Virus record (IMG/VR): IMGVR_UViG_2603880160_000004
Coordinates: 1 to 64,000 of that record
Direction: 5' to 3' (one strand)
Length of the DNA stretch: 64,000 bases
DNA from: a virus
Lineage: Duplodnaviria > Caudoviricetes
Shown piece by piece: positions 1 to 64,000 of the stretch. The notes below the pieces were generated by a model, which saw nothing but the letters and a program-made list of their open reading frames with translations, did no database searches and was not told the DNA's origin. The translations under genes and the position numbers were made by a program. Numbering within the stretch: the first letter of the stretch is position 1; each line of letters opens with the position of its first letter.

Positions 1-86
1 CTATGTAAGTTTGTGTTATAGTACTTTGACTAAATGACTTACTACAAAAAAATAATATTAAGAGAGAGATAATATATTTTTTCATT

Positions 87-956
87 TTAAAAATTGATAC
101 CTAAACCAAAAGTACCATTACGTATTATTGGGTCGTAATCAACTTTTAGTGTGAAATTTTTATAATCGTGTAATGTACCTATTTTTATGGTTGTAAATCT
201 ATCTAAATATTTAGGAAATGTTATGTAACCCAAATCATCTTTACCTCTCCATTTAACATCTTCACTTACGGTTCCAATCATCATATGTACACCGGTTCTT
301 TTAATTCTCTTTCCCACACCAACATAAAAACTTTGTCTCTGTATTAAATCATTTACGATTGGAAAGTCAACTTGAGTTATGTTTCCAAAAGGAAAAAATG
401 TTGAGTTATCTCTTTCAACACTTGCGTTGTATTCAACTATAAAATATCCCTTATTACCTATTGTGAAAAATCCACCGACCTGATTGTCAGTTGTTTTTTG
501 AACACCAAAACTGATAACTGGTTTCTTACCTTTAATGGTATCTCTTTTACCATTATCATACACATAAACTCTCGCAGGTTGTCTATAACCCCAATCATTA
601 AAATAAAATCCTTGATTCCAATGATTCCAACCAAATGTAGGTGCTCCCCACATATTCCATCTATTCCATCCCCATCCCCAATCATTAAAGAATGGGTCTC
701 TTACAATAATATTAGAACCTCGTCTATTTTGTTGAGGTCTATTGGATTCTCTTGGTGATTCGTTTCTCCAACTACTCACATTATTTTGTTGTGGTATAGA
801 TGGTTGAACTCTTGTTTGAGTTGATTGTGATGTTTGTGATGATGCTGGAACACTTCCACCAGTTTGTCTCCAAGAACTAACTTGGGAATATAACATTATT
901 GTGCAGAATAATATTAATATTAATATTAAACCTGTAACTAATAAAACCTTTTTCAT
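87..956 (-). CDS. Secreted/outer-membrane protein (signal peptide, Q/S/W-rich linker, beta-rich C-terminus)
   Basis: MKK+hydrophobic N-terminus; alternating beta-strand pattern ending GTFGLGINF (C-terminal Phe, Bam-signal-like). Confidence 0.6.
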   Translation of the reverse strand: MKKVLLVTGLILILILFCTIMLYSQVSSWRQTGGSVPASSQTSQSTQTRVQPSIPQQNNVSSWRNESPRESNRPQQNRRGSNIIVRDPFFNDWGWGWNRWNMWGAPTFGWNHWNQGFYFNDWGYRQPARVYVYDNGKRDTIKGKKPVISFGVQKTTDNQVGGFFTIGNKGYFIVEYNASVERDNSTFFPFGNITQVDFPIVNDLIQRQSFYVGVGKRIKRTGVHMMIGTVSEDVKWRGKDDLGYITFPKYLDRFTTIKIGTLHDYKNFTLKVDYDPIIRNGTFGLGINF

Positions 957-1132
957 GTTGTTTCAGTTAAAATTGTGGTTAATAAATAACCGGTTATTAT
1001 TGGGACTGGTGAAAATATTAAAAAAAAGAACAACAACCTCCAAACTAATGGATCAACATTGGTACGGTGACTTAAACCACTGCACACACCAAAGAAAACT
1101 TTATCGTCGTGAACTCTCTTAAACTTTTTCAT
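953..1132 (-). CDS. PspC domain membrane protein (59 aa, not in ORF track)
   Basis: Manual translation MKKFKRVHDDKVFFGVCSGLSHRTNVDPLVWRLLFFFLIF... matches the PspC pattern R...D+..xGVCxGL....DP..xR; TATTTATA motif upstream. Confidence 0.75.
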   Translation of the reverse strand: MKKFKRVHDDKVFFGVCSGLSHRTNVDPLVWRLLFFFLIFSPVPIITGYLLTTILTETT

Positions 1133-1156
1133 ATAATATAAATATTAAAAAAGGGG

Positions 1157-1390
1157 TTATAAAACCCCTTTTAAACATATTCTATCTAATTCTTCTTGTC
1201 TTAAACCTATGGTTGAATCTATTTGTCCTCCGTCGGATAAAATATTTACTAAATAAAGACCAAATTTTTTATCACTTATCTCAATTTCTTGCCCATATAT
1301 AAACCCCATTTCCATTAATTTTAATCTCATACATGGTGTGCAATTTTCACAAGGATTATTTTGTGGAACGTCCACTACTTCGTATTTCAT
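1157..1390 (-). CDS. FeoA-like SH3 domain protein
   Basis: RLKLMEMGFIYGQEIEI...IGLRQEELDRI resembles the FeoA consensus. Confidence 0.65.
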   Translation of the reverse strand: MKYEVVDVPQNNPCENCTPCMRLKLMEMGFIYGQEIEISDKKFGLYLVNILSDGGQIDSTIGLRQEELDRICLKGVL

Positions 1391-2109
1391 TATTTCGTGA
1401 ATATACCTTTTTTAATCATTCTATCAAGGATGTTAGCACATGCAATGTCTAAAGCTTTCTTTGTTGCAATACTAATTGTTGACTGATTGAATTTAATTGG
1501 GTCAATGGTTGCGTCAGATAAAAGGGTTAACTCTCTTTTTGTGGTTGCCTCACCTAAACCTGACCCACCAAACAAGACACCTGTCTCAGCATCCGTAAAT
1601 CTAACCTGAAGACCTATACGAGTAACCATATTGTCTTTAATACCGTCTTTTAGGTTGATGGTCTCATCTTCAGACACCGAGTAATCATAACACTCAATCG
1701 TTACAAAATATTTCGCTAAATTGATCTTACCACGACCGTCTAACTTATTCTCAGAAATACCTGCGGCAGACGCTTGAAATTGTTTTATCATGCGATTCTT
1801 AATTTCTGTCTTATCCTCAGTAAATTTGAATCTGTTTAAGTTTTCAAGGTATTCCATTGAAATATTAGCAACCCCCAAACCAACACGTTTTTCTTTCAAT
1901 TCAGGATACATCTCGTACATCTCATCAGAAATACCCGCCTTTAATATTTGAATTGGAATTTGAGGACCGTCGTAGTCCATGTAAGCACTTATATCTCTTT
2001 TCTTTTCAAAGTCCGCCTGATAAGACTCTGTCTTTGTTTTACCAATTGTTTGACTATTTGCAACAAGACTTACTAAACAAACGCTTAATAATATTAATAA
2101 TTTTTTCAT
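1390..2109 (-). CDS. CsgG/HfaB-like secreted protein
   Basis: Signal peptide; LENLNRFKFTED and IGLQVRFTDAETG..GSGLGEA..ATKKALDIA resemble the CsgG/TolB-N fold. Confidence 0.65.
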   Translation of the reverse strand: MKKLLILLSVCLVSLVANSQTIGKTKTESYQADFEKKRDISAYMDYDGPQIPIQILKAGISDEMYEMYPELKEKRVGLGVANISMEYLENLNRFKFTEDKTEIKNRMIKQFQASAAGISENKLDGRGKINLAKYFVTIECYDYSVSEDETINLKDGIKDNMVTRIGLQVRFTDAETGVLFGGSGLGEATTKRELTLLSDATIDPIKFNQSTISIATKKALDIACANILDRMIKKGIFTK

Positions 2110-2118
2110 ATATTTTTT

Positions 2119-2862
2119 TTAAGGGTTCCATTTATTTAATGCACTTATGTAGTTACTCGTCATATGATCCTTAGCGGTTTTACCTGTGAATACGGCTTTA
2201 AGATATTCACCTACTCTTTGCCAGTCAATCATCCATTTTTTGATTTTACCTTCACCGTCAATACGTAATTCGGTATTAACGTGATGATATCCGATATTTG
2301 GGGCACGAGTAACAACATCTAAATTATTAACAATCCTTAATGATTCAATTGATGATTTATCAAAGTTCTGTTTGAATACTTTATTACCAACTCTTGGACT
2401 ACCGATAGTACAACATATAATTTTATTTGATTTATAAATTGAATAAATCTCATATGCACATAAGGTAGAAACTGCAGCTCCCAAACTGTGACCGCAAACA
2501 ATAATATTATCAACTTCACCCTCCCCACCTAATGTGGATAATGCTTTTTCAAATGATTTATAAGTTTCGTCTTTAACAGCGTCCCAAGATGATTTAAATC
2601 CAATGTGAACTTTTTCACCATCTTGAACAAATGGAACTTTATCAATTGATGCGTCGTTTTGGAAATCCTTTTTAGAAGAACTTCCTCTCCAAACGATATA
2701 GATAGATTTATCCTTTGTGGCGACAAATCCTTGTGTATCTGTTTTTTTATCATCAATCCATTTAATTAATTTTAATCTTTGTGCTTTAAAATCAATGTCT
2801 TTTTGTTCTGAATATACTTTCTCGGTTAAACCGACGTTGTATAGTATTTCGTTTTTTGTCAT
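2119..2862 (-). CDS. Class 3 lipase
   Basis: VWRGS, VHIGF, CGHSLG nucleophile elbow, GSPRVGN, DVVTRAP, C-terminal DH. Confidence 0.9.
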   Translation of the reverse strand: MTKNEILYNVGLTEKVYSEQKDIDFKAQRLKLIKWIDDKKTDTQGFVATKDKSIYIVWRGSSSKKDFQNDASIDKVPFVQDGEKVHIGFKSSWDAVKDETYKSFEKALSTLGGEGEVDNIIVCGHSLGAAVSTLCAYEIYSIYKSNKIICCTIGSPRVGNKVFKQNFDKSSIESLRIVNNLDVVTRAPNIGYHHVNTELRIDGEGKIKKWMIDWQRVGEYLKAVFTGKTAKDHMTSNYISALNKWNP

Positions 2863-2886
2863 TGTGTATTTGTTTTTGTTATATTA

Positions 2887-3123
2887 TTACTGTCTTGCTG
2901 GCCATATACCACGAGTGGCTATTATGTATTTCATACCATCCATAGGTGGTTCCATTTTAGGTACAGCAAATAAATTTGGTGTTGCTCCGTATCTATCTTG
3001 CAGTAATACATATAACGCCTCATTTTCCCTTATGTTTAATAATTGTCCGTTGCATTCTACATATCCTTGAGGAGCGTAGCCTCCTGCAAATAATTTAATT
3101 GCCCCAATTAATTCTTCTTCCAT
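2887..3123 (-). CDS. Phage tail-collar domain protein (minimal)
   Basis: IGAIKLFAGGYAPQGYVECNGQLL..LY.LL..YG..FAVP and C-terminal YIIATRGIWP. Confidence 0.8.
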   Translation of the reverse strand: MEEELIGAIKLFAGGYAPQGYVECNGQLLNIRENEALYVLLQDRYGATPNLFAVPKMEPPMDGMKYIIATRGIWPARQ

Positions 3124-3126
3124 AGT

Positions 3127-4200
3127 TTATTGTGTTTTTGTTTTAGATTGATCACCCTTCTTTAAAAATATATCAAATATTGTTTTAGGACAATATTCTA
3201 CAAGTAATATTAAACCCTTCCTTAATGTGGAGTTTTTTACAACGTGGTTTAAAATATCTTTAATAATCTCTTTAATGGCGAAATTTTTAGTATCAAAATA
3301 GGTTCCATCAAAATATCTTGGACTTGTTCCCTCACCACCTGGTGAACCGTGATGTGCACCTATGGAAGTACGCCAATAGTCAGCGTGATTTTGCCATTCA
3401 GGAACTGAAACTAATTCAGGTGAATCAAAAAATAAATTCCACGATAATACATTACCCTTTTGTAACATATTACCCGTACCTAAGTTAAAAAGATTTAAAA
3501 AGTATTGATTAAACTTATCTAATTTGTGATCACTTGTTGTTACCATTCCTCCTATTTCTACATTGATATGTCCTGTACTATATGCTTCTTCCTTTATGGC
3601 AAAATCAGGATTCTTAAATCTTGGTGATAAACCCTTTCCGAGTTGAAATATAGGTTCTTTAGGATTTCCTGGTAGATGTGTTAAAACACGAATAGCATTT
3701 TCTTTGTTGATAGGATACTTACGAGAACTGTATTTTAATAATGGCCAAATTGCTCTTAATAGACCACCTTGATTTTCACCTGGTGTTAACCAAATTTTTC
3801 CCTCAACCATCATATCCGCAGCAATTTCCTTTGTGTCTTCATTAACCCATCCTCTTTGTCCCGTAACTGTTACTTCCACATTGATACAAATCTCATCTCC
3901 AATCCACATCCCTTGTTGAGGACAGATTATGGAATAAATTCTACCTTCATTGGTATATCCTATTCTTGAAATATAAGGAGCAAATTGTACATAACAACGT
4001 TTTGGGTCTTTTTCTCCATTTAGGGTATTCCAACTAAACATTGGCCATTTAACACCCCATTGTCTTTGTAGTAAATTAATGTTATCCATATTACCCAACA
4101 TAGGTAATGAAGTTAAATCTGTGGTAGGATATAGCATTTTCTTTTGTTTTTCAGATGGAAAACCACCTTGCCATCCCGTAGGAATTTGTTCGTTTGTCAT
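3127..4200 (-). CDS. Hypothetical protein
   Basis: 357-aa ORF with TATTTATA motif upstream. Confidence 0.7.
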   Translation of the reverse strand: MTNEQIPTGWQGGFPSEKQKKMLYPTTDLTSLPMLGNMDNINLLQRQWGVKWPMFSWNTLNGEKDPKRCYVQFAPYISRIGYTNEGRIYSIICPQQGMWIGDEICINVEVTVTGQRGWVNEDTKEIAADMMVEGKIWLTPGENQGGLLRAIWPLLKYSSRKYPINKENAIRVLTHLPGNPKEPIFQLGKGLSPRFKNPDFAIKEEAYSTGHINVEIGGMVTTSDHKLDKFNQYFLNLFNLGTGNMLQKGNVLSWNLFFDSPELVSVPEWQNHADYWRTSIGAHHGSPGGEGTSPRYFDGTYFDTKNFAIKEIIKDILNHVVKNSTLRKGLILLVEYCPKTIFDIFLKKGDQSKTKTQ

Positions 4201-4250
4201 ATTCTTTTAATATAAATACACAAAAAAGGGAGTTTTTAACTCCCTTTTTA

Positions 4251-4499
4251 TTAACCTTCTGTTTCTTCTTTCTTTTTGTGAGAGAATTTATCCAAAGTAT
4301 CTGCACCCATTCCAATTCCCGTGATTAACATCACCGCATTCACCAATTCAGGTGATGGAGCGAAATCCGCGTGAGAGAACGAATTTAAAATCATCGTAAC
4401 ACATAGGAATAAAGCACCTATCATTGCTATCACCGGTTTTACCGATATTGATCCTCTTTCATCTTTGAAAATTTCAATAACCCATTGTTTAAAGTTCAT
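4251..4499 (-). CDS. Small two-TM membrane protein (holin-like topology)
   Basis: Likely start MNFKQW at 4499; two hydrophobic segments and a charged tail. Confidence 0.55.
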   Translation of the reverse strand: MNFKQWVIEIFKDERGSISVKPVIAMIGALFLCVTMILNSFSHADFAPSPELVNAVMLITGIGMGADTLDKFSHKKKEETEG

Positions 4500-4527
4500 A
4501 GTTTTTATTTTTTGTCTTTTGTTTATT

Positions 4528-5196
4528 TTATCCTTCCGTGTGCATTTCTGCATTTTCATCTTTTATTTTACCACATTTCAAACACTCCTCGGTACCATCA
4601 CCGTCCAAGTCACCCCAAACGTGTTCACATTGTCTATGTGCGAAATACATGTCAATTTTACCATCACCATCAAAATCAATACCATCCATTGTACCATCAC
4701 CATCCTCATCTACTTCAACACCAGTTCTTGGTTGTGATTTGAAAGGACTTTCAACAACTTGAGGATTATTTGGTTCTGATTTTACCTCTACTTTGTTTAC
4801 CTCAATTAAGTTGATTTCATGTGCGTTCTTTGCGGCTTGCACAAATGCATCTGGAATCAATGGAGTGTTATTTGGTGGAGTTACAGGCATATCAGCAGTA
4901 TTACTCATTGACGTACCATCTTCTTCGTCCATTTTCTGAACTAACATCTTATCCTTATCAGTATCACTAAACCAATAGTCAATGATTTTACCATAACTAC
5001 CGATAAACGCTCCTAATAATAATAAAAGAAGTTCTTTCCATTCTCCTTCAATCGTAGATTTATTTAATATACCAAAGAACATTCCTCCAATAATAATCAT
5101 AAATCCACCTAACACTATCGCAGTGATATACCACCTGCGTTTCATCATATTTGCTAATAAATCCTTAAATCCGCTTGGCGGTTGTTCATTACTCAT
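4528..5196 (-). CDS. Membrane protein with DxDGDG Ca-binding-like repeats
   Basis: Two TM segments; DEDGDG, DFDGDG, DLDGDG; C-x2-C near the end. Confidence 0.65.
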   Translation of the reverse strand: MSNEQPPSGFKDLLANMMKRRWYITAIVLGGFMIIIGGMFFGILNKSTIEGEWKELLLLLLGAFIGSYGKIIDYWFSDTDKDKMLVQKMDEEDGTSMSNTADMPVTPPNNTPLIPDAFVQAAKNAHEINLIEVNKVEVKSEPNNPQVVESPFKSQPRTGVEVDEDGDGTMDGIDFDGDGKIDMYFAHRQCEHVWGDLDGDGTEECLKCGKIKDENAEMHTEG

Positions 5197-5213
5197 CTTT
5201 TTTTAATTTAAAA

Positions 5214-5522
5214 TTACCATTTAGGGGCTTCTTCTTTAAACTCATCACCTTCTTTCTTCTTCACAGGAGCAGCTGGTTTTGCTGGTTCACCTGTTTTTTC
5301 TTTAATAATTACAGTCTTACCACCCGCAGCTTGTTGTTGTTGGTTTGAGTTTGTAATGTTGATTACAGGAGCCGCTTGTTGAACGGGAGTCTCTTTTTCG
5401 TCACCACCTGTTAATTTTGTTGTAAACCAACCACCTACACCTAATGTGATGGTGCTCACTAAACCGATAATGATGTTCTTAATTGAACCACCGGTTGATT
5501 GTTCTTGTTGTTCTTCTGCCAT
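5214..5522 (-). CDS. Single-TM hypothetical protein
   Basis: Hydrophobic segment followed by Q/P/K-rich tail. Confidence 0.6.
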   Translation of the reverse strand: MAEEQQEQSTGGSIKNIIIGLVSTITLGVGGWFTTKLTGGDEKETPVQQAAPVINITNSNQQQQAAGGKTVIIKEKTGEPAKPAAPVKKKEGDEFKEEAPKW

Positions 5523-5554
5523 AATTTTGTGTTTTTTGTCTTTATATAATTATC

Positions 5555-5923
5555 TTAAATTTTATTAAAATCAGTAATTCCTAACATATTACCTGCCGAA
5601 TCGTATAAGGCAATTCTATATGCTGATGATGGTAATGCTGATGTATACACTCTTAAAATGTTATCACCAACCTTTACGTCACTTGTTGATTTTGATACTA
5701 CTCTATTGGAAATGTCAAATATTTTGACAGTTACCTTCTGAGCAACATCACTTTTTATGTTCATAGCAACTTCACTTGTTATAAATGGAGTTTCTAATTT
5801 TAATCCCACTGAACTTGAGATTTTAAGGTTGTCACTAATCACCTGTGGTTGTGCTGGTATGTCAACTTTTCTACAACCAACAAGTAAGATTAATCCAAAG
5901 AGTACGAGAGATACTTTTTTCAT
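5555..5923 (-). CDS. Lipoprotein with T9SS-CTD/FlgD-like Ig domain
   Basis: Lipobox LVGC; VKIFDISNRVV...G.N...LPSSAY pattern typical of T9SS type-A CTD folds. Confidence 0.6.
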   Translation of the reverse strand: MKKVSLVLFGLILLVGCRKVDIPAQPQVISDNLKISSSVGLKLETPFITSEVAMNIKSDVAQKVTVKIFDISNRVVSKSTSDVKVGDNILRVYTSALPSSAYRIALYDSAGNMLGITDFNKI

Positions 5924-5935
5924 TTTTTGTCTTTT

Positions 5936-6289
5936 TTAATTTATAATTATTCTTGTTTTACCTATTTCATTATTATTTTGATCCTTTAATACGACACTTA
6001 GGTACTTTGTCGGTAAGGTATTAGTAAATATTTTAAGAGGGTTTAATCCCACTTTTCCTGCGAATCTTTCTCTTGACACTACTTGGTTTTGAACCGTATC
6101 AATCATCGTTAAAGTGTATACTCCTACTGTGGTTAGATTAATATTAATTACGTCCCCGTTTTTTACCTTATTTTCAGATAAGGAGAAAAATTCCACATTT
6201 GTCGGTGACACAGGTGTAAACGGAACCGTTTTTTTACATGATAATATAAAAACCAAACAACACAATAATATAATTTTAATATGTTTCAT
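5936..6289 (-). CDS. Lipoprotein, paralog of 5555-5923
   Basis: Lipobox ILSC-KK; shared VVS.E...G.N.LKIFT..LP motif. Confidence 0.6.
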   Translation of the reverse strand: MKHIKIILLCCLVFILSCKKTVPFTPVSPTNVEFFSLSENKVKNGDVININLTTVGVYTLTMIDTVQNQVVSRERFAGKVGLNPLKIFTNTLPTKYLSVVLKDQNNNEIGKTRIIIN

Positions 6290-6292
6290 ATT

Positions 6293-7186
6293 TTAAAATT
6301 GAAAGTTTGTTCCTATCATAAATAGAATTGGGTTACTCTTTTTATACCCAACCGATTCACTTAATTTATCCCAAGTTGTGTTATATCTGATGTTAGTGTT
6401 TAATATAAATCTTTTGGTTATTTTCCAATCCATAGATGTACCATAATATAAGTCCAAATTGAAATCATTTAAATATGCTAAATCCGATGCGGTACCATCT
6501 TTGAATACTTTGTAGATGTCACTCATAGCAAATACTTGTGGTGAGATATTAACTCTCTTTGTTTTAAATGTATATGTATACATCACCATACCTTTGTAAT
6601 TTATTTGAGATGATGCCGGCATGATTGGGTATATCAAATCCACAAAGTTTCCATTTTCGTCTACCGTATATTTTCCTTCCCATTGACCGTTGTACGTTCC
6701 CCAAAAAGATTTTGATGCAATTAAACTATATCCAAATGTTCCAAACTTTTTAGTTCTGAATACATCTATGAATGAAAGTGTAATATCTTTTTGGAAATCA
6801 AAATCCGTTGAATAAAAAGATTGTAATGTTGTGGTTCTTGTGTCCGTATTTCTGGTGAAACCATAACCCACACCATAATACTTCCATATCGGATTTATTG
6901 ATGATGAGAATGAGTGACCCCATTTACCATTTTTAGATGTTTTACTATATCCTAAATTTAATGTAGTAGATACTTGTTTTCCAATTATACCAACTGATAG
7001 GTTTGAGGATGATAGAACATCTTTTGAAAAATCAATATATGATTCTAATATTCCCAAATTATTCCAATCACCACTTTCTCCAAATAATTCTTTTGGTGAT
7101 AATTGTAATGTATCTGGTTTTACAATTTGTGCGTTTGAAACAAATGTTGTCAAAATTAGTGATAATATGATTATTAGTTTTTTCAT
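6293..7186 (-). CDS. Putative outer-membrane beta-barrel protein
   Basis: Signal peptide (SNA/Q), aromatic alternating strands, C-terminal IGTNFQF. Confidence 0.6.
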   Translation of the reverse strand: MKKLIIILSLILTTFVSNAQIVKPDTLQLSPKELFGESGDWNNLGILESYIDFSKDVLSSSNLSVGIIGKQVSTTLNLGYSKTSKNGKWGHSFSSSINPIWKYYGVGYGFTRNTDTRTTTLQSFYSTDFDFQKDITLSFIDVFRTKKFGTFGYSLIASKSFWGTYNGQWEGKYTVDENGNFVDLIYPIMPASSQINYKGMVMYTYTFKTKRVNISPQVFAMSDIYKVFKDGTASDLAYLNDFNLDLYYGTSMDWKITKRFILNTNIRYNTTWDKLSESVGYKKSNPILFMIGTNFQF

Positions 7187-9795
7187 TATTTTAATTTAAT
7201 TTTTAATTGTAATCCTCCTTGATTTACAGCGTCAGTAGAACCGATAGAAATTAAACCAAATATATTATCTAATTTAGATTTTGCCGTGAACGATATTTTA
7301 TATTCTGTTGTTTTATCTAATGATGTAGTTCCATCACTAACTAAAGATCCTAAATTAATATATGAACCTTTATCATTACCAAAGTTCATTGGAGAACCCT
7401 TTGTTTTAAATGTCACATTATTAAATTTCAATAATGAATTGTCATAGTTTAATTGAAATTGGGTCCCCACTACATTTTGTTGTAATGGATCAAACGTAAT
7501 ATAAGCGTAAACACTATCACCAATCACTTCAGTTATAATTGATGCGTTGATATCAGTTGATATCGGTGCACTCATTGATGTTCTAACCGACATCGTTGTG
7601 ATGTTATTTGATGGTGGTGTTGCCGAATGAGATAAGTTCACATCACCTTTCCAACTAACAGCCAAATCATAGTTATAAGTTATTACATTATCTAATAAAC
7701 TGAAATTATATGTTTTTCCTGCAAAATTTTGAAATGATTGCCAAGTAGATTTACCAATTTTATTATAAATTGAATCAGGTATTAAACGAATCGTATTATC
7801 TAATGTATAACTACTAACTAAATCTTGTACACCCGTTAAGTTCTGTAATAATTTAAAACAATCAACTTCATTGAAAACTCCATTGTCATCAACATCCGCA
7901 TTTTTATACTGAATACCATATGTAAATTCATTTCCACTTTGATTTCCAAAAATCCCTCCGTTTGCCAATTCTTTAAATGCTAAATAAACATCCGATACTG
8001 TTACAATACTATTGTATAATGTTTTTAATTCGGTGGAATTATATTCTTGTAATTCCATTCTATGTTGTTTGAATGCACCTTGTTGAGTTAGTCCAATACC
8101 ACATTGAAATGCGTAATCGGTGTTCCAACCATTTACATTTCTGATATATTGATTATATGCCGATGTTCCGTTAGTTATTTTAGTTAATGGTGACGGTACG
8201 GTATATATTGCCCAACCGTTATTGTCATGTGATGTATACGTAACAGGTCCATCATACGCATCTAATATTTTTACATTTGATATTTTAGTTGGGTCTATAT
8301 TTCCAACTTGTCTCATATCAATTAACAATCTACTATTACCATTTAACCAACTTGCATTTGGGTTTGTGTAAGACCATTCAGAACCGCCGGGAGATATGGT
8401 CGCTTTGTATGACATTGGTGCCGATACAAATTGGTAACTTAAACCCCATCCACCATAACCCGATGTTGATACTCCATTACGAGTTGATCCAATATATTCA
8501 TTTAATCCCTGAACTACTTTAATATAAACTTCTTTTGTTTCTCCGTTTGCAATAAATCCAGCATGAACTGCAGCACACGGAATATACGAATCACTTGTAT
8601 AGATGTCGGTTCCCCATATTGCTCCACCTACCGTACCCGTTATTGTTATTCTATATATCTTACCAATATCTGATTCACTGAATTGTTGCATATCAGATGT
8701 TCCTGCGGACAATGGAATGCCGGTTGTATAAATCTTTGTGGTATCTATTTGATTTGAAAGATATACTTTACCCAAACCACTCAACGGTTTATAACCATCT
8801 GAAGCCGTCCAATTTGAATTTGAATCAGTTCTTTTGAATACTTGAGCTAAAAATTTTGTTTTATCAATTGAACTATTGAATTTAAATCCAAATAGAGTTT
8901 TTATAGTTTCTCCGTTTGAATGAGTTACACTATTCGTATAAAATTCAGTAAATGTTTGATTGTCAGGATTTGTCCAAGTCCCATATTCAATTACATAAGC
9001 ACAACTAAAATGATTTGGTAAATCGTTCCATTGAGAACCGCCACCCCATTTAGTTACTGCGTAATCTTCATTACCACTATCGTTTGGTTCACCTGGTGCC
9101 CAGTTATTATATTGACCAGGAATGTTTCCGTTTAATTGTCCGTTGTTAATTTTGATTAGAGTTCCCTTTTCAGGTCCTGCATCTATTGTCCATCTAGCTT
9201 CACTTACTTCATCCGTTAATGCGAACCATATATTACCTTGTGGAACATTATTAAAAATAAACGCATCTTCGTCAGCAGAAGTGATTGTCACCAAATATCC
9301 CGTCTGTCCTTTGAATGTTGTTAATAGTGATGCCGCTCTTGCGTTTGTATAAGTTGCCCCTGTTGATATTGGTCTATAAAAGTGTCCGTTTACTCCATTG
9401 TAAAAATACCCAACCGGATTTACTGTTGCGGCAACTGAAATATTAACATCAGCTTTAATTGCACCGGTGTTTACTTTTAGATTTTCCAATGCCGTATTGA
9501 TACTAGCCATTGTACCTGTTACCACTAAACGAGTTTTATTACCACTTAAAGTAAATCCACTTGCCGCACTTAATCCCGTTGTTGTTCCTAAATAGAATGT
9601 TGTACCTGATGGAGGATTAACTAAACTAATTGATGCAAGTAAGGTTGATGTTGCACCGAATCCACTTAATGAAAATCCACTTGCATCTTGTCCTGTAGTA
9701 CTGACAACAAATGATTTAGGGTCTGGTGCCGTTACTGACTGACCAAACCCTAAAAATGATATAAATAAAAATAATACTAATAATAGTTTTTTCAT
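7186..9795 (-). CDS. Secreted adhesin-like protein: C-type lectin + LCCL + dockerin-like + cohesin-like domains
   Basis: GYLVTITS.DE..FI, WAPGEPND, WNDL (CTLD); IWGTDIYTSDSYIPCAAVHAG (LCCL); ADVDDNGVFNEVD; GTQFQLNYDNSLLKF (cohesin-like). Confidence 0.75.
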   Translation of the reverse strand: MKKLLLVLFLFISFLGFGQSVTAPDPKSFVVSTTGQDASGFSLSGFGATSTLLASISLVNPPSGTTFYLGTTTGLSAASGFTLSGNKTRLVVTGTMASINTALENLKVNTGAIKADVNISVAATVNPVGYFYNGVNGHFYRPISTGATYTNARAASLLTTFKGQTGYLVTITSADEDAFIFNNVPQGNIWFALTDEVSEARWTIDAGPEKGTLIKINNGQLNGNIPGQYNNWAPGEPNDSGNEDYAVTKWGGGSQWNDLPNHFSCAYVIEYGTWTNPDNQTFTEFYTNSVTHSNGETIKTLFGFKFNSSIDKTKFLAQVFKRTDSNSNWTASDGYKPLSGLGKVYLSNQIDTTKIYTTGIPLSAGTSDMQQFSESDIGKIYRITITGTVGGAIWGTDIYTSDSYIPCAAVHAGFIANGETKEVYIKVVQGLNEYIGSTRNGVSTSGYGGWGLSYQFVSAPMSYKATISPGGSEWSYTNPNASWLNGNSRLLIDMRQVGNIDPTKISNVKILDAYDGPVTYTSHDNNGWAIYTVPSPLTKITNGTSAYNQYIRNVNGWNTDYAFQCGIGLTQQGAFKQHRMELQEYNSTELKTLYNSIVTVSDVYLAFKELANGGIFGNQSGNEFTYGIQYKNADVDDNGVFNEVDCFKLLQNLTGVQDLVSSYTLDNTIRLIPDSIYNKIGKSTWQSFQNFAGKTYNFSLLDNVITYNYDLAVSWKGDVNLSHSATPPSNNITTMSVRTSMSAPISTDINASIITEVIGDSVYAYITFDPLQQNVVGTQFQLNYDNSLLKFNNVTFKTKGSPMNFGNDKGSYINLGSLVSDGTTSLDKTTEYKISFTAKSKLDNIFGLISIGSTDAVNQGGLQLKIKLK

Positions 9796-9798
9796 AAA

Positions 9799-11451
9799 TT
9801 ATTCTACAATCAAATTAATTTTGTTTCCGTTTCCGTCTACCGCATCTGCCAACACTGTGTAGAATAGACCAGCGGTATTAGATATTGTTTCTTTTGGTAT
9901 AAAGGTTAATTTATATGGTGTACCAATTTTAATTCTTGCCGTTTTAGTTTGATCCATTGAACCGAATGTTAATCTACCTTCTCCGTTTGTTGAGAAGTTA
10001 GTTACATTGGGTCCTGCATCAAATGATATATTATCAAAGGTTAATTTTGAATTGTCATATTGTAAGATAACCTCTAAACCTGCTAACCCTTCTTTTGTTA
10101 GTGTTCCTGTTAATACGACTTTACCATTAACAATTGTAGATGTCAAACCTAATGTTGCCTTTTCAATTGTTTGAGTATATGACATTGATTGAACGCTAAA
10201 TGACTTAATCGTTGATGTACTTTTTTCATTAATTGAATTGGAATAATTTCCAGTAGAAACTCTACTTGCAATTGTATCAGGATGTGATGAATGTGACCAA
10301 TCTAAATCACCTCCCCAAGCATATACCATATCCACCGCCTGATTTGAACTTGTTACTTTTGTTTTGTAAGTAGGAACACCATCTAACCAACTTTGATTTA
10401 ATAAACCACTAAACCATTTGTATAATCCACTATTTGTACTCAACGGAATCCATGCACTATCTTTTACATTCGCAACACCCATTACATACGCAAATGAGTA
10501 ATATGAATCACTTTCACTAAATAAACCTTTATTTTTTGTAATCAATCCTATCTTTTTTTCCAATACAGGTCTTGTAAAATATGTAGCAGTACCATTGATA
10601 TTGGTTTGTGAGATACCTAAAAATGATTTATATGCGTCTGATACTGTTATTATATTATTCATAAATGTCTTTCCAGTTGCACCATACATCCATACTGCCA
10701 AACTATCACCAACTTTAACTTCCGTTGTAAATGTTGCCTCACCACTTGCGTCCAATGATTTTGTTGCAATTGGTGTTACATTAAAATCAATAGTACCATC
10801 GGTTTTTATTGGAAATAACGCAACACTATGTGCTGTAATGTCATATCCTGATGGGAATAAAACTCTTACTTTAAATTGAGATGTATTACCTGTGACGTTA
10901 GATAATGACATTGTTCCAGGATCAGTAGTAATTGGTGTTATATAAGCACTTGTTGCATCAATTGAATATGATAAGTCCAATTTATGAATATCGGTATATG
11001 CACCCAAATCTTTAATTACATATTTTTGAGTTGCAACATCTCCGTTGATTGACGCATCGGTTCTTTGTACAGTCAATTGACCTACATTCCAATCTGCGTT
11101 AGTTGCATATGACCAAGGTGATACTAAATATTGTGCATATAAATCTTTAGCAGTAATACTATTTGCAGTACTTGCCGTAAATCTATATGACGACCAACCT
11201 GTATAGAATGTTTGAACTGATGTTCCTTGGGAGAATGTTGTTGAAACATATGCAAGTGCCTTATTATTAAATTGGTATCTTAACCAAAAATAACGAGGTG
11301 TAGTTGTACCTCTTGCAACTGTATACTTTACAGAAATTGTATCACCAACTTTTAATCCTGTTGTAGGTGTTACAGATTGGTTTACCGTTAATTGTGCGTT
11401 TGTTGCTATGGATATTACTAGTATTCCAATTAGCGTTAATAGTTTTTTCAT
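9799..11451 (-). CDS. Secreted protein with cohesin-like domains, partial paralog of 7186-9795
   Basis: Signal peptide; ITVSDAY, GGDLDWSHS and GLEVILQYDNSKLTF match the neighbouring gene. Confidence 0.7.
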   Translation of the reverse strand: MKKLLTLIGILVISIATNAQLTVNQSVTPTTGLKVGDTISVKYTVARGTTTPRYFWLRYQFNNKALAYVSTTFSQGTSVQTFYTGWSSYRFTASTANSITAKDLYAQYLVSPWSYATNADWNVGQLTVQRTDASINGDVATQKYVIKDLGAYTDIHKLDLSYSIDATSAYITPITTDPGTMSLSNVTGNTSQFKVRVLFPSGYDITAHSVALFPIKTDGTIDFNVTPIATKSLDASGEATFTTEVKVGDSLAVWMYGATGKTFMNNIITVSDAYKSFLGISQTNINGTATYFTRPVLEKKIGLITKNKGLFSESDSYYSFAYVMGVANVKDSAWIPLSTNSGLYKWFSGLLNQSWLDGVPTYKTKVTSSNQAVDMVYAWGGDLDWSHSSHPDTIASRVSTGNYSNSINEKSTSTIKSFSVQSMSYTQTIEKATLGLTSTIVNGKVVLTGTLTKEGLAGLEVILQYDNSKLTFDNISFDAGPNVTNFSTNGEGRLTFGSMDQTKTARIKIGTPYKLTFIPKETISNTAGLFYTVLADAVDGNGNKINLIVE

Positions 11452-11453
11452 AC

Positions 11454-12101
11454 TTACTTATCAAATAATTTAGTTATTAATTTATCTGCCGATTTTTTTA
11501 AGGCATTACTAAGTGACGTTTGATTAAATTGACCTCCTTCGTCCACGATTAATGTTGACATGGATATTTCTGAAGATGATTCCTCAACCATTATTTCTTT
11601 TTCTTTCTTACCATCCTTATATAAAGTTCCTTTCATACGAATGACAACTTCTTCTTCATTTTTGTGAAAAACCGAAATGTTCTTTTTTGTTGTTAGAACA
11701 TCTAAAAAAATAATTTGAACTTTTAATTTGTACGGTGCTGATGGTGTCAAATCATACCCTTTCTCCTGTAAGAATTCTTCTAATGTGTTTTTAACACCGA
11801 AAGCTAAGTTTCTATTACCGGCCAATTTACCCATCTTAACTTCATTGGTAACACTTTCAACCCAAATGTGGTCTTCAGCCACATAGAATATGTTTTCAGG
11901 TGAGTTTTTGAATGTACCATCAATTCTCCACGAAATCCAATTTGATATGTCTCTTGTTATTTCTCTATTACCTGAAAATTCCAAGACCGCCATGGAAATT
12001 CCAAATAGAACTGCAAATATTACCCATGTAATTGCTAAGTATAAAAAACCTAAAAAGATTTTATCACTTATGTTGTTTGTTAATGTTCTTAATTTTTCCA
12101 T
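11454..12101 (-). CDS. Membrane-anchored CsgG/TolB-N-like protein
   Basis: N-terminal TM; FGVKNTLEEFL...FNQTSLSNALKKS resembles the C-terminus of 1390-2109 (FNQSTISIATKKA). Confidence 0.5.
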   Translation of the reverse strand: MEKLRTLTNNISDKIFLGFLYLAITWVIFAVLFGISMAVLEFSGNREITRDISNWISWRIDGTFKNSPENIFYVAEDHIWVESVTNEVKMGKLAGNRNLAFGVKNTLEEFLQEKGYDLTPSAPYKLKVQIIFLDVLTTKKNISVFHKNEEEVVIRMKGTLYKDGKKEKEIMVEESSSEISMSTLIVDEGGQFNQTSLSNALKKSADKLITKLFDK

Positions 12102-12257
12102 ATTGTCCTAAGTTTAAAATTCTCTCAGGACTACACATTAATATAATATGTCATATCTTGAGAGAGATACGTTTATTTTTTGTCTGTTTATAAATACTTT
12201 ACTTTAATGGACTGACAATAGTCATTCGTAATTTTTTAACAAATAATTAATCTTTTT

Positions 12258-12289
12258 CTTGTTTATGTATATATTTATATGTATCTTTG
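12258..12289 (+). promoter_or_regulatory. Bacteroidota sigma-A-type promoter overlapping a TATTTATA motif
   Basis: cTTG 12258-61, 20 nt, TATCTTTG 12282-89; TATTTATA 12272-79. Confidence 0.65.
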
Positions 12290-12319
12290 TAAAAAGAAAG
12301 AAAAATTAAACAAAATTCA

Positions 12320-12415
12320 ATGAGACAATTTACACATACAACGTCACCGATGAACCAACAAAATTGGAATGACAGTTCTATGTCCATATGTCTTGATGAT
12401 ACTGATGTAGGTTAA
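12320..12415 (+). CDS. Putative leader peptide (31 aa) of the tRNA operon
   Basis: MRQFTHTTSPMNQQNWNDSSMSICLDDTDVG between promoter and terminator, A-rich upstream context. Confidence 0.5.
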   Translation: MRQFTHTTSPMNQQNWNDSSMSICLDDTDVG

Positions 12416-12438
12416 TTTAGTTTAACTTAAAATATTAG

Positions 12439-12477
12439 AAAACCTCGGGACTTAAAAATCTCGGGGTTTTTTGTTTT
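12439..12477 (+). terminator. Intrinsic terminator/attenuator before the first tRNA
   Basis: AAAACCTCGGGA-loop-TCTCGGGGTTTT followed by T tract. Confidence 0.75.
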
Positions 12478-12484
12478 ATACATA

Positions 12485-12561
12485 TAGGGTAATGGACTAA
12501 TGGCTAAGTCACTTGCTTTGGGAGCAAGGCATCATGGAGGTTCGAGTCCTCTTTACCCTAC
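12485..12561 (+). tRNA. tRNA-Pro(TGG)
   Basis: Acceptor TAGGGTA/TACCCTA; anticodon arm CTTGC-TTTGGGA-GCAAG; GGTTCGAGTCC. Confidence 0.9.
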
Positions 12562-12568
12562 AAACATA

Positions 12569-12639
12569 TCCGGTTTGGTGCAATGGCAGCATGAAGGTCT
12601 CCAAAACCTTTGATTACAGTTCGAGTCTGTAAACCGGTG
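12569..12639 (+). tRNA. tRNA-Trp(CCA)
   Basis: AAGGT-CTCCAAA-ACCTT; T arm TACAG-TTCGAGT-CTGTA. Confidence 0.9.
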
Positions 12640-12644
12640 CAAAG

Positions 12645-12715
12645 TGTCCTTTAGTATAGTGGTAGTACAGATGGTTTTGGTCCATCTAGCTGTGGTTCGA
12701 GCCCACGAGGGACAA
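12645..12715 (+). tRNA. tRNA-Gln(TTG)
   Basis: TGTCCTT/AGGGACA; GATGG-TTTTGGT-CCATC. Confidence 0.9.
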
Positions 12716-12722
12716 CTAACAT

Positions 12723-12795
12723 GGTGATTATAGCCTAACGGTTAAGGTGGAAGCTTGTGGCGCTTCAGATGTGAGTTCGATTCTCACTAATCACA
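12723..12795 (+). tRNA. tRNA-His(GTG)
   Basis: G-1, GTGATTA/TAATCAC; GAAGC-TTGTGGC-GCTTC. Confidence 0.9.
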
Positions 12796-12800
12796 CATAT

Positions 12801-12901
12801 TGCGGGGAGAGAGGTCTCCCACCGGTCTCATCGGTCTTTAGGTCTTTATAGAGCTAATACCGTTAAGCCGAGTGTCTCAGGATCATTCCCTGACCCCGCA
12901 A
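12801..12901 (+). tRNA. Initiator-tRNA-Met(CAT)-like gene with 33-nt anticodon-loop insertion and reduced D arm
   Basis: TGCGGGG/CCCCGCA-A acceptor; CCGGT-CTCAT[12832-12864]AA-GCCGA; T arm TCAGG-ATCATTC-CCTGA. Confidence 0.55.
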
Positions 12902-12922
12902 CAAAAAAAAGATTTAAAATAT

Positions 12923-12974
12923 TTTGTGATTTCACAACTTATTACTATCTTTGTAAAACAATGGATCTTTGAAA
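12923..12974 (+). promoter_or_regulatory. Bacteroidota promoter plus boxA-like antitermination site
   Basis: TTTG 12923-26, 19 nt, TATCTTTG 12946-53; GATCTTTGAAA at 12964-74. Confidence 0.7.
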
Positions 12975-12989
12975 TATTGAAAATAACAC

Positions 12990-13062
12990 GCCTCGTTAGC
13001 TCAGTTGGTAGAGCAAGTCATTTGTAATGATTAGGTCTGCGGTTCAAGTCCGTAACGAGGCT
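12990..13062 (+). tRNA. tRNA-Thr(TGT)
   Basis: GCCTCGT/ACGAGGC; loop TTTGTAA; canonical D and T arms. Confidence 0.92.
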
Positions 13063-13064
13063 CA

Positions 13065-13275
13065 ACAGGTGACGACGGTGGTGTAACCCCACTGTCTATG
13101 AATCCCAAAAGATCCGTCTGACTCGCGAGGTAGGGCGGTGAGGGTAAAGTTACTATAAGTCGGGACTAATTAACCCAATACGAAAATGTAACCACCGAGT
13201 AAAGTTTGCTGAGACGTGATGTAAATCCAACCAAACTTCGGTCATGATGTACATAGATGGTACGAAAAACCTGTA
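13065..13275 (+). ncRNA. Unidentified multibranch structured RNA
   Basis: ACAGGT/ACCTGT closing stem plus several nested helices; no ORF. Confidence 0.45.
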
Positions 13276-13359
13276 ATTTTTTGAGACTAACTCAACGAGG
13301 ACTTTGTTAACCAGTGCATGACACGGAGGTGCAACTTAAGTTGGGTTGGAATCAAACAC

Positions 13360-13432
13360 GCTTCCTTAGCTCAGTTGGTAGAGCGCAAAACTGTTAATTT
13401 TGAAGTCGGGGGATCGTGACCCTCAGGGAGCG
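13360..13432 (+). tRNA. tRNA-Asn(GTT)
   Basis: GCTTCCT/AGGGAGC; CAAAA-CTGTTAA-TTTTG; atypical T loop ATCGTGA. Confidence 0.88.
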
Positions 13433-13524
13433 CAACGTGATAATCACTCCACGCAAGTGGTAAGCACCCGGCAGTAACACCGGGATGGCAATGTGATTAT
13501 TAAGAGGTAAGGAAAAGACTAATA

Positions 13525-13597
13525 GGACTTGTAGCTCAGCTGGTAGAGCAAGACACTCATAATGTCGAGGTCGGGGGATCATACCCCTCCGAGTCCA
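13525..13597 (+). tRNA. tRNA-CAT (Ile2-lysidine or elongator Met)
   Basis: GGACTTG/CGAGTCC-A; loop CTCATAA; atypical T loop ATCATAC. Confidence 0.85.
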
Positions 13598-13668
13598 CAG
13601 TAGGTGTCCAAAGCATTAAGGACTTAATGGTGGTAAAGAGTTAAATAATTAAGCCCCACCTATGAAAT

Positions 13669-13739
13669 GGACTGTTAGTTAATTAGCATAACGCTGGTTT
13701 GTCACATCAGTATGAGGGGAGCGTAACCCCTACGGTCCG
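13669..13739 (+). tRNA. tRNA-Asp(GTC)
   Basis: GGACTGT/ACGGTCC-G; CTGGT-TTGTCAC-ATCAG; atypical T loop AGCGTAA. Confidence 0.8.
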
Positions 13740-13933
13740 CACGGTTTGGTTAGTCACCGAATAGTATGTCCAATATGATGAGAAATGGTTTGACAACCAT
13801 ATGGAAACGTACATTGACGTATAGGAAGAACGTCAGGGGATATCACCCCGACCTCGTGAGGACGAAATGATTATTCCTAACCCGAAAGGGGACAGCTACG
13901 ACACCTGTGAGTTGGATAAATAAAGGTGTCAAC

Positions 13934-14022
13934 GGAGAGATGGCAGAGTTGGTCTATCGCGACAGTCTTGAAAACTGTAGACTGTAACAGGTCCGTGGGT
14001 TCGAATCCTACTCTCTCCGCCA
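13934..14022 (+). tRNA. tRNA-Ser(TGA)
   Basis: GGAGAGA/TCTCTCC-GCCA; loop CTTGAAA; long variable arm. Confidence 0.93.
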
Positions 14023-14254
14023 GTGCTGAGTTTTGGTTGATGACCGAACACTACTTCTCATCAATTTAGTGGAAACTCAGAGGAATTGACACCTCGGAAA
14101 GACGAGGATTTTTAATCACAAATAAAAATGTGAGTTATAGTAAAGTAGCCAATTATAAGCCAACATAAAGCTGTTGGGTACAGACGGAGTAATTAACCAG
14201 AGTACAGTGCACCGATTGTGATACTATAACAAATACCCATTTGAGTGATTATTT

Positions 14255-14329
14255 GTTCTTGTCGACTAAGGGTTAGGTCACCTCCCTTTCACGGAGGTAA
14301 TACGGGTTCGAATCCCGTCGGGAATACCA
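14255..14329 (+). tRNA. tRNA-Glu(TTC)
   Basis: CCTCC-CTTTCAC-GGAGG; GGTTCGAATCC; encoded CCA. Confidence 0.92.
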
Positions 14330-14380
14330 TATGTTTATTAAATAATTTTTTGTATATTATTTATATTATATTACAAAATT

Positions 14381-15280
14381 ATGAAAATATTAGTCACAGG
14401 TGGTCATGGTTTATTAGGGACTTATCTACAAAAGGAAATGGATGGGATTTATTTAAGTTCTAAAGATTTCAATTTAACAAAAGAAAGTGAGGTTATTAAA
14501 ATGTATGAAACACATCAACCAGATGTTGTGGTACACTTAGCGGGTAAAGCGGGTGGAATGTTTGATCATATGAAAAATCCATTTTATTATTTGGAAGAGA
14601 ATATCTTAATGAATACATATGTAATGAAATATGCTCACGAATTTAATGTAAAAAAATTCGTAGGTACATTATCAACATGTATATATCGTGATGTTGCTGA
14701 AAATTATCCATTGGTTGAAGAAGAATTATATGAAGGTCAACCACATGAATTTCATATTGGTTATGCTTATTCAAAAAGATTAATGGGTATACATATTAAT
14801 GTGGCAAAAAAACAAGGACTTAATTATTCTTATGTTGTTCCATCTAATTTATATGGTTTATATGAAACGGGTGATATAACAAGAAAACATTTTGTTGGGG
14901 CGTTAATTGATAAAATTATTAAGGCCAATATTAATGGAGATAAGAAAATTACAATTTTAGGTGATGGATCACCATTAAGACAATTCACATATACTGAAGA
15001 TGTTGCGAAAATTATTGCAAGAGTAGTTAAAGAAGATGTTAGTGTTAATATGAATATCGCCACACCTGAAAATTTATCGATAGCCGAAATGGTTAGACAG
15101 GCATTAATTGCGACCGACTCACAACATCTTGAAGTTGAATGGGATACAACACAACCTAATGGTCAATATAGAAAAGATGTTAGTATTGAAAAATTACAAA
15201 CATCATTTCCTGACTTTCAATTTACATCGTTTGTAGATGGAATAAGAAAAACACACGAAGAATTAAAAAAGAAATACTAA
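14381..15280 (+). CDS. fcl: GDP-L-fucose synthase family epimerase/reductase
   Basis: ILVTGGHGLLG, HLAGKAGG, STCIY, YAYSKR, PSNLYG, GDGSPLRQF, QPNGQYRK. Confidence 0.85.
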   Translation: MKILVTGGHGLLGTYLQKEMDGIYLSSKDFNLTKESEVIKMYETHQPDVVVHLAGKAGGMFDHMKNPFYYLEENILMNTYVMKYAHEFNVKKFVGTLSTCIYRDVAENYPLVEEELYEGQPHEFHIGYAYSKRLMGIHINVAKKQGLNYSYVVPSNLYGLYETGDITRKHFVGALIDKIIKANINGDKKITILGDGSPLRQFTYTEDVAKIIARVVKEDVSVNMNIATPENLSIAEMVRQALIATDSQHLEVEWDTTQPNGQYRKDVSIEKLQTSFPDFQFTSFVDGIRKTHEELKKKY

Positions 15281-15996
15281 TGAAAAAAATGGCGGTTTTA
15301 ATTAATGGTGAATTTAGAGAATTCGATATCGCCATTAAATCTTGGAAATTTATCAATGAAATTGATTGTGATATCTATGTCTCAACATGGGATAAAACAA
15401 TACAAATTAATAAAAAATTAAATGTACATATTGAAGAAGATATCACCGAAGATAATATCAAAAAACATTTTCCAAATGCAACTGTTTCAATTTTAAAACA
15501 AAGTGATTACGATTTTTCATTTGAAACAAGTTGGCACAATGCTAAACAAATATTTCATTGGAAAAATTCATTAAGAATGATGAAAGAAAGTGGAATTGAG
15601 TATGATGTGGTTATGATGACAAGACCCGATAACTATATTCATTGTGCATTTAGTTCTGAAGATTTTTTTACAATGAATGAAGAAAAAACATTACATGGTC
15701 CGTTGGCAATACACGTGTCTGGACCAAATAAACAATATTTTGTTTTGGATTATTTTTTTGTAGGGTCGGTGGAAAGTATTTCAAGAATGGTTGAGACAAT
15801 ACCCGATAGAATGGATGGTAATATTCACGGTGAATTATCAAGACACATACTTTCTTTAGATATGTTCGTTAAACCTCTACAAGAGTTTAGACAAACAGTT
15901 GTGAGACCTACTTTAAGAGGAATTGAAAATGTGGATATTGATTTGGTGGATAAGAAATTTTGGGAGTGGGGTCAAAATCACGTTAATTGGGAATAA
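15280..15996 (+). CDS. Putative glycosyltransferase-like protein
   Basis: AVLINGEFR, DIYVSTW, YDVVMMTRPD pattern common in phage sugar clusters. Confidence 0.55.
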   Translation: MKKMAVLINGEFREFDIAIKSWKFINEIDCDIYVSTWDKTIQINKKLNVHIEEDITEDNIKKHFPNATVSILKQSDYDFSFETSWHNAKQIFHWKNSLRMMKESGIEYDVVMMTRPDNYIHCAFSSEDFFTMNEEKTLHGPLAIHVSGPNKQYFVLDYFFVGSVESISRMVETIPDRMDGNIHGELSRHILSLDMFVKPLQEFRQTVVRPTLRGIENVDIDLVDKKFWEWGQNHVNWE

Positions 15997-16047
15997 ATTA
16001 TTTTGTTTTTAGAATAAGTTGATATATCTTTGTAAAAAATAAGAATT

Positions 16048-16278
16048 ATGTTAGTCGGATATTATGTTATTTGTGTCATTTATTGTTTCTACCAATTATT
16101 TAAAAATTTAAATAAAAGGTATAGTAATGACCCTACAGGTGGTTCACCAGAATTAGACTCAATTATGGTATTGGTGATGGCTTGGGTATTAGCACCTATC
16201 GACGTTTCATTAACATGGATTCGTTGGTATAAAGAAGCTGAGGAAGCGAGAATAAGACAAAATAGAAGGGTTTTATAA
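16048..16278 (+). CDS. Small membrane protein
   Basis: Two hydrophobic segments; TATCTTTG promoter element upstream. Confidence 0.6.
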   Translation: MLVGYYVICVIYCFYQLFKNLNKRYSNDPTGGSPELDSIMVLVMAWVLAPIDVSLTWIRWYKEAEEARIRQNRRVL

Positions 16279-16444
16279 GATATGGGTCTACGATGGAAGA
16301 CCACAAGGAGAATAGATGTTTTTCATCCATCGAATGTCAATAGTGCTGACTGCTACGGAGAGACAAGACAGAAGTGAAGGAACTGTCCCTATTGATTATT
16401 TTGTTTTCTAAAAAAAAATTCTTATATTATTAAAAATATAAACT

Positions 16445-16669
16445 ATGAAATGTATTAAGTTAATCAAGGCTAGTAAGGGACACGAAATAGGTGAAATGTC
16501 AAGAACCGAAGATAATGAAGCGGAATTAAGAGTTAAGGGTGGTAATTGGGCATTTGCACCAAAAACCGAATATAAACTATATAAAAATCCTGAGTATAAA
16601 ACTAAGAAAGAAACTGTTAAAGTTCAATCTAAAAAACAAGGGAAAAAAAATAAAGTTGAAAATAGTTAA
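16445..16669 (+). CDS. Hypothetical Lys-rich protein
   Basis: 74-aa ORF with A-rich start context. Confidence 0.6.
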   Translation: MKCIKLIKASKGHEIGEMSRTEDNEAELRVKGGNWAFAPKTEYKLYKNPEYKTKKETVKVQSKKQGKKNKVENS

Positions 16670-16760
16670 GAAATAATTTTGAATATTAAAAAAGATTTCT
16701 TATCTTTGTAAAAGAAGGGTGAATAACCTGAAAGACAATAACAGTTCTTTGAATTAAAAA

Positions 16761-17575
16761 TATTGGCCGTCTATAGTCAATAAAATAAACCATGAAAGTG
16801 GGATAAAGTGAGGAGTCCTTGGTTGGGACAAATTGCGGATTCAGTAATGGATCTCGAGTAGACAAGTGGAATATCATTTGACCTGAAGTAGTGAGGGTAA
16901 CTCCGTAGCGAAAGGGTTGGATGACCAAGCAATCCGAGTTGTTTGGTTGAGATGGGAACATCAACAAGAATAATCCATAGAGTTCATGTAAGAAGTATAG
17001 TTATCCAACTATATCATTGCGTAATTCAATACAATGGTGGTCTTAAAACTGTAGCGTCGTAAGACGGAAAGTATGACAAAAAACAGATGGTGCTGTTAGT
17101 GTCCTTGAATAAATCCTACCAAGGGTTTAATCTCGAAGGAAACCAAAAATATGATGACAGGGATGTCGTATCGGGTAGTTTAGTATCGAGTCGCTCAAAA
17201 GGTGATTTGGCTGGTCACGAACCGCTACCTGGATAATTCGGAAACTAAATTTTTATTTTGGTATAAAAATCATACATAAAAAGAAAAAGTGTTCGTGCGT
17301 GGTGTTCGATAGGTCACTACATAGTTGTGAGGGGTTCACAGCCATAAAGGGTCTCAAGCCCAATATGATTTTTAAGAAAGTTCTCTAAACCCGCAAGGTT
17401 GAATCAGGTCGGCAGATTTGATGAGTGATGAGTATTAATAGAGTAGGATATCACGAAAGGATTGGTTAATCTAATTAACCGTGACTGAAACTTACAAATC
17501 AAAAGTTTGTGGAAATAAGGGGAAACAAATAATCCTTTTAAAGAGTTTCATTAAGACATGTATTCTCAGTGTTTT
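16761..17575 (+). ncRNA. Large (~800 nt) structured ncRNA, probably GOLLD
   Basis: ORF-poor, GC-raised, many hairpins; promoter TTTG-N19-TATCTTTG (16678-16708), boxA GTTCTTTGA (16744); motifs ACAGATGGTGCTG and terminal GTATTCTCAG resemble GOLLD as recalled; near tRNAs. Confidence 0.6.
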
Positions 17576-17642
17576 ATTTTCTTTGTTTAGTAAAACAAAG
17601 TGGTGGTGAATGTATGTAAAACCATACGGCCTATACAAAATC

Positions 17643-17668
17643 AGTCAGAAGAAATTCTGACTTTTTTT
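17643..17668 (+). terminator. Intrinsic terminator of the large ncRNA
   Basis: AGTCAGAA-GAAA-TTCTGACT + T tract. Confidence 0.8.
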
Positions 17669-17702
17669 ATGCATATTCAAAAAATTTTTGTATATTTGTT
17701 TT

Positions 17703-18452
17703 ATGAGATTAGTATGTATATCAGATACCCACAGCCTTCATCATCAGATGGAACATCCTTTACCAAAAGGTGATGTGTTAATCCATGCTGGCGATATCTC
17801 AAATAAAGGTGGTGAAAAAGACGTTACCGATTTTATTCATTGGTTCCAAAACTTAGGTGGTTGGGACGCTAAAATATTCATATCAGGTAATCATGATTAT
17901 TGTTTTGAAAGAATTAATAAACCTTCTTATAAGGGCACATATGGATGGTTAAGTAAATTAATGTCACCCGAGAATTTATCTCAATCAGATGTAACTTATT
18001 TGGAGGATAGTTTTATTACAATTGAAACTCCCGAGTTTTCAAGACCTATCAAATTTTATGGTAGTCCTTGGCAACCATGGTTCTACGATTGGGCTTTTAA
18101 CTTACCAAGATTAGGTGTTGAATTACAGGAGAAATGGAATATGATTCCTGAGGATACCGATGTATTAATTACACATAGTCCACCAAATGGATATGGTGAT
18201 TTAGTTAATAACTGGAGACAACCAAATACACACGTTGGGTGTGAATGTTTAACAAGTAGAATAGGTCAAATAAAACCATTAGTCAATGTATTTGGTCATA
18301 TTCATGAAGGTTATGGTATTGATTATGAGAAAAATACCTTATTTGTAAATGCCTCAATTTGTACTGATAGGTATGAACCAACTAATAAACCAATCGTCAT
18401 TGATTTAGTTGAAATTAATGGAAAAATAAATGCAATATATGTTGAAGAATAA
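17703..18452 (+). CDS. Calcineurin-like metallophosphoesterase (MPPED-type)
   Basis: ISDTH, IHAGD, GNHD, YGSPWQP, LITHSPP, FGHIHE; likely start at 17703. Confidence 0.9.
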   Translation: MRLVCISDTHSLHHQMEHPLPKGDVLIHAGDISNKGGEKDVTDFIHWFQNLGGWDAKIFISGNHDYCFERINKPSYKGTYGWLSKLMSPENLSQSDVTYLEDSFITIETPEFSRPIKFYGSPWQPWFYDWAFNLPRLGVELQEKWNMIPEDTDVLITHSPPNGYGDLVNNWRQPNTHVGCECLTSRIGQIKPLVNVFGHIHEGYGIDYEKNTLFVNASICTDRYEPTNKPIVIDLVEINGKINAIYVEE

Positions 18453-18456
18453 TGAA

Positions 18457-19119
18457 ATGGTAAGTGTGGTAATATCCACAAGAAAGATTGATCCGACATA
18501 TTACGACCATGTAAAAAGAATGTTTTCTCATCCGAACACTGAAATATTGATATATGAAAATGACGGTCAAATGTCCTTAACACAAGTTTATAACAAAGGG
18601 TTAAAAGAAAGTGTTAATGACATCGTTATTTTCATGCATGATGACCTTATTTTGGAGACATCAAATATGACACCTAAGATTGTTAAGTTATTTGAGAAAC
18701 ATCCTGAATATGGAATTATTGGAATTGCAGGGACCGATAAATTAACGAGTGGTATGTGGTGGCAAAACCGTGAAAATATGTTTGGTGTGGTTGGTCATAT
18801 CAATGAAGGTAAAAGACACGTTAATCACTATTCTAAGGGGGTATTTAACGATGTTCTTAAAGATGTTGTAATTGTGGATGGTTTGTTCTTTATGGTTCGT
18901 AAAAGTCTCATAAAGAAGGAATTTAACGAACAGTTTGAAGGGTTTCATTTCTATGATATTTCATTCTGTGTTGAGAACTATTTGGAAGGTGTTAAGATTG
19001 GATTAACCACCAAATTTGGAGTTACCCATAAATCTATAGGTATGACTAACAAACAATGGGAAAAGAATAAACTACTATTTGAGGCACTATTCGAAAAACG
19101 GTTACCCTTGACAATTTAG
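18457..19119 (+). CDS. GT-A fold glycosyltransferase-like protein
   Basis: YNKGL, IFMHDD, IIGIAG, VDGLF, GFHFYD. Confidence 0.8.
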   Translation: MVSVVISTRKIDPTYYDHVKRMFSHPNTEILIYENDGQMSLTQVYNKGLKESVNDIVIFMHDDLILETSNMTPKIVKLFEKHPEYGIIGIAGTDKLTSGMWWQNRENMFGVVGHINEGKRHVNHYSKGVFNDVLKDVVIVDGLFFMVRKSLIKKEFNEQFEGFHFYDISFCVENYLEGVKIGLTTKFGVTHKSIGMTNKQWEKNKLLFEALFEKRLPLTI

Positions 19120-19152
19120 TGATTTTTGATATATTTATATAAAACAAATTTT

Positions 19153-19350
19153 ATGAAGAAAATTATTGATTTAATTAAGAAACTTTTAGGTGCAGGAACA
19201 ATGGCTGAAAAAGCGGTAGAATTACAACAATTAGAAACTGAGGTTGTTGCCGAAGTTAAAGTTGTAAAAGAGAAAGTAGCGGAAGTTAAAGCTAAAGTTA
19301 AAAAAGTAACTGACAAAGCTCCAAAAGCAAAGAAAACCACTACTAAGTAA
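19153..19350 (+). CDS. Small basic K/V/A-rich late protein
   Basis: TATTTATA at 19132-39; histone-like tail. Confidence 0.6.
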   Translation: MKKIIDLIKKLLGAGTMAEKAVELQQLETEVVAEVKVVKEKVAEVKAKVKKVTDKAPKAKKTTTK

Positions 19351-19430
19351 TTTTTTTCTAACATATAGGTTATTCAGGGTTAAAATTAGTTTTTTAACCC
19401 TTTTTTATCTATATTTGTATTCTATTTACT

Positions 19431-19829
19431 GGGGACGCCTTGGATTTGATTTCAGGTATCAGGAGTAAATGGCACGTAGTCAGAATTCATCTATGACTTT
19501 AATCCACGGTGAAGAAAATTAAACGACAACGTTTACAACACAATGGAAATTGCAGGTGTTCTTGCAACTTCTAAAGTAGCAGCCTAATTAGATTAGCCTC
19601 TACGCACGGGTCGACGGACATATAACCTTGGAACAGAAGTCCTTACAGTGTAATACCACTTAGAGTGTTGGAGCATGACCTGATTGTCTCTTTAAAATTT
19701 AGTCAGGGACAAGTTTGTTGTTTTTCTGTGTATGAAATCAAATATTTGTCAATTGAGAACCAATTGAATAAACGTGTAGTCATTTATTGTTGAACAGGAA
19801 AGACAAGGGTTCGACTCCCTTCGTCTCCA
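19431..19829 (+). ncRNA. ssrA: tmRNA
   Basis: GGGGACG/CGTCTCC-A acceptor with G3-U70; GGATTTGA; T arm GGTTCGACTCC; tag ORF 19525-19587 DNVYNTMEIAGVLATSKVAA*. Confidence 0.9.
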
Positions 19830-19833
19830 CTTT

Positions 19834-19857
19834 AAACCCATCTTCGGATGGGTTTTT
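19834..19857 (+). terminator. tmRNA terminator
   Basis: AAACCCATC-TTCG-GATGGGTTTTT. Confidence 0.85.
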
Positions 19858-19861
19858 CTAT

Positions 19862-19957
19862 AAAACAACAAAAGGTCCGAAGACCCTTTGCCGAGATTTA
19901 GAATACCTCCTTTTCGTTATTATATTATCGTCGATGGTGACCAAACCATAAACTCTA
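19862..19957 (-). ncRNA. Candidate late small RNA complementary to the 16S rRNA 3' end
   Basis: TATTTATA at 19959-66 (-); contains AAAAGGAGGTATTCTA; ends in GGGTC-TTCG-GACCT-TTT hairpin. Confidence 0.45.
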
Positions 19958-19969
19958 ATATAAATATGT

Positions 19970-20557
19970 TTATAATTTAGAACGGAGGTGTTTTGTTACT
20001 ATTTTTTTAATGAAATTTTCTTCTAACGCCGGTGCGTTCGGTGTTAACGCCCATTGGCCAGTTTCAGACCTATAATAATATTTTGTTCCACCCCAATCTG
20101 TAATCACTTCAAAATTATTACTTCCTTTACATTTCCATTTTCCTTGAGATCTGTTGTTTTTCCCAATGTATAAGAAATCACCATTTCCCCAAAACGTAAA
20201 TTCTTCACCTGTTTTGTCAACAAAAGAATATGCATTTGGATTGTCAATTGTTTGTTGTAAATTTTTACCATTTCCACCACTATTCTTAATACAATTAAAA
20301 ACTGATGGGTCAATAGTTTGTGATGGTTTTGATAGTTGAGGTGATTGATCTGGTTGAGGTGAGAGTTGTGAAATATTTTTTTCAAAGTTTTCGTAGTCCC
20401 CCAAACCCAAAGATTGTGAATACTTGTCAAAAAATCTTTTTCTTTTGTCTGTAGTATCCATCTTTAGTTTGAATTTTTCATAATCCAATCCTAATTGAGA
20501 CACATCAAATTTATTTGTAAATTTATTCCAAATGTTTTGTAATTCTTTTTCGTTCAT
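19970..20557 (-). CDS. Hypothetical late protein
   Basis: TATTTATA upstream; C-terminal LEENFIKKIV tag; G.F..G.WK motif shared with 48180-48899. Confidence 0.7.
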   Translation of the reverse strand: MNEKELQNIWNKFTNKFDVSQLGLDYEKFKLKMDTTDKRKRFFDKYSQSLGLGDYENFEKNISQLSPQPDQSPQLSKPSQTIDPSVFNCIKNSGGNGKNLQQTIDNPNAYSFVDKTGEEFTFWGNGDFLYIGKNNRSQGKWKCKGSNNFEVITDWGGTKYYYRSETGQWALTPNAPALEENFIKKIVTKHLRSKL

Positions 20558-20569
20558 ATTATATAAATA

Positions 20570-22048
20570 TTACCAATTTTCCGCTTTTGGTTTTGATGTG
20601 TTATTATCTAAATTTTCAAGATTTAAATTTTTTAATTTTTCTAATTCAGGTGTTCCCTCTAAATCTTGTTGTACGGTTTCTTTTGAATTTTTAACTTTTT
20701 CTTCAAGATTATCTTTCGTATCTTTTATTGTTTTAATTTTTTCTCCTGTGGATTTCTTAGCAAAATCACTTGTGTTCAATAGAGCCAATAACGGTGACCA
20801 TCCAGGTAATGTTCTTAATCCACTGGAAGCTTTATGAAAACTCTCTATGTAATTAACAAAAGTATTTGGTACCAAATTCAATAAATTATCTAACCATATT
20901 ATTTCATCACCTGTAAATTGTTGTGCACTAAAATACCTTTCAAAATCTTCACCACGAGCCAATGGGAGAGATACACCTGTTTTATCTTTAATAACATTTT
21001 CTAAACCATCTAAAATAGATTTTAACGCAGCAATGACACTCGGATAAACAATTAATCCGAACAAAACCTTATCTGTAATAGTCTTACCCCAATATTTTGA
21101 TGTACCAAATACTCTCATGGTCTGTTTTGTTTCTGACAAAGTTCTTGGGTCCCATTGTAAAGCGGTGTTTATTAATCTTTTTCCAGTTTCATTACCTTTT
21201 TTAAATAGATTTTTTGGAAGTAGTTTTTTTGCTGCCTCGATTTTTTCAAATACAACTTTTGGTGGTTTTTCTAAATCCCCTTGAAAATATTTAATAAATT
21301 CTACATATTTTTTATCTTTCCAAAATCCTTTTTTAGATAGTTCCATAAATTCTTTTGGTAATTTTTTTTCTAACTCAACCCAAATAACTTTATGTTCTTG
21401 TTTATCTAATGCTGTCATCTGTGCAAAAAGTTTATTTAATTCGTCAAATTCTTTTTCAAGACCTAATGTTGATTTCTTTTTTTGTATAATTTCATTTGTT
21501 AATTTTATAACTTCTCGTTCAATTACGTCTTGTTGCTTAAGGTATTTAAAATGTGAATCTTTAACTAATTTTTTAACTAAAGGAATCATTTGTATCAATT
21601 CGGTTGCCGATAATTTCATACCATCTATAAAATTTTTAACAACTGTACTAGTTGTCCAATCCTTTGTTACCACTTTTTTTGCACTATTAACAAATGAATC
21701 CGCCAAAACTCTATAAACACCGGTCAATGTAGTTCTAACCGAACTATCATTTATATCAATTCCGTTATTTTTTAATTCGTTATATAGAATATTTCTAATT
21801 TTAGAACTTCTTAAAATCTCTTCCACATCGGCACGTGCCATTTTACTCCAATCAATAACTTGAATGGTTTTTTTAATTGGATCAAAATCAAATATACTTT
21901 TACCTAATCTTTGGGATAATCCTTCGAAATTTTTAATTAACGATTCTTCAACCTGCAATCCACTCAACGACTTTAACAATTTACCTGCAAATCTTGGCCA
22001 CGGTATATAGGCTTCGAAAAGTATTGATTTGAAATTTAATTTACTCAT
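20570..22048 (-). CDS. Large helical hypothetical protein
   Basis: 492 aa; N-terminal FKSILFE; one TM-like segment. Confidence 0.75.
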   Translation of the reverse strand: MSKLNFKSILFEAYIPWPRFAGKLLKSLSGLQVEESLIKNFEGLSQRLGKSIFDFDPIKKTIQVIDWSKMARADVEEILRSSKIRNILYNELKNNGIDINDSSVRTTLTGVYRVLADSFVNSAKKVVTKDWTTSTVVKNFIDGMKLSATELIQMIPLVKKLVKDSHFKYLKQQDVIEREVIKLTNEIIQKKKSTLGLEKEFDELNKLFAQMTALDKQEHKVIWVELEKKLPKEFMELSKKGFWKDKKYVEFIKYFQGDLEKPPKVVFEKIEAAKKLLPKNLFKKGNETGKRLINTALQWDPRTLSETKQTMRVFGTSKYWGKTITDKVLFGLIVYPSVIAALKSILDGLENVIKDKTGVSLPLARGEDFERYFSAQQFTGDEIIWLDNLLNLVPNTFVNYIESFHKASSGLRTLPGWSPLLALLNTSDFAKKSTGEKIKTIKDTKDNLEEKVKNSKETVQQDLEGTPELEKLKNLNLENLDNNTSKPKAENW

Positions 22049-22049
22049 A

Positions 22050-23261
22050 TTAAAACTTATTATAATTTTTATTAATCAATTCATCAAAATTTGAATTGGG
22101 ATTTTGTATATAAGTTCTTAAAACAAAATTGTAAAGTTTTAAGAACTTTATATCATTAGTATAGGCCAATTCTTGATATTTTTCCATAATTGGTGTTACC
22201 TTACTATCAAAATCATTTTTATTTATTTTTTTTATCAATTTAGCATTTTCTTGAAAATAAAACAACACATCTTTTGATATTTCAGTTCCTTTTATTGAAT
22301 CTTGTACCCACGATTCATATGTCCAACCACCGATTGTTATTAAACCCGAAACTCCAAAATCTAACCCAAACCTTCTCAAATTAAGATTTTTTATTAATTT
22401 TTCTGCACCTACCTTATCTAATCCACCTCTTTTTGAACCTAATTTTATTAAATCATTTATTTTTTTGGCCGCTAACATTGCTTGTTTTTTAGATGTTATT
22501 TGACCTATAACTACTTCTTTTATTATAGATTGAAACCTTTTAGGGTTTTGTGTAATTAAATCTACCAATTCTTGTACCAAATATCTCTCTTGTTTTGTGA
22601 GACTTTCCATGACTAATTTTATTTCTTGGTAGCTATTTGAATTAGCGAATTTACTCATTAACTTCTTTGACGTTTCCACACTAACATTTGTAAATCTTGG
22701 TAAACTACGTCCAATGAATGGTACAAACGCCAATGCGACGGATAACGACGCACCTAAACCATCGTTTTTTCTAAAATATGAATCGGCAGCCGCAATTAAA
22801 TCCAAACCAATCGATACCCATAATCCCTGTGCACCCGGTATAAAAGTTGCAGCCGCAATTGAACCTATTGTTAATATTATCGGACCTGAATTATCCCAAA
22901 ATTTTTCAAAATTAAAATCTTCTATTTTTTTTTGTTGATTATCAATTTTCGATAATTCTCTTCTTTCATAATCAGTTACATATTTACTTTTTTCCTTTTC
23001 CCAAGTACTTGATTGTTCCTTTAATTGGTTCGCTTTACCTCTATTTAGTTTAGAACCAACGACATCTGCCCATTTTGTTACTCCGACTTGGTTTGCCGGA
23101 CCTCTTTCTATTCCACTTTCCCATTTTCCAACCTCAGGATATCCCTGACCTCCAGTCTGTTTTGAGGATGTACCAGCAGTGGGGGCTTGAGCAGCCGGGT
23201 CAGCCGTTGCATCCTGTTCTAATAGGGATAATATCTGTTTTTTGGTGAAGCACAAGTCCAT
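22050..23261 (-). CDS. Hypothetical late protein with hydrophobic hairpin
   Basis: N-terminal FTKKQILSLLEQ; Ala/Gly-rich TM segments; TATTTATA upstream. Confidence 0.75.
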   Translation of the reverse strand: MDLCFTKKQILSLLEQDATADPAAQAPTAGTSSKQTGGQGYPEVGKWESGIERGPANQVGVTKWADVVGSKLNRGKANQLKEQSSTWEKEKSKYVTDYERRELSKIDNQQKKIEDFNFEKFWDNSGPIILTIGSIAAATFIPGAQGLWVSIGLDLIAAADSYFRKNDGLGASLSVALAFVPFIGRSLPRFTNVSVETSKKLMSKFANSNSYQEIKLVMESLTKQERYLVQELVDLITQNPKRFQSIIKEVVIGQITSKKQAMLAAKKINDLIKLGSKRGGLDKVGAEKLIKNLNLRRFGLDFGVSGLITIGGWTYESWVQDSIKGTEISKDVLFYFQENAKLIKKINKNDFDSKVTPIMEKYQELAYTNDIKFLKLYNFVLRTYIQNPNSNFDELINKNYNKF

Positions 23262-23343
23262 AGTGTATAAATATCCAAAAAAATGTTTGAAATTAGGTTG
23301 GATATCCCAATAAAATACCTATTTTTGTTTAAAATATCAATAT

Positions 23344-23919
23344 ATGAGAAAAATATCCTTATTTATATCATTAATTCTTCTTTTTGGATGTGAGAAGTAT
23401 GTGGGAACCGGACCATTTAATCCACCTAAACTAACAGGAGGTAAATGGATTTTTTCTGACTATGATGTCGTCGTGACAAGCTCAATTTCAGGGGTCACCG
23501 TAGTTGAAAATGATACAATCTGTATTAATTCCTTTAATAATCAAAGTTTTGTTAGTGGTGGAGTTAAAATGTTACAAAATTATAATCAAACAGCAAAAGA
23601 TAGGAGATTTATTAAAGGAAAAACAATTTGGGAATTTGATAATAATAATCGTGGACTATTTTGTGATTTTACAAATATAAACGGATCAATAAAACCATCC
23701 CATGAACCATATTGGGTTAACGTTTATGAAAATAGTAAAAGAATATCGGTAGATAACGTAGATAATGGTGGAGTGACCAATTATACTTATGATGTTAATA
23801 ATATAAATCCAACAGTTATGAAATTACTGTCCCCATCTATTTCAACTGATTTGTATCTCTCCAATGGAAATAGAGATAAAGCTGTGACTGTACGAATTTT
23901 ATTAACTTTTATGAGATAA
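23344..23919 (+). CDS. Lipoprotein (lipocalin-like)
   Basis: Lipobox LFGC; LTGGKW motif. Confidence 0.65.
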   Translation: MRKISLFISLILLFGCEKYVGTGPFNPPKLTGGKWIFSDYDVVVTSSISGVTVVENDTICINSFNNQSFVSGGVKMLQNYNQTAKDRRFIKGKTIWEFDNNNRGLFCDFTNINGSIKPSHEPYWVNVYENSKRISVDNVDNGGVTNYTYDVNNINPTVMKLLSPSISTDLYLSNGNRDKAVTVRILLTFMR

Positions 23920-23920
23920 T

Positions 23921-24289
23921 CTACTCTTCGTAGATTTCAGGATTTTCTTTGGCGAACATTTTAATGTATTGTCCTGCTTTTGCGTTTGCTTCATCCTCAA
24001 TCTCACCCCCAATATCTGGTGGTTGAACTTTTAGTCGTCCTTGTTCGTATTGTTTGTGATGTACAAGTTCGTGAGCGATACTTCTCATTACATCAACCAA
24101 CGCTCTATTCTTGGCGTTAACCTTAACAACCTTGTTTTCTTTGTTGTAATCGTAGTTTGCAGTCGTTTTAAGACCGTTTCTTCCGTTTTGTATAGATATG
24201 GTCGGAACTGTTTTAAGTTCCAACTGGTCCTTTACAAACTTCACAAACGTGTTTAACTTCTCTTTTTTATCGTCATCTAAAAATCCCAT
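23921..24289 (-). CDS. Zincin-like HExxH metallopeptidase domain protein
   Basis: IAHELVHHKQ...EDEANA. Confidence 0.75.
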   Translation of the reverse strand: MGFLDDDKKEKLNTFVKFVKDQLELKTVPTISIQNGRNGLKTTANYDYNKENKVVKVNAKNRALVDVMRSIAHELVHHKQYEQGRLKVQPPDIGGEIEDEANAKAGQYIKMFAKENPEIYEE

Positions 24290-24300
24290 ATGTATAAATA

Positions 24301-24540
24301 TTACAAACTTAGTTCTTCTGGTAAATCATTATCTAATAAATATTGTTCGATTAACTCGATAATATCATTTTCATCCATATTATAAGTGTCGTCCTCATGT
24401 ATTATACTTGGTGAATAAAGCATAACATCTTCCAAAATGAGTTCTAACACTCTATAGGAATTGTCCCCGTCTTGGTTGGTTGAAAACTCAACGTATAACA
24501 TTCTATTGTCATCGTTGTAATAATATTCAATTATATTCAT
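24301..24540 (-). CDS. Acidic hypothetical protein
   Basis: 79-aa D/E-rich ORF. Confidence 0.65.
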   Translation of the reverse strand: MNIIEYYYNDDNRMLYVEFSTNQDGDNSYRVLELILEDVMLYSPSIIHEDDTYNMDENDIIELIEQYLLDNDLPEELSL

Positions 24541-24635
24541 TGTAAATAATGATAATTATATAGTTTTTAATCAAAATCAAAAAAATCATCTTTTTACATA
24601 CGAAATACAATAATTTTTCTTATAATTAGATTAAT

Positions 24636-24947
24636 ATGGATTGGTATAGTATTGAATATTTGTTCCCTAAAGCATTTAAAAGATTTGCTGAAGTTATGTT
24701 CCCAAATGTAGGGTTATTAAGCCTTAATACGCTTGAGTTTTATGACACAAAGAAGTTGTATCAATTTTTTGATAAGGAAGGTCTTTATTTGACATTGGAA
24801 ATGTATAATCCAAACCAATGGGTATTTTCAATTTCATTACATAATGGTGTTATATTCGGACCAACACAAAATTCAAAACCGACAAGAGAAGAAACCGAGG
24901 TAGACGGATTTTTAGAGTGTTTTAGGATTTTAGATAAGATGAAATGA
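24636..24947 (+). CDS. Hypothetical protein
   Basis: ORF coupled to the next gene. Confidence 0.65.
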   Translation: MDWYSIEYLFPKAFKRFAEVMFPNVGLLSLNTLEFYDTKKLYQFFDKEGLYLTLEMYNPNQWVFSISLHNGVIFGPTQNSKPTREETEVDGFLECFRILDKMK

Positions 24948-25261
24948 GTGGTAATATTTATGATATGGATATGACAATTAATTTTTTATTACAGGCGACT
25001 AGAGTTTTACACGTAGGAAACTACGATGAGGATGAACTATCAATGATAACAAATTTTATGGTTGCCGTTGACAATGATATTTTAAATGATTATAATAATA
25101 CATGTACGATAGTATCTTATGATAGTGATTTACAATTGTATATTGAGATAATTGAAGCATTGATTGTTATTTTTGAAGAACGGGAAGAATATGAGATATG
25201 TGGAATATTAAAAGATAAAAGGGATGATTCGGTTGAAATAATGAAAACTAAAACAATTTAA
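24944..25261 (+). CDS. Hypothetical protein with UVR-like EEYE.C motif
   Basis: FEEREEYEICGILKD. Confidence 0.6.
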   Translation: MSGNIYDMDMTINFLLQATRVLHVGNYDEDELSMITNFMVAVDNDILNDYNNTCTIVSYDSDLQLYIEIIEALIVIFEEREEYEICGILKDKRDDSVEIMKTKTI

Positions 25262-25262
25262 T

Positions 25263-25409
25263 ATGAGTATCATTGGAATGTCTGAAGAGGAAAAAAAGAA
25301 AATTTCCGACCAACATAAATCGGCAATTAAATCTGATTTAGATAAAAAAACAGATTTAAAAATTGGTCTAAGAAAACCTGAAAAGAAAGAAGATAAAAAA
25401 ACCTCCTAA
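25263..25409 (+). CDS. Small charged protein (48 aa, not in ORF track)
   Basis: MSIIGMSEEEKKKISDQHK...; starts 2 nt after the previous stop. Confidence 0.5.
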   Translation: MSIIGMSEEEKKKISDQHKSAIKSDLDKKTDLKIGLRKPEKKEDKKTS

Positions 25410-25431
25410 TTGGAGGTTTTTTGTTTATCTG

Positions 25432-27105
25432 TTAATTTTCTCTTCTTTCATTACTTGAGTAATGTTCAAATCTATTATGTTCGGTAGGTGTTGATAACAA
25501 AATTGCGGGATTAATATTACCCTTGATTGTTTCTTGATATATGAATGACATCCAAGTTTGTTCATATGGATGTGTCCATTTTGTATCCAAAAACATTTTT
25601 TTGTTTCCTTCTTTAGACACTACTTGTGGCCAATTACAATAATAGATTTCACCAGTTGCATATGGTAAACCTCTTTTTGATTTTATATTTTTATAATTCA
25701 AATATGGGGCGGCTTCAACGTCGTTTGTTGTTTTAACGGGTTTGTCTGGAAACAACTTTGATCTAACATCGCCAGGTACATTATGCCATGCCCATTGTTT
25801 TGTATTATCACCAAAGAACTCAGAAAAATTCCATTTAAGGAAATCAAAATCTTCATCCCAAACTATATCCATAACTATATTATAGAAATCTTTAATCTTT
25901 CTTCTAAATCCATTTCTACAAAATTCATCTTGACCTAAATAAAAAAACATATCATCTTCAAAGAAGAAATGATAATCAAAACCATTTTCATCTGAATGTT
26001 CCGCAATAAATTGCCTACCCCCACAAATCCCTAAATTGTCTTTTTTAATTTCTTCAAATCCGTATTTTTCACATAACTCATTGTATTCAACATCTGTATC
26101 ATGATTTAGTGAATTGTTAAGTAAATATTTTTTAGGTACCGTTAAAAAATTTCTATCATACTCATCAAATGAAATACATAACTTTTCAAATTGTTTGGGT
26201 GAATTATAAGTTAACACATATAACGCAACGTTATTTTTATTTTTCTCATTTATAGTGTTTGTTTCAGATTTTTCTTGTTTAACCACCAATGTATCATTTT
26301 TCAAATTTTCAAAAAACAAACTTAATAATCCATTCATCTCAATTTCATAATATTGAATTAGTTCTGGATACTTATATGTCATTATAGTAAATAAACTTTC
26401 TTCAGTTCCCATTAACTCTCTACTTAATGTTTCATTTAAAAGATTATAATAGATTCCGTTTAGTTTAGATATTGAATCTTTAGGTCCACCAAAAATACCA
26501 CCTCTAGCAACTCTATTTACCTCACTCTCAGAATATTCACATATTTCTTGATATTTGAATCCGTGTATCTCAACTTTCCCATCATATGGAAAACACACAA
26601 AAGAAAATTTATTAAAGTATTTTTCTAATTTGGGTATAACCTTATCATGCCAAAAATAACCTTCGTGAACAGTATTAGTTAAAGCTCCATCAATCCAAAC
26701 TAAATGTGACGAATTAAATGGGTCCATTATCGACGCGTCGTTTAATAAAAACATTTTAGACATTACAATTGGATTATACATTTCCAATTTTGCTTGTGTA
26801 CTATCGGTCAACCAGCCAGTTTGATTATACCATTCAGGTGTTGTTCTTATCTTCTGTATTTTATTAAAGATGTCTTCATTTTGTCTGAACCAATCTAATC
26901 CTCTAACGATAATAAGTGTGTTGTTAGATGTTCTTCTTTCTTCAACAAACGATTTATATTCTTCTTCAATATAAATTATCATATTGTCACTAACTTTCAA
27001 TAATTTTTCTAAATTGTTAAGATAGTGTTGATATGACCTACTCCACCCTTCGGATAGTTCGTCTCTTTTAATGTTCCAAATTCCCGTTACTATTGTTGTG
27101 CCCAT
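25432..27105 (-). CDS. HtrL/WlaTC-like glycosyltransferase fused to a GT-A domain
   Basis: TIVTGIWNI, SKMFLL, PFNSSHLVWIDG, GGIFGG, GTEE; second domain FFEDD. Confidence 0.7.
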   Translation of the reverse strand: MGTTIVTGIWNIKRDELSEGWSRSYQHYLNNLEKLLKVSDNMIIYIEEEYKSFVEERRTSNNTLIIVRGLDWFRQNEDIFNKIQKIRTTPEWYNQTGWLTDSTQAKLEMYNPIVMSKMFLLNDASIMDPFNSSHLVWIDGALTNTVHEGYFWHDKVIPKLEKYFNKFSFVCFPYDGKVEIHGFKYQEICEYSESEVNRVARGGIFGGPKDSISKLNGIYYNLLNETLSRELMGTEESLFTIMTYKYPELIQYYEIEMNGLLSLFFENLKNDTLVVKQEKSETNTINEKNKNNVALYVLTYNSPKQFEKLCISFDEYDRNFLTVPKKYLLNNSLNHDTDVEYNELCEKYGFEEIKKDNLGICGGRQFIAEHSDENGFDYHFFFEDDMFFYLGQDEFCRNGFRRKIKDFYNIVMDIVWDEDFDFLKWNFSEFFGDNTKQWAWHNVPGDVRSKLFPDKPVKTTNDVEAAPYLNYKNIKSKRGLPYATGEIYYCNWPQVVSKEGNKKMFLDTKWTHPYEQTWMSFIYQETIKGNINPAILLSTPTEHNRFEHYSSNERREN

Positions 27106-27106
27106 A

Positions 27107-27709
27107 TTAATTCAAAATTGCAACTATATCACCTTCGGTTCTATTGATAAAAGATGTATAACCATATTGTTTTAAAAATTTATCAGCTCCTTCCGCATCT
27201 ATTTCATCATAGTTTAAATTAACATATTCGTATCTGATAATTTTTGGTTTAATTAAATCAAATGGAAAGGCTTTAATAATAGTAAAATCATGACCCTCAG
27301 CGTCAATTTGTAATAAATCAACTTTTTTAACACTATACTTATCAATAATGGTTTTAGGGGACATAATATCAACTTCAACTAATGTCGGTTCAACATCAAA
27401 CATGTGTTTTGCTTTCAATTCATTTAATGTAAAATGTGGAGTTGTTGTACCACAAAATAATTCACCTCTACCGTCATAATTTGAAACCGCAGCATTTACA
27501 AATGTTAAATTTGTGTGCCCGTGGTAATTTTTAATTAAATCACCAAAAGCATCTTTTCCAGGTTCAAATAATATACCGGTCCAATTATTTTTTTTAACTA
27601 AATTATGAATAGGGTCCACGGAAATACCGTCATTAGCTCCTATTTGTATAAAAAACAATTCTTTACCGTCTAACAACTCATTAAATTCATCATTATTTAT
27701 TTCTAACAT
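27107..27709 (-). CDS. FkbM family methyltransferase
   Basis: IQIGANDG, FEP, NAAVS, DLLQIDAEGHD. Confidence 0.85.
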   Translation of the reverse strand: MLEINNDEFNELLDGKELFFIQIGANDGISVDPIHNLVKKNNWTGILFEPGKDAFGDLIKNYHGHTNLTFVNAAVSNYDGRGELFCGTTTPHFTLNELKAKHMFDVEPTLVEVDIMSPKTIIDKYSVKKVDLLQIDAEGHDFTIIKAFPFDLIKPKIIRYEYVNLNYDEIDAEGADKFLKQYGYTSFINRTEGDIVAILN

Positions 27710-27710
27710 A

Positions 27711-28316
27711 TTAATTTACTTTTTTTCTACATGTCCAAACAACGCTTTGAAATTCCTCTTCGTTGTATTTTTCTAAATTATTTTTTATACAGGATTGTTC
27801 AATATGAGTATCGGTAATTTCACACCAATTCCAAATTTCATTTTTTATATTTTCATTAAAATATTCAATATTACATGTATAATCATGTGCCATTATATAA
27901 TCACCAACTTTTAAATGATTTGAAATCATATTAACTTCTCCGATTTTATGTCCTCCATCACACAACACTAATGTTGTGCCTTCTTCTTGTATATAAGGCA
28001 CTATTTTTTCTGGTTTTTCTAAATTAAAATACGAATGGTCAAATATATTTTCAATATTTATTTCTACGTTTTGTTTTCTAATATCATCATACCAAGGACA
28101 TTCATGAACATCAAATGATTTAATTGGTGTGTCTTCTAATCCTAATTCATTTAATGTGTCCCTTAAAAATAATGTAAATCCACCACCAGCGGTACCAATT
28201 TCTAAAATTCTTTTTGGTTTAATTTCCGATAAGAAATTTTTAAAAACATCAAAAACATCGTTATGTTGTTGTGCAGTTAACCCTTTGTAAGACGTGTGTC
28301 CTGTTACTTTACTCAT
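27711..28316 (-). CDS. Class I SAM-dependent methyltransferase (CmcI-like)
   Basis: KPKRILEIGTAGGG, LCDGGH, GDYIMAHD. Confidence 0.8.
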   Translation of the reverse strand: MSKVTGHTSYKGLTAQQHNDVFDVFKNFLSEIKPKRILEIGTAGGGFTLFLRDTLNELGLEDTPIKSFDVHECPWYDDIRKQNVEINIENIFDHSYFNLEKPEKIVPYIQEEGTTLVLCDGGHKIGEVNMISNHLKVGDYIMAHDYTCNIEYFNENIKNEIWNWCEITDTHIEQSCIKNNLEKYNEEEFQSVVWTCRKKVN

Positions 28317-28326
28317 ATTTTAAATT

Positions 28327-29322
28327 TTATAACCAATCTTTTAAATTTAACCATTCAAAAGTTAGTTTTTCTTTATTTTCTCCAATTAAATTTCTATTTC
28401 CCCATTCAATTTGATTTTTTGAAATGTAATCTAAAAATTCTTGGTCGTTTATTACTTCTTTATATCTATTCATGTACAATTTTGCAACACCTTCATCTCC
28501 TTCTTTTGAATATGCAACATATGCATGTTCTCTTGGAATTGAAATATAATGATGATTAGGTAATAATGGGTCCCTCACTGAATCTTTAAATTCAATTCTT
28601 ATAAATGGTAACCCACAACTAATAAATTCAATGTCTCTATAACAAAATTCACCTGGATGGTCGTAAGGAGTGTTATATTTATCCAAATTTAAATAGAATG
28701 ACAAACCAATTTTACTACTTATAAGTTTTGTCATATATAATTCATGGTGTGACGTTTCCACGGGTTGCATTAAACCTTCTTCTACAATATATTTTAACGT
28801 ACTTCTATATGAAGCTAACCCACCTCCAAGCCAAAATATTTTATCATTAAATTCTGTTATTTCTTTTCTTTTATTTCTATAATGTTCAATATCAAACTCT
28901 TGAAATGGTAAGAATATGTATGGTTTAATTTTATATAAATGATTTATATCATTTTCACCTTTCATCCAATAATACATGTTTTGCCAATTAAAATGTGCCA
29001 ATAAAACGTCCGACGTATTTTCGGATTTTGCCAAATGTGAAATATAACTATTGAAATATTCCGTAAATGAAACAACCTTGACATCTCCTGTTTCCATATT
29101 TTCAATAACATAATCAACATCTGATAATGGTGGTCTATTACCAAATTGACCTGTTGATTTTAACAAATCAATTTGACCACTAAATGTTTCTCCGTCTTTA
29201 TTGTAATTGATAACCTCAAGATTAAAAAATTTACTTAGATAGATGTCTAATTTTTTAAAAAAAGGTAAATGTGCTCTTCCCCATAGTACATTTTCAAATC
29301 TGTGTATTCTTATTTTTTTCAT
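28327..29322 (-). CDS. Putative GT-B glycosyltransferase
   Basis: SKIGLS...GEFCYRDIEFISCGLP and PNHHYISI motifs. Confidence 0.6.
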   Translation of the reverse strand: MKKIRIHRFENVLWGRAHLPFFKKLDIYLSKFFNLEVINYNKDGETFSGQIDLLKSTGQFGNRPPLSDVDYVIENMETGDVKVVSFTEYFNSYISHLAKSENTSDVLLAHFNWQNMYYWMKGENDINHLYKIKPYIFLPFQEFDIEHYRNKRKEITEFNDKIFWLGGGLASYRSTLKYIVEEGLMQPVETSHHELYMTKLISSKIGLSFYLNLDKYNTPYDHPGEFCYRDIEFISCGLPFIRIEFKDSVRDPLLPNHHYISIPREHAYVAYSKEGDEGVAKLYMNRYKEVINDQEFLDYISKNQIEWGNRNLIGENKEKLTFEWLNLKDWL

Positions 29323-30167
29323 ATAATATAATTAGTCATTGATTTATTAACCGACGATAAAAAAAGAAAATTTGATGGTCTACCAAATATAGAAAATGCA
29401 TCTATTTTTTTAGACTCACTGATTAATAACATTTCAAAAATTGTGTATTTTGTTCTTTCATGTACTAAATCCATATTGTTAAATAAACTATACGTATGTT
29501 GTAAATGTGCTCCATATTTCTCTTCTTCCGGTAATTTTATTGTTATAACATTTTCAAAATTTCTTACGTAATTTTTAAAATTTAAACCATTACTACAAGC
29601 AAACAATCTGTCACTATTTTTTATAATTTCATCAATTTTATTTTTATGAGAATTAAAATAATCCATATTATCGTTTTTATCTTCTGTTCTCATGTATATA
29701 GAATTGTATGGTTCTATTAAATTGTTATCAATTTTTAATTGTTCGTATTCCTCGATTATGTTTTTATTGAATATATTTCTTTTATTTGGTAACGTTTTAC
29801 AACCATATCTATATATTGATAAATTTTCTATTATCTCATCGATTGGTCCGTCGTCGACAAATAAATCCCAACAATGTAAACCCGCACGGGCGTTACTTTG
29901 GGTGTATATTTTTTCAAGTCCGTCGTGTGTTGATGTTATTATTGGTGAAAAAATTACTTCAATACTGTTAAAAATTTTATACTCATCTTCATTTAAATAT
30001 GTAAAAAACGCATCCTCACTAAAATATGCATTTCCCGTTAATTGTAATTTTAGATTAATTTCATAACCAATCGATTTTAAATAATCACTCGTATTGAGTA
30101 ATTCAAATTGATGGACTATTAAATCACCTAATCCCGCACTAAAGTTGAATTGTATTATGGCTTTCAT
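29319..30167 (-). CDS. Putative fucosyltransferase-like protein (NodZ/O-FucT fold)
   Basis: AGLGD, SIYMRTED, FACSN, EMLLISES..SNF. Confidence 0.55.
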   Translation of the reverse strand: MKAIIQFNFSAGLGDLIVHQFELLNTSDYLKSIGYEINLKLQLTGNAYFSEDAFFTYLNEDEYKIFNSIEVIFSPIITSTHDGLEKIYTQSNARAGLHCWDLFVDDGPIDEIIENLSIYRYGCKTLPNKRNIFNKNIIEEYEQLKIDNNLIEPYNSIYMRTEDKNDNMDYFNSHKNKIDEIIKNSDRLFACSNGLNFKNYVRNFENVITIKLPEEEKYGAHLQHTYSLFNNMDLVHERTKYTIFEMLLISESKKIDAFSIFGRPSNFLFLSSVNKSMTNYII

Positions 30168-31417
30168 TATAAATCACCAGTTATTCTTTCACACCACCCG
30201 TTAGTTGTACTATAGGGCCACACAACCCAATACTTTGGTTTTTTATCTGTTTGAAATTCTCTCCAAATCTTACCATATCCTTCACTATCGTTTTTAATGG
30301 TTTTGATTTCATTAACGTCAGCATCCTTTCTAAAAATAGTTTCATCGTTTTCATCATGAAATGCAACAACAAAAAATTCATAGTCCGTTAACGGTATCTT
30401 ATCAAATCCAATGTCAACACAATGTTTGAATATTTGTAAGAATGATTTATCAAAATCTTCACCATACAACGGTGGATTTGGGGGGTATTTGTTATCAACC
30501 GTATATTGTTGCACTGCTCTCTTTTTAAATGAAAGACCTGAATATCTTTCATAATCTTCCAATGACCTTTCTTTACCAAAATCATATATACCGAAATCGA
30601 TGTCTTTAACCTCACCATCCATTCCAAATAATTTTCTATTTCTTCTATGTGAGTTGACATTTTTGGTTACCCATTTACTATCATCATCCCATTGTTTTTT
30701 TCTACCCTTTCTAGTGTATTCATGCCAAGCAATAATTTTATGTGGGTGAAATAAATCATAACCCCATGTATATGCCCTCACCGCAATTGAAATTTCTTCT
30801 CCGTGGAAATAATATTCAGGGTCATGTGGAACCTCTTTAACAAATGAACCTAACGTAAAACAAAAATGTGCCGAATAAAATCTAGCCCTCAATGGTTCAG
30901 TTCTTTCTTTATAATCATCGATGGTTGCAGGTAAAAAGAACACCGCACCTTCAGGTATGAACCTATCAAAGTTCATTTTCCATGGTTGTTCTATTCTACC
31001 ATTTGGGTCATTATCAGGATCAAAAGATGATATATATCCAGTTAATAATGGTTTCTTATGTCCTTTCTTTTGAAGTTGTTTTACCATTAAAATACACTCC
31101 TCATCCCAATTTTCAACAAATCTGTGATGTGAATCCAGTTGTAATGTATATTCTTCGTCTTTGTAATTCTGTTGTAATTGATTTCTAGCCCAACAAGCTC
31201 CCTTTGACTCCTTATAGTCAATATCAACAACTTTAAATCTCTTATCATCCTTAAATTCATCTAAATTATCCCATAAATCCTCTGTCGAGTGTTGCCAAGC
31301 AATGGAAAAAACCAATTTTTTAGGATTTTTAGCTTTTTCAATACAATCTTTGATTGTTGGTACCAATTGGGGGTCTCTGTACGATGCAATTTGAATAAAA
31401 ATCTTCCCATTTCCCAT
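30167..31417 (-). CDS. GT60-like GlcNAc transferase
   Basis: IFIQIASYRD, GACWAR, LQLDSHHRF..WD, YFHGEE..AVRAYTWGYD. Confidence 0.85.
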   Translation of the reverse strand: MGNGKIFIQIASYRDPQLVPTIKDCIEKAKNPKKLVFSIAWQHSTEDLWDNLDEFKDDKRFKVVDIDYKESKGACWARNQLQQNYKDEEYTLQLDSHHRFVENWDEECILMVKQLQKKGHKKPLLTGYISSFDPDNDPNGRIEQPWKMNFDRFIPEGAVFFLPATIDDYKERTEPLRARFYSAHFCFTLGSFVKEVPHDPEYYFHGEEISIAVRAYTWGYDLFHPHKIIAWHEYTRKGRKKQWDDDSKWVTKNVNSHRRNRKLFGMDGEVKDIDFGIYDFGKERSLEDYERYSGLSFKKRAVQQYTVDNKYPPNPPLYGEDFDKSFLQIFKHCVDIGFDKIPLTDYEFFVVAFHDENDETIFRKDADVNEIKTIKNDSEGYGKIWREFQTDKKPKYWVVWPYSTTNGWCERITGDL

Positions 31418-31526
31418 ATATTATAAATTATAATCTAATATAATGGAAATAATACACATTTAGAACCGTTATTTTGTTTTTTGAAAAAAAAATCGTATTA
31501 TTTATAATAACAAATCTAAATGATAA

Positions 31527-31886
31527 ATGAGTACAATTTACCAACCCATAGTAATTGAAAAAAGTAATGAAATTATTGAGTCTTTAACTGATTTATTTAC
31601 TGATTATGAGATAATGTCATTGGAATTTGCTAAAAAGTATCTATGTGATAAGTTAACTGATAAATTTATTGAGGGTAATTTAGATAATGACGATGAATGC
31701 TCAATTTTCATCTTTACTGATGACGAATTTGAGATAATGTTAAGAGAAATTGTTGCCGGTAGTGTGTTATATGAATTAAAAGATAAAGGTTTGGTTGATT
31801 CTTATGAAGATGAGACAACTGAGGAGATGTTTTTTCTAACAAAAAAAGGAAAAAAGGTAATGAAGAAAAAAAATGAAATAATTTAA
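31527..31886 (+). CDS. Hypothetical protein (winged-helix-like C-terminus)
   Basis: LKDKGLV...FFLTKKGK. Confidence 0.6.
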   Translation: MSTIYQPIVIEKSNEIIESLTDLFTDYEIMSLEFAKKYLCDKLTDKFIEGNLDNDDECSIFIFTDDEFEIMLREIVAGSVLYELKDKGLVDSYEDETTEEMFFLTKKGKKVMKKKNEII

Positions 31887-32216
31887 CTACTTTTTCTTTT
31901 CTTCAACACTTTGAGCGTATAAACTACGTTTATATTGTCTAACCTTATCTTTTAATATTAACAATACCTTTTGTGAGTTAGTTAAATTTGATGAAATCAT
32001 TGAAACTCTCGATTTTGTAAGCATTTGTAACCCACCTGGTATAGAATCTTCCAATTTTCTTAATTCTTTAACAGTTTCATTAAGTGAATTTTGTAATTCT
32101 TCTATCTTGAACTGTACTCTACTAAACTCGTTACGAGAAACCTTAGAAGTTTGTTCCATTAAAACTTTATCTAATATGTCCTTTACCTGATTTTCGGTAA
32201 TAATTTGTTTTTCCAT
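31887..32216 (-). CDS. Coiled-coil protein with ITENQ N-terminal tag
   Basis: MEKQIITENQVKDILDKVLMEQ. Confidence 0.7.
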   Translation of the reverse strand: MEKQIITENQVKDILDKVLMEQTSKVSRNEFSRVQFKIEELQNSLNETVKELRKLEDSIPGGLQMLTKSRVSMISSNLTNSQKVLLILKDKVRQYKRSLYAQSVEEKKK

Positions 32217-32217
32217 A

Positions 32218-32463
32218 TTAAACTGTGAAATCTTTATCCTCTTTATCAGTTAATTCACCATCTCTTCTCATACCTTCTTTGATATACGTTCTAATTAATT
32301 TAGAAACAGTTTTGTCTTGGTGATTGGCAACCTTTTCAATTTCTTTGTAATAAGCAGGTACAACTCTGAATGTCAACATCTTAATAAGTTGTTTATGTTT
32401 AGGTTGTTCTGTTTTTGCGGTTTCACCTGATGCTTGCATTTCTTGATATTTCTTAGAAGCCAT
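32218..32463 (-). CDS. Ribbon-helix-helix-like DNA-binding protein
   Basis: MLTFRV...IEKVA...TVSKLIRTYI. Confidence 0.6.
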   Translation of the reverse strand: MASKKYQEMQASGETAKTEQPKHKQLIKMLTFRVVPAYYKEIEKVANHQDKTVSKLIRTYIKEGMRRDGELTDKEDKDFTV

Positions 32464-32534
32464 TTGGATATATTTTTATATAAATATTTGGTTTTACCCT
32501 TATTTTCCATTATATTATAATAAATAGATAAAAT

Positions 32535-32894
32535 ATGTCAGAAGATAAACCACAAGTAAATTCAGTCATTAAGAAAATTGAGGAAAAATACCCTGAAATG
32601 ACCAAAGAGTTCAAAAAAATAATGAGAGACCAATACGAAACTTTTTGTAGAAAACAATCCAATTATGGTCCTGATAATATTGCATTAGGTAAAGACCTAA
32701 GTAAGGAGGAAGACCGTAAATTGTCTCAAATGGGACTTTGGTTCAGAATGAACGATAAGATACAAAGAATTAAACAACTCGTCGTTTTAGGGGTTCAGGA
32801 CAACGTGGGAGAGGCGGTAGACGACACCTATCAAGACCTATCAGTATATTCTATTATTGCTCAATTAGTCAAAAATGGAAAATGGGGAAAATAA
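32535..32894 (+). CDS. Nucleotide-modification-associated domain 1 (DUF1599-like)
   Basis: KQSNYG, RMNDKIQR, EAVDDTYQDLSVYSII. Confidence 0.75.
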   Translation: MSEDKPQVNSVIKKIEEKYPEMTKEFKKIMRDQYETFCRKQSNYGPDNIALGKDLSKEEDRKLSQMGLWFRMNDKIQRIKQLVVLGVQDNVGEAVDDTYQDLSVYSIIAQLVKNGKWGK

Positions 32895-33000
32895 CCCAAA
32901 ACAAATAACAATTAAATAAGGGGTTAAGAAATAAAAAACTTACCCCCTTTTCTATTTTATAACTCCCATAAGAGTATTTATTAAAAACGACAAAGAAACC

Positions 33001-33369
33001 ATGAAAGTAAACATTAATCACCCATCATTTATTTCATTTTTAGATAACGTTAGTTCTAGTATTTTATCAAACGTAACAGTTAGTAATTATTTCACATTAC
33101 CTCAAGAAAAGAAAATGGGGGTATTGTATATGGTATTTAAATTAATGAAAAAATCCCTTTCAGTTAGGGCAAAACTAACCGATTCTGAGATGAGAAGTTT
33201 CGTTTCGGTTTTATGGAAAAAGAACGAAGAAGTTGAAAATTACGAATTTGCTGCGATTTTGAACGACATAGCTCAAAATTTTGACTCTGTTAATGAGTTT
33301 ACCAAAACACCTAAAAAAACAACAAGAACAATAAAAGTAGATAAAACTGACAAAACTAATAATGGCTAG
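33001..33369 (+). CDS. Hypothetical protein
   Basis: 122-aa ORF with ENYEFAA UVR-like motif. Confidence 0.65.
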   Translation: MKVNINHPSFISFLDNVSSSILSNVTVSNYFTLPQEKKMGVLYMVFKLMKKSLSVRAKLTDSEMRSFVSVLWKKNEEVENYEFAAILNDIAQNFDSVNEFTKTPKKTTRTIKVDKTDKTNNG

Positions 33370-33754
33370 AACTATTGACATAGGATCCAAAACATATTAC
33401 GCAAAGCAAACTTTGAAGTGGTGTGAGAAGTTTTTTGGTCTATGTGATAGAAAAAAAAGAAAGTTAATCTTTAAAGTTAGTGATAGGAAAAGAAAATCGG
33501 GTAATTCCGACATTTACGGAAACTATTGTTTTTGGAGGAACACAATAACATTGTATCTACCCAATAATACCACCATACATGACATCGTGGCAACCATGAT
33601 ACACGAATATACGCATTATTTACAATCTCGTACAAAATATAGGAATTACGAAAAAACTCATTACTATTCTCAAAATCCATTGGAGAAAGAAGCTAAACGT
33701 AATGAGGAAAAATATACCAATATGTGTTTAAGACACATTAAAAAGAATATGTAA
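33362..33754 (+). CDS. HExxH metallopeptidase-like protein
   Basis: TMIHEYTHYLQ...NPLEKEA. Confidence 0.75.
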   Translation: MARTIDIGSKTYYAKQTLKWCEKFFGLCDRKKRKLIFKVSDRKRKSGNSDIYGNYCFWRNTITLYLPNNTTIHDIVATMIHEYTHYLQSRTKYRNYEKTHYYSQNPLEKEAKRNEEKYTNMCLRHIKKNM

Positions 33755-33964
33755 TTAAATTATATCTTTCACAATTTCAGCTTCAGGAATTTCTATTAAA
33801 AAAAGAAGAGTATCATCATTATTAATTCTACTTTTAACAACAATATCACATCTCCAATGTTCCTTCAAATCATTGACAGAACCTTCCACAATACGTTCTT
33901 GTTTTAACTTTTTATAGATATAATAAAGTTTGTTTTGGTAATTTACTAATTCTTTGTTCAACAT
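33755..33964 (-). CDS. Hypothetical protein
   Basis: 69-aa ORF coupled to the upstream nuclease. Confidence 0.55.
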   Translation of the reverse strand: MLNKELVNYQNKLYYIYKKLKQERIVEGSVNDLKEHWRCDIVVKSRINNDDTLLFLIEIPEAEIVKDII

Positions 33965-34623
33965 TACTTAAATTTTAATCCTGTTAGTTTTTCAATATCA
34001 ATTAAATCTACTTTATTATTATAAATTCCGTCTGGTTTAGATTCATCATTATCGAATAAAAATGCCATCCATTCTTTTGATTTTTTATAATAAACTACCT
34101 TCCAACATTGTTTTGGAACCGATACTCTACCTATTCTTTTTATTTCACCTATGTTACCAGCCCAAATATGAATTGAATCGTCTTTAACCGCCCATTCTCT
34201 AGTCATTGTTTCTAAAGATTTCCAGTCACCGGCATTTAATCTATGTGTTTGTGCTGCCATATTACTAAAATAGAAACATTCATCTTGTACTGATTGTGTT
34301 TGACATTGATTTGATTTTGCTGGCATTAAATGACCTCTATCGTATCCACTATTAACATAATCTTTAGTCAAATCGGTTTCAATCGGTAACAATGGATCAG
34401 GTTTAAAATTGTCTTTTCTTGGTAGTGGGGTTGGACAACCTATTTTTGCCCTCGTCTCCCACCATTCCACCATCACGGGATATTTCTTTGATTTTGAATA
34501 ATGTGATGTGTAATTTGTATGTTTCAAAACCACCACATCTTGTGCAAATGTAAAAACTGTAATGAATATTAACATCGTCGTCATTAACATCACCCCAACA
34601 TAAGTACCTAATTTTTGTCTCAT
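33964..34623 (-). CDS. Secreted DNA/RNA non-specific endonuclease (NucA/EndoG family)
   Basis: Signal peptide; GYDRGHL, FYFSNM.Q..LN.G.W..LE, VPKQCWK. Confidence 0.9.
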   Translation of the reverse strand: MRQKLGTYVGVMLMTTMLIFITVFTFAQDVVVLKHTNYTSHYSKSKKYPVMVEWWETRAKIGCPTPLPRKDNFKPDPLLPIETDLTKDYVNSGYDRGHLMPAKSNQCQTQSVQDECFYFSNMAAQTHRLNAGDWKSLETMTREWAVKDDSIHIWAGNIGEIKRIGRVSVPKQCWKVVYYKKSKEWMAFLFDNDESKPDGIYNNKVDLIDIEKLTGLKFK

Positions 34624-35171
34624 AAATTCTTTTCTATTAAATACCTATAAATCTCCAAAGGAGTGTCGTTATGAACAGAAAATTCACTATAAGGTATATT
34701 ATTAACATCCAATGTTTGTTTAATATCTTCGTCAATTTCCTGAGCCTCTTGTAGACCTTGTAATCTACCATTTGTATCATATGTCTCATCATTTCTTTTT
34801 AATAATATGTTTATGTTGTCATATCTCTTAAATAATCCCCAAAGAAAATTACTTAAACCTGACATTGAGTAATGTGATGCGGGATAACCCTCACCATATC
34901 TTTGTTCATAGAAACAACCCAAAACTATGGGTGAATCAACAATGATATAGTCAACCTTACCGTAAAGACGACTAATATTTCTATGTTGATTTGCGGTAAT
35001 GAAGAACTGATCCTTCAATTGAGATACATTTCCCTCCCATGCTACTTCCTTTGGGAACTCATAAGTGTATTCAACACTCATATGGTGTTTTTTCATCTCG
35101 GTAAATAAACCAGATGCTTGTGTGGATTTACCTATGCCAGGTCCACCAAAAAAGTTAATTATCTTACTCAT
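34620..35171 (-). CDS. P-loop NadR/AAA_28-like nucleotide kinase
   Basis: GGPGIGKST, IVDSP, GRLQ. Confidence 0.8.
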   Translation of the reverse strand: MSKIINFFGGPGIGKSTQASGLFTEMKKHHMSVEYTYEFPKEVAWEGNVSQLKDQFFITANQHRNISRLYGKVDYIIVDSPIVLGCFYEQRYGEGYPASHYSMSGLSNFLWGLFKRYDNINILLKRNDETYDTNGRLQGLQEAQEIDEDIKQTLDVNNIPYSEFSVHNDTPLEIYRYLIEKNL

Positions 35172-35401
35172 ATCTTACCTAATATACATAAAAAAGGGGA
35201 GTTTGTGAAATCTCCCGTATATTAATTTATATTAGTTTATTTTGTCCCCCGACAACAAAAATAAATAAGTTATATATTGTAAAAACACCTAAAAATAGGG
35301 TGTCTATTTGTCAGGTAAAAATTAATTTGGGTTTTAAAGTAATCCAACTTAAATAAATTCAATTTTTTATTTTAAAATATACTATTTATAGAATTATTAC
35401 T

Positions 35402-36028
35402 ATGGAACAACACACAATAGAGTTAATTGGTATGGTTTTAGTTGCTGTTATTACAGCATTAGTTGGTCCAGCAGGACTTGAGTATGTAAAAGCTAAACTA
35501 TCTAAACCAGTCTCAAAAGACATCGTCAAAGATGACATTGAAAGAAATTTGGTTATTTTTGATGAAATATCGGAAATTAGAGATATGTTAGATGCGGATA
35601 GAATTTGGATATCTCAATTCCACAATGGTGGTCATTTTCTTCACACTAATAAATCAATTCAAAAGTTTTCAATAACATATGAAGACGTTAAAGTTGGTGT
35701 TAGTAGTATTATTCATTTATTCACTGACATTCCACTATCGTTATATTCAAGATCAATGAACTACATTATGGAAAATAAACATTTGTGGATTTCCGATTTT
35801 AAAGATGACACCATTGCAACTTATGGATTAAAGTCAGCAGCAGAAGCGACGGGAACTAACGCATCATATGTAATTGGGTTATTTGACATTGTGACGGATA
35901 AATGTATTGGAACAATGGGAATTGATTATAGAACTAAAAAGAAACTAACACAAACACAAAAAGATTTTTTAATAGAGAGAGGTAGTCGTTTAGCTGGATA
36001 TTTATCAGTATACCTTAAATCAAAATAA
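35402..36028 (+). CDS. Holin-like protein (N-terminal TM + GAF-like domain, T4 gp t-like architecture)
   Basis: TM then ADRIWISQFHNGG...KFS..YE. Confidence 0.55.
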   Translation: MEQHTIELIGMVLVAVITALVGPAGLEYVKAKLSKPVSKDIVKDDIERNLVIFDEISEIRDMLDADRIWISQFHNGGHFLHTNKSIQKFSITYEDVKVGVSSIIHLFTDIPLSLYSRSMNYIMENKHLWISDFKDDTIATYGLKSAAEATGTNASYVIGLFDIVTDKCIGTMGIDYRTKKKLTQTQKDFLIERGSRLAGYLSVYLKSK

Positions 36029-36034
36029 TACATT

Positions 36035-36397
36035 ATGAAAAAATATATATTCACAGAAAGTCAAATTAAGAAGATTATTGACAATCAAATCACAGAAAAT
36101 AAAGATTTACAAGAACAAACGATGGTTGATGATCAGAAAGCCGCAATAAATGCTGGAACTAAGGCTTTTTTAGACGCAAAAAAGATAATGGGTGTCGATT
36201 TAACAGATAGAATTGTTAAATATCAAAAATCAATTGGTTGTGAACCTACGGGACATATGATGGATTGTCAAGGTAAATTACCTGAAAATGATAAGAAGTT
36301 ATGGCAATCATTAGTGAATAAAAATAAACCTCTTTTAGATAAGGCGTTAGATTGGTTCAATCGTATGTTAGGATTAGGTACTGGAAGTGGTTATTAA
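36035..36397 (+). CDS. Hypothetical protein with FTESQI tag
   Basis: MKKYIFTESQIKKIIDNQITE. Confidence 0.7.
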   Translation: MKKYIFTESQIKKIIDNQITENKDLQEQTMVDDQKAAINAGTKAFLDAKKIMGVDLTDRIVKYQKSIGCEPTGHMMDCQGKLPENDKKLWQSLVNKNKPLLDKALDWFNRMLGLGTGSGY

Positions 36398-36496
36398 AAT
36401 ATAATTTAATATGAGTTATACCCAAATATTTTTTATGATATTTGGGTTTTTCTTTTAATATACATTACCTTTGTGTCTTAATCAAAAAATAGATTT

Positions 36497-36850
36497 ATGT
36501 CTGAAGAGAAAAATGATAAGAGATGTTCGGGGTGTAAAACACCTAAACCACTTGATAATTTTTACAAGAACAAATTGGTATTGGACGGTCATAGTAACTA
36601 CTGTATTGACTGTACTCGAGAAAATTCTAAAAAGTATTTCCAAAGGAAGAAATTGAAAATCTCTAAAATTGAAAACGATACCCTATTAAAAATGGCATTT
36701 TTGAATAGTGATACTGTGGGTAATGTATCGGTAAATGCTGAAAATCTAATGAAAATCATGATGATTGAAAAGATGATTGGTTCAATTACTACCGAATTGA
36801 GTAATCTAAAGAATAATGTAATAAAATCAGAAAATATCATATCTCAATAA
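36497..36850 (+). CDS. Zinc-finger protein
   Basis: CSGC..KPLDNFYK...DG..YCIDC. Confidence 0.7.
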   Translation: MSEEKNDKRCSGCKTPKPLDNFYKNKLVLDGHSNYCIDCTRENSKKYFQRKKLKISKIENDTLLKMAFLNSDTVGNVSVNAENLMKIMMIEKMIGSITTELSNLKNNVIKSENIISQ

Positions 36851-36878
36851 TTTTGATTTTTTTATATATTTATGTAGT

Positions 36879-38588
36879 ATGAATATTACCGATTTAGTGT
36901 ACGACGTACTAGTTGAGGAAGTAAAAAATAAGAAACAATTTGCTTTCCTATTAAAAAAATGGTACGGAGATGAACCAACCCCTCAACAAATTAAAAGAGC
37001 GGAAGAAAATTTACAGTTATTTTTTGAAAAGCAAAAAGGATTGACATTAAACAATCCTGGTGTTCTTTCATTTCTACATCGTTGGGATGGTGTACATGGT
37101 TTAGGTGTTAAGGTGCCAGATTTAGACAATAATGGGGTACAAAAACAAAATAACGGACAACCTATGTTCAAATTAGTTCCGTTTAATTTTGAAGATGTTA
37201 AAGACCCTGGTCGTTATACTTTAGAACAATTTGAAGATTTACTTGATGAATTTAGAGATGCAACTTTAAATGGTAATGATGAAGAAGAAGAATTTAAAGG
37301 TAAATTAGATTCTACTCCTGAGAAAGTTAAGGCATCAAATAAATTATGGTTAAGTGAACGTAATAGTGTGGTCAATGAGGAAGGATTTAAAGTACATTAT
37401 GTTTCTGACGCTAGAGAAGCGATTAAATACGGATTTTATCAACAACAGTTAACAAAAAAATTTGGTGGTGCACAGTGGTGTGTAACGGGTAGAAATACTT
37501 CAGATTCTCGTGGTAATTTATGGGGTTCATATAGACCAAAAAGAACGTTTTGGTTTGTTATAGATGAATCTAAAAATCCGACAGAAGTAACTGACTCAAA
37601 TGTTTATAGATATTATTTATGTGCATTACAATATTGTGAAAATGATACGGATCATAGAGGTAACAGGTACACCGGTTTTAAAATGACAAGTATGTTAAAT
37701 GATGGTGATAATCCTAAAACATGGGAAGAAGTTGTTCAAATTTACCCACAACTTGCTGAACATAGAAATTTATTCAAATATGTAAAATACGATGAGAATG
37801 AGTTATTTGATAAGGATGAAGTTAATAGGATTAATGAAACACCAGGAAATAAATTAGAATTTGCAATGGTTAGAAGAAATTTAAAAAAAGCTTACATCGA
37901 TAGAGGTGGAGTTATTTCAACCGCAAAATCTTGGCAACGAATGGATACCAATCTCAGAACGTTATATATTATTTCGACAAACGCAAGAAATGTGATTGAC
38001 AAATATCAATCATATGAGTTGATGAGTGAAATTAGAAAAGTTGGTAATGAATTTAAGTTGTTAGATAACACACTTAGGTCTTTAGGTTTAAGATTAGATG
38101 AAAGAGGTGCTGTGGTTAACCAAAAATTGGGGGATGTTGGTGTTGGGTTTATCTATGAACATTTAATGTCGAATGAGTTTATTGTTGCTAGAGTTAGTAT
38201 AGATAATAAAAACTTAGTTTTATATGAAAGTAAAAAAACGAAAAAATTTGGTTTATATTATAACGACAAAGCATCGTGGGTTAAACAAGATGGTGTAGTT
38301 TTTGAACCTAATTATGCCCAAATGGGAACCGATTTATATAATGACAATGAAGGTAAAACTTACATTGTTGAGACATACACAACAGGTGGTGAACCAGATA
38401 ATACAAGTTTATATTGTGTATTCCCAATTGAAGAAAACGATAATGCAAGTGGTCACTTTGTTACTGCACAAAAATTTGAAATGTTAAAAACTAAAATACA
38501 ACCTAAGGATGAAAATGATGATGACGATAGTGTAAAAATTAGTGATTTTAATCCTGAAACGGATGTTGATATTAAAGAAATGAATTAA
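36879..38588 (+). CDS. Large late protein with PcfJ-like 'WC' domain
   Basis: A.KYG...QWCVT..WGSY..FWFVID; N-terminal LVYDVLVEE. Confidence 0.7.
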   Translation: MNITDLVYDVLVEEVKNKKQFAFLLKKWYGDEPTPQQIKRAEENLQLFFEKQKGLTLNNPGVLSFLHRWDGVHGLGVKVPDLDNNGVQKQNNGQPMFKLVPFNFEDVKDPGRYTLEQFEDLLDEFRDATLNGNDEEEEFKGKLDSTPEKVKASNKLWLSERNSVVNEEGFKVHYVSDAREAIKYGFYQQQLTKKFGGAQWCVTGRNTSDSRGNLWGSYRPKRTFWFVIDESKNPTEVTDSNVYRYYLCALQYCENDTDHRGNRYTGFKMTSMLNDGDNPKTWEEVVQIYPQLAEHRNLFKYVKYDENELFDKDEVNRINETPGNKLEFAMVRRNLKKAYIDRGGVISTAKSWQRMDTNLRTLYIISTNARNVIDKYQSYELMSEIRKVGNEFKLLDNTLRSLGLRLDERGAVVNQKLGDVGVGFIYEHLMSNEFIVARVSIDNKNLVLYESKKTKKFGLYYNDKASWVKQDGVVFEPNYAQMGTDLYNDNEGKTYIVETYTTGGEPDNTSLYCVFPIEENDNASGHFVTAQKFEMLKTKIQPKDENDDDDSVKISDFNPETDVDIKEMN

Positions 38589-38617
38589 ATGAAAAAGGGA
38601 CTATAAAGTCCCTTTTT

Positions 38618-39460
38618 TTATGATAGTAACGAATAGTATTCTTTAAAGTGTTTAATACGATCTGCAAGACCTATTGTTCCACCGTTTACTCTTTTAGTTA
38701 TGGATGTTACAACTGCGTCAGTTGCTCCACCATCTGCCATCTTATGTAATCCGTTCTTATTAAAGAACCAAGCGGCAGATAATAACGCATAATCTGATGC
38801 TACTTTATCAGGGTTGGCTGTCATATCCTCATTAATTGATTTACCAAACGCAGTGTAGTTATCTTTTCCTGTTAATTGAATGTAACCACGACCACAGAAT
38901 TTAGATCCTTCACCGCTTGATTCAGGACCATTACCCATTCTTCCACCATAAACCTTATTTGCAATTTTAACTGGTTGTCTTTCGTATGGTTTTGCTGCCA
39001 CCTCTGTGGGGAAATATTTCTTAAAGGTACCATTTAAACCCTTAGCTGAATAGTTTAAATTTTCCTTTGTAAGTCTAAAACCTCCAGATTCATGACCACA
39101 TTGAGCCAAGAAATGAGCTAAACGTAATGGTGTATCTATTTGAAATTTAGCTGCAGTATCAGGTATTTGAGCGATTACCACATCAGGTATGTGACCTTTT
39201 AATCTCTCTAATTTTAACCCCCCAACACTTTTAACGGGTGCAGGTTCGGTAATTACAGTAGGAGAGCTAACAGTCCCTTCGGTAAACATTTTAGACCATG
39301 TTCCGTCACCTACCACACCATCGGCGGTCAACCCATTAGAAGATTGCCAAGATTTAACTGCAGCTTCAGTTTTTGGTCCAAATTTTCCTATTGGGTCTAC
39401 CCCTAATTTAACTTGGAGTTTTTTAACGTCTTCTCCTTCAGATCCTAATTTTAATAACAT
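38618..39460 (-). CDS. Endolysin: PG-binding domain + GH19 catalytic domain
   Basis: G.FGPKTEAAVKSWQ..GL.ADG.VG; AHFLAQCGHESGGF, ENLNY, GRGYIQLTG, TKRVNGG..GL.DR. Confidence 0.92.
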   Translation of the reverse strand: MLLKLGSEGEDVKKLQVKLGVDPIGKFGPKTEAAVKSWQSSNGLTADGVVGDGTWSKMFTEGTVSSPTVITEPAPVKSVGGLKLERLKGHIPDVVIAQIPDTAAKFQIDTPLRLAHFLAQCGHESGGFRLTKENLNYSAKGLNGTFKKYFPTEVAAKPYERQPVKIANKVYGGRMGNGPESSGEGSKFCGRGYIQLTGKDNYTAFGKSINEDMTANPDKVASDYALLSAAWFFNKNGLHKMADGGATDAVVTSITKRVNGGTIGLADRIKHFKEYYSLLS

Positions 39461-39542
39461 ATTTTGTGTTTTATTAAATGTTTATTTATTTATAAATACC
39501 TCATATATTTTCTTAGGTATTTATATAAAAGGTATTTTTTCA

Positions 39543-40658
39543 ATGAAAAAGATTATACTATCCGAAAATCAAATAAAAAGAGTGGTTGATTCTATTATAA
39601 AAGAACAGGCTGGTGAAATTTCAGTTGGTACTGATGGGTCAAAAATAACCAATTCGTCACTATCGGGATTTGGATTACCCAAAGCCTCGACTGATAATTT
39701 TTATTATTCATCAACAACAGCGGAAATTATTAAACAAAGTGGAGGACCTGAGAATGGATTTCTTTCTATTTTTAAACCAATAAGTGATTCAAAAACATAC
39801 GTTGACTACTTAAAAATTGGTGATAATGTCTTATCAGGACAAGGTTCCCAAGTTGTAGATTTTAACACAAATCAACAGGTTATTGCGTCACATAACGGTT
39901 TGCTGCTAATTGTAAGGGCAATGAGACAATTTAAAGGTAGACCTTTTGTTACGACGTTGAGTTTTGGTAAATCAAAAACAACGACTGACCAAGGAAGATT
40001 GGAGAGGGAAACAAAAGTTACTGAGATTGATTGGGCAAATGCATTAAGACCACCGTTAGGTGTAATGGATTTACTTTGGTTGGGTTTATCTGTTGTTGAT
40101 TCTAAAACCTCAAGACCTGATTATAAAGTCATTATTGACAGAGCTAATCAAGGGGGTGTTAATTTATTTAATAAAACCTACCCAACGTATTTGTGTGGTT
40201 TGAACGTTGGTGGATTTGCCGACCCAACAAAAAAAGATGAGATTTTAAACGTCCTACCAAAAAAAGGGTTTATATTAGATTTTCAATATGATTTATCAAA
40301 AATGTATAACGCATTTAATTCATTAAAAAGTATGGAAGATTATGATGAAGATGGTAACGTTAACAAACAAAAACTTAATAAGGTAGATGAAATGTGGAAC
40401 ACATACTCCGGACCACTATTTGATTACATTTTACCAATTTACAAGAGAAATCTATTGGTATATGTTAAACATTATTTACCAAATTCATACGTCCAATATG
40501 AAAAACAAATAAATTCAATTGTGTATAACAATAAATTTAATGCATCCCAATGGTATGGTAAACTCGTTCAAAAAACGGGTAACATTACAAAATCATACGG
40601 AACAACAACTAACGCATCGGTAAATCAACAAACGGTACAAAATAGAACAGGTAATTAA
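39543..40658 (+). CDS. Hypothetical late protein with LSENQI tag
   Basis: MKKIILSENQIKRVVDSIIKEQ; TATTTATA 39518-25. Confidence 0.75.
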   Translation: MKKIILSENQIKRVVDSIIKEQAGEISVGTDGSKITNSSLSGFGLPKASTDNFYYSSTTAEIIKQSGGPENGFLSIFKPISDSKTYVDYLKIGDNVLSGQGSQVVDFNTNQQVIASHNGLLLIVRAMRQFKGRPFVTTLSFGKSKTTTDQGRLERETKVTEIDWANALRPPLGVMDLLWLGLSVVDSKTSRPDYKVIIDRANQGGVNLFNKTYPTYLCGLNVGGFADPTKKDEILNVLPKKGFILDFQYDLSKMYNAFNSLKSMEDYDEDGNVNKQKLNKVDEMWNTYSGPLFDYILPIYKRNLLVYVKHYLPNSYVQYEKQINSIVYNNKFNASQWYGKLVQKTGNITKSYGTTTNASVNQQTVQNRTGN

Positions 40659-40894
40659 TTTTTAATTACTTTTGGTTTATTTCTATAATAAACGGTATCA
40701 TAATGATATATTTTAACGGAAACCTTTTTTCCGTTTTTATATAACCATATTGGTTTACCCTCAACTTCCACCATTACTGTATCAAATACCTTTGGTGAGG
40801 TCTGTATGATGTAATATTCAATTCTGGTTGTCGGTTCTTGTGTAAACAAACATAATGTAAATAACATAGTTAAAATAATAATAATGTGTTTCAT
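40655..40894 (-). CDS. Small secreted hypothetical protein
   Basis: Signal-peptide-like N-terminus. Confidence 0.5.
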   Translation of the reverse strand: MKHIIIILTMLFTLCLFTQEPTTRIEYYIIQTSPKVFDTVMVEVEGKPIWLYKNGKKVSVKIYHYDTVYYRNKPKVIKN

Positions 40895-40950
40895 ATAAAT
40901 GATTTAGACACAAAATTATGTATTTTTAATGATATATCAAAAAAATTTTA

Positions 40951-41379
40951 TTATTTGTTGTGAGTTCCACACCAAGGACAAATTGGTAATGATTTCTTGT
41001 TTTTGTGTGTTGTTTGGGTGAATTTCTTTCTACAATTCTTACAAGTTAGGAATTTAGCGTCTTTATTTAAATCCTCAATACTTTTAACTTGTTTATCGGT
41101 AAGTGGTCTATATTCCTCAAGTCTGTCACTTTCTTTATATCTTAAAGGATTGGACGTTCTTTCCGGTTTACTAAATAACCTTTTTTTTCTTGTAAATGCA
41201 AAACTTCTACTTCTTTCGTCAACCTCTTGTTCTTTATTTACGTGACCACATTTGTGACAAGTATACGGATCTTTTTCTCCGTCAGATAAATCCCATTCCC
41301 ATCCACATTCTGAACAATGTATTTTTTTAAATGACTTCTTTAACTTTTCTAATTGACCTTCTGATATTAATATTCTCAT
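40951..41379 (-). CDS. Double zinc-ribbon protein with ISEGQL tag
   Basis: CSECG/CHKCG and CKNC/CPWCG. Confidence 0.7.
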   Translation of the reverse strand: MRILISEGQLEKLKKSFKKIHCSECGWEWDLSDGEKDPYTCHKCGHVNKEQEVDERSRSFAFTRKKRLFSKPERTSNPLRYKESDRLEEYRPLTDKQVKSIEDLNKDAKFLTCKNCRKKFTQTTHKNKKSLPICPWCGTHNK

Positions 41380-43226
41380 TTTATAAAGGACATTAACTTT
41401 AATTTATTTTCATTCAAATTCAATTGATAGTTAGTTAAGTATGAAACTAAATTATCTATTTTAACTGATTTGTTATAAAAATTTTGTTTATTATCTTTGT
41501 TCTCATAATCAATTTTAATCGATTCATTGTCACAATCAATTGACATAGATTTAATTCTCACAGTCACATGTTCATTATCAAACCTATCTTTACCGTACCC
41601 ACCATTAAAAAATTTATCGACAATGTCATTTAATTTTTTTCTAAGTTCAATACAATGACGACTCCTATTTGGGTCAGATATTATTTTCTCAAAATACTTT
41701 TTAGTTTCTCTTGTTATATAATTATTGTCACCATATTTTGGATACGTTATTTCAAAATTATAGACAGGTTCTTCTATTTGTGTGGTTATATTATATTGAC
41801 TTATATAGCTATCTAAAACATCTTGTAACGGCCATTCATCATCTCCAATAAATTTAATTTCATTTTTGATTAAAAAACGAACTAAATGAACTACTGAAAA
41901 ATTAAATTCATCATCACTACCGAAAGATAAATACTTTTCAATTGCGTCCGCTTCTCTATCATTTTCTTCTTCATAGCTCCTATAACTTAAATCGGTTACA
42001 TCGTCAACAAAATAATCTTTCAAATCTTCGTTTGATGAATAATCAGGAAAATAATCCTTTGTGAATTCCTCAATATTTTTAACCCCTAATTCATTTAATA
42101 ATTCATATTTATTTTCATTATAATAATTTGTAAAAATCCCTTCAATATCTGAAGAATACTCTTCTTGTTCATAATATTTATTTTCCAAATCACTATGTAC
42201 CCATTCCCATCCATTACTTGCTTCACCTCTATATTGATTAATACTGTCGTTAACACCGGTAGCTTCACCAATACTAACATCATCAACTTGTATTATTAAC
42301 CTCCCTTGATACACATCCACAGAACCATTTCTAGTGTCATCATTAATTAAATCCTCCAACGCATCGTTATCCAAATTTAAAATTGCTACCACTAATGGAT
42401 TATCAATTGTACCTATTGATTTTTTAATTACATCCATCCCATCTTCATCTGGTAAAATGGATATTCTAGCAATTTCACTTTTCACTTCTTGTTCTGATGT
42501 TTCTCTCACTAACGACGGAAAGAAATAATATTTAATCTCATCTTTACCAACCCAAAATTCAGTTGTGTTAATTCTCCTATCATCCTTATCCATATATTGA
42601 TTTGTCTCAAAATGGAATTGGTATTTATCCAAAGGATTGTTTTTATTAATCATTATGAATAAAGGACCTTTAACGTGATGTGATTGGAAATAATTTCCTC
42701 TATCTCTATATTTTTTATTCAAACAATGTTGACCCCAAGTTGTGCACCATTCAGTATTAACACCTAAATAAGATGACCCCTTTTCGGTCAATGGTTGGTA
42801 AAATGTCCAATCTTTACCGGTATGTAATAATTTATAGTCGGTACCTAAAACTAACGAATCCAATATTAATTTAAAATCTAACGTATCCTCAATAATATAT
42901 TGTTTAACAATATTGTATAAATCACCAAGTTGTCTTATTTTACCAATTTCCACCGGTATGTTATGTAAATAAACATATCCCAAATATTCTTTTGCTTTAA
43001 CCAAATCTTCAATTTGTAATGTACCTTTTTGGTATAGTGATAATAATAATTTTGAGTATTTTCCTAAATTCAATAAATTACCTACTCCATCTACATTTGA
43101 CCTTGGGTCAGAAACAACGATATTAACAAAAGTTTCATATGGTATTTTAGAATAATACTTTTGGTGTATTTCCTGACCACTTAACTCAAGTAGTAACTCT
43201 TCCAATAAAACATCTAAAATCTTCAT
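41376..43226 (-). CDS. Large acidic late protein with PcfJ-like 'WC' domain
   Basis: SSYLGVNTEWCTT...YF..GPLFI..KYQFHF..QYMD. Confidence 0.75.
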   Translation of the reverse strand: MKILDVLLEELLLELSGQEIHQKYYSKIPYETFVNIVVSDPRSNVDGVGNLLNLGKYSKLLLSLYQKGTLQIEDLVKAKEYLGYVYLHNIPVEIGKIRQLGDLYNIVKQYIIEDTLDFKLILDSLVLGTDYKLLHTGKDWTFYQPLTEKGSSYLGVNTEWCTTWGQHCLNKKYRDRGNYFQSHHVKGPLFIMINKNNPLDKYQFHFETNQYMDKDDRRINTTEFWVGKDEIKYYFFPSLVRETSEQEVKSEIARISILPDEDGMDVIKKSIGTIDNPLVVAILNLDNDALEDLINDDTRNGSVDVYQGRLIIQVDDVSIGEATGVNDSINQYRGEASNGWEWVHSDLENKYYEQEEYSSDIEGIFTNYYNENKYELLNELGVKNIEEFTKDYFPDYSSNEDLKDYFVDDVTDLSYRSYEEENDREADAIEKYLSFGSDDEFNFSVVHLVRFLIKNEIKFIGDDEWPLQDVLDSYISQYNITTQIEEPVYNFEITYPKYGDNNYITRETKKYFEKIISDPNRSRHCIELRKKLNDIVDKFFNGGYGKDRFDNEHVTVRIKSMSIDCDNESIKIDYENKDNKQNFYNKSVKIDNLVSYLTNYQLNLNENKLKLMSFIK

Positions 43227-43306
43227 ATCTATATAAATATCTCTTTATGTATAATAAAAAACCCCTCATTTCTGAAGGGTTTATCTACGACTTTATAATA
43301 ATATTG

Positions 43307-43471
43307 TTACAAGTATCTCTTGAACTCACTCTTTATCTTCTCCACCGTTTCGTTTACTTGAGGTAATTCCTCTTTTTTAGGTTCTACCACATTTTCCACT
43401 TGAACTGTCTTTTTGTTGTTTTCTACCAACATTTTAAGTTGTGATTCTGTGATTTTAAGTTTCTTAGTCAT
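43307..43471 (-). CDS. Small tagged protein (54 aa, not in ORF track)
   Basis: MTKKLKITESQLKMLVENNK...NETVEKIKSEFKRYL; TATTTATA upstream. Confidence 0.65.
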   Translation of the reverse strand: MTKKLKITESQLKMLVENNKKTVQVENVVEPKKEELPQVNETVEKIKSEFKRYL

Positions 43472-43528
43472 CGTTTTGTTTTTATATAAATACTTGAGTT
43501 TTAGGAATTGTTTAATTATATTACAAAT

Positions 43529-43915
43529 ATGGAAAAACCAATTGTAATTAACTCTCTCGAAACTGAGGGATGTTGTGTCCCAAAAGGTTGGGGTGATGAA
43601 ATCATTATTGAAAATAATGAAATGTATTGTGGTAAACTCTTAAGATTTAAACAGGGAGCAAAATTTTCTATGCATTATCATATGATTAAAGATGAAACTT
43701 GGTATGTAGATAAAGGTGAATTTATTTACAGATGGATAGATACAGAAACGGCAGAAACCATTGAACAACAATTAAAAGTTGGTGATACTGTAAGACAAAG
43801 ACCCGGACAACCTCATCAGTTAGAAGCGTTAACTGACGGTGTAGTATTTGAAGTGTCTACAGAACATAAAGACACAGATTCATACAGAGTGTGGAAAGGT
43901 GATAGTCAAAAGTAA
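43529..43915 (+). CDS. Cupin-fold sugar isomerase-like protein
   Basis: KGWG.E, YCGKLL, SMHYH..KDETW, H, EVST..DSYR. Confidence 0.8.
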   Translation: MEKPIVINSLETEGCCVPKGWGDEIIIENNEMYCGKLLRFKQGAKFSMHYHMIKDETWYVDKGEFIYRWIDTETAETIEQQLKVGDTVRQRPGQPHQLEALTDGVVFEVSTEHKDTDSYRVWKGDSQK

Positions 43916-43918
43916 AAT

Positions 43919-44683
43919 ATGAAAATAACTGTAATAGGTGAATTTTGTACGGATATATTCGTATATGGTGAAACAAAGAGATTAAGTCCTGAGGCACCCG
44001 TACCAGTTTTTAATCCGTTATATGTGGAAAGAAATTTTGGAATGGCAGGAAATGTAGTTGAAAATTTGAAGTCATTAAATCAAGATGTGACGATTAAACA
44101 TTTACATCAATTTCAACCAATTAAAAAAACAAGATATGTGGACGACAAATCTAATCACATGTTTATTAGAGTCGATGAAGGTGAGGAAACAATTACACCT
44201 TTAGAATTAACTGATAGTGTTATTGATGAAATAAAAGAATCTGACGCAATTATTATAAGTGATTACAATAAGGGATATTTGAATGAAAAAATATTATTAG
44301 AAGTTGCATATCATTCTCGTTTTATTGTCATGGATACAAAGAAAAAAATTTCACCTAATCTTGTATCTAATTTTAATTTTATAAAATTAAACGAACATGA
44401 GTATAGTAATTTTAGTGATGACGTTAAAAAACAATATCCAAACAAATTAATTGTAACGTTAGGTTCAAAAGGAGCAAAATATATGGATACCATATACCCG
44501 TCACCCGATCCTCGTGAAACAATTGATGTTAGTGGTGCTGGTGACACATTTACCGCATCATTTACCGTAAAATATTTAGAAACTAAAAACATTGAGGAGT
44601 CGATAATATTTGCAAATAAAATGGCATCAATTGTTGTTCAGAAAAGAGGGGTGAGTGTACCGATAACAAGACAAAAAAAATAA
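43919..44683 (+). CDS. HldE/RfaE-like heptose-7-phosphate kinase domain (PfkB)
   Basis: RLSPEAPVPV, ISDYNKG, DVSGAGDTF. Confidence 0.88.
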   Translation: MKITVIGEFCTDIFVYGETKRLSPEAPVPVFNPLYVERNFGMAGNVVENLKSLNQDVTIKHLHQFQPIKKTRYVDDKSNHMFIRVDEGEETITPLELTDSVIDEIKESDAIIISDYNKGYLNEKILLEVAYHSRFIVMDTKKKISPNLVSNFNFIKLNEHEYSNFSDDVKKQYPNKLIVTLGSKGAKYMDTIYPSPDPRETIDVSGAGDTFTASFTVKYLETKNIEESIIFANKMASIVVQKRGVSVPITRQKK

Positions 44684-44684
44684 T

Positions 44685-45317
44685 ATGAAAAAGTTATTAC
44701 CATTATTAATGATATTTCTGTCTTTCGTTTCTTACGCACAAGAAGAAAAATATAAATTGAAAAAAATTAAAACTATTTCTTATGTTAAAGAGTATATCAA
44801 TAATACATCAGAATATGAACATTCGGGTAGTATTAGTTTAGGAGTTTCTCCTCACGGTAATGCTTACTATGAAAGAAGAAGTAAACCAAAGGGAGATGGG
44901 TTTGGAGTTGATATATATAGGGATAAAGTAATTTATCCAGATGATTTTCAGAATAAGTATTATAGTGAAACGGATAGATTTATATTAAGTTCAAATAAAA
45001 GATTTGGTATGGGTATGTATTATATAACACCTTTAAAATATGGGTTTGATTTATCTTTCGGTGTTGGTTTTTTACGTTATAATTTATCAAAATCTTTACT
45101 CGATTTAACCGATAATATCAATGTAAAGTCAAGTACAAATTGGTATTTTATTTTTGGGTTTACAAAAGAAGTTCGCATTACAGAACGATTCCATTTAGAA
45201 ACGAATGGTAAGTTTAGAAATGTAGTAAAATATTCTGTATTTCGCGGCAATAGTCGAATTACCAAGTTTGAACCTGCATTGGGTATTAGATATGATTTAA
45301 ATTTTAAGAACAGATAA
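44685..45317 (+). CDS. Secreted/outer-membrane beta-rich protein
   Basis: Signal peptide SYA/Q; C-terminal ALGIRYDL. Confidence 0.55.
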   Translation: MKKLLPLLMIFLSFVSYAQEEKYKLKKIKTISYVKEYINNTSEYEHSGSISLGVSPHGNAYYERRSKPKGDGFGVDIYRDKVIYPDDFQNKYYSETDRFILSSNKRFGMGMYYITPLKYGFDLSFGVGFLRYNLSKSLLDLTDNINVKSSTNWYFIFGFTKEVRITERFHLETNGKFRNVVKYSVFRGNSRITKFEPALGIRYDLNFKNR

Positions 45318-45327
45318 AAAAATAGTT

Positions 45328-46134
45328 ATGAGAATTTTAATAACGGGCACAAACGGTTTTATTGGAAAAAATCTTCTAAATGAGTTAAAAGATAAACATG
45401 ATATTTTGGAAATAAATGAAGATATTTTTGATATTGAGGATTGGTATAACGAAATATATTTTAAATTAAATAAGTTTGATCCTGAAGTGGTATTTCACGT
45501 TGGTGCGTGTTCAGATACATTAGAAACTGATGTTAACTACATGATGACACGGAACTTTGAATTTACCCGTAGGGTTGCGGAATGGTGTCAGTTATTGGGC
45601 AAGAAGTTTATATATTCTTCCTCTGCTGCCAATTATGGAACAAATGAAGAATATCCGTCCAATCTTTATGGGTGGAGCAAATATGCTGCCGAACAATACG
45701 TTGTTAAATGTGGTGGGGTTGCTTTACGTTATTTTAACGTTTATGGTCCATTAGAGGGTCATAAAGGGAGGATGGCATCTGTGGCATATCAAATGTTGGA
45801 AAAACAAAAAGAAGGTCAGGAAATCAAGTTATTCCCTAATAAACCACAAAGGGATTTTGTCTATGTTAAGGATGTGATAAGTGCCAATTTATTTGCATTA
45901 GAAAACTATGACGATAATAGAGGTCAATGGTATGAAGTCGGTAGTGGTGACGCTAGAACTTTTGAAGATGTTTTAGATATTTTGAAAATTAGTTACACCT
46001 ACCATAACGAAAAAGATATCCCTGAAGGATATCAATTTCATACTAAAAGTAATTCAGAAAATTGGATGATTGGTTGGACACCTAAATACAATTTAGAAAA
46101 AGGGTTAGAGAATTATTGTCTAACATTAAATTAA
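45328..46134 (+). CDS. hldD: ADP-L-glycero-D-manno-heptose 6-epimerase-like
   Basis: TGTNGFIG, FHVGACSDT, YSSSAANYG, YGWSK, RYFNVYGP.E.HKGRMASV, RDFVYV. Confidence 0.85.
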   Translation: MRILITGTNGFIGKNLLNELKDKHDILEINEDIFDIEDWYNEIYFKLNKFDPEVVFHVGACSDTLETDVNYMMTRNFEFTRRVAEWCQLLGKKFIYSSSAANYGTNEEYPSNLYGWSKYAAEQYVVKCGGVALRYFNVYGPLEGHKGRMASVAYQMLEKQKEGQEIKLFPNKPQRDFVYVKDVISANLFALENYDDNRGQWYEVGSGDARTFEDVLDILKISYTYHNEKDIPEGYQFHTKSNSENWMIGWTPKYNLEKGLENYCLTLN

Positions 46135-46562
46135 ATTATTTCAATTGAATTTATTTTATCTCCTTGTTGGATTAAATCAATAACATCCAAACCATCGATT
46201 ACTTTACCAAAACAGGTATGGTTTCTATCAAGATGAGAAGTGTTATTACGACTATGACAAATGAAGAATTGAGAACCTCCTGTGTTTCTACCAGCATGTG
46301 CCATAGATAATACTCCCTTATCGTGGTATTGTTTTTCTGCTGTTACCTCACAAGGAATGTTATATCCTGGTCCACCTGCTCCCGTACCATTTGGACACCC
46401 ACCTTGAATAACGAAATCAGGTAATACTCTATGGAAATTTAATCCATTGTAGAATCCTTCATTAATTAATTTTTTGAAGTTGTCGGTTGTTATCGGTGTT
46501 TCGTTGTCATATAATTCCGCAATCATATCACCTTTTACTGTTGAAATTTTTACTTTGCTCAT
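46131..46562 (-). CDS. Cyclophilin-type peptidyl-prolyl isomerase
   Basis: FYNGLNFHRV..FVIQGG, LSMAHAG..TGGSQFFI, HLD..HT.FG.V. Confidence 0.95.
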   Translation of the reverse strand: MSKVKISTVKGDMIAELYDNETPITTDNFKKLINEGFYNGLNFHRVLPDFVIQGGCPNGTGAGGPGYNIPCEVTAEKQYHDKGVLSMAHAGRNTGGSQFFICHSRNNTSHLDRNHTCFGKVIDGLDVIDLIQQGDKINSIEII

Positions 46563-46662
46563 TTTTTGTTTTTTTATATTTTTCCAGTATTTATTCTAGA
46601 ATACTAGCACTAGAAGCAAAACTAGATATAAAGAATTCTAGTTTAATACTGGGTTAATTTAT

Positions 46663-47235
46663 TTAAATTGCTTCATACTCAATATCACCATAATCGTAAT
46701 ATTCGTTATCGTCATTATTTTCCACACCATCTTCTTCACCTTCTTCAATCTTCTTAATTGCTTCACATGCACTTTTAGCCATAACTCTATAAGTCCAAGA
46801 TTGAACTAATGGTTGTTCAGCTTTAATTTCCCATTCTGTTTCTTCAGCGTCTTCAGGTAAATCCTCATCACAATCTGAATCAATAATGTTTTTTTCTTTT
46901 TCTAATGGTCTTTTAAATGTGTCAATTGATTTCATTAACTCATCCCTAAATTCAATTAATTTTTTTAAGTCAGTAAATGTAAAATTAAAAGATCCAATTG
47001 TACTTGATAATTGAATGTCAACATGAGATTGTTCGTCATTTCCACAATTGTAAATGTAGAAACCATTTTCTTGACCCAACTCAATGTTGGAAGTGTCGGG
47101 ATAAACTGAAATGTATTGGTCTGGGTTATCTTCAACCATAGTTTTAAATTCCCTTTCAAGAGACTCTAATTGGGATAGACAATCTGAATATTTTTTAGTA
47201 AATTCTTTGTCCCACTTTTTAGTGTACTTTGCCAT
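46663..47235 (-). CDS. Acidic hypothetical protein
   Basis: 190-aa D/E-rich ORF. Confidence 0.7.
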   Translation of the reverse strand: MAKYTKKWDKEFTKKYSDCLSQLESLEREFKTMVEDNPDQYISVYPDTSNIELGQENGFYIYNCGNDEQSHVDIQLSSTIGSFNFTFTDLKKLIEFRDELMKSIDTFKRPLEKEKNIIDSDCDEDLPEDAEETEWEIKAEQPLVQSWTYRVMAKSACEAIKKIEEGEEDGVENNDDNEYYDYGDIEYEAI

Positions 47236-47298
47236 AATAATTTATTTTATAATACCAATATACAAAAAATAATTGATACAAAAAAATTATTATGTAAT

Positions 47299-48180
47299 TT
47301 AATTAATTGAGATTGTTGTAGGTTCAGGATTTATATGTTCCTTTTTCTTGTATTTTTTATAACTACTAAATCCTCCACGTTCCTCAACCCATTTTGATGG
47401 TTTTATTTTAAAGAATCCAAATCTACCTTGATTGTCTGCCAAATAAACTTCTCCCGATGCAATTGAATTTAATTTTTGACCTATTTCATCTATCACTTGA
47501 ATTTTTTGTTCTTCAGTCTCCCACGTCTCTAAAAAGTCAACAACATTCTCTCTCCATAAAATATCTTTCACATGAACGTTATGAACTATTGTCTCATTCC
47601 ACATCCCACCTTGTTCACTATAGTTATTAAAATTACTAAAAAACTCTCTAATTTTTTTGGAGTTTCTTTTTATAATTTCATCCATTTTACGATAATACCT
47701 ACCTATTGTTTGTACGTCAAAATCGTTTGTACTGTCATATTCGGATTCTTCATCTAACCCCATCTCTTCTCTAATTGATTTTGGAAACACATATATCGGA
47801 ATCCATCGTCTACCTGTTGCGTCCGGAGAACTCATCATATCTCTAGGACCTTCAAACAATAAGTCACCCACTATTTCATATATAATACCACCTTCAGTTT
47901 GAACACCGTTCATTTTATTTAATAAATCTTTGTTCATATATTTGAACGTAGATATTGATTTTCGTTTACCAATTATAGATTTAATATTGTCAATGTTTTC
48001 AACGTCACTAACATGAAATGATTTGACTTGTTTTTTACCCCATATGTAATTAACAAAAGAAGGGGTAAGTGGAATGTCTAATTGTGAAATATGTGATGAA
48101 ACAGATTTAATCCAAGCAATCTCATTTAATTGTTGTTGTTCTATTAAGTTTAATTGTTGTTCTGTTATTTCTAATTTCAT
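47299..48180 (-). CDS. Hypothetical protein with ITEQQL tag
   Basis: MKLEITEQQLNLIEQQQLNE; internal H, SIST and WNE motifs. Confidence 0.75.
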   Translation of the reverse strand: MKLEITEQQLNLIEQQQLNEIAWIKSVSSHISQLDIPLTPSFVNYIWGKKQVKSFHVSDVENIDNIKSIIGKRKSISTFKYMNKDLLNKMNGVQTEGGIIYEIVGDLLFEGPRDMMSSPDATGRRWIPIYVFPKSIREEMGLDEESEYDSTNDFDVQTIGRYYRKMDEIIKRNSKKIREFFSNFNNYSEQGGMWNETIVHNVHVKDILWRENVVDFLETWETEEQKIQVIDEIGQKLNSIASGEVYLADNQGRFGFFKIKPSKWVEERGGFSSYKKYKKKEHINPEPTTISIN

Positions 48181-48899
48181 TACTTTGTAGGTGATGTGAT
48201 ATTCGTACCAGGGGTATTACTACCAGGTATTGGTGTGTTAGTTTGACCATTCGACAACACATATGGATATGTCTCAATACCAACAATACCATCTACTTTA
48301 ATATTTTTAGATGTTTGTAACGCTTTAACTGCGGCAAGTGTTTTATTTCCAAAATAACCTGTGATTGGGGTTACGTCCAATAAATTTTGTAGTTCTTTAA
48401 CACCTTGTGTTTTACAACCAAATTTCAACATTTTTCCTTTAGATGCATCAATTAATTGTGGTGCACAATTTACTGTAGAAATTCCGTTTGACCATTTGTT
48501 ATCCTTTGAATTAAATTTCTTATTACCTAATGTAATTTCAATTGAACCATTATTATCTTTCCACGTCCCCTTTTCAATCTCATCAGGATCGCCAATTTTA
48601 CTCGTAAAAAAACTACCATTTTGTTCAAAGTTCCAATCGACATTACCAACTGTTCCCCATATGTAATTCTCTCCGTTTCCAACAACTTCAGGTTCTTTTG
48701 TGTATGATTTAACAAATTTTTCAACGTTTGTACCGGTCCACCATCCTTTATTGACTTGATATGGAACCTTTTGGTTATTTGTTACTGGATTCAATTGTGA
48801 TTTTAAATTGGGGTTACCTATAGGTGCACCTTGTTCTTTTATAACTTTAGATACGATATCTTTAAGTTGGTTTTCTGTTAATTTGATAATTCTTTTCAT
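48180..48899 (-). CDS. Tagged protein with C-terminal peptidoglycan-binding domain
   Basis: MKRIIKLTENQL; VKELQNLL..GYFG.KT.AAVKALQ....VDGIVG.ET. Confidence 0.8.
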   Translation of the reverse strand: MKRIIKLTENQLKDIVSKVIKEQGAPIGNPNLKSQLNPVTNNQKVPYQVNKGWWTGTNVEKFVKSYTKEPEVVGNGENYIWGTVGNVDWNFEQNGSFFTSKIGDPDEIEKGTWKDNNGSIEITLGNKKFNSKDNKWSNGISTVNCAPQLIDASKGKMLKFGCKTQGVKELQNLLDVTPITGYFGNKTLAAVKALQTSKNIKVDGIVGIETYPYVLSNGQTNTPIPGSNTPGTNITSPTK

Positions 48900-48916
48900 G
48901 TTATATAAATATTATG

Positions 48917-49246
48917 TTATTTGTGTTTGATTATAAGTTCACCAAGTACTTCCAATCTACCCACTTCAGTTTGAAACGCAGTTTGGTCCATATCTAATGA
49001 TATTTTATTTAACGTTTCCATAAATTCTTTTTTAGACTTATCCATATCGAATTTACCTTCGGAGGCTTCTTTATAATATGGTAATTTAACCTTAAAGTGG
49101 TGGTAAGTCAACATTGAAGGTCCACCTTTTTCTTTTGCACTATTTGCAATTTTAGACGCACCACCCATTCTTTTTAAAACAAACTCATCAAATGACTTTG
49201 ATTCTGTTAATAGTTTATATTGTTGTTCTGATAGTAATAGTTTCAT
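48917..49246 (-). CDS. Hypothetical protein with LSEQQY tag
   Basis: MKLLLSEQQYKLLTE. Confidence 0.7.
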   Translation of the reverse strand: MKLLLSEQQYKLLTESKSFDEFVLKRMGGASKIANSAKEKGGPSMLTYHHFKVKLPYYKEASEGKFDMDKSKKEFMETLNKISLDMDQTAFQTEVGRLEVLGELIIKHK

Positions 49247-49247
49247 A

Positions 49248-49622
49248 TTAATATTGTGCGTGATATTCTATTTTAGTTATTTCACCACCCTCTTTATAGA
49301 ATTCATATCTTTGTTCTTTGGTTATCGCCCTATCCATCGCCATAAACATCGCTTTAAATTCATTATCGTTATATGTTTTTTTACCTGTATTCTTTTTCTC
49401 CAATAATCTTTGAGCCATTGGATATACCAATTTGTCATTGAATTTAAATATCTTTTTAAGGTCGTTGATAGGTGTATTTTGGACTTCACCATCCTCACCA
49501 CGAAGAAATCTTGATAGGAACCCCAACATAGTTTGTTCGACAGATGTTAGGTTACCAGTTTGAGTTTGTTGTTCGTTTAGAACAATTTTTCTTAGTTGTG
49601 TCTCATTTATGATAAGTTTCAT
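49248..49622 (-). CDS. Hypothetical protein with INETQL tag
   Basis: Likely start 49622 MKLIINETQLRKIVLNEQ; TATTTATA at 49627-34. Confidence 0.7.
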   Translation of the reverse strand: MKLIINETQLRKIVLNEQQTQTGNLTSVEQTMLGFLSRFLRGEDGEVQNTPINDLKKIFKFNDKLVYPMAQRLLEKKNTGKKTYNDNEFKAMFMAMDRAITKEQRYEFYKEGGEITKIEYHAQY

Positions 49623-49638
49623 ATTATATAAATATAAC

Positions 49639-49726
49639 AAAAAGGGATATGAGTAGCGAATTCATATCCCAACGGAACGTTAACCATTCCGGTCCTAAGT
49701 CGGGTCTTCAAACCCGAGGTATCTTT
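49639..49726 (-). ncRNA. Candidate structured RNA complementary to 23S rRNA H69-H71
   Basis: Three hairpins; linker CTTAGGACCG and terminator loop ATTCGCTAC. Confidence 0.5.
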
Positions 49727-49741
49727 AATTGTGTTCAATAA

Positions 49742-50254
49742 CTACCATCTTAAAAGTCCAAAAAGACCGCGAGACCTTGTACCATCACAAAAATATGTTG
49801 TTCTTTTCGTTCTAAATAATTTACCTAAAAAAGATAACACTAATGCGAAAAGAATCACACCAACAGCAATAGCAACACCAGGATTCATACTAACACCTAA
49901 TAAGGTAACGACAGCAGGTGCCGCAACTTGTTCAGATTGTAATTTTGATTGTCTCTTTAATTCCTTCAGTTGTTTTTTCACTTGCATTAATTCAGAAAAT
50001 GATGCTGTTTTCATCTTTTCCTTTAGTTCCATTATCTTTTGTCGGTCTTCACCGCTAACATTTGATGGTAAATCGATATTGTCTGTTTCTAAACATATGA
50101 TTCCCTCATATTCTTCTATTGTCAAATCTTCGTCAACTTTTTGATTAAATTCTTGGGTATCTTGTTGTAACATAATCATGGATTGAGAATCGTCTTCATT
50201 TAGATTCATCATGATTTTAATTCTATCAATTTGTTCGTGTAATGTTTGTTTCAT
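49742..50254 (-). CDS. Membrane-anchored hypothetical protein
   Basis: MKQTLHEQIDRIKIMMNLNE; C-terminal TM. Confidence 0.7.
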   Translation of the reverse strand: MKQTLHEQIDRIKIMMNLNEDDSQSMIMLQQDTQEFNQKVDEDLTIEEYEGIICLETDNIDLPSNVSGEDRQKIMELKEKMKTASFSELMQVKKQLKELKRQSKLQSEQVAAPAVVTLLGVSMNPGVAIAVGVILFALVLSFLGKLFRTKRTTYFCDGTRSRGLFGLLRW

Positions 50255-50255
50255 A

Positions 50256-50378
50256 TTACTTCTTTAATTCTTTCTTCAAACGATTAATTATTTCAGTGTT
50301 TTTGGAGGTTCTCTTAAATGATTTAACTCCAGATTTTATACTTCTCATTGCTCGTTTTTTTGGTGCCGCGGTTCCCAT
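50256..50378 (-). CDS. Small basic peptide (40 aa, not in ORF track)
   Basis: MGTAAPKKRAMRSIKSGVKSFKR...; TATTTATA at 50394-401. Confidence 0.45.
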   Translation of the reverse strand: MGTAAPKKRAMRSIKSGVKSFKRTSKNTEIINRLKKELKK

Positions 50379-50379
50379 A

Positions 50380-52056
50380 TTAAATTGTTTTTTTATAAAT
50401 ATCTCTTACCGTATCAATTAACGATAATTTGGATTCGTTTATTTTAAATTTACTTTTAGGGGTTTTAGGTGTTTCTCTTTCCGGATAGTCACCGACATAT
50501 TCTATTTTATTTCTTTCAACAACTTTTAATTTGTTCTCTAATAATTTATCATATTGACCTTCTTTAAGGGTATGAGGTATACGAATCAAACCCAAACCGT
50601 AATTATTAGTTTTAATAAATTCATTTTTTATATTATCACTTTCGTACAATATATTATAATTCATTTGTCTAGTGTACTCTGATTTACCAAACGTGGGTTC
50701 AAAATGTTGTTTTCCGTCATATTCAATAAGAACATTATATGGTTCTGGTAAATAAAAATCAAATTTTTGATTACCAAGTTCAGGATAGTTCTTTTCTTTT
50801 TCAAATTTTATACCATTTTTTCTTAATAGTTCACCAATGTATCTTTCATTTCTTGATTCTTGACATATTGGACAACCTTGTCCTGTAGAATGATTAGAGG
50901 GAGTTTGCCAAAACATTCCATGTTCTTTATCATTAGGACCTTTTACGTGACATTCAATAGGTATTTTTGTGTTTCCATTAATAAATTCTTTATCAATATT
51001 TGGGTAAGTGTATTTAATCGACCTATTAGACTGAACATCCTCAAATTTTCTTTTATAATTATTTAAATTGTTAACCCTATCACATTCTTTACATTCAATT
51101 GAACCTCCTCTTTTAATTGCGTCTGTAATTGATGATGGGTAACTTCTTTCAATAGGGTATGGTGTTTTTCCATGTAATGTACAACCAAGTGTTATCGGTG
51201 TTTCTCTATTGATATAGTCCGATAATAAAACAAATCTATCTCCCGAATATTCACGAACTTTATCCATGAAGTTTTTTTCTTCAATTGCAATTCTTTCACA
51301 TTCTGAACATAAAGGTATTCCATCATAAAAATATTTTGCTTTTACTTTTGTGACTTCTTTATTATGTTTTTTACATTTTATTTTTCCGTTTTGATACGGA
51401 CTTTTATATTCCATACCAGACCACTCATACCAACTTATTGGAATGTGGTATAATTTCATTCTTTCTTTAACTTTTCTTATAAACTCTGCACGAGAAAGAT
51501 TAATTGGTTGTTTAACTATTCCTTGTTCGTCTTTACATTTCCCACAACCAACATTTTGATATATGTGAAGTTGTGCATTTTTTATAGTTTGTTTACCGTG
51601 AGGTTTTCCATCGGAACCAACTTTCGGACAATAAAAATCAAATTCATTATTGATACCAGTATATCTTCTTAAACCTGGTCTATTGTAGATATATAAAGGA
51701 TTTCCATTTTCATCCTTCCATATCTCTTTTACCTTACTATAAAAATCATTTTTAGTTGATTTAATATTATTTTGACTATCATCTTTTTTACACTCACTAC
51801 ATCCATTTGGACCAATACGACCTTTCAATAGATACTCAACAAGTGCAGGGAAATCAACGTTATGTTTCTTACAATGAACATTTACGGTTGAATTTTTTGT
51901 GAAATTTTCTTGATTACCGAAATCATAAAGACTACCTTTTCCATAAGGGAACAATTGTTTCATTTTTAATAAAAAATCTTCCTTTGACCTCGCTTCAGTT
52001 TTTTCACTTAACGGTAATAGGTTTTCATCTTCCAATATAATATCAAATAATTTCAT
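50380..52056 (-). CDS. Homing-endonuclease-like protein: repeated C..H..C..C zinc modules + PD-(D/E)xK (DUF559/Vsr-like) nuclease
   Basis: Five C-x-H...C-x2-C repeats; FDFYLP..LIEYDGKQH..D..KN..LIRIP. Confidence 0.8.
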   Translation of the reverse strand: MKLFDIILEDENLLPLSEKTEARSKEDFLLKMKQLFPYGKGSLYDFGNQENFTKNSTVNVHCKKHNVDFPALVEYLLKGRIGPNGCSECKKDDSQNNIKSTKNDFYSKVKEIWKDENGNPLYIYNRPGLRRYTGINNEFDFYCPKVGSDGKPHGKQTIKNAQLHIYQNVGCGKCKDEQGIVKQPINLSRAEFIRKVKERMKLYHIPISWYEWSGMEYKSPYQNGKIKCKKHNKEVTKVKAKYFYDGIPLCSECERIAIEEKNFMDKVREYSGDRFVLLSDYINRETPITLGCTLHGKTPYPIERSYPSSITDAIKRGGSIECKECDRVNNLNNYKRKFEDVQSNRSIKYTYPNIDKEFINGNTKIPIECHVKGPNDKEHGMFWQTPSNHSTGQGCPICQESRNERYIGELLRKNGIKFEKEKNYPELGNQKFDFYLPEPYNVLIEYDGKQHFEPTFGKSEYTRQMNYNILYESDNIKNEFIKTNNYGLGLIRIPHTLKEGQYDKLLENKLKVVERNKIEYVGDYPERETPKTPKSKFKINESKLSLIDTVRDIYKKTI

Positions 52057-52062
52057 GTTTCT

Positions 52063-52893
52063 TTATTGTATTATGAAATCCCCCATTTCAGAATTACCCG
52101 ATAACACGTTAGGTGATGTTAATGTTAATTCAAATGCTTGACCATTTAATTTTTGACCTCCGTATGTACCGGGACCAACAATTTTCATATTAAAATTTTT
52201 CCCATTCACATTCTCCAAATTCTGAACTGTAAGTTGGTATTTTTGATTATCCTTATCTCTTATTGCAACATACGTTTTACCATCTTCAAAATTACCATTG
52301 AAAGTTGATTGTTGGGTATTATTAGGTTTGTCAACAGGAGTTGTTTTACCACCAACAGGAGGGAATGAATTAGGTTTTGTATAACGATAGAAGACCTGTC
52401 TAAATGAGTTCTGACCACCTTTATGTATGAAATCGTTAACTTTCTGAATATCAATGTTAGATTCGGTATATGTGGTCATAATACGTTTCTTAGCCGACTC
52501 CATATCATTTCCTCGTGAAACGGACTCAGCACGGTTAATAACATCATCATTACATCCCGCACCACGACTGGTAAAACCAACCCAAGATTTACCATCGGGA
52601 CTCGGTACAATAGTACAAGACCAATTGACAGTCATACCATTAACGGATACATCCACCTTAGATACCATAGGGTTCATACCACCCTTATATAACTCTTCGA
52701 GTTTATTACCAACAAGAACATTCATATTACCAATGATTTTACTAACCTGTTTACCATTTATGATTTGTTTTGTGCTTTGAAACGCATGTAATTCATCACA
52801 GTCATTTGCGGTATATGTACCACTTACAACAACCGTGGATGATTGTTCCGTTATTATACGTTTTAATTGTTGTTCAGATATTAAAATTTTCAT
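52063..52893 (-). CDS. Hypothetical protein with ISEQQL tag
   Basis: Likely start 52893 MKILISEQQLKRIITEQ; TATTTATA upstream. Confidence 0.75.
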   Translation of the reverse strand: MKILISEQQLKRIITEQSSTVVVSGTYTANDCDELHAFQSTKQIINGKQVSKIIGNMNVLVGNKLEELYKGGMNPMVSKVDVSVNGMTVNWSCTIVPSPDGKSWVGFTSRGAGCNDDVINRAESVSRGNDMESAKKRIMTTYTESNIDIQKVNDFIHKGGQNSFRQVFYRYTKPNSFPPVGGKTTPVDKPNNTQQSTFNGNFEDGKTYVAIRDKDNQKYQLTVQNLENVNGKNFNMKIVGPGTYGGQKLNGQAFELTLTSPNVLSGNSEMGDFIIQ

Positions 52894-53008
52894 ATGATAT
52901 AAATATCTCATTATTATTAAGGGACACAAAAAGAGAGAGACAAATTTCAACGGGGGTTCCGGCGTGTGAAAACAGAAAATTGTGAACGGGGTTATCGGAG
53001 GTTAGAAA

Positions 53009-53452
53009 TTAAGAACTGCTGATATCAACACCGAAGTTATCGAATTTCCTTTTATATACAGATGAGATGGCATGTCCCTTATGCATCATAAATCTATCCA
53101 TATCGGTATCTCGTTGTGTTTCAAAGTTATGGAGGGTATATTTCACCTTACCAACGACATCAAATATATACTGAACATCAACACCATCTTTAAGTTGTTT
53201 TTTAGTAGGATAGTCAATCAGGATTACAACGGTGTTTAAAGGGGGTAATTCGTAGGATACGTCCAAAGGAGGATAATTACCACCATGATGTACCTGAACC
53301 CTACCACGACCCTTAGAAAGAGCCCTATAGACATTAATCATCTTCTTAATCATCTTATGATTTTCTGGAGTGGAGTCATAACCCTTTGGTGTATTATAAT
53401 AAACAATTCTAGGTTTATTAACATTCTCTTCTAACAGGTCCATTAGTTTCAT
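53009..53452 (-). CDS. Hypothetical late protein
   Basis: MKLMDLLEE; TATTTATA 53457-64. Confidence 0.7.
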   Translation of the reverse strand: MKLMDLLEENVNKPRIVYYNTPKGYDSTPENHKMIKKMINVYRALSKGRGRVQVHHGGNYPPLDVSYELPPLNTVVILIDYPTKKQLKDGVDVQYIFDVVGKVKYTLHNFETQRDTDMDRFMMHKGHAISSVYKRKFDNFGVDISSS

Positions 53453-53529
53453 ATCTTATAAATATCTTGTATACCAAGAGTTCCTGGGGTGGTATAAATA
53501 AAAAACCCTCCATATAGGAGGGTCTTCAA

Positions 53530-53775
53530 TTATTTGCTAACTTTATGTTCGTCCCAAAACGACTTTAATTCGGTTCTAGTTAAATCATCAGACCAATTAT
53601 TCCAATCAAGATAATCTGGTATCATTATAACGTCAAATTCAACCATTGATTCGTTTTTGGTGACTTCCATAAATTCCTCACTAACTGCACTGTTTTTAAC
53701 GTACACAGTATCATTAGTATCATCATATTTCATTGTGATTGTGTTATCCAATGAATCTGTTTTTGTTGTTTCCAT
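53530..53775 (-). CDS. Acidic hypothetical protein
   Basis: TATTTATA upstream, terminator downstream. Confidence 0.65.
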   Translation of the reverse strand: METTKTDSLDNTITMKYDDTNDTVYVKNSAVSEEFMEVTKNESMVEFDVIMIPDYLDWNNWSDDLTRTELKSFWDEHKVSK

Positions 53776-53798
53776 ATTGTTTTCTTTTTATATAAATA

Positions 53799-54530
53799 TT
53801 ACGATTTATTTAAAATATAATTATACAAATGATTTCCCCAAAGTTCTTGTATAAATGTGGTGGGATGACCAGAATTTAAATCGTTACTATAATCAGGATG
53901 TTTTTGCATATATGACTTCATATCTCCTAATTCATTAAAGAATGATATATCGTTATATAATTTCACCTTATTCTCGTTCTTTAAAAGAGAAAGATTTTTT
54001 ACTTTAATATCATTTTCATTAAAATCGATGTCCATAATGGAACCAATTCCTTCAAACATGATATAATCTATGTTTTTAGATTTTAGATAGTTTTGAGCCA
54101 TAATCATTGAATGTATTGTTCTAATAACCATTTCTCTATTGTCGAACCACAATGAGATAAAATATTCTTTATTATCTTTAAAGAATTTTAAGCTTACGTT
54201 GGGGTCATTGTAATCATCATATAACGCCGAAGCAACAAAGGTGGTATAGTATCCGGTTTTATTATCAAAAAGTTCTCTACGAATAAGTTGACTCCACTGT
54301 ATACCTACACATATATTGGTCATATCGTGAGTTTCACAATAATTTATAACGTGTGTCATAATCATGTAGTTGGAAGAACCAACCCCACCATTGTGTTCGC
54401 ATTTACACCCCAATTTATTTGATAGAAAATTTCCCCACGACCCCCCTTCAGTAAAAGTACCTCCTGCGGTAAATGAACAACCAAATGATATTAATTTATC
54501 ATATTGTTTTTTAGAACTAATTAAAGACAT
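53799..54530 (-). CDS. SGNH-hydrolase-like protein
   Basis: FGCSFTAG, G.SN, IQWS..R.E, GHP. Confidence 0.7.
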   Translation of the reverse strand: MSLISSKKQYDKLISFGCSFTAGGTFTEGGSWGNFLSNKLGCKCEHNGGVGSSNYMIMTHVINYCETHDMTNICVGIQWSQLIRRELFDNKTGYYTTFVASALYDDYNDPNVSLKFFKDNKEYFISLWFDNREMVIRTIHSMIMAQNYLKSKNIDYIMFEGIGSIMDIDFNENDIKVKNLSLLKNENKVKLYNDISFFNELGDMKSYMQKHPDYSNDLNSGHPTTFIQELWGNHLYNYILNKS

Positions 54531-54554
54531 ATATGTTTTATAAATATTCCACCA

Positions 54555-54758
54555 TTATCGTAGCTTCTGTAGATTATGTATTATATTATTGATTAATCTT
54601 ACCTTATGACCTGCTTCACCTTGAATAAACATAAACTCCTTCTGCATGTTTAACCAATCAATCTGTTCGGATATACCATACTCCTCACCTTCGGTGTATC
54701 TAATTGGTCTTTCGTTGATGACGGTCTTTAGTTGAGATTCTGTAAGGATGATTTTCAT
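54555..54758 (-). CDS. Small protein with LTESQL tag
   Basis: MKIILTESQLKTVINE. Confidence 0.65.
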   Translation of the reverse strand: MKIILTESQLKTVINERPIRYTEGEEYGISEQIDWLNMQKEFMFIQGEAGHKVRLINNIIHNLQKLR

Positions 54759-54759
54759 A

Positions 54760-55056
54760 TTAACAACCGTATTTTTCTGATGCCAAATTCTTTATTTTAT
54801 GGACAACGGATGATTTAAACATTGGGTCGTCCATTTTAACTTGAGTTTCGTCTTTTCTTCCAATTGAGAACTTAATTCTTTTACCTGTTTTAGGTATATC
54901 TATTTGTGCCATAACATATTCAATTTTACTTTGGGTATGTATTTGTTTAACAAACCTTATTTGTTCAAATGTCAATTCCCCAATGAATTTACAAGTCATA
55001 AGTTGATTTAATTCTATTTTCAACTCTATAATCCTTTGGTCTATGTTATTTTCCAT
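54760..55056 (-). CDS. Hypothetical protein
   Basis: TATTTATA 55061-68. Confidence 0.65.
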   Translation of the reverse strand: MENNIDQRIIELKIELNQLMTCKFIGELTFEQIRFVKQIHTQSKIEYVMAQIDIPKTGKRIKFSIGRKDETQVKMDDPMFKSSVVHKIKNLASEKYGC

Positions 55057-55168
55057 ATGATATAAATACCCATAATTGGATATATATTTCTAATATAATG
55101 AAATTGTCCCCCGATATATAGGGAATATGGTATGAATTGGAAATATAGTTCTCATTTACCCTAAAAAA

Positions 55169-55994
55169 TCTGGAAAATTTTTAAATCACTTTTAGGGGTA
55201 AAGTCCATTTTTTCACTTTTTTTCTATCTATTATCAATGTATAAGTAAACACCAACATAGTAATCTAAAAAATGTTCATTCCATAAATCCCACTTAATAT
55301 CAAAAAAATCTAATGACATTATTTGATAGTTTTCAAAATGAGGTAGAACATTGTCCCTGAAATTTCTAAATTGTTCTTTCTGAATCTTATAACCCAAATG
55401 ACATTCAATTACAATCTTGGGAATGTTTTTTAAAATAGATAAATTCTCTTCAGTTAATATACTATACTCTCCCCCCTCACAATCTATTTTTAGGAAATTA
55501 ATATTGGATAATCTGTTTTGTTCAATAAATTCTTTGAAAGTCAATGTTCTAACATCTTGTTCCTGTCCGTCCCATGAAATCTTCATGTATCTCTCAGAGG
55601 ATATTGCTGCGTTAGTGAAAGATACGGGATGTCCCTCCAAATTTTTCTTCAATACATCAAAAAACGTTATAATCGGTTCCACAACGTAAATGTGTTTCGG
55701 TTTCTTATGTAATACACTATAAGGGAAATCCCCGACCGTTGAACCTATATCTACAACAATATCATTCTCTTCCACTTGAAAGATTTTCTCATAGTCACTA
55801 TTTTCACCGTTATTAATCGGATTGAATATTTCATTCATGAGGTATTCTTTGAGATGATCAGAAGTGGGACCCCAGTCAAAACTACTTAAATCTATTTTCA
55901 TAATTATAATATAGATAAAATCCACAAGAATGTAAATTTTCTGGAAAATTTTTATTTCACTTTTAGGGGTAAAGTCCATTTTTTGACTTTTTTT
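55169..55994. repeat. ~54-bp direct repeat pair (55169-55222, 55940-55994) flanking an FkbM gene
   Basis: Identical 28-bp core TCACTTTTAGGGGTAAAGTCCATTTTTT plus shared TCTGGAAAATTTTTA. Confidence 0.85.
55224..55901 (-). CDS. FkbM family methyltransferase
   Basis: VVDIGSTVG, VEP, NAAIS, FLKIDCEGGEY; likely start MKIDLSSF at 55901. Confidence 0.85.
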   Translation of the reverse strand: MKIDLSSFDWGPTSDHLKEYLMNEIFNPINNGENSDYEKIFQVEENDIVVDIGSTVGDFPYSVLHKKPKHIYVVEPIITFFDVLKKNLEGHPVSFTNAAISSERYMKISWDGQEQDVRTLTFKEFIEQNRLSNINFLKIDCEGGEYSILTEENLSILKNIPKIVIECHLGYKIQKEQFRNFRDNVLPHFENYQIMSLDFFDIKWDLWNEHFLDYYVGVYLYIDNR

Positions 55995-56020
55995 CCGGAA
56001 AAATTTCAGTCGAGGTATTG

Positions 56021-56100
56021 ACCCCCCTTTCAGAACACCGAAATACCCCCTATATAAGGGGGGATACGGGAGGGGGGAGGGGGTATATCCCTACACCCAC
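56021..56100. other. C/G-run element at the strand-switch point (terminus/pac/origin candidate)
   Basis: ATACCCCC...GGGGGTAT inverted repeat; four G runs; genes diverge on either side. Confidence 0.45.
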
Positions 56101-56252
56101 TACTGATAGGGGGATGCCACACAACATTGTTCCCGAAGGGTTCACCTATGGTTACCAACAAGTTATTAACAACGGAATGTGGATAACTTTATTTGTATAT
56201 TCTAACTTTGTATTAGTATATACACTATCTTTGTATCCACAAACAATAAGAT

Positions 56253-56807
56253 ATGAACATTACAAAAACTGAACTAAAAGATATACTATCAGGTATAGAT
56301 ATCTTTGTCCCTAATGTGGGATTGACAACATTAAAAAAAGTTAAGATGAATAAGTATCTTGACTTCAAGACAAGTGGTAAGAGTAACCCTAACCCTTACT
56401 ATGACCAAGTATCTATTGAACAACGATTATCAAATATCCAAACGGGTTTTGATTACGAGGGTCAATTAGAACGAAAGTATAAAAGTGAGGGAATCACTCC
56501 TACCGACAACGAGGACAAAAAAGAAAGTTGGTTTACCCAAGTTTCAAAGTGTTTAGTTGTTAGTAAGAAGAATCCCGATAATTTTTACTTCCGTTACCAA
56601 GACCACGATAGTAGTTATTTGGAAACCAAGTATATTTTTGAGGGTAATAGTATTGACAAGGTAATGTTCACTCAATACCTTATTGATACGAAAACGGACT
56701 ACTCAAAGTATCAAAATGGTTTAGAGAATACTTTGAACTTCAAGGTAACTTCATTAGACCACATTAAAAGAATTAAAATTCTTAAACAAGAATACACAAT
56801 TCTTTAA
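56253..56807 (+). CDS. Hypothetical early protein
   Basis: TATCTTTG at 56226-33; terminator at 56829. Confidence 0.75.
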   Translation: MNITKTELKDILSGIDIFVPNVGLTTLKKVKMNKYLDFKTSGKSNPNPYYDQVSIEQRLSNIQTGFDYEGQLERKYKSEGITPTDNEDKKESWFTQVSKCLVVSKKNPDNFYFRYQDHDSSYLETKYIFEGNSIDKVMFTQYLIDTKTDYSKYQNGLENTLNFKVTSLDHIKRIKILKQEYTIL

Positions 56808-57115
56808 GGTTTGTTCCCCTACAAACTGACCACTCCGAAAGGGGTGGTTTTTTTTTGACTTCACTCATACTTCGTAATCCAAATTATTGTTTGGCATTTG
56901 TCATACAACGAACCTTGACTTCACTTTACCGGAGTAATTGGTTTGGCAAGTTTAGTGAAACTTTTTCTACCCCCCGTGAATTTAAAATTTATTGTTTGGC
57001 ATTTGTCATACACCGAACCCTTGAGTCAGTTTACTCAGTCAATGTTGGTTGGCAATTGCCAGAACATATTCAAACCGATCAGGAAAAAAAATATTCTAAA
57101 ATTAATTAAAATATA

Positions 57116-57147
57116 TTTGTTGTATAAAGATAAAAGTATTATCTTTG
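57116..57147 (+). promoter_or_regulatory. Bacteroidota sigma-A early promoter (representative)
   Basis: TTTG-N20-TATCTTTG; related -7 elements at 56226, 58285, 58821, 59607, 61114, 62036, 63027. Confidence 0.8.
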
Positions 57148-57166
57148 TGTCCACAAAACAAACAAT

Positions 57167-57964
57167 ATGAAAATTAAAGAAAACCAATTATTTGAAACTA
57201 TTTCAAGTAAAAAACCAAAATACAAAAAATTTGTATTAGGTAATGATGTATTATTAACTTGTCAATCAATTAAGATTGATAATGTTTATCAACCTATGTG
57301 GGATAATAAATTTGATGTGTATGCAAAAAATATGTGTTCAATCTTAAAGTTATTACCTAATAGAGAATGTTTGTTATTTTATCCAAGTGATAAACAAAGT
57401 TTATATAACAATATTGTTTTTGAATATGTGAAAAATGATAATGACGTTATCTTTACACATAACCAATATATAAGTGGTAATTTATTTCAATCTTTTCAAT
57501 ACTTTAATTTGAAAACCAATGAAGTTAGATTTTTAGAAAAAACTAATGGTGTTAATGGAATTGATGAAAAAGTAAGATTAAGTTTAGATGAATACTATCT
57601 TAAATTGTGGGGTAACAATTATACTTGTAATATTTTAACTGATGTAATTGAATTCATATTAAAACCAATGATTTTTATTGAGTTGTCTGGTGTGAATGTG
57701 AAGTTTATTGACATTAAATCTAAAAGTGAGTATGGAAGTATATTAAAACCAATTCATGTTAAAAATCAAACGAGAGTAAATGTGGTGTATGTTAATAGTT
57801 TATGGAATGTGGGTACGATAGCTTTGGGTGAGTTTAAGGTTAGAGGTCATTTTAGATTACAAAGGTGTGGTGTAGGTAATACAGAGATTAAGTTAATCTT
57901 CATTGAGGAGTTTGTTAAGACCCACTACATTCGTAAGTCCACAAAAGAATTGGTACTTGGTTAA
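57167..57964 (+). CDS. Hypothetical early protein with C-terminal VRGHFRLQ.CG motif
   Basis: 265-aa ORF in a promoter-terminator cassette. Confidence 0.75.
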   Translation: MKIKENQLFETISSKKPKYKKFVLGNDVLLTCQSIKIDNVYQPMWDNKFDVYAKNMCSILKLLPNRECLLFYPSDKQSLYNNIVFEYVKNDNDVIFTHNQYISGNLFQSFQYFNLKTNEVRFLEKTNGVNGIDEKVRLSLDEYYLKLWGNNYTCNILTDVIEFILKPMIFIELSGVNVKFIDIKSKSEYGSILKPIHVKNQTRVNVVYVNSLWNVGTIALGEFKVRGHFRLQRCGVGNTEIKLIFIEEFVKTHYIRKSTKELVLG

Positions 57965-57990
57965 TTGTTTTCATAGGTTTTATGTTTTGA

Positions 57991-58016
57991 CCCTCGTAGT
58001 AATACGGGGGTTTTTT
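57991..58016 (+). terminator. Conserved early-region terminator family (representative)
   Basis: CCCTCGTA-GWAA-TACGGGGG-Tn; near-identical copies at 60537, 61709, 63943. Confidence 0.85.
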
Positions 58017-58337
58017 ATTTCCCTACCAACCTCGTCCGTGAATTTATTGTTTGGCAATTGTCATACAAGGAATCTTGAGTCAGGGTTCGGGAAAATTATT
58101 GTGTGGCAAATACGGATATGATATAAGATATCTACGGATATTAACGGATATGCCAAACAAGTTTTTGTAACCTCAGGAACCAAGTGGTTTTGTCATACAT
58201 GCCAAACAATATCCGGATGGAGACGACAGATGAAAAATCTTGGTATTGCATTTAAAATAATTTGGTGGATAAAAGAATTATCGTTATCTTTGTGGTTCAT
58301 ATTAAACGTCAGTCAAGACGATAAAACAATAAAGAAT

Positions 58338-58631
58338 ATGAAAAAGAAAATGACACAAGAGCAATTTGATTGGAACATCAAGTTCTTAAAAGAAGAATGG
58401 AACTATTGTATTGAGTTGATTAACGAAAAGAAAAAAGAGTTAGACAACTTCACGATTGACAACCACAAAGGATTGTCCGAACAACACGACTTTATGGGTA
58501 TCGTAAGACACACTATTGGAAAAGGTTGGTACTTCACCAATAAAGAAAATACTCCTATCTCTCAAAAAGAGTTGGTTTATAATTCTTTCAAAACACTTCA
58601 TAGTGTGTTTGATAGTATAGAACAAAATTAA
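58338..58631 (+). CDS. Hypothetical early protein
   Basis: Likely start after the promoter at 58285; terminator follows. Confidence 0.65.
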   Translation: MKKKMTQEQFDWNIKFLKEEWNYCIELINEKKKELDNFTIDNHKGLSEQHDFMGIVRHTIGKGWYFTNKENTPISQKELVYNSFKTLHSVFDSIEQN

Positions 58632-58847
58632 AAAATAACCCTCACTGAAAAGTGGGGGTTTTTTATTACCACCTGAAAGTAACTGGACCTGGTGAGAATT
58701 TGTGTGGCAAATGCCAAACAATATCCGGATGGAGACGACAGGTGAGAGATTTTGGTATTACATTAACAATATTTTAACAACAAATTCTTAATAGATGAGA
58801 AAGTATAAAGATAAAAGTATTATCTTTGTGTTCTAAATGATAATACT

Positions 58848-59189
58848 ATGACAACCGAAGAAAAACTTTTGACATATGGTTCTCAAAGACCTTTTGAACC
58901 TAATCAAACATTAAAGTTATTACAACAAGATATCAATATCTTTTGGAGTTGGGGTGTTGAGAAGAAAATATTGGTTATTGGTAAGGAAAGCGATGGTTGG
59001 GTTAAAGGTATTATATTCAAGGTAAATGGTTTCAAGTGGAAACAATATGTTATGATTACTTTAAATGGTTTGGACTATTATGAAGTAAGGTTATTAACAC
59101 AAAACTTTGATGTCATTGAAACCAAAGACCACGATATATGTTTTATGGATTTGGTTGAAGTAATTGATAAGTTGGTTGAAACAAAGTAA
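58848..59189 (+). CDS. Hypothetical early protein
   Basis: SWG..G..FKVNG...V.ITL...DYY.V pattern. Confidence 0.7.
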   Translation: MTTEEKLLTYGSQRPFEPNQTLKLLQQDINIFWSWGVEKKILVIGKESDGWVKGIIFKVNGFKWKQYVMITLNGLDYYEVRLLTQNFDVIETKDHDICFMDLVEVIDKLVETK

Positions 59190-59643
59190 ATTTTCTGTTT
59201 TTCATATTTTAGTTTTCCCCCTCGGAGTGATTTCCCGAGGGGTTTTTGTTTTTGGGAGATGCCGTAACACAGATGGACCTGGTGGAATGTTGTTTGGCAG
59301 ATTCGTATTACATTTCTCCATGTGACTGATCATCCGAATATATTGATTGGCAATGCTGTTACATTTTTATATATAAAAGTAACATGCCAAACAACATTCC
59401 TATGATCAGCTCGTCCCACGGGAAAGTGTATTATATTACACATTCAGTTACCTTTTTGGTATTCGTATTACATATTGTATCAAATAGTGTAATATATTAC
59501 ACATTGCCAGTCAATAATTTTTCCGGTCTTCCTCCACGGGTATTACATTAACAAAGTTTTAACAAAAATATTCTAAAAAAGATTTGGTATATAATTGTAT
59601 TACACTTATCTTTGTCCTATTACTAATCTAAATCTAAATTAAA

Positions 59644-59859
59644 ATGTTAAATCAAGTAAAAGACCTTGTTGGAAAAAGAGTGAAACTTATTCTAATGAAT
59701 GATGACCCTCAAACAAATCCTATCCCACCGAACACAATGGGAACAATCCTATCGGTAGACGATATGTACTACTATCGTGTTAAATGGGATAATGGTAGAA
59801 TATTAAACCTACTACCCGATGAAGATGAATATGAAATTATTGAGAACCCTATAAATTAA
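59644..59859 (+). CDS. DUF4314-like protein
   Basis: G.RV.L..M.DD..PIPP...GT...VDD....V.WDNG..L.L.P..D. Confidence 0.8.
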   Translation: MLNQVKDLVGKRVKLILMNDDPQTNPIPPNTMGTILSVDDMYYYRVKWDNGRILNLLPDEDEYEIIENPIN

Positions 59860-59863
59860 ATGT

Positions 59864-60151
59864 ATGAACGATTTTATTGATGTAATGAGAAGAGAAACAA
59901 AAAGGCATATGGATGAAAAAGGTATCTTTAGAAAAGATATTACTTTAAACCCAACAACACCAATTACTGAATTGGAATTATCAACAAGATTAAAAAATGT
60001 GTTATCAAAACACAATATTAAAAATGTTTCTCAATTAGAGGAATTAACCACGAGTGTAGTATTAAGTATGAAAGGTTTGGGTGATAAGTTAGTTATCGAA
60101 CTACAAAACTTTCAATATCAATATCGTATTTGTCCATTCAATAAATTTTAA
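59864..60151 (+). CDS. Stand-alone RNA polymerase alpha-CTD-like protein
   Basis: TPITELELSTRLKNVL...I..V.QL......L.MKGLG.K...E. Confidence 0.8.
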   Translation: MNDFIDVMRRETKRHMDEKGIFRKDITLNPTTPITELELSTRLKNVLSKHNIKNVSQLEELTTSVVLSMKGLGDKLVIELQNFQYQYRICPFNKF

Positions 60152-60155
60152 ATAA

Positions 60156-60506
60156 ATGTTAGTTAAATTAACCCACCGCGGCACACCGACCTTAGTAAAT
60201 GTAGACCAAATCGTATCTATCTATATGGATACTGATATGAAAAGTGGTTTGGTACAATCCAAAGTTACCACAACCAATGGTATTGTGTTCGTTGAGGAGT
60301 CCCTGAATGTAATCCAAAAAATGGTTTGGCAAGTTAAGAATGGTGTTCCACCCGAAATGGACTATGAAGTTCCTACTATCGAACAACGATTAGAGAAGTC
60401 GTACAACAATGAAAGACCTTTGTCATACGAACCAATTAGTCATAGAGTAAGAACTCCTATAAGAAGGAATTATAACCCTCATACTTTCCAAGACAACCAA
60501 TTTTAG
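60156..60506 (+). CDS. FlbD/SwrD-like protein
   Basis: MLVKLT..G....VN.DQI..I.....VEES...I. Confidence 0.55.
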   Translation: MLVKLTHRGTPTLVNVDQIVSIYMDTDMKSGLVQSKVTTTNGIVFVEESLNVIQKMVWQVKNGVPPEMDYEVPTIEQRLEKSYNNERPLSYEPISHRVRTPIRRNYNPHTFQDNQF

Positions 60507-61139
60507 TTTTTGTGTTTGTGAGTTCATATTGTGTTCCCCTCGTAGAAATACGGGGGGTTTTTATTTTATCAAATTCAGCAAAACTGTGCAGATCATGTAA
60601 TGTTGTTTGGCAGAAAAGTTCTCTAAAAGGTTTTACACTATTTACTAAAAACTTACTAAAAGTTCTCTAAAGAATTATGAAACCCTTACTACCATTGACT
60701 TTCGTGTTATGAAGTGGAGGGAATTCACCCCGACAGTGGGTCCCGTACAATTTGTTTGGCAAACGTAATACAAGTCATAATGAAACTTATCGTTCAAACA
60801 CAAGTCATTTATCAATCATTTTGACACCTATTTGACCGATAAACGAATTTTTAATGAACGATAAATGTGGTTAGACCATGTGCCACAGACCTGTGCACAT
60901 ATTGTTTGGCAAACGTATTACACCACAACCTCAAGATTATGATCAGTCGTCTGAAACTTGTTTGGCATGTTCACTTATTACCGATGTTCACGGTCCGTGA
61001 ACAAGAAGAATTAGTGAACAAGATTGCCACACAATATTTGAGACGGACGAACAGGTGAAATATTCTTTAACAAAATTTTAATAAAAATATTTGTGTATGT
61101 TACATAAAAGAATTACCTTTATACTCTAAATTAAACACT

Positions 61140-61682
61140 ATGAAAAAATTTGAATTAGAAGTCGTTCAAGACACAGACCCTGAAAGTCCTCGAACTTGGG
61201 ATAACTTGGGAACAATGGTTTGTTTTCACAAAAGGTATGAACTTGGTGATAAGACCGATTATCGTACAGAAGATTATGATAGTTGGGATGAATTAAAAGA
61301 AGGTATCATTAAGAATGAAGGTGAAGTTGTTATCTTACCTTTGTATCTTTATGACCACTCGGGAATTACAATATCCACAAGTTCTTTTGATTGTCGTTGG
61401 GATAGTGGACAAGTTGGTTTTATCTTTGTATCAAAGTATAAGATAAAGAAAGAAGGTATTGATGAAACTAAAGTTGAAGAATACCTTAAAGGTGAAGTTG
61501 AAACTTACGACCAATACCTTACGGGCGACGTTTGGGGTTATAAGGTATATGAAGTATCTACTTGTGATAAAGGTCACAAACATTGGAACGAAGTTGAAAG
61601 TTCTTGGGGTATATACGGACACGATGAATGTGAAAATGAAGGGAAGTCCGTATTACAACATTTAGAAAAAGAAGTTGTGTAG
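61140..61682 (+). CDS. Conserved phage/plasmid-type hypothetical protein
   Basis: ESPRTWDNLG, LYLYDHSGITIS, WDSGQVG, EVETYDQYL.G.V.G. Confidence 0.75.
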   Translation: MKKFELEVVQDTDPESPRTWDNLGTMVCFHKRYELGDKTDYRTEDYDSWDELKEGIIKNEGEVVILPLYLYDHSGITISTSSFDCRWDSGQVGFIFVSKYKIKKEGIDETKVEEYLKGEVETYDQYLTGDVWGYKVYEVSTCDKGHKHWNEVESSWGIYGHDECENEGKSVLQHLEKEVV

Positions 61683-62075
61683 AAATATATATGGTTGGAA
61701 GGTGAAGACCCTCGAAGTAATTCGGGGGTTTTTTATGTTACCGCCTCTCCACAGATTTCCCATCCGGGATATTGTTTGGCAAACGTATTACACTTACCCG
61801 TGTCCCACAGCGCATGCATAAAATGTTGTTTGGCATTTGCCAATCAATATCGGGAGCTGGCCACACAGATTCCAGTTCGTATTACACTTGTCCAGTTTTT
61901 TATATAATAAACGGGACATTCTTGCCAATCAATATCCCGAAGGTGCTGCAGGTGGACACATTCTCGTATTACATGTGTGGATAACTTTATTAAAATATAT
62001 TCTAATTAATTTGGAATATATAAAAGAATATTCGTTATCTTTGTGTCCTATTCATTAATCTAAAAAATAATTAAA

Positions 62076-62822
62076 ATGAACAAGATTCAAATCGGAAAGA
62101 AAGTAGGAGAAATTTTTGAAACAAAAGATTATTCAATCTTTAAGTTTCGTGAGGACAACAGATTAGTAAACGCTAATCATGTTAAGAAGTTAGCTAATCG
62201 TATGAAAGAAAAAGGTTGGTTATCTTCATCAGTTGTTACGTTAAACGGAAGTGGTGAAGTTATTGACGGACAACATAGAGTAAAGGCTGCAATGTCAGTC
62301 GGTAGTCCAATTCGTTACAAAGTAACTAAAGGTGCAGGTAGTGATGAAATGACCGGTATGAACACATTACAAAAGAATTGGTCACCATTTGACCACTTAC
62401 ACAAGTTTGTAACTAAAGGTAATTCTCACTATGTAACCTTTGATAGATTTGTTAATGAATTTCCAATGTTTAAGTACACGGAAGTTGCAATGTTATTGAA
62501 CAACACTTTGACAACAATTGCTCGTGATACATTTGAAAGTGGTAATTATGTTGTTAAGAATGAAAAGAAAGCTCGTGAGTGGGCGGGTTACATCTTGGAG
62601 TTGAAACCATACTTTGAGAAGTATTACACTAAAGCCATTTTCGTAAGAGCATTTATTAAAATTATCTCTAACAAGAAAGATTTTGTGTTTAGTGAGTTCT
62701 TACACAAAGTGAAGTTACGACCAAACAATTTAGTGGCTTGTGGTACGGTAGACCAATATGTAGAAATGATTGAAAACATTTACAACTACAAGAGAAGTAA
62801 CAAAATTAATTTAAGGTTTTAA
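62076..62822 (+). CDS. ParB/Srx-like N-terminal domain protein
   Basis: NR......V..L...M..G.....VIDGQHRV.A. Confidence 0.75.
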   Translation: MNKIQIGKKVGEIFETKDYSIFKFREDNRLVNANHVKKLANRMKEKGWLSSSVVTLNGSGEVIDGQHRVKAAMSVGSPIRYKVTKGAGSDEMTGMNTLQKNWSPFDHLHKFVTKGNSHYVTFDRFVNEFPMFKYTEVAMLLNNTLTTIARDTFESGNYVVKNEKKAREWAGYILELKPYFEKYYTKAIFVRAFIKIISNKKDFVFSEFLHKVKLRPNNLVACGTVDQYVEMIENIYNYKRSNKINLRF

Positions 62823-63052
62823 TTTGGGTTAGTGAATAATAGGAACGGGGGTTGTCGTAAGACAATCCCTTTTTTTTGTCTAAACTTTTTCTTCTGATCG
62901 TCTTCTGGATATTGTTTGGCAATTGCCACACAATATTAGTTCCTGCACAACATCCTGAGGTGTTCGTATTACATATCCTTTAACAAAATGTTAACAACTA
63001 TTATTTGGTGGTTAATATAAAAAGACTACCTTTACACTCTAAATTAATTAAT

Positions 63053-63901
63053 ATGAATGAACAAGTTAAAAGTTTATTAGACAAAACCAACCTAAATTGG
63101 TCGGTACGTCAAGAGGACATCCAAACCACAAGTGGTATTATTGTTCCAAACAAAAAAGCATTAGTTCGTGAAGACACCAACACAATCGTAGGTGTTCACT
63201 CGGATGGTTATCAACCTTATCAAAACCATGAGTTGATGGACTTATTACATCAAGTAAGTGGAAGAACAGGTTTAGAAGTTCACAAAGGTGGTGAGTTCAA
63301 AAATGGTGGTCGTATTTATGTTCAATTAAAAGGTAACAACCTTAAATTGGGTAATGACGTCATCGAGGGTTTCTTAACGGGTGTTAATTCTTTTGATGGT
63401 TCCACATCATTAGCATTCGGTCATTCTAACACAACTATCAGTTGTATGAATACTTTCTTTAGAGTAATGAAAGGTTTAGAAAACAAGGTTCGTCATACAA
63501 AATCTTTATCATTAAAGGTAGAAGACATATGTAAGAGATTGGACATTGTTTTGGAAGAAGAAAAAGAAACATTTAGATTCATTACTGAATTAAGTGAGAC
63601 ACGTTTTGATGATTTGTTGAAGGAGAAGGTGACACGAAAATTGTTTGGCATTAAACCCGAAGTAAATTTGAATGATGAAAATTCAATCTCAACAAGAACA
63701 AGAAACAATTTAAGTAGATTCTACATTGACTTAAATGGTGAGATTAGTCAAAAGGGTGATAACCTTTGGGGTTTATTTAGTGGAGTTACCAAGTACACAA
63801 CACACTCTTATAGTAAGAACGATAATACCGAAGTTAAAATGTTTGGTAATGTCGGACAAGTTGAACAAGAGATATTCTCCGATTTAGTGGAGTTAGTATA
63901 A
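63053..63901 (+). CDS. DUF932-family protein
   Basis: LNW.V, VR.D....G..S..Y...QN, GG, NSFDGS, CMNT, RHT, WG.F..VT.Y..H. Confidence 0.8.
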   Translation: MNEQVKSLLDKTNLNWSVRQEDIQTTSGIIVPNKKALVREDTNTIVGVHSDGYQPYQNHELMDLLHQVSGRTGLEVHKGGEFKNGGRIYVQLKGNNLKLGNDVIEGFLTGVNSFDGSTSLAFGHSNTTISCMNTFFRVMKGLENKVRHTKSLSLKVEDICKRLDIVLEEEKETFRFITELSETRFDDLLKEKVTRKLFGIKPEVNLNDENSISTRTRNNLSRFYIDLNGEISQKGDNLWGLFSGVTKYTTHSYSKNDNTEVKMFGNVGQVEQEIFSDLVELV

Positions 63902-64000
63902 TATTGATTTGTGGAATAATCAGTTGGTGACAACCTGTCGAACCCTCGTAGAAATACGGGGGTTTTTTATTTTGTAACTGCCGTGGGCACAGATCGTCCA

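Follow-up and report, generated by a model that had tools for sequence, protein, structure and literature searches.

A candidate leader-peptide attenuator whose codons mirror the downstream tRNA array of a phage

A short leader in front of the tRNA array of a phage genome is probably a trp-type, ribosome-mediated transcription attenuator that reports tRNA supply to the array. For large freshwater phages we lean, if only slightly, toward a wider reading, in which the leader would serve as a codon barcode with one probe codon per tRNA, rewritten when a tRNA gene is gained; a shortage of any single tRNA, through demand, starvation, or a tRNA-cleaving defense, would switch the whole array on, and the new tRNAs would switch it off. 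A preliminary description of the same DNA had proposed an attenuator with tRNA-mirroring codons. Its core idea has held up, and more strongly in relatives than in the window itself, but the antiterminator that it had put forward, AGGTT paired with AACCT, has not.

The window, that is, the whole stretch of DNA analyzed, covers 64 kb from the start of a virus record of 97,476 bases (IMGVR_UViG_2603880160_000004). The completeness of the record is 27% (CheckV); since related contigs reach 335 kb, the source virus is probably a very large phage. Genes to the left of 12101 are oriented leftwards, and the leader unit occupies a divergent intergenic gap at 12102–12485. To the right of the gap lie ten tRNA genes (12486–14329), a GOLLD RNA (302 bits, Rfam), and a tmRNA. 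Within the gap, a promoter, an A-rich 5′ leader, a 31-codon frame, a hairpin with the stop codon, a terminator, and tRNA-Pro follow one another. A series of promoter, ORF, terminator, and tRNAs had been described previously, and every part was recovered at its place. The features are as follows.

12259..12289, + strand: Bacteroidota-type promoter, with TTG at 12259–12261, a 20-nt spacer, and the −7 box TATCTTTG at 12282–12289
12317..12327, + strand: region 1, UCA.UGAGACA including the AUG, which pairs with region 2 and its flank in the minimum free energy (MFE) fold
12320..12415, + strand: leader ORF, 31 codons plus TAA, open in 49 of 49 distinct relatives
12323..12379, + strand: sensor codons 2–20, the variable part matching the array tRNAs, used in the codon–tRNA tests
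12390..12396, + strand: region 2, GUCUUGA, codons 24–26, the 5′ strand of the predicted antiterminator and a near copy of the terminator 3′ arm
12402..12438, + strand: hairpin 2, stacked under the region 2:3 helix, its 5′ arm holding the last codons and the stop codon (12413–12415)
12439..12480, + strand: intrinsic terminator, with a 12-bp stem (12439–12450/12459–12470), an 8-nt loop, and a U-tract (12467–12480)
12445..12451, + strand: region 3, UCGGGAC, in the terminator 5′ arm
12486..12796, + strand: first tRNA cluster, Pro(tgg), Trp(cca), Gln(ttg), His(gtg)
12924..12953, + strand: second promoter of the same type, leaderless, ~37 nt 5′ of tRNA-Thr
12990..14329, + strand: distal tRNAs, Thr(tgt), Asn(gtt), Met(cat), Asp(gtc), Ser(tga), Glu(ttc)

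In a cmscan search of 11000–21000 at E up to 1, only the GOLLD RNA, the tmRNA, tRNAs, and chance-level matches were returned; no curated Rfam leader family (His, Trp, Thr, Leu, and similar) and no T-box model matched the leader. Cultured relatives were not found among 50,697 phage records, none of which covers at least 80% of 12100–14400, with tRNA-sized matches only (blastn).

The promoter at 12259–12289 fits the Bacteroidota sigma-A consensus of a TAnnTTTG −7 box and a TTG at about −33, for which the accessible text of PMC7641319 is the source; the same text gives the −7 box as conserved in Flavobacterium and Bacteroides. A sigma-70 promoter scan was uninformative (13 sites versus 15.8 expected from shuffles), and a sigma-70 identity of the site was dropped in favor of the Bacteroidota type. 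Transcription would start at approximately 12294–12297. Judged by promoter type alone, the host phylum would be of the Bacteroidota type. Across the family, TTG-N17-23-TAnnTTTG ends 20–33 nt 5′ of the ATG in 45 of 54 distinct contexts. An exact 13-mer of the promoter, TATCTTTGTAAAA, is repeated on the + strand at 12946, 16025, and 16701, where it precedes tRNA-Thr, a small ORF, and the GOLLD RNA, respectively.

Between the stop codon and the first tRNA, TAnnTTTG was found in 0 of the 54 contexts, and in the window tRNA-Pro (12486) begins 5 nt past the U-tract, which leaves no room for a promoter. Given that no −7 box lies in this interval, the first tRNA cluster would have to be reached by terminator read-through only. 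A separate downstream start for the tRNAs had been named as an observation that would speak against attenuation; by motif, none is present for the first cluster, and the distal tRNAs (Thr to Glu) have their own promoter motif at 12924–12953. Leaderless relatives also lack the first tRNA cluster and carry a plain promoter ~30 nt 5′ of tRNA-Thr.

The leader unit was found in ~100 viral and metagenome loci with 49 distinct ORFs, and the neighboring 215-aa protein matches 59 viral loci. A 17-mer from the terminator region, which leaves the ORF unconstrained, retrieved 23 viral loci, 22 of them with the ORF and one an unrelated match. ORF-anchored patterns added one viral contig and 51 metagenome loci, and a looser pattern added nine loci with divergent tails, these nine having passed an ORF-length filter. 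A scan of a genome collection gave one match (L235), inside a coding region and without a nearby tRNA; its pattern allowed a gap of at most 30 nt versus ~40 nt in the family, so that the family itself was unmatchable. As had been anticipated for a tRNA sensor, the relatives keep the leader ORF, the terminator, and the position before the first tRNA, while the codon content shifts with the tRNA set. In all loci whose downstream sequence exceeds 150 nt, a tRNA directly follows the terminator, and the leader ORF always stands beside a tRNA array among the loci examined. In 10 distinct loci among those matched by the 215-aa protein, conservation is far higher between promoter and terminator than in the remaining intergenic sequence. 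As in known attenuators, a short ORF with start and stop codons thus lies between a promoter and the genes to be regulated.

In the window, the previously reported 31-residue peptide is the exact translation of 12320–12415, and the count of 24 of its 31 codons in families of the array tRNAs was reproduced, by amino-acid family, as 23 plus ATA. By anticodon, 20 of 31 codons are cognate under strict wobble and 22 of 31 under relaxed wobble, in which U34 also reads U in four-fold boxes. The background cognate fraction in 67 long ORFs is 0.378 (strict) or 0.417 (relaxed), with binomial P values of 2e-3 and 9e-4, and among small ORFs of 25–45 codons the fraction of the leader is reached by 3 of 299 (strict) or 1 of 299 (relaxed). 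The leader covers 9 of the 10 tRNA species, as do 69–168 of 18,201 random windows. Codon enrichment in the window alone is therefore real and moderate, at 20–22 of 31 by anticodon; it is suggestive rather than decisive. The reported lack of Lys and Glu in the peptide applies to the leader of the window but does not hold as a rule, most of the relatives' leaders carrying Glu; the array of the window includes a tRNA-Glu, and its leader has no Glu codon.

The relatives provide a stronger comparison of leaders with arrays. Leaders of class A, with the motif "..SPMNQQNWN.." and including that of the window, precede Pro(tgg)-Asn-Trp-(Leu(tag))-Gln arrays, and leaders of class B, with "..SFIICSKWADER..", precede Ala-Ile(gat)-Phe-Lys-Trp-Arg(acg)-Cys-His arrays. 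Both classes occur in closely related phages, the middle part of the leader being exchanged between them. Codon–tRNA tests were run on 38 leader–array combinations, each with 1500 nt or more of sequence downstream, arrays being viewed over ~2 kb at most, and the sensor was defined as codons 2 to L-11 of the leader ORF. It should be kept in mind that leader and first cluster are adjacent and co-inherited and that the sequences in these tests are non-independent. The score against a leader's own array was 11.4 of 19–20 sensor codons, versus 4.9–6.5 against arrays of the other class. The observed own-array mean was reached by 0 of 20,000 permutations overall and by 3 of 20,000 within class A; the permutation within class B was not significant (2283 of 20,000 strict, 1743 of 20,000 relaxed).

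Coverage of the individual tRNA species was scored in the same 38 combinations. A cognate sensor codon is present for 300 of 319 tRNA-species cells under strict wobble and for 309 under relaxed wobble, whereas random 20-codon windows from the long ORFs of the window genome fill a mean of 140–149 and a maximum of 162–172 of the 319 cells. Class-B leaders cover 11–12 of 11–12 species, and 0 of 18,201 random windows do so.

The leader–tRNA match operates at the codon level, beyond the amino-acid level. Every one of the 31 sensor Arg codons is CGT or CGC, readable by Arg(acg), against a genome usage of 14% CGT/CGC and 81% AGA/AGG. Sensor Ser is TCN in 96 of 99 cases. Sensor Leu is CTA or CTG in 12 of 26 cases versus 9% genome-wide; the remaining sensor Leu codons are TTA, and Leu(taa) is present in the distal arrays of 6-kb loci. 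A first-cluster Leu(tag), within ~310 nt of the stop codon, accompanies a CTR codon in 11 of 11 leaders, with the CTR codon at four positions (5, 8, 14, and 19), and 35 leaders lack both CTR and Leu(tag). Cys(gca) occurs in a single class-A array, whose leader carries TGC at codon 19, and in two loci, L107 and L204, Tyr(gta) and Arg(acg) are joined by TAT and CGT in place of the CAT and AGT of the window. These co-occurrences look independent. The Ala codons of class-B leaders were at first unmatched, which led to a search for tRNA-Ala; the prediction was borne out, a tRNA-Ala(tgc) lying immediately behind the terminator in all 6 class-B gaps tested (ARAGORN, relaxed threshold, the default run having missed it). 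Linkage explains why a leader travels with its array, yet it does not explain the correspondence of codon and anticodon. There are also mismatches. In L147, no cognate codons match Arg(acg) and His(gtg), and the distal Leu(tag) of L076 and L204 is unmirrored in the leader. The regulatory codons are suitably placed for attenuation; approximately one codon per tRNA is unusual compared to the codon run of other attenuators.

The terminator between the leader ORF and the tRNAs is predicted to be intrinsic, with a G+C-cored stem followed by UUUUUUGUUUU. Over 45 sequences, 100% of the cells of its stem are paired, and 2 pairs have changed on both sides. Fold predictions show an alternative in which GUCUYGA (12390–12396) pairs with UCGGGAC (12445–12451) and closes the stop-codon hairpin. 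This region 2:3 fold is the MFE structure of the nascent RNA before region 4 exists, at −15.8 kcal/mol, and in the nascent RNA 12383–12455 the helix has a pair probability of 0.97–1.0. All of 13 diverse variants refold alike, with the 2:3 helix and the stop codon in the 5′ arm of the apical stem, and the fold persists though tail and hairpin sequences differ among them. Region 2 reads GUCUCGA or GUCUCGG in relatives and is constant across codon boundaries, while its flanking codons vary the amino acid (TGT/AGT/GGT; GAT/GAA/GAC). All 7 pairs of the helix are present in 49 of 51 distinct sequences; its final pair is A-U in 43, G-C in 6, and A.C in 2. The helix was recovered unprompted by RNAalifold. 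In silico, the leader therefore has a mutually exclusive antiterminator that uses the terminator 5′ arm.

Two properties qualify how the 2:3 helix is to be read. Complementarity alone is unremarkable, 266 of 2000 shuffles of the upstream segment pairing with as much of the arm, and covariation is thin, with one compensatory pair in the 2:3 helix and two in the terminator and with most helix positions invariant. By energy, the terminator form is favored over the antiterminator form (−24.0 versus −15.8 kcal/mol, computed on related segments), and the switch would therefore depend on kinetic control. Region 1 may act as an anti-antiterminator, a role that is assigned tentatively from the modeled fold: the region 1:2 helix is paired in 95.3% of cells over 45 sequences with zero compensatory changes, and the pairing is weaker in AUGAAACAA variants. 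The spacer at 13064–13359 folds no better than shuffles (z −0.14).

The antiterminator proposed previously, AGGTT (12409–12413) with AACCT (12441–12445), did not survive folding of the alternative structures. Both sequences are present, but their pairing has a probability of ~0. The helix alone contributes −1.5 kcal/mol, and a fold that enforces it reaches −8.3 versus −15.8 kcal/mol, a cost of 7.5. In 22 of 45 sequences one of the five base pairs is lost, and the helix competes with hairpin 2 and is unpopulated in the nascent ensemble. The favored antiterminator, 12390–12396 with 12445–12451, replaces it.

From the parts, their conservation, the codon–tRNA match, and the alternative pairings, all analyzed in silico, we infer that the ORF is translated, that ribosomes stall on it, that the polymerase reads through, and in which direction the switch works. 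In the resulting model, host RNA polymerase would start at the Bacteroidota-type promoter and transcribe the 31–32-codon ORF, of which codons 2–20 would sample the downstream array with approximately one codon per encoded tRNA species. A fast ribosome would cover region 2 (12390–12396) and the stop-codon hairpin while the terminator is made; region 3 would then pair with region 4, and transcription would stop 5 nt before tRNA-Pro. Scarcity of a charged tRNA would stall the ribosome anywhere in codons 2–20 and leave region 2 free to pair with the emerging region 3 atop hairpin 2, which would block the terminator and allow transcription of the tRNA genes. The loop would be self-limiting, scarce tRNA leading to stalling, tRNA synthesis, fast leader translation, and again termination.

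The coordinates allow a consistency check of this model. With the ribosomal A site on codons 2–19 or 2–20, the footprint would end short of 12390, whereas a ribosome on codons 21–31 or waiting at the stop codon would occupy region 2 or the 5′ arm of hairpin 2. The sensor codons end ~10 nt before region 2; the tRNA-matched variable codons would thus stop where stalling would no longer free region 2. In metatranscriptomes, small shares were seen in six runs, four of which gave contigs only; most of these were look-alike tRNAs of other organisms. A contig of 246 nt spans 12375–12479 and beyond; such contigs show no transcript ends or levels and may derive from DNA.

Several parts of the leader could also be read in other ways. 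If the leader were a non-coding structured RNA or a small RNA, for example an element for processing or stability of the tRNA precursor, with an incidental open frame, its stable fold would be expected: the whole transcript folds at −45.4 kcal/mol (z −4.29), a stability that none of 200 shuffles equaled, and the 3′ UTR of the leader is nearly invariant. The top Rfam match within the leader, STnc180, could be taken to point the same way, but at 28.5 bits versus a gathering score of 50 it is far below threshold. We consider such an RNA very improbable, given that frame 1 is open in 49 of 49 distinct leader ORFs and frames 2 and 3 in 0 of 49, that ORF lengths of 30–32 codons change always in frame (indels come in multiples of three, with an in-frame 3-nt indel seen among 10 distinct relatives), and that variable codons matching array anticodons are sensible only if decoded. 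The intact frame in all 49 distinct sequences would suit an autonomous micro-protein gene that has its own promoter and a leaky terminator, the tRNAs then arising from mere read-through, and so would the tail MSICLDDTDVG, which is common to most members with all four Val codons in use. In the wider family, however, the tails differ (DDTDVG, GDINHG, GDVVLS, GDTHI, GDWNTI, EDVILG), the middle part is swapped between classes, variable sensor columns are mostly amino-acid-changing (14 of 15 in class A), and the predicted peptide itself is poorly conserved. Invariance tracks the RNA motif GUCUCGA and the non-coding 3′ UTR rather than codon boundaries. An ORF never found away from a tRNA array among the loci examined, and a codon–anticodon correspondence that a micro-protein leaves unexplained, make this reading improbable as well.

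A closer competitor shares all parts with the tRNA-supply attenuator and differs in the signal. The leader might be a translation-coupled attenuator that reports general translation capacity or ribosome–polymerase coupling, the codon match stemming from a shared tuning of leader and array to host-poor codons. The presence of approximately one codon per tRNA, where classical leaders have runs, agrees with this explanation, and several loci retain codons for tRNAs no longer encoded nearby: L115, L131, L138/L142, and L150, all of class B, are without Ala-Ile-Phe-Lys tRNAs and keep those codons. It is nevertheless unlikely. The two leader classes of related phages differ exactly as their adjacent arrays differ, all 11 leaders next to a first-cluster Leu(tag) hold the rare CTR codon, at one of four positions, and Arg is CGY in 31 of 31 cases despite its minority use in the genome, whereas a leader tuned to abundant phage codons would differ.

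Why phages carry tRNAs and how the expression of these genes is timed is an old open question, and this genome points to feedback from tRNA supply. If the model is true, the array would be the first tRNA operon under leader-peptide attenuation, and the leader a natural multi-input (OR-gate) tRNA sensor; confirmation would extend leader-peptide attenuation from amino-acid operons to tRNA genes. The leader would constitute a compact natural sensor able to read a whole range of tRNA species simultaneously. Its sequence could predict the tRNA content of an array, as it already did for tRNA-Ala. The model also makes it testable whether phage tRNA arrays are induced when host defenses or infection deplete tRNAs.

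Phage tRNA arrays have been treated, in the accessible portions of PMC10264068 (eLife 2023) and PMC11555353 (Nat Commun 2024), as codon supplements or as a counter-defense against tRNA-cleaving systems. As here, phage-encoded tRNAs there sustain translation when host tRNAs are unsuitable or destroyed; those portions concern tRNA function, whereas the leader described here is a candidate sensor controlling the tRNAs. In the searchable text of PMC10264068, the terms "attenuat", "terminator", and "leader" occur 0 times. A search of full-text literature, with subscription journals largely outside its range, returned no tRNA genes under leader-peptide attenuation. The possibility of a leader at a tRNA-Phe gene of E. 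coli was also considered; the 105 nt before pheV in E. coli K-12 contain no annotated or obvious leader ORF or terminator.

T-box riboswitches bind one uncharged tRNA directly and without translation, via a specifier loop and the T-box sequence, and they control synthetase and amino-acid genes rather than tRNA genes. As proposed for the phage leader, tRNA status decides between terminator and antiterminator in a 5′ leader. The phage leader differs in having a conserved frame that would be translated and in showing no Rfam T-box match at E up to 1.

The closest likeness is to the leader-peptide attenuators that control amino-acid operons, of the E. coli trpL type and including the his, leu, thr, ilv, and pheA leaders. 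These share with the phage leader the series of promoter, short ORF, intrinsic terminator, and regulated genes, a segment with two alternative partners, one upstream and the other the terminator 5′ arm, and regulatory codons placed where a stalled ribosome would free the antiterminator. The phage leader, which would belong to a phage of a Bacteroidota-type host and matched no Rfam leader family, is unlike them in several respects. Region 2 is placed within the ORF and 5′ of the stop codon, which itself falls in a conserved hairpin belonging to the predicted antiterminator. The genes under control would be those of tRNAs instead of biosynthetic enzymes, and the run of one codon is replaced by a mixed sensor with approximately one codon for each of 9–13 tRNA species.

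The leader, a 31-codon ORF between promoter and intrinsic terminator, and the first tRNA cluster (Pro, Trp, Gln, His) are, on comparison of the related loci, a single module in gain or loss. Five close relatives (L002, L005, L008, L011 and L053) are without the leader and without the first cluster, and in these loci tRNA-Thr, which opens the distal tRNAs in the window, is preceded at about 30–90 nt by a plain promoter. Leader and cluster are thus acquired or lost as one unit.

Leaders also vary among the relatives. In L045/L046, the leader start region reads AUGAAACAA where AUGAGACAA otherwise stands, and an ATG lies directly 3′ of the promoter and in frame with the leader, which would thereby become 57 codons long. 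In L065, L084 and L166/L045, which carry the class B leader type, an additional 50–150 nt with an inverted repeat, which could be a small mobile insertion, lies between the leader terminator and tRNA-Ala. The tRNA-Ala(tgc) of class B loci escapes ARAGORN at default settings.

Further features of the window are as follows.

12800–12905, structured element directly 3′ of tRNA-His
13064–13359, 13741–13933 and 14023–14254, long inter-tRNA spacers
16049–16279, small ORF with a hydrophobic N-terminus, preceded at 16025 by the leader's promoter 13-mer
16446–16669, second small ORF, downstream of the first
16701–17668, GOLLD RNA (Rfam match of 302 bits over 17171–17572)
19431–19830, phage-encoded tmRNA (ARAGORN; Rfam, 85 bits)

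The structured element is cloverleaf-like, with a GCGGGG/CCCCGC closing stem around three arms, of which the middle one is long (MFE −41.7 kcal/mol, z −3.72). It received neither a tRNA nor an Rfam call, and is followed 3′ by an A-run rather than a T-run. The three spacers have a lower A+T share than the remaining region; for the first of them, shuffled versions reach folds just as good (z −0.14).

GOLLD RNA shares the promoter 13-mer with the leader, its copy lying at 16701. For this transcript the probable start is around 16715, and the probable end is a hairpin with a T-run at about 17644–17668. The tmRNA, whose tag peptide is DNVYNTMEIAGVLATSKVAA, is separated from the tRNA array by a few kb.

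Follow-up and report, generated by a model that had tools for sequence, protein, structure and literature searches.

A conserved phage-encoded candidate small RNA with an extended Shine-Dalgarno-like stretch complementary to the 16S rRNA tail of Bacteroidota

The DNA analysed here carries, on its minus strand from 19966 to 19862, a compact unit made up of a TATTTAT box, a 5′ hairpin, the extended Shine-Dalgarno (SD)-like stretch AAAAGGAGGUAUUCUA and a terminator with a UUCG loop. Comparison with related sequences makes it quite plausible that this element is a phage gene for a small non-coding RNA (sRNA) of about 95-100 nt, and that its carriers are freshwater jumbo phages of about 330 kb that encode the ribosomal protein bS21. 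The SD-like stretch complements the whole single-stranded 3′ tail of 16S rRNA of the Chitinophagales type, and the element looks like a translation initiation region that has been stripped of its start codon and gene. The stretch of DNA under study (64 kb, hereafter the window) is the first part of a 97-kb IMG/VR virus record with a CheckV completeness of 27%.

The unit is set between a minus-strand ORF of 195 aa (19970-20557) and a phage tmRNA on the plus strand (19431-19832). The tmRNA is recognized by both ARAGORN and Rfam, which bears out the convergent arrangement of the two RNAs given in the preliminary description. Together they are part of an RNA island composed of a tRNA array, a GOLLD RNA and the tmRNA facing the sRNA, and this order is kept in four relatives. 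Along the minus strand, TATTTATA (19966-19959) is followed by a hairpin, by AACGAAAAGGAGGUAUUCUAAAUCUCG, by a 12-bp hairpin with a UUCG loop (19893-19866) and by UUUUAUAG. The TATTTAT box itself (19960-19966, minus strand), which we read as a phage promoter, forms the sharp 5′ edge of conservation. The 5′ hairpin (19930-19953, minus strand; RNAalifold) has the arms GUUUAUGGU and ACCAUCGAC in the window and a conserved apical loop, UUUGGUC. An ATG lies within this hairpin in the window copy only and opens a frame of 9 codons, which is not conserved.

The linker that follows (19915-19929, minus strand) consists of GAUAA, a variable stretch and AACG; at the DNA level GATAA and AACG show little or no variation, and it is the length between them that differs. 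Next come the SD-like stretch (19899-19914, minus strand; the 14-mer GAATACCTCCTTTT occupies 19901-19914 on the plus strand) and an invariant AUCUC (19893-19897, minus strand), which could form a 5-bp mini-hairpin with GAGGU at 19905-19909 according to RNAalifold. The unit closes with an intrinsic terminator (19862-19893, minus strand; terminator scan), in which a 12-bp stem capped by a UUCG loop leads into the U tract UUGUUUUA. Its hairpin, from 19893 to 19866, has 12 pairs, a loop of 4 nt and the tail TTTTATAGAA, so that, as in intrinsic terminators generally, the transcribed strand has a G+C-rich hairpin with a U tract directly behind it. The positions first given for TATTTATA (19959-19966, minus strand), for the 16-mer (19899-19914) and for the hairpin with its U tract were all right.

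Two features identify the minus strand as the sense strand: many of the pairs are G-U, and would read A-C in the complement, and the U tract follows the hairpin on this strand only. The RNA therefore carries an SD-like, and not an anti-SD-like, sequence. Folding of 121 nt yielded -33 kcal/mol (z = -4.4). The covariation check proposed in the preliminary description gave a positive outcome for both hairpins. In the first alignment set (A2) 97.9% of the paired cells hold a pair, and in the tmRNA-ascertained set (A4), whose alignment was fitted to the model, 97.4%, as against 41.5-63.9% when the partners were slid (42.9-63.9% for A2). Both sides changed in 4 pairs in A2 and in 8 of 24 in A4, and the A4 level was reached by none of 500 shuffles; for the 5′ hairpin the corresponding counts are 3 and 6 out of 10 pairs. 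The terminator stem occurs in three compensating versions (GGGUC-uucg-GACCU, GAGGC-gcaa-GCCUC and GGGGUC-cuaaa-GACCUC). The 5-bp GAGGU/AUCUC helix is invariant on both sides and hence uninformative by covariation. Folding assigned an unpaired probability of 0.22 to GGAGG and of 0.82 to the A-tract; the GGAGG core is thus predicted to sit mostly in the weak mini-hairpin, and access to it would need the A-tract as a toehold. A further, outer helix between the bases after the box and the linker appeared in single-sequence folds; it overlaps the presumed promoter and has no column-wise alignment, and was left out.

Within the window, the SD-like motif is modestly unexpected. The sequence AAGGAGGT was found 2 times against 1.68 expected, and the 14-mer at up to one mismatch occurred once against 0.05 expected, a result matched by 5 of 100 shuffles. 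It is conservation, rather than these window statistics, that shows the motif not to be a product of chance. The exact 16-mer is present in 107 viral contig stretches, 16 of which share a unit of ~114 nt at 78-90% identity (blastn); the other stretches displayed no homology to the unit by blastn, three of them having 25-nt matches only. A set found through the 16-mer cannot test the motif itself, and we therefore searched with a 15-mer from the 5′ hairpin. This search returned at least 17 further loci, all of which keep GGAGGU though they lack the exact 16-mer. We then used a pattern specific to the tmRNA, and independent of the element, which gave 94 loci, 74 of them new. A covariance model built from 24 distinct sequences (R1) identified 31 copies at these 74 loci (63.9-112.6 bits), 20 of them distinct. 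Including the window, the family comprises at least 65 copies and at least 44 distinct sequences, all of them in phage contigs (up to 335 kb). Conservation of the motif, on which the preliminary description had staked its reading, held throughout: the SD core is retained in 44 of the 44 distinct sequences found, loci reached through the hairpin and through the tmRNA included.

This conservation also bears on the idea that the unit is nothing but the 3′ UTR and terminator of the 195-aa ORF at 19970-20557 on the minus strand, with an SD-like run that arose by accident. The element does start 3 nt past the stop codon of that ORF, its terminator hairpin is a good one, and window statistics alone leave room for coincidence. 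Nevertheless, conservation starts at the TATTTAT box after at least three unrelated upstream ORF ends, the box being invariant in 24 of 24 aligned sequences and the 5 columns just upstream of it not conserved. The unit, moreover, is 78-90% identical where its flanks are not, its 5′ hairpin covaries and the motif occurs in all 44 sequences. We regard a 3′ UTR as a very improbable explanation.

The family is restricted in its reach. Each of three whole phage records has one strong R1 match (96.9, 117.5 and 99.7 bits), and 18 related loci that bear the tmRNA and extend for at least 2 kb downstream of it have no copy; at several of the copy-less loci a convergent ORF stands where the element would be. 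The RNA is therefore clade-specific and not indispensable. Weak R1 matches in relatives devoid of the element (19.8 and 17.0 bits) turned out to be an ORF 3′ end with its terminator. No Rfam 15 family reached its gathering score over the unit, and at E-values up to 10 Rfam gave chance-level overlaps only, the nearest being SraC_RyeA, which scored 17.1 bits where its gathering score is 37. Named phage records gave no blastn match, and R1 detected no host homologue of the RNA among the 150 candidates scored in each of five Chitinophagales genomes. As protein queries, the 195-aa neighbour found no relatives among viral contigs and the epimerase nothing among genome contigs.

We next consider whether the element is translated. 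The hairpin might encode a micro-ORF, (M/L)(A)VWSPL..., or the SD-like core might start a stop-less mini-message at AUC that feeds the adjacent tmRNA. A TTG or ATG stands ahead of the VWSP frame in 23 of 24 sequences, and the AUC of AUCUC lies at canonical SD-start spacing, 6-9 nt downstream of the SD core, in 44 of 44 distinct sequences, next to a phage tmRNA. Against this, the frame in the hairpin varies in length between 6 and more than 42 codons and its ends shift, its TTG start is buried in the stem, and one sequence (L101) has a 1-nt deletion inside VWSP. A micro-ORF or leader peptide was accordingly rejected, neither frame nor length being conserved and one frameshift falling in the conserved part. 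AUC is a very poor start codon, and the covarying terminator stem that follows it leaves no conserved peptide. No ATG or GTG is present between the SD-like core and the terminator hairpin in the window, as had been described, and among the 44 distinct sequences none has an ATG, GTG or TTG at 3-13 nt from the core; a covarying terminator takes that place. The element thus has the anti-SD complementarity of an SD site but not its start codon or a conserved frame, and no conserved micro-ORF, of the sort that the preliminary description had weighed against its own reading, comes after the core. Translation of the element appears to us extremely improbable.

The complementarity to 16S rRNA was assessed with at least 120 3′ ends, nearly all from Bacteroidota, which were fetched by a pattern made of the universal primer site and GAAYACCTCCTTT. 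Among the matches listed, 120 of 120 ends read GGCTG-GAA(C/T)ACCTCCTTT, the shared part being set by the pattern; the C/T position reads GAACACC in 85 and GAATACC in 35. The 16S ending given in the preliminary description is a real one, in both of its forms. Again among the matches listed, the tail GAATACCTCCTTTT belongs to Chitinophagales (Flavihumibacter, Ferruginibacter, Niabella, Chitinophaga, Sediminibacterium and Saprospiraceae), the tails of Sphingobacteriales read GAATACC...TTTCT, and those of Flavobacteriales mostly GAACACC...TTTCT. In a sample of Chitinophagales around Ferruginibacter, the tail was found in 54 of 151 genomes, and 61 of 62 matches have GAATACC.

With the Chitinophagaceae tail, the RNA of the window forms 15 contiguous pairs that take up the whole 15-nt tail, at -22.0 kcal/mol. 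This agrees with the pairing of some 15 bp first estimated and goes far past the CCUCC core. With the Flavobacterium tail the energy is -15.9 kcal/mol. The SD-like stretch is the top tail-complementary site of the window on either strand, the next best having -16.0 kcal/mol. Family-wide, a complement of at least 12 nt is kept, and the 20 distinct tmRNA-ascertained sequences all pair at -19.0 to -24.4 kcal/mol with some real tail type. Variants within the family also fit real tails: G replaces A opposite C/U, AAA+G stands opposite UUUC, and CC extends into GG. It is suggestive only, from these sequences, that sRNA variants track the 16S tail types of their hosts.

The best-matching order, which had been offered as a possible pointer to the host, is Chitinophagales. 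Sequence matches make Bacteroidota the most likely host phylum, and Chitinophagales the most likely host of the window phage. The TAnnTTTG-type boxes ahead of several window ORFs, and the missing SDs of the window ORFs, point to Bacteroidota as well. The bS21 proteins of the relatives are closer to their counterparts in Chitinophagales (47-54% identity) than to those in five other Bacteroidota genomes (40-46%), a pattern that gives a weak hint in the same direction. The 3′ end of the tmRNA was of no use for this purpose, as its exact 23-mer occurs mostly in Collinsella and Planctomycetota, an uninformative convergence.

A purine-rich stretch in an sRNA could also be the seed of an ordinary base-pairing regulator that targets a CU-rich site in a host or phage mRNA, the 16S match being a by-product. 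The 5′ hairpin, open seed and terminator are the typical architecture of a trans-acting sRNA, and seeds of 7-8 nt would slip past the pattern searches that we used. The conserved complementarity, on the other hand, spans 12-16 nt and is exactly that of the free 16S tail. Across five phage records, the stretch has a perfect complement nowhere but in the opposite strands of the elements themselves, and the sites with up to two mismatches (1, 6, 8, 7 and 3) are near the counts of reversed-pattern controls (1, 4, 4, 2 and 3). Each of five Chitinophagales genomes contains one or two perfect complements, 8 in all, of which 5 fall on 16S loci. Beyond chance, we found neither an intramolecular nor a phage-encoded partner of the SD stretch. 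Changes at the R position, like those in the A-tract, also match in each case a 16S tail type that really exists. We consider an mRNA-targeting regulator rather unlikely. As for a second 16S target, one for the hairpin loop, the best sites vary by taxon, and GACCAAA is absent in 6 16S sequences.

The stretch might also act as a decoy or guide for a protein with affinity for SD or GGAG motifs (an S1-dependent or RegB-like endoribonuclease, a CsrA-like factor or bS21, for example), and not for rRNA. The invariant AACG and AUCUCG flanks and the conserved hairpin loop are left unexplained by 16S pairing alone, and the same logic has precedents: 6S RNA and CsrB/RsmZ are decoys that pose as the nucleic acid which a cellular machine normally binds, and occupy it without being used. 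Decoys of the CsrB type carry many GGA loops, whereas each RNA of the family has one GGAGG, and the variation follows the Watson-Crick and wobble fit to the tail (A/G opposite U/C, AAA+G opposite UUUC). We hold a protein ligand to be distinctly unlikely. With 6S RNA and CsrB/RsmZ the sRNA would share the logic of mimicry, but its target would be an rRNA tail, not a protein, and it has a single site, not repeats. No rival, whether an mRNA-targeting sRNA, a protein decoy, a 3′ UTR or a translated element, explains the length, position, uniqueness and variants of the complementarity as well as 16S pairing does.

The sequence TATTTATA occurs 29 times in the window, with 15.3 expected, and TATTTAT precedes the ATG by 4-7 nt in 8 of 71 window ORFs, one of them endolysin-like. 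In 2 of 4 relatives the gene for phage bS21 likewise has the box ahead of it. Boxes that resemble TAnnTTTG, the sigma-A motif of Bacteroidota, precede other ORFs, at 36.5 kb and at 56-62 kb. Phage bS21 is expressed along with structural genes according to Chen 2022 (PMC9723584). TATTTAT is probably a late phage promoter that gives nearly leaderless mRNAs, as its placement suggests, and reading the box in this way puts the start of the RNA at about 19953. In Logan contigs of four metatranscriptomes, which are blind to small RNAs and to transcript ends, the tmRNA is covered from 19432 to 19827 and 19862-19958 is uncovered, and one 3x contig spans 19959-20020. Energies between the 16S tail and the upstream regions of the 71 window ORFs have a median of -1.4 kcal/mol; none of the 71 reaches -13 kcal/mol and a single one reaches -8, which confirms that the genes of the window lack SD sequences, as had been noted.

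The setting in which such an RNA would act is known from Flavobacterium johnsoniae. In its ribosomes the 16S tail is buried by bS21, bS18 and bS6, and an extended SD has been reported on rpsU alone (PMC9976891, PMC13000453, PMC13000457). Ribosomes free of bS21 prefer rpsU, which allows autoregulation through them (McNutt 2023, PMC9976891), and the 13-bp SD-ASD helix formed on F. johnsoniae rpsU mRNA clashes with bS21, which is absent there (PMC13000457). McNutt 2023 recognized such sites by a pairing with the 16S tail below -13 kcal/mol that is the strongest in the genome, and in that report only about half of the Chitinophagales have an rpsU of this kind (PMC9976891). In four Chitinophagaceae genera we found AAAGGAGGUAU 7 nt upstream of the rpsU ATG, and this SD pairs with the tail at -16.1 to -16.2 kcal/mol over 11-12 pairs. 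Judged as an rpsU-type SD, the phage stretch has the energy (-22.0 kcal/mol, the best in the window) but not the location in an rpsU initiation region. Given -22.0 against about -16.1 kcal/mol, the phage RNA would beat rpsU by about 6 kcal/mol. In the Saprospiraceae genome examined, rpsU has no SD; from this, and from the share of about half of the Chitinophagales, it follows that the competition with rpsU considered below is not valid for every host.

All four element-bearing records with a completeness of 70% or more (335, 324, 269 and 234 kb) encode a phage bS21 of 62-63 aa, and the two element-bearing records without bS21 are fragments, 27% and 54% complete. The first of these is the 97-kb record of the window, in which no S21 domain was detected. 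In the relatives, the phage bS21 gene is located about 36-38 kb from the element, and it lacks an upstream SD in 4 of 4.

Based on these findings, we postulate with moderate confidence that the RNA imitates the initiation region of rpsU minus its start codon, and that it would bind the anti-SD tail, compete with the host rpsU mRNA and displace bS21. Transcribed from the TATTTAT box, the RNA would pair late in infection with the 16S tail on the 30S platform. Since the tail is buried in intact Bacteroidia ribosomes, binding would need subunits free of bS21 or an active displacement. The long SD-ASD helix and bS21 would be mutually exclusive in Bacteroidia, and the RNA may outcompete host rpsU mRNA for bS21-free subunits, blocking the feedback resynthesis of bS21. 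By keeping bS21 off the ribosome, or by driving it off, the RNA would free the site for the phage bS21, whose gene has no SD. The preliminary description had proposed a 30S-binding or decoy RNA, and this interpretation is supported in part: the tail match, the conservation and the missing start codon all speak for it, and of its four refuting conditions the three examined here did not come true. Other Bacteroidota mRNAs lack an SD, so that the word decoy has to be refined, the competitor being rpsU mRNA and the displaced protein bS21.

A bolder version of this proposal, which the sequences permit but which we put forward tentatively and consider rather doubtful, is that of a viral RNA that remodels ribosomes. 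A helix of 13-16 bp would evict host bS21 and silence the rpsU feedback, upon which phage bS21 would take the site, or bS21-free ribosomes would specialise in leaderless late mRNAs (TATTTAT, 5-6 nt, ATG). A preprint describes E. coli ribosomes lacking uS2 and bS21 as better on leaderless mRNA (PMC10491246), and this result allows the variant in which the RNA favours the leaderless late messages of the phage. If this reading were true, the RNA would be the first known to act via pairing with the anti-SD tail of 16S rRNA.

The closest known system is the extended SD of Bacteroidia rpsU (PMC9976891; Arpin 2026, PMC13000457; Naeem 2026, PMC13000453), with which the sRNA shares the very long complementarity to the 16S tail against a background of mRNAs without an SD. 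Chitinophagaceae rpsU and the sRNA have the core AAAGGAGGUAU in common, and the pairing of the sRNA goes far past the -13 kcal/mol limit. It is also longer than that of rpsU, with 15 pairs at -22.0 kcal/mol as compared to 11 pairs at -16.1 kcal/mol. Unlike rpsU, the sRNA is phage-encoded, has neither start codon nor gene, and is followed directly by a terminator. By eye, four rpsU leaders displayed no likeness to the sRNA outside the SD.

Meanwhile, ribosome-binding small RNAs are already known. SprF1, from a Staphylococcus aureus prophage, is reported to be a small RNA with a purine-rich stretch like the one described here, and phage-borne as well; it binds ribosomes and competes with mRNA loading at initiation (PMC8938821, PMC10579593). 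It differs in being also an antitoxin, in acting as a general translation brake in an SD-using host and in binding at the subunit interface (PMC8938821, PMC10579593). The sRNA, a candidate for ribosome association by its sequence, would act in an SD-blind host, and its effect is predicted to be confined to the bS21/rpsU circuit. An exposed purine stretch complementary to rRNA, which an SprF1-like rancRNA presupposes, does appear to be present.

Phages with bS21 and genomes up to 331 kb have been described from freshwater lakes (Chen 2022, PMC9723584). By size, habitat (lake metagenomes), host phylum and bS21, they are in the same group as the carriers of the sRNA, and a single pocket on the 30S platform would be the site of action of both their bS21 and the sRNA. 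That study concerns the protein, and a word search of its main text found no tmRNA, small RNA or non-coding RNA. Our literature search, a review of phage sRNAs included, found no description of the RNA (supplements and subscription-only papers were outside its scope). Three features are without counterpart in the searchable literature: the anti-SD tail of an SD-blind ribosome as the target, the tie to bS21, and a jumbo phage of virulent type as the carrier.

These findings touch on a peculiarity of Bacteroidota, which keep a perfect anti-SD tail yet hide it under bS21, and for which the sole known use of that tail is the feedback control of rpsU. Many aquatic phages bring their own bS21, and McNutt 2023 raised the idea, as speculation, that these phages might make products promoting the exchange of bS21 (PMC9976891); the RNA is a concrete candidate for a product of this kind. 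Ribosomes of F. johnsoniae that are depleted of bS21 or ablated in the ASD exist, which makes the proposal testable at once. Even if the mechanism is wrong, a structured and hitherto undescribed RNA family has come to light, housed in the conserved phage island of tRNAs, GOLLD RNA and tmRNA. If the mechanism is true, the tail type of the host 16S rRNA, and hence the host order, would be predictable from the sRNA sequence, and viruses would have a new route to ribosome reprogramming, an RNA ligand for rRNA. It is a credible prospect, in our view, that this phage RNA docks on the ribosomes of its host and so aids their takeover.

The small RNA gene lies at the end of an RNA-rich island. The window carries an array of ten plus-strand tRNA genes at 12486-14329 (Pro, Trp, Gln, His, Thr, Asn, Met, Asp, Ser and Glu), followed on the same strand by a GOLLD RNA at 17171-17572 (Rfam RF02032, 302 bits) and a phage tmRNA at 19431-19832 with the predicted tag DNVYNTMEIAGVLATSKVAA. 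This order is shared with four relatives, in which GOLLD scores 290-322 bits. Protein genes are interspersed, namely a nucleotide-sugar epimerase (14381-15280) and, between GOLLD and the tmRNA, a metallophosphoesterase and a family-2 glycosyltransferase (17688-19119, plus strand). Contigs of four lake or estuary metatranscriptomes covered the window tmRNA, some at 99% identity or more. The exact 3' end of this tmRNA is also found in tmRNAs of Collinsella and Planctomycetota.

In tmRNA-bearing relatives without the small RNA, its place directly downstream of the tmRNA is taken by a convergent small cysteine-rich ORF, MGTDCNICSNKCFG... (loci L491, L499, L503, L507, L513, L517 and others). Locus L085 holds, about 500 nt from its full copy of the element, a partial second match to the terminator end (8693-8724; 32 nt, 97% identity). 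On the upstream side of the small RNA's SD-like stretch, at a distance of about 75 nt, the minus strand of the window displays an anti-SD-like AACACCTCCGTT (19979-19991). It belongs to the coding sequence, falling in the final codons of the 195-aa ORF, and is absent where different ORFs precede the element.

Four relatives encode a phage bS21 of 62-63 aa (L453, 1483-1674, plus strand; L454, 1471-1662, minus strand; L469 and L470), 36-38 kb from the small RNA gene. These bS21 genes lack any SD, and close to the C-terminus their products retain a KA(I/V)Y motif.

Among the 71 window ORFs, eight have a TATTTAT box 4-7 nt before their ATG, with minus-strand examples at 20562-20568, 23266-23272, 24293-24299, 43232-43238, 48904-48910, 53457-53463 and 55061-55067. 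This placement suggests a phage-specific promoter that would produce leaderless or near-leaderless mRNAs. Boxes of the Bacteroidota -7 type (TAnnTTTG), among them TATCTTTG and TACCTTTG, occur upstream of plus-strand ORFs at about 36470, 56225, 57140, 58820, 61110 and 62050, and the ORFs behind them are probably early genes transcribed by the host polymerase.

What the first reader, a model, noticed from the sequence alone, without database searches (positions are those of the whole stretch)
49639..49726. Small terminator-ended RNA carrying two guides antisense to adjacent segments of 23S rRNA H69-H71
Seen: the + strand has GTAGCGAA (49653-60) and CGGTCCTAAG (49690-99), plus AACGG (49671-75). 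Established: bacterial 23S rRNA has the near-invariant tract AACGGUCCUAAG-GUAGCGAA (E. coli ~1918-1937; H69-H71, intersubunit bridge region, I-CeuI site). On the minus strand, which is the transcribed strand here (3' UTR of 49742-50254), the RNA reads hairpin(TCGGGT/ACCCGA)-CTTAGGACCG-hairpin-GTT-GGGATATGA[ATTCGCTAC]TCATATCCC-TTTTT. A 10-nt linker and the terminator loop are thus exact complements of two abutting rRNA segments, in permuted order around the 1929/1930 junction. Inference: a phage RNA that clamps the 50S bridge region (ribosome tethering, splitting or hibernation, or a split guide for rRNA modification or cleavage). I know no named family that does this.
Basis: partly seen in the sequence, partly recalled or inferred. 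Interest (0 to 1): 0.88.

Follow-up and report, generated by a model that had tools for sequence, protein, structure and literature searches.

The report
Phage RNA antisense to ribosomal H69
A small folded RNA, present about once per genome in hundreds of large phages, keeps exposed segments that are the exact complement of one of the most conserved parts of the bacterial large-subunit ribosomal RNA, which suggests that these phages use an RNA to grip or disable host ribosomes.

Summary
On its own it is not significant: 44% of shuffled windows give a comparable 10-mer plus abutting 8-mer match to 23S rRNA.

Comparative data change the picture. The element belongs to a large, phage-restricted structured RNA family with no match in Rfam 15. 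Three scans anchored on other parts of the RNA show that the stems covary while CUUAGGACCG and UUCGCUAC stay nearly fixed.

The second hairpin of the window-type RNA is an antisense copy of helix 69. The H69 region is the best predicted 23S partner.

The RNA is intergenic, co-oriented with its neighbours, and present in 1-2 copies per jumbo-phage genome. An unannotated copy lies in the cultured Pseudomonas phage PA5oct.

Best reading: a phage antisense RNA that targets the H69-H70 region of 23S rRNA. What that pairing does is unknown.

Against this reading: about 15% of one class carry a third-hairpin loop with no rRNA complement, some members mask the first segment in cis, and there are no binding data.

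The parts
49700..49717 (-). Hairpin 1 (UCGGGU UUGAAG ACCCGA). The loop region GGUUUGAAGACC is conserved in the window-type class, and the stem covaries.
   Evidence: fold; the stem changes CGGG/CCCG, UGGG/CCCA, AGGG/CCCU, GUGG/CCAC, GAGG/CCUC while the loop stays fixed. No rRNA complement of 8 nt or more.
49690..49699 (-). Segment 1, CUUAGGACCG. CUUAGGAC is a single-stranded linker, and the last two nucleotides (CG) open hairpin 2. It is the exact complement of 23S 1920-1929.
   Evidence: Exact in 33 of 39 class-A elements found without using it; 5 of the other 6 carry A>G, which keeps a G.U pair with U1923. Exact in 74 of 104 class-B elements.
49673..49691 (-). Hairpin 2 (CGGAAUG GUUAA CGUUCCG), the antisense counterpart of 23S helix 69. 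The loop AUGGUU can pair with the H69 loop AACUAU through one G.U pair.
   Evidence: fold. Relatives read CUUAGGACCGUUAUAGUUAACGG (L044, L342, L382), against the antisense strand of bacterial 23S rDNA, CUUAGGACCGUUAUAGUUACGG. The U.G pair in the stem marks the minus strand as the RNA.
49644..49670 (-). Hairpin 3, a 9-bp stem GGGAUAUGA/UCAUAUCCC with the 9-nt loop AUUCGCUAC. UUCGCUAC (49660-49653) is the complement of 23S 1930-1937.
   Evidence: The stem covaries. The loop is exact in 37 of 39 class-A elements and in 119 of 177 class-B elements.
49639..49643 (-). A run of five U directly after hairpin 3, which together with it forms an intrinsic-terminator-like 3' end.
   Evidence: The scan tool did not list it because its loop limit is 8 nt.
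49742..50254 (-). Upstream ORF of 170 aa with a C-terminal hydrophobic segment and no Pfam family. The element lies in its 3' UTR.
   Evidence: Relatives at 56-91% identity in three viral contigs carry the same element downstream.
49248..49622 (-). Downstream ORF of 124 aa counted from the ATG at 49622, with no Pfam family. It is preceded by the A/T-rich spacer GUUAUAUUUAUAUAAU.

Best explanation
The element is one member of a large, phage-specific family of small structured RNAs of about 75-110 nt, usually present once per genome. It is transcribed from the gene strand, as the 3' end of the upstream message or as a small RNA processed from it. Variable, covarying helices display conserved unpaired sequence that is antisense to the universally conserved H69-H70 tract of 23S rRNA (E. 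coli 1906-1937). The most likely mechanism is inferred, not shown. The RNA would pair with host 23S rRNA as a classical antisense RNA. The free linker CUUAGGA(C) and the loop of the anti-H69 hairpin would make first contact with the H69 loop and its 3' flank. The two hairpins would then exchange strands to give up to about 18-23 bp. The hairpin-3 loop UUCGCUAC would add 8 bp on the abutting 1930-1937 segment. Because H69 forms the central intersubunit bridge (recalled knowledge), the expected result is that free or still-assembling 50S subunits are captured or kept from joining 30S. Whether the outcome is inhibition, tethering or marking for cleavage cannot be told from sequence.
For: Shown:
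- Family and structure. Covariation score is 0.45 against 0.175 in shuffles, with 0 of 500 shuffles as high, and 81.6% of cells are paired against 27-40% when partners are slid. In class A, 11 of 14 predicted pairs carry compensatory changes.
- Segments fixed while stems vary, in sets chosen without reference to them. Class A: 33 of 39 elements have segment 1 exact, 5 more carry a wobble-compatible change, and 37 of 39 have segment 2 exact. Class B: 74 of 104 and 55 of 104. Third-hairpin loop: 119 exact plus 20 xCGCUAC variants of 177.
- rRNA relation measured objectively. The best blastn-short HSP against the E. coli rrn operon is antisense at 23S 1900-1945 in 85 of 104 class-B and 29 of 36 class-A elements, and in 0 shuffled ones.
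- Hybridisation scan with intramolecular folding. The top 8 of 544 windows (Chryseobacterium 23S) and the top 8 of 571 (E. coli 23S) all cover the H69 site, at -15.8 and -16.2 kcal/mol against means of -3.4 and -3.7 (sd 2.3 and 2.5). The H69 window also ranks first for 4 of 5 other members.
- Hairpin 2 equals antisense H69.
- An alternative third-hairpin loop, ACGCCAUUC/UUACGCCA, is antisense to 23S 1968-1978, about 40 nt downstream in the same domain.
- RNA strand. G.U against A.C in stems is 67:30 and 33:11. 123 of 124 elements lie outside any same-strand ORF. The nearest upstream ORF is on the same strand in 116 of 124 and the nearest downstream ORF in 101 of 124.
- Copy number. 1-2 copies in each of 9 records searched.
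- Phage-restricted. Only 2 of 93 pattern hits in 185,579 species' genomes are family members, and both lie on contigs of one MAG.
- Wide host range. The same segments occur in phages of very different hosts: PA5oct of Pseudomonas, and a lake phage distantly related to Flavobacterium phages. This calls for a universally conserved partner (inference).
- No complementary target elsewhere in the 97-kb phage record.
Against: - In mature 50S the target nucleotides are base-paired: the 3' strand of H69 and the H70 region (recalled, not tested). Pairing would need strand invasion or an immature subunit.
- 27 of 177 class-B members carry third-hairpin loops (GGAGUCGUGCCC in 20, 'other' loops in 7) without the main motif. 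The two commonest of these types (GGAGUCGUGCCC and GGCCGGGAAUCC) have no rRNA complement of 8 nt or more.
- In PA5oct and several metagenomic members, segment 1 is paired in cis with a C(C/U)UAAGG word. For PA5oct the H69 window ranks only third.
- The ACGCCAUUC complement holds for the E. coli 23S sequence but not the Chryseobacterium one.
- Conserved 9-mers can match rRNA without it meaning anything. The P2 loop CGGCUGCUG is antisense to 16S 519-527, yet it covaries with a cis partner.
- RF02541 finds no similarity on either strand.
- No strand-specific expression or binding data exist. The only RNA evidence is three contigs of 87-92 nt in one metatranscriptome.
Confidence: 0.5

Rival explanations
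1. It is a structured phage RNA whose conserved loops bind something other than rRNA: a phage or host protein, a metabolite, or each other. It would act as a 3'-end, processing, stability or regulatory element. On this view the likeness to antisense 23S is a relic of descent from a captured rDNA fragment, or a coincidence.
For: - Class B has a compact pseudoknotted fold typical of ligand- or protein-binding RNAs.
- The third-hairpin loop is a swappable module with at least four conserved versions, two of which have no rRNA complement.
- Segment 1 can be paired in cis.
- The hairpin-1 loop GGUUUGAAGACC is as conserved as the 'guides' yet has no rRNA complement.
- The element sits at a fixed place between a stop codon and the next promoter or start.
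Against: - By my own arithmetic, the chance that a family's conserved 11-mer matches rRNA and that its conserved loop matches the abutting 8 nt is about 1e-7. A second loop type also maps to the same rRNA domain.
- A relic would drift, but here the antisense words are the least variable part, and the commonest substitution in class A preserves pairing.
- The flanking genes differ between members, so a gene-specific cis regulator is unlikely.
Confidence: 0.28
2. rRNA pairing is real but acts in cis. The element would hold the 50S subunit (or the whole ribosome) on the message after termination at the upstream stop, to favour restart on the next gene. This is a large-subunit analogue of the calicivirus termination-reinitiation signal.
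For: The element starts a median of 9 nt after the upstream stop (96 of 116 within 30 nt). A same-strand ORF follows at a median of 54 nt. In some members the UAG inside CUUAGG is itself the stop codon.
Against: - With 1-2 copies in genomes of 200-355 kb, it is not a general coupling device.
- Class A ends in a terminator before the next gene, and PA5oct has a separate terminator after it.
- Compact phage genomes place any intergenic element flush with its neighbours.
Confidence: 0.1
3. It is only a transcription terminator with upstream hairpins, and the rRNA complementarity is chance.
For: Within one 64-kb window such a pair of matches is expected in 44% of shuffles. Hairpin 3 plus U5 looks like an intrinsic terminator.
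Against: Terminator loops and upstream linkers are not normally conserved. Here they are nearly invariant across hundreds of contigs while the stems change. Class B members lack a U run altogether.
Confidence: 0.02
4. The functional strand is the opposite (+) one. On this view the product is a permuted sense mimic of the 23S H67-H71 core that binds 30S subunits or an rRNA-binding protein, or the feature is a DNA-level site such as a homing-endonuclease target resembling the rDNA I-CeuI site.
For: - The + strand carries an H69-like hairpin followed by GUCCUAAG.
- Class D members read on the + strand resemble the H67 5' strand, a mini-H68 and H69 (my reading).
- L044 DNA holds 19 bp of the rDNA tract.
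Against: - Co-orientation with both neighbours, and U runs on the gene strand.
- G.U exceeds A.C two- to three-fold in the stems.
- There is no terminator on the + strand, and PA5oct has a strong one on the gene strand.
- The LSU model does not match.
- The rDNA tract is split and permuted, so it is not a contiguous endonuclease site.
Confidence: 0.04

Closest known systems
Trans- and cis-encoded antisense RNAs that start pairing by loop-loop kissing (CopA/CopT, RNA I/RNA II, Sok/hok; recalled knowledge)
   Same: It is a small, stem-loop-rich, terminator-ended RNA. A hairpin loop is complementary to a hairpin loop of the target, next to a single-stranded toehold. Full pairing would need exchange of two hairpins into one long duplex.
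   Different: The proposed target is a ribosomal RNA helix, not an mRNA or a replication primer. The RNA is not encoded opposite its target. A second, separate loop addresses the abutting target segment.
Box C/D and H/ACA guide RNAs of archaea and eukaryotes (recalled)
   Same: They are small RNAs whose conserved function rests on 10-20 nt of complementarity to universally conserved rRNA sites.
   Different: The element has no C (RUGAUGA), D (CUGA), H or ACA boxes. The order of the split guides is the reverse of an H/ACA pocket. No partner enzyme genes are conserved nearby. Such guides are unknown in bacteria and phages.
Viral mRNA elements complementary to rRNA: the calicivirus TURBS (18S helix 26) and the BYDV-like 3' translation element (18S) (recalled)
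   Same: A virus-encoded, structured, untranslated element lies next to a stop codon or in a 3' UTR, with a conserved unpaired tract complementary to rRNA.
   Different: Those elements pair with small-subunit rRNA of eukaryotes over 5-7 nt. This one matches 10-19 nt of large-subunit rRNA in phages, and it ends in a terminator or pseudoknot.
Group II intron EBS2/EBS1 exon-binding loops (recalled)
   Same: Two separate loops pair with two abutting target segments in the same 'permuted' order: the 5' guide pairs with the upstream segment and the 3' guide with the downstream segment.
   Different: There is no intron core, no domain V and no reverse transcriptase. The element is about 90 nt, and no Rfam intron model matches.
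Synthetic antisense oligomers (PNA) directed at helix 69 (recalled; one review was seen only as a search listing, PMC12916000)
   Same: The target is the same, which shows in principle that H69 can be invaded by a complementary strand with loss of translation.
   Different: Those are man-made short oligomers. This would be a natural, structured, virus-encoded RNA.
Ribosome-associated non-coding RNAs (rancRNAs) of archaea and yeast (recalled)
   Same: They are small RNAs, often cut from mRNAs or tRNAs, that act by binding ribosomes directly.
   Different: No defined, conserved base-pairing to H69 is known for them. They are not viral and do not form a structured family.

Membership tests
Any family of Rfam release 15 | Covariance-model score at or above the family's gathering threshold | tested here: not met
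   There were 0 matches at gathering score on 18 member loci (93,385 bases). At E up to 10, nothing relevant appeared on the window region, on 4 member loci (the only overlap is the terminator-like ncr1241 at 23.4 bits against a threshold of 60), or on 3 class-D loci.
Intrinsic (Rho-independent) terminator | A G+C-containing hairpin followed at once by a U run on the transcribed strand | tested here: met
   A 9-bp stem is followed by UUUUU at 49670-49639 on the minus strand. It is not listed by the scan tool, whose loop limit is 8 nt.
Intrinsic terminator and nothing more | Loop and upstream sequence free to vary between relatives | tested here: not met
   The loop UUCGCUAC is exact in 37 of 39 class-A elements and the linker CUUAGGACCG in 33 of 39, while the stems covary. 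Class B has the same loops and no U run.
Box C/D guide RNA | C box RUGAUGA and D box CUGA flanking the guide | tested here: not met
   Neither word occurs in 49639-49726 on the minus strand (read).
H/ACA guide RNA | An ACA or ANA box 3 nt from the 3' end, and an internal-loop pocket whose 5' side pairs with the 3' part of the target | tested here: not met
   The 3' end is a U run. The guide order is the opposite: the 5' segment pairs with the upstream target part.
Group II intron (exon-binding sites) | Catalytic domain V and intron-scale architecture | tested here: not met
   The element is 88 nt, lies between two ORFs, and has no Rfam intron hit. Only the order of the two guides is alike.
Kissing-loop antisense RNA | A hairpin loop complementary to a hairpin loop of the target, plus an adjacent complementary stretch | tested here: met
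   The hairpin-2 loop (A/C)UAGUU pairs with the H69 loop AACUA, and the contiguous CUUAGGACCG pairs with 1920-1929. L044, L342 and L382 match 19 contiguous nt of antisense 23S. In the window the loop pairs through one G.U. This is in silico only.
Kissing-loop antisense RNA | Demonstrated duplex with the target in vivo or in vitro | not testable with these tools
   There are no binding or crosslinking data. Only predicted energies are available.
tRNA / tmRNA | Cloverleaf or tRNA-like domain recognised by ARAGORN | tested here: not met
   ARAGORN tRNAs and a tmRNA elsewhere in the window and nothing at 49.6 kb.
Fragment of LSU rRNA (sense mimic) | A match to the bacterial LSU covariance model RF02541 | tested here: not met
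   There was no match in the phage record and none on class-D loci at E up to 10.
Termination-reinitiation signal (TURBS-like) | rRNA-complementary tract a fixed short distance upstream of an overlapping or adjacent stop-restart site, used at the junction it serves | tested here: inconclusive
   The element is close to the upstream stop (median 9 nt) and a same-strand ORF follows (median 54 nt). However, class A has a terminator in between, there are only 1-2 copies per genome, and the complement is to 23S and not to small-subunit rRNA.

The most novel reading that the evidence does not exclude
Jumbo phages of many hosts carry a dedicated RNA gene whose product invades helix 69 of the host's 23S rRNA by kissing-loop and toehold strand exchange, and also grips the abutting H70 strand. 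It thereby controls whether 50S subunits can join 30S. This would be the first natural regulatory RNA in bacteria or their viruses that takes a functional centre of the ribosome itself as its base-pairing target. It would be a viral RNA counterpart of protein anti-association factors.
Probability: 0.35. Interest if true: 0.95.

Novelty: categorically new. Interest (0 to 1): 0.86.

Why it matters
If the pairing is real, it adds a new class of target, the ribosome's own RNA, to bacterial and phage riboregulation. It would also reveal an RNA-based route of host takeover in jumbo phages, which already carry tRNAs, tmRNA and translation factors. H69 is the central intersubunit bridge and a site of action for recycling factors and some antibiotics (recalled). 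A natural RNA that opens it would therefore be a tool for studying subunit joining and a template for antisense antibacterials. Even if the rRNA link proves a relic, the family is a widespread, well-supported, unnamed structured RNA with a pseudoknotted class and a terminator class. It also has a cultured, genetically tractable representative in PA5oct, so the question is directly testable.

Tried and rejected
- blastn of the window element and of a class-B element against 50,697 cultured phage records found no match. The conserved words are too short for BLAST, so this says nothing about absence.
- The neighbourhood query hit only Flavobacterium immuto phages, and outside the element.
- Model R1 on E. 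coli phage 121Q, Klebsiella phage RaK2 and Flavobacterium phage immuto gave only 13-16-bit hits that lack both motifs. I judged these not to be members. R1 found nothing in Sinorhizobium phage Phosso or Salicola phage SCTP-2.
- RNAduplex of the whole element against rRNA windows did not discriminate, with about -45 kcal/mol everywhere. I replaced it with cofold minus self-folding.
- A 7-mer coverage profile was too noisy, because conserved 7-mers hit rRNA at many places.
- The idea that the class-B P2 loop targets the 16S 530 loop (a 9-nt complement) was set aside. That loop covaries with its cis pseudoknot partner and class A lacks it.
- The idea of a mirror-image mini domain IV in class D rests on my reading and 9-11-nt matches. 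The LSU model does not see it.
- A search for a target inside the phage's own 97 kb found none.
- The first class-A scaffold scan used a wrong gap and found 1 chance hit. It was redone.
- MFE-based loop extraction was unreliable and was replaced by word classes.
- PA5oct's four published ncRNAs are at other coordinates (passages of PMC7318152). That paper's supplementary terminator and promoter tables could bear on the element, but supplements are closed.
- Literature searches by sequence string and by topic returned only 23S primers, I-CeuI sites and unrelated work (listings only). One search timed out.
- Runs that hold small shares of the window's words were not used as evidence of habitat.
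- Parts of the stretch without cover in the RNA run are not evidence of absence.
Full report
OBSERVATION. On the + strand, GTAGCGAA lies at 49653-49660, AACGG at 49671-49675 and CGGTCCTAAG at 49690-49699. The minus strand reads hairpin 1 (UCGGGU/ACCCGA), CUUAGGACCG, hairpin 2, GUU, then hairpin 3 (GGGAUAUGA[AUUCGCUAC]UCAUAUCCC) and UUUUU. The element sits between the stop of the minus-strand ORF 49742-50254 and the ATG at 49622. Against the annotated E. coli rrlH gene, the two words are the exact complements of 23S 1920-1929 and 1930-1937. The same is true of a Chryseobacterium 23S. The window is part of a 97-kb IMG/VR phage record judged 27% complete. It carries 10 tRNA genes and a tmRNA gene, and has only a faint DNA likeness to Flavobacterium phages.

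CHANCE. Taken alone, the window shows nothing. I asked how often a 64-kb sequence of this composition holds any 10-mer shared with E. coli 23S (either sense) with the abutting 8-mer within 60 nt on the same strand. Markov shuffles give a mean of 0.71 such pairs, and 44% of shuffles have at least one. The value of the finding therefore rests entirely on comparison with other sequences.

A LARGE FAMILY. The gaps cluster at 28-31 and 42-45 nt. Because that scan fixes the two words, I ran three scans anchored elsewhere.
- Scan (i) used the second hairpin and 3' tail of the majority class (GGCGGCTGCTGCC ... AAGTGAGCA). It gave 104 distinct elements, of which 74 have CUUAGGACCG exact, 55 have UUCGCUAC exact and 46 have both.
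- Scan (ii) used the hairpin-1 loop plus TAGTT plus T5 of the window-type class. It gave 42 distinct sequences, of which 3 are plainly unrelated. Of the other 39, segment 1 is exact in 33, reads CUUAGGGCCG in 5 and CUUAGGACCC in 1. Segment 2 is exact in 37 and reads UAUCGCUAC in 2.
- Scan (iii) used segment 1 plus the P2 loop. It gave 177 distinct elements. Their third-hairpin loops hold UUCGCUAC in 119, an xCGCUAC variant in 20, GGAGUCGUGCCC in 20, ACGCCA in 11 and something else in 7.
No Rfam 15 family matches the window element or 25 member loci.

STRUCTURE AND STRAND. There are two main architectures.
- Class A, the window's class, runs: hairpin 1 with conserved loop GGUUUGAAGACC, linker CUUAGGAC, hairpin 2, hairpin 3 with loop (A/G)UUCGCUAC, and usually a U run.
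- Class B runs: P1 enclosing CCUUAGGACC in its loop (with an optional inner hairpin), P2 whose loop GGCUGCU pairs with the 3' tail GUGAGC as a pseudoknot, and P3 with the AUUCGCUAC loop.
On 41 class-B sequences, 81.6% of cells pair, against 65.6% in column shuffles and 27-40% when partners are slid by 1-3 columns. The covariation score is 0.45 against 0.175, with 0 of 500 shuffles as high, and 16 of 22 pairs change on both sides. On 21 class-A sequences, 11 of 14 predicted pairs have compensatory changes. G.U pairs outnumber A.C by 67:30 and 33:11. The element lies outside any same-strand ORF in 123 of 124 cases. The nearest upstream ORF is on the same strand in 116 of 124 cases, at a median of 9 nt from its stop. 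The nearest downstream ORF is on the same strand in 101 of 124, at a median of 54 nt. The RNA is therefore the gene-strand transcript, which is the strand antisense to rRNA.

DISTRIBUTION.
- Model R1 finds 1-2 copies in each of nine phage records of 97-355 kb. The element behaves like a single-copy gene, not a repeated punctuation mark.
- Its neighbours differ. A DsbA-like 86-aa gene lies downstream in 39 of 124 cases, a DUF6321 protein upstream in 32, ribonucleotide reductase upstream in 8, and many others occur.
- Among one genome for each of 185,579 prokaryote species, the pattern gives 93 hits. About 43 are 23S rDNA itself read on its antisense strand, and only 2 are family members, both on contigs of one Haliscomenobacter MAG.
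- A cultured carrier exists. Pseudomonas phage PA5oct has an unannotated copy near 115,470-115,563, between EST35_0189 and EST35_0190. It has both words exact and a separate intrinsic terminator behind it. It is not one of the four ncRNAs reported for that phage (passages of PMC7318152).
- The window's phage occurs in lake-water metagenomes of 17 studies.
- In one freshwater metatranscriptome, the only contigs that lay on the 1.1-kb stretch are three of 87-92 nt, covering 49639-49723. That is the element and nothing else. This is only a weak hint, because contigs show neither strand nor ends, and DNA may be present in the library.
- None of the 40 listed population differences falls in 49617-49774, while 21 fall in the 100 nt before it (73 more are not shown).

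THE rRNA RELATION AT FAMILY LEVEL.
- In blastn-short against the E. coli rrn operon, the best HSP is antisense at 23S 1900-1945 for 85 of 104 class-B and 29 of 36 class-A elements chosen without the two words. No shuffled control gives this.
- The conserved core is 11 nt, CCUUAGGACCG, matching 1920-1930. The main P3 loop with its closing base is 9 nt, matching 1929-1937.
- Hairpin 2 of class A and the inner hairpin of long class B often carry the loop (A/C)UAGUU, complementary to the H69 loop. L044, L342 and L382 read CUUAGGACCGUUAUAGUUAACGG, against the antisense strand of bacterial 23S, CUUAGGACCGUUAUAGUUACGG. Hairpin 2 is therefore an antisense copy of H69.
- A minority P3 loop, ACGCCAUUC or UUACGCCA, is antisense to E. 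coli 23S 1968-1978.
- With self-folding subtracted, the window RNA's best partners among 544 (Chryseobacterium) and 571 (E. coli) 50-nt windows of 23S are the eight that cover H69. They reach -15.8 and -16.2 kcal/mol, against means of -3.4 and -3.7. The H69 window also ranks first for 4 of 5 other members and third for PA5oct.
- By my own arithmetic (not a tool result), the chance that a family's conserved 11-mer matches 4.5 kb of rRNA is about 1e-3, and the chance that its conserved loop matches one of the two abutting 8-mers is about 3e-5.
- The same words are kept in phages of Pseudomonas and of freshwater, probably Bacteroidota, hosts. This argues for a partner conserved across phyla, and this rRNA tract is such a partner.

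WHAT SPEAKS AGAINST.
- The target is base-paired in the mature subunit (recalled).
- 27 of 177 class-B members carry P3 loops without the main motif. The two commonest of these types have no rRNA complement of 8 nt or more.
- PA5oct and the L183-type members pair CCUUAGG with a cis C(C/U)UAAGG word.
- The ACGCCAUUC complement fits the E. coli 23S but not the Chryseobacterium one.
- The P2 loop's 9-nt complement to 16S 519-527 shows that a conserved 9-mer can match rRNA although its real partner is in cis.
- There are no binding data.

MECHANISM. I commit to an antisense mechanism with confidence about 0.5. The steps are toehold and kissing contact at the H69 loop and 1924-1930, strand exchange between hairpin 2 and H69, and a second 8-bp contact by the hairpin-3 loop. 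The result would be that H69 cannot form the central intersubunit bridge on free or immature 50S. Three things are shown: the family, the fold, the strand and the conserved complementarity. The pairing and its consequence are inferred. The main rival (0.28) is a structured RNA with a non-rRNA partner. A cis tether for restart (0.1), a plain terminator (0.02) and an opposite-strand or DNA-level feature (0.04) fit the data worse.

COMPARISON AND NOVELTY. The element works most like kissing-loop antisense RNAs. Conceptually it also resembles rRNA-complementary guide RNAs and viral rRNA-complementary UTR elements, but it fails the defining features of each family tested (see the membership table). 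Four topic or string searches of about 8.4 million papers and preprints returned nothing that describes such a phage RNA (listings only). Rfam has no model for it. I therefore rate the family as new, and the proposed mode of action, if true, as without natural precedent in bacteria or phages.

Noticed in passing
window 12486-14329 and 19431-19830 (+): There is a cluster of 10 tRNA genes (Pro, Trp, Gln, His, Thr, Asn, Met, Asp, Ser, Glu) and a phage-encoded tmRNA with the tag DNVYNTMEIAGVLATSKVAA. The phage invests heavily in translation functions.
   Followed up: no
class-B loci, e.g. L009:9308-9392 (-): The P2 hairpin word CGGCUGCUG is a 9-nt complement of the universally conserved 16S 519-527 (530-loop region) in both E. 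coli and Chryseobacterium. The same loop covaries with the 3' tail GUGAGC as a pseudoknot, so I treated the 16S match as probably coincidental.
   Followed up: partly
Pseudomonas phage PA5oct MK797984.1 ~115,470-115,600 (locus L240 1975-2090): An unannotated family member lies between EST35_0189 and EST35_0190 and is followed by a strong intrinsic terminator. It is not among the four ncRNAs published for this phage.
   Followed up: partly
L312 and L319 (two contigs of one Haliscomenobacter MAG): These are the only family members found in 185,579 prokaryote genomes. They are probably jumbo-phage contigs binned with a Bacteroidota host, which may hint at the host range.
   Followed up: no
window 49607-49680: In lake metagenomes the summed contig depth jumps to 60-220 over the hairpin-3 region, against 3-20 in the flanks. 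Many different phages in the same samples therefore share this stretch almost letter for letter.
   Followed up: no
window 49623-49638 and the same place in L077, L122, L123, L124: An A/T-rich word (UAUUUAUAUA) follows the terminator in the window-type loci. In class B a TATAAATA-like word (a T4 late-promoter look-alike, recalled) often follows the element. Both suggest that a promoter starts right behind the RNA.
   Followed up: no
window 50380-52056 (-): This 558-aa ORF has several repeats of a C-x2-C ... KKHN-like zinc-ribbon pattern and no Pfam family. It could be a nuclease or DNA-binding protein. No link to the RNA was seen.
   Followed up: no
L243-L311 and others (Acidobacteriota and other 23S rDNA): Many Acidobacteriota 23S genes hold a second TTCGCTAC word in helix 68, 42 nt from the H69 tract. 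That is why rDNA itself matched the gapped pattern. It has no bearing on the phage RNA.
   Followed up: yes
class-B loci L414, L417, L420, L425 and 16 more: A distinct conserved P3 apex, GG(G)AGUCGUGCC(C), replaces AUUCGCUAC in 20 of 177 elements. It has no rRNA complement of 8 nt or more, and its partner is unknown.
   Followed up: partly
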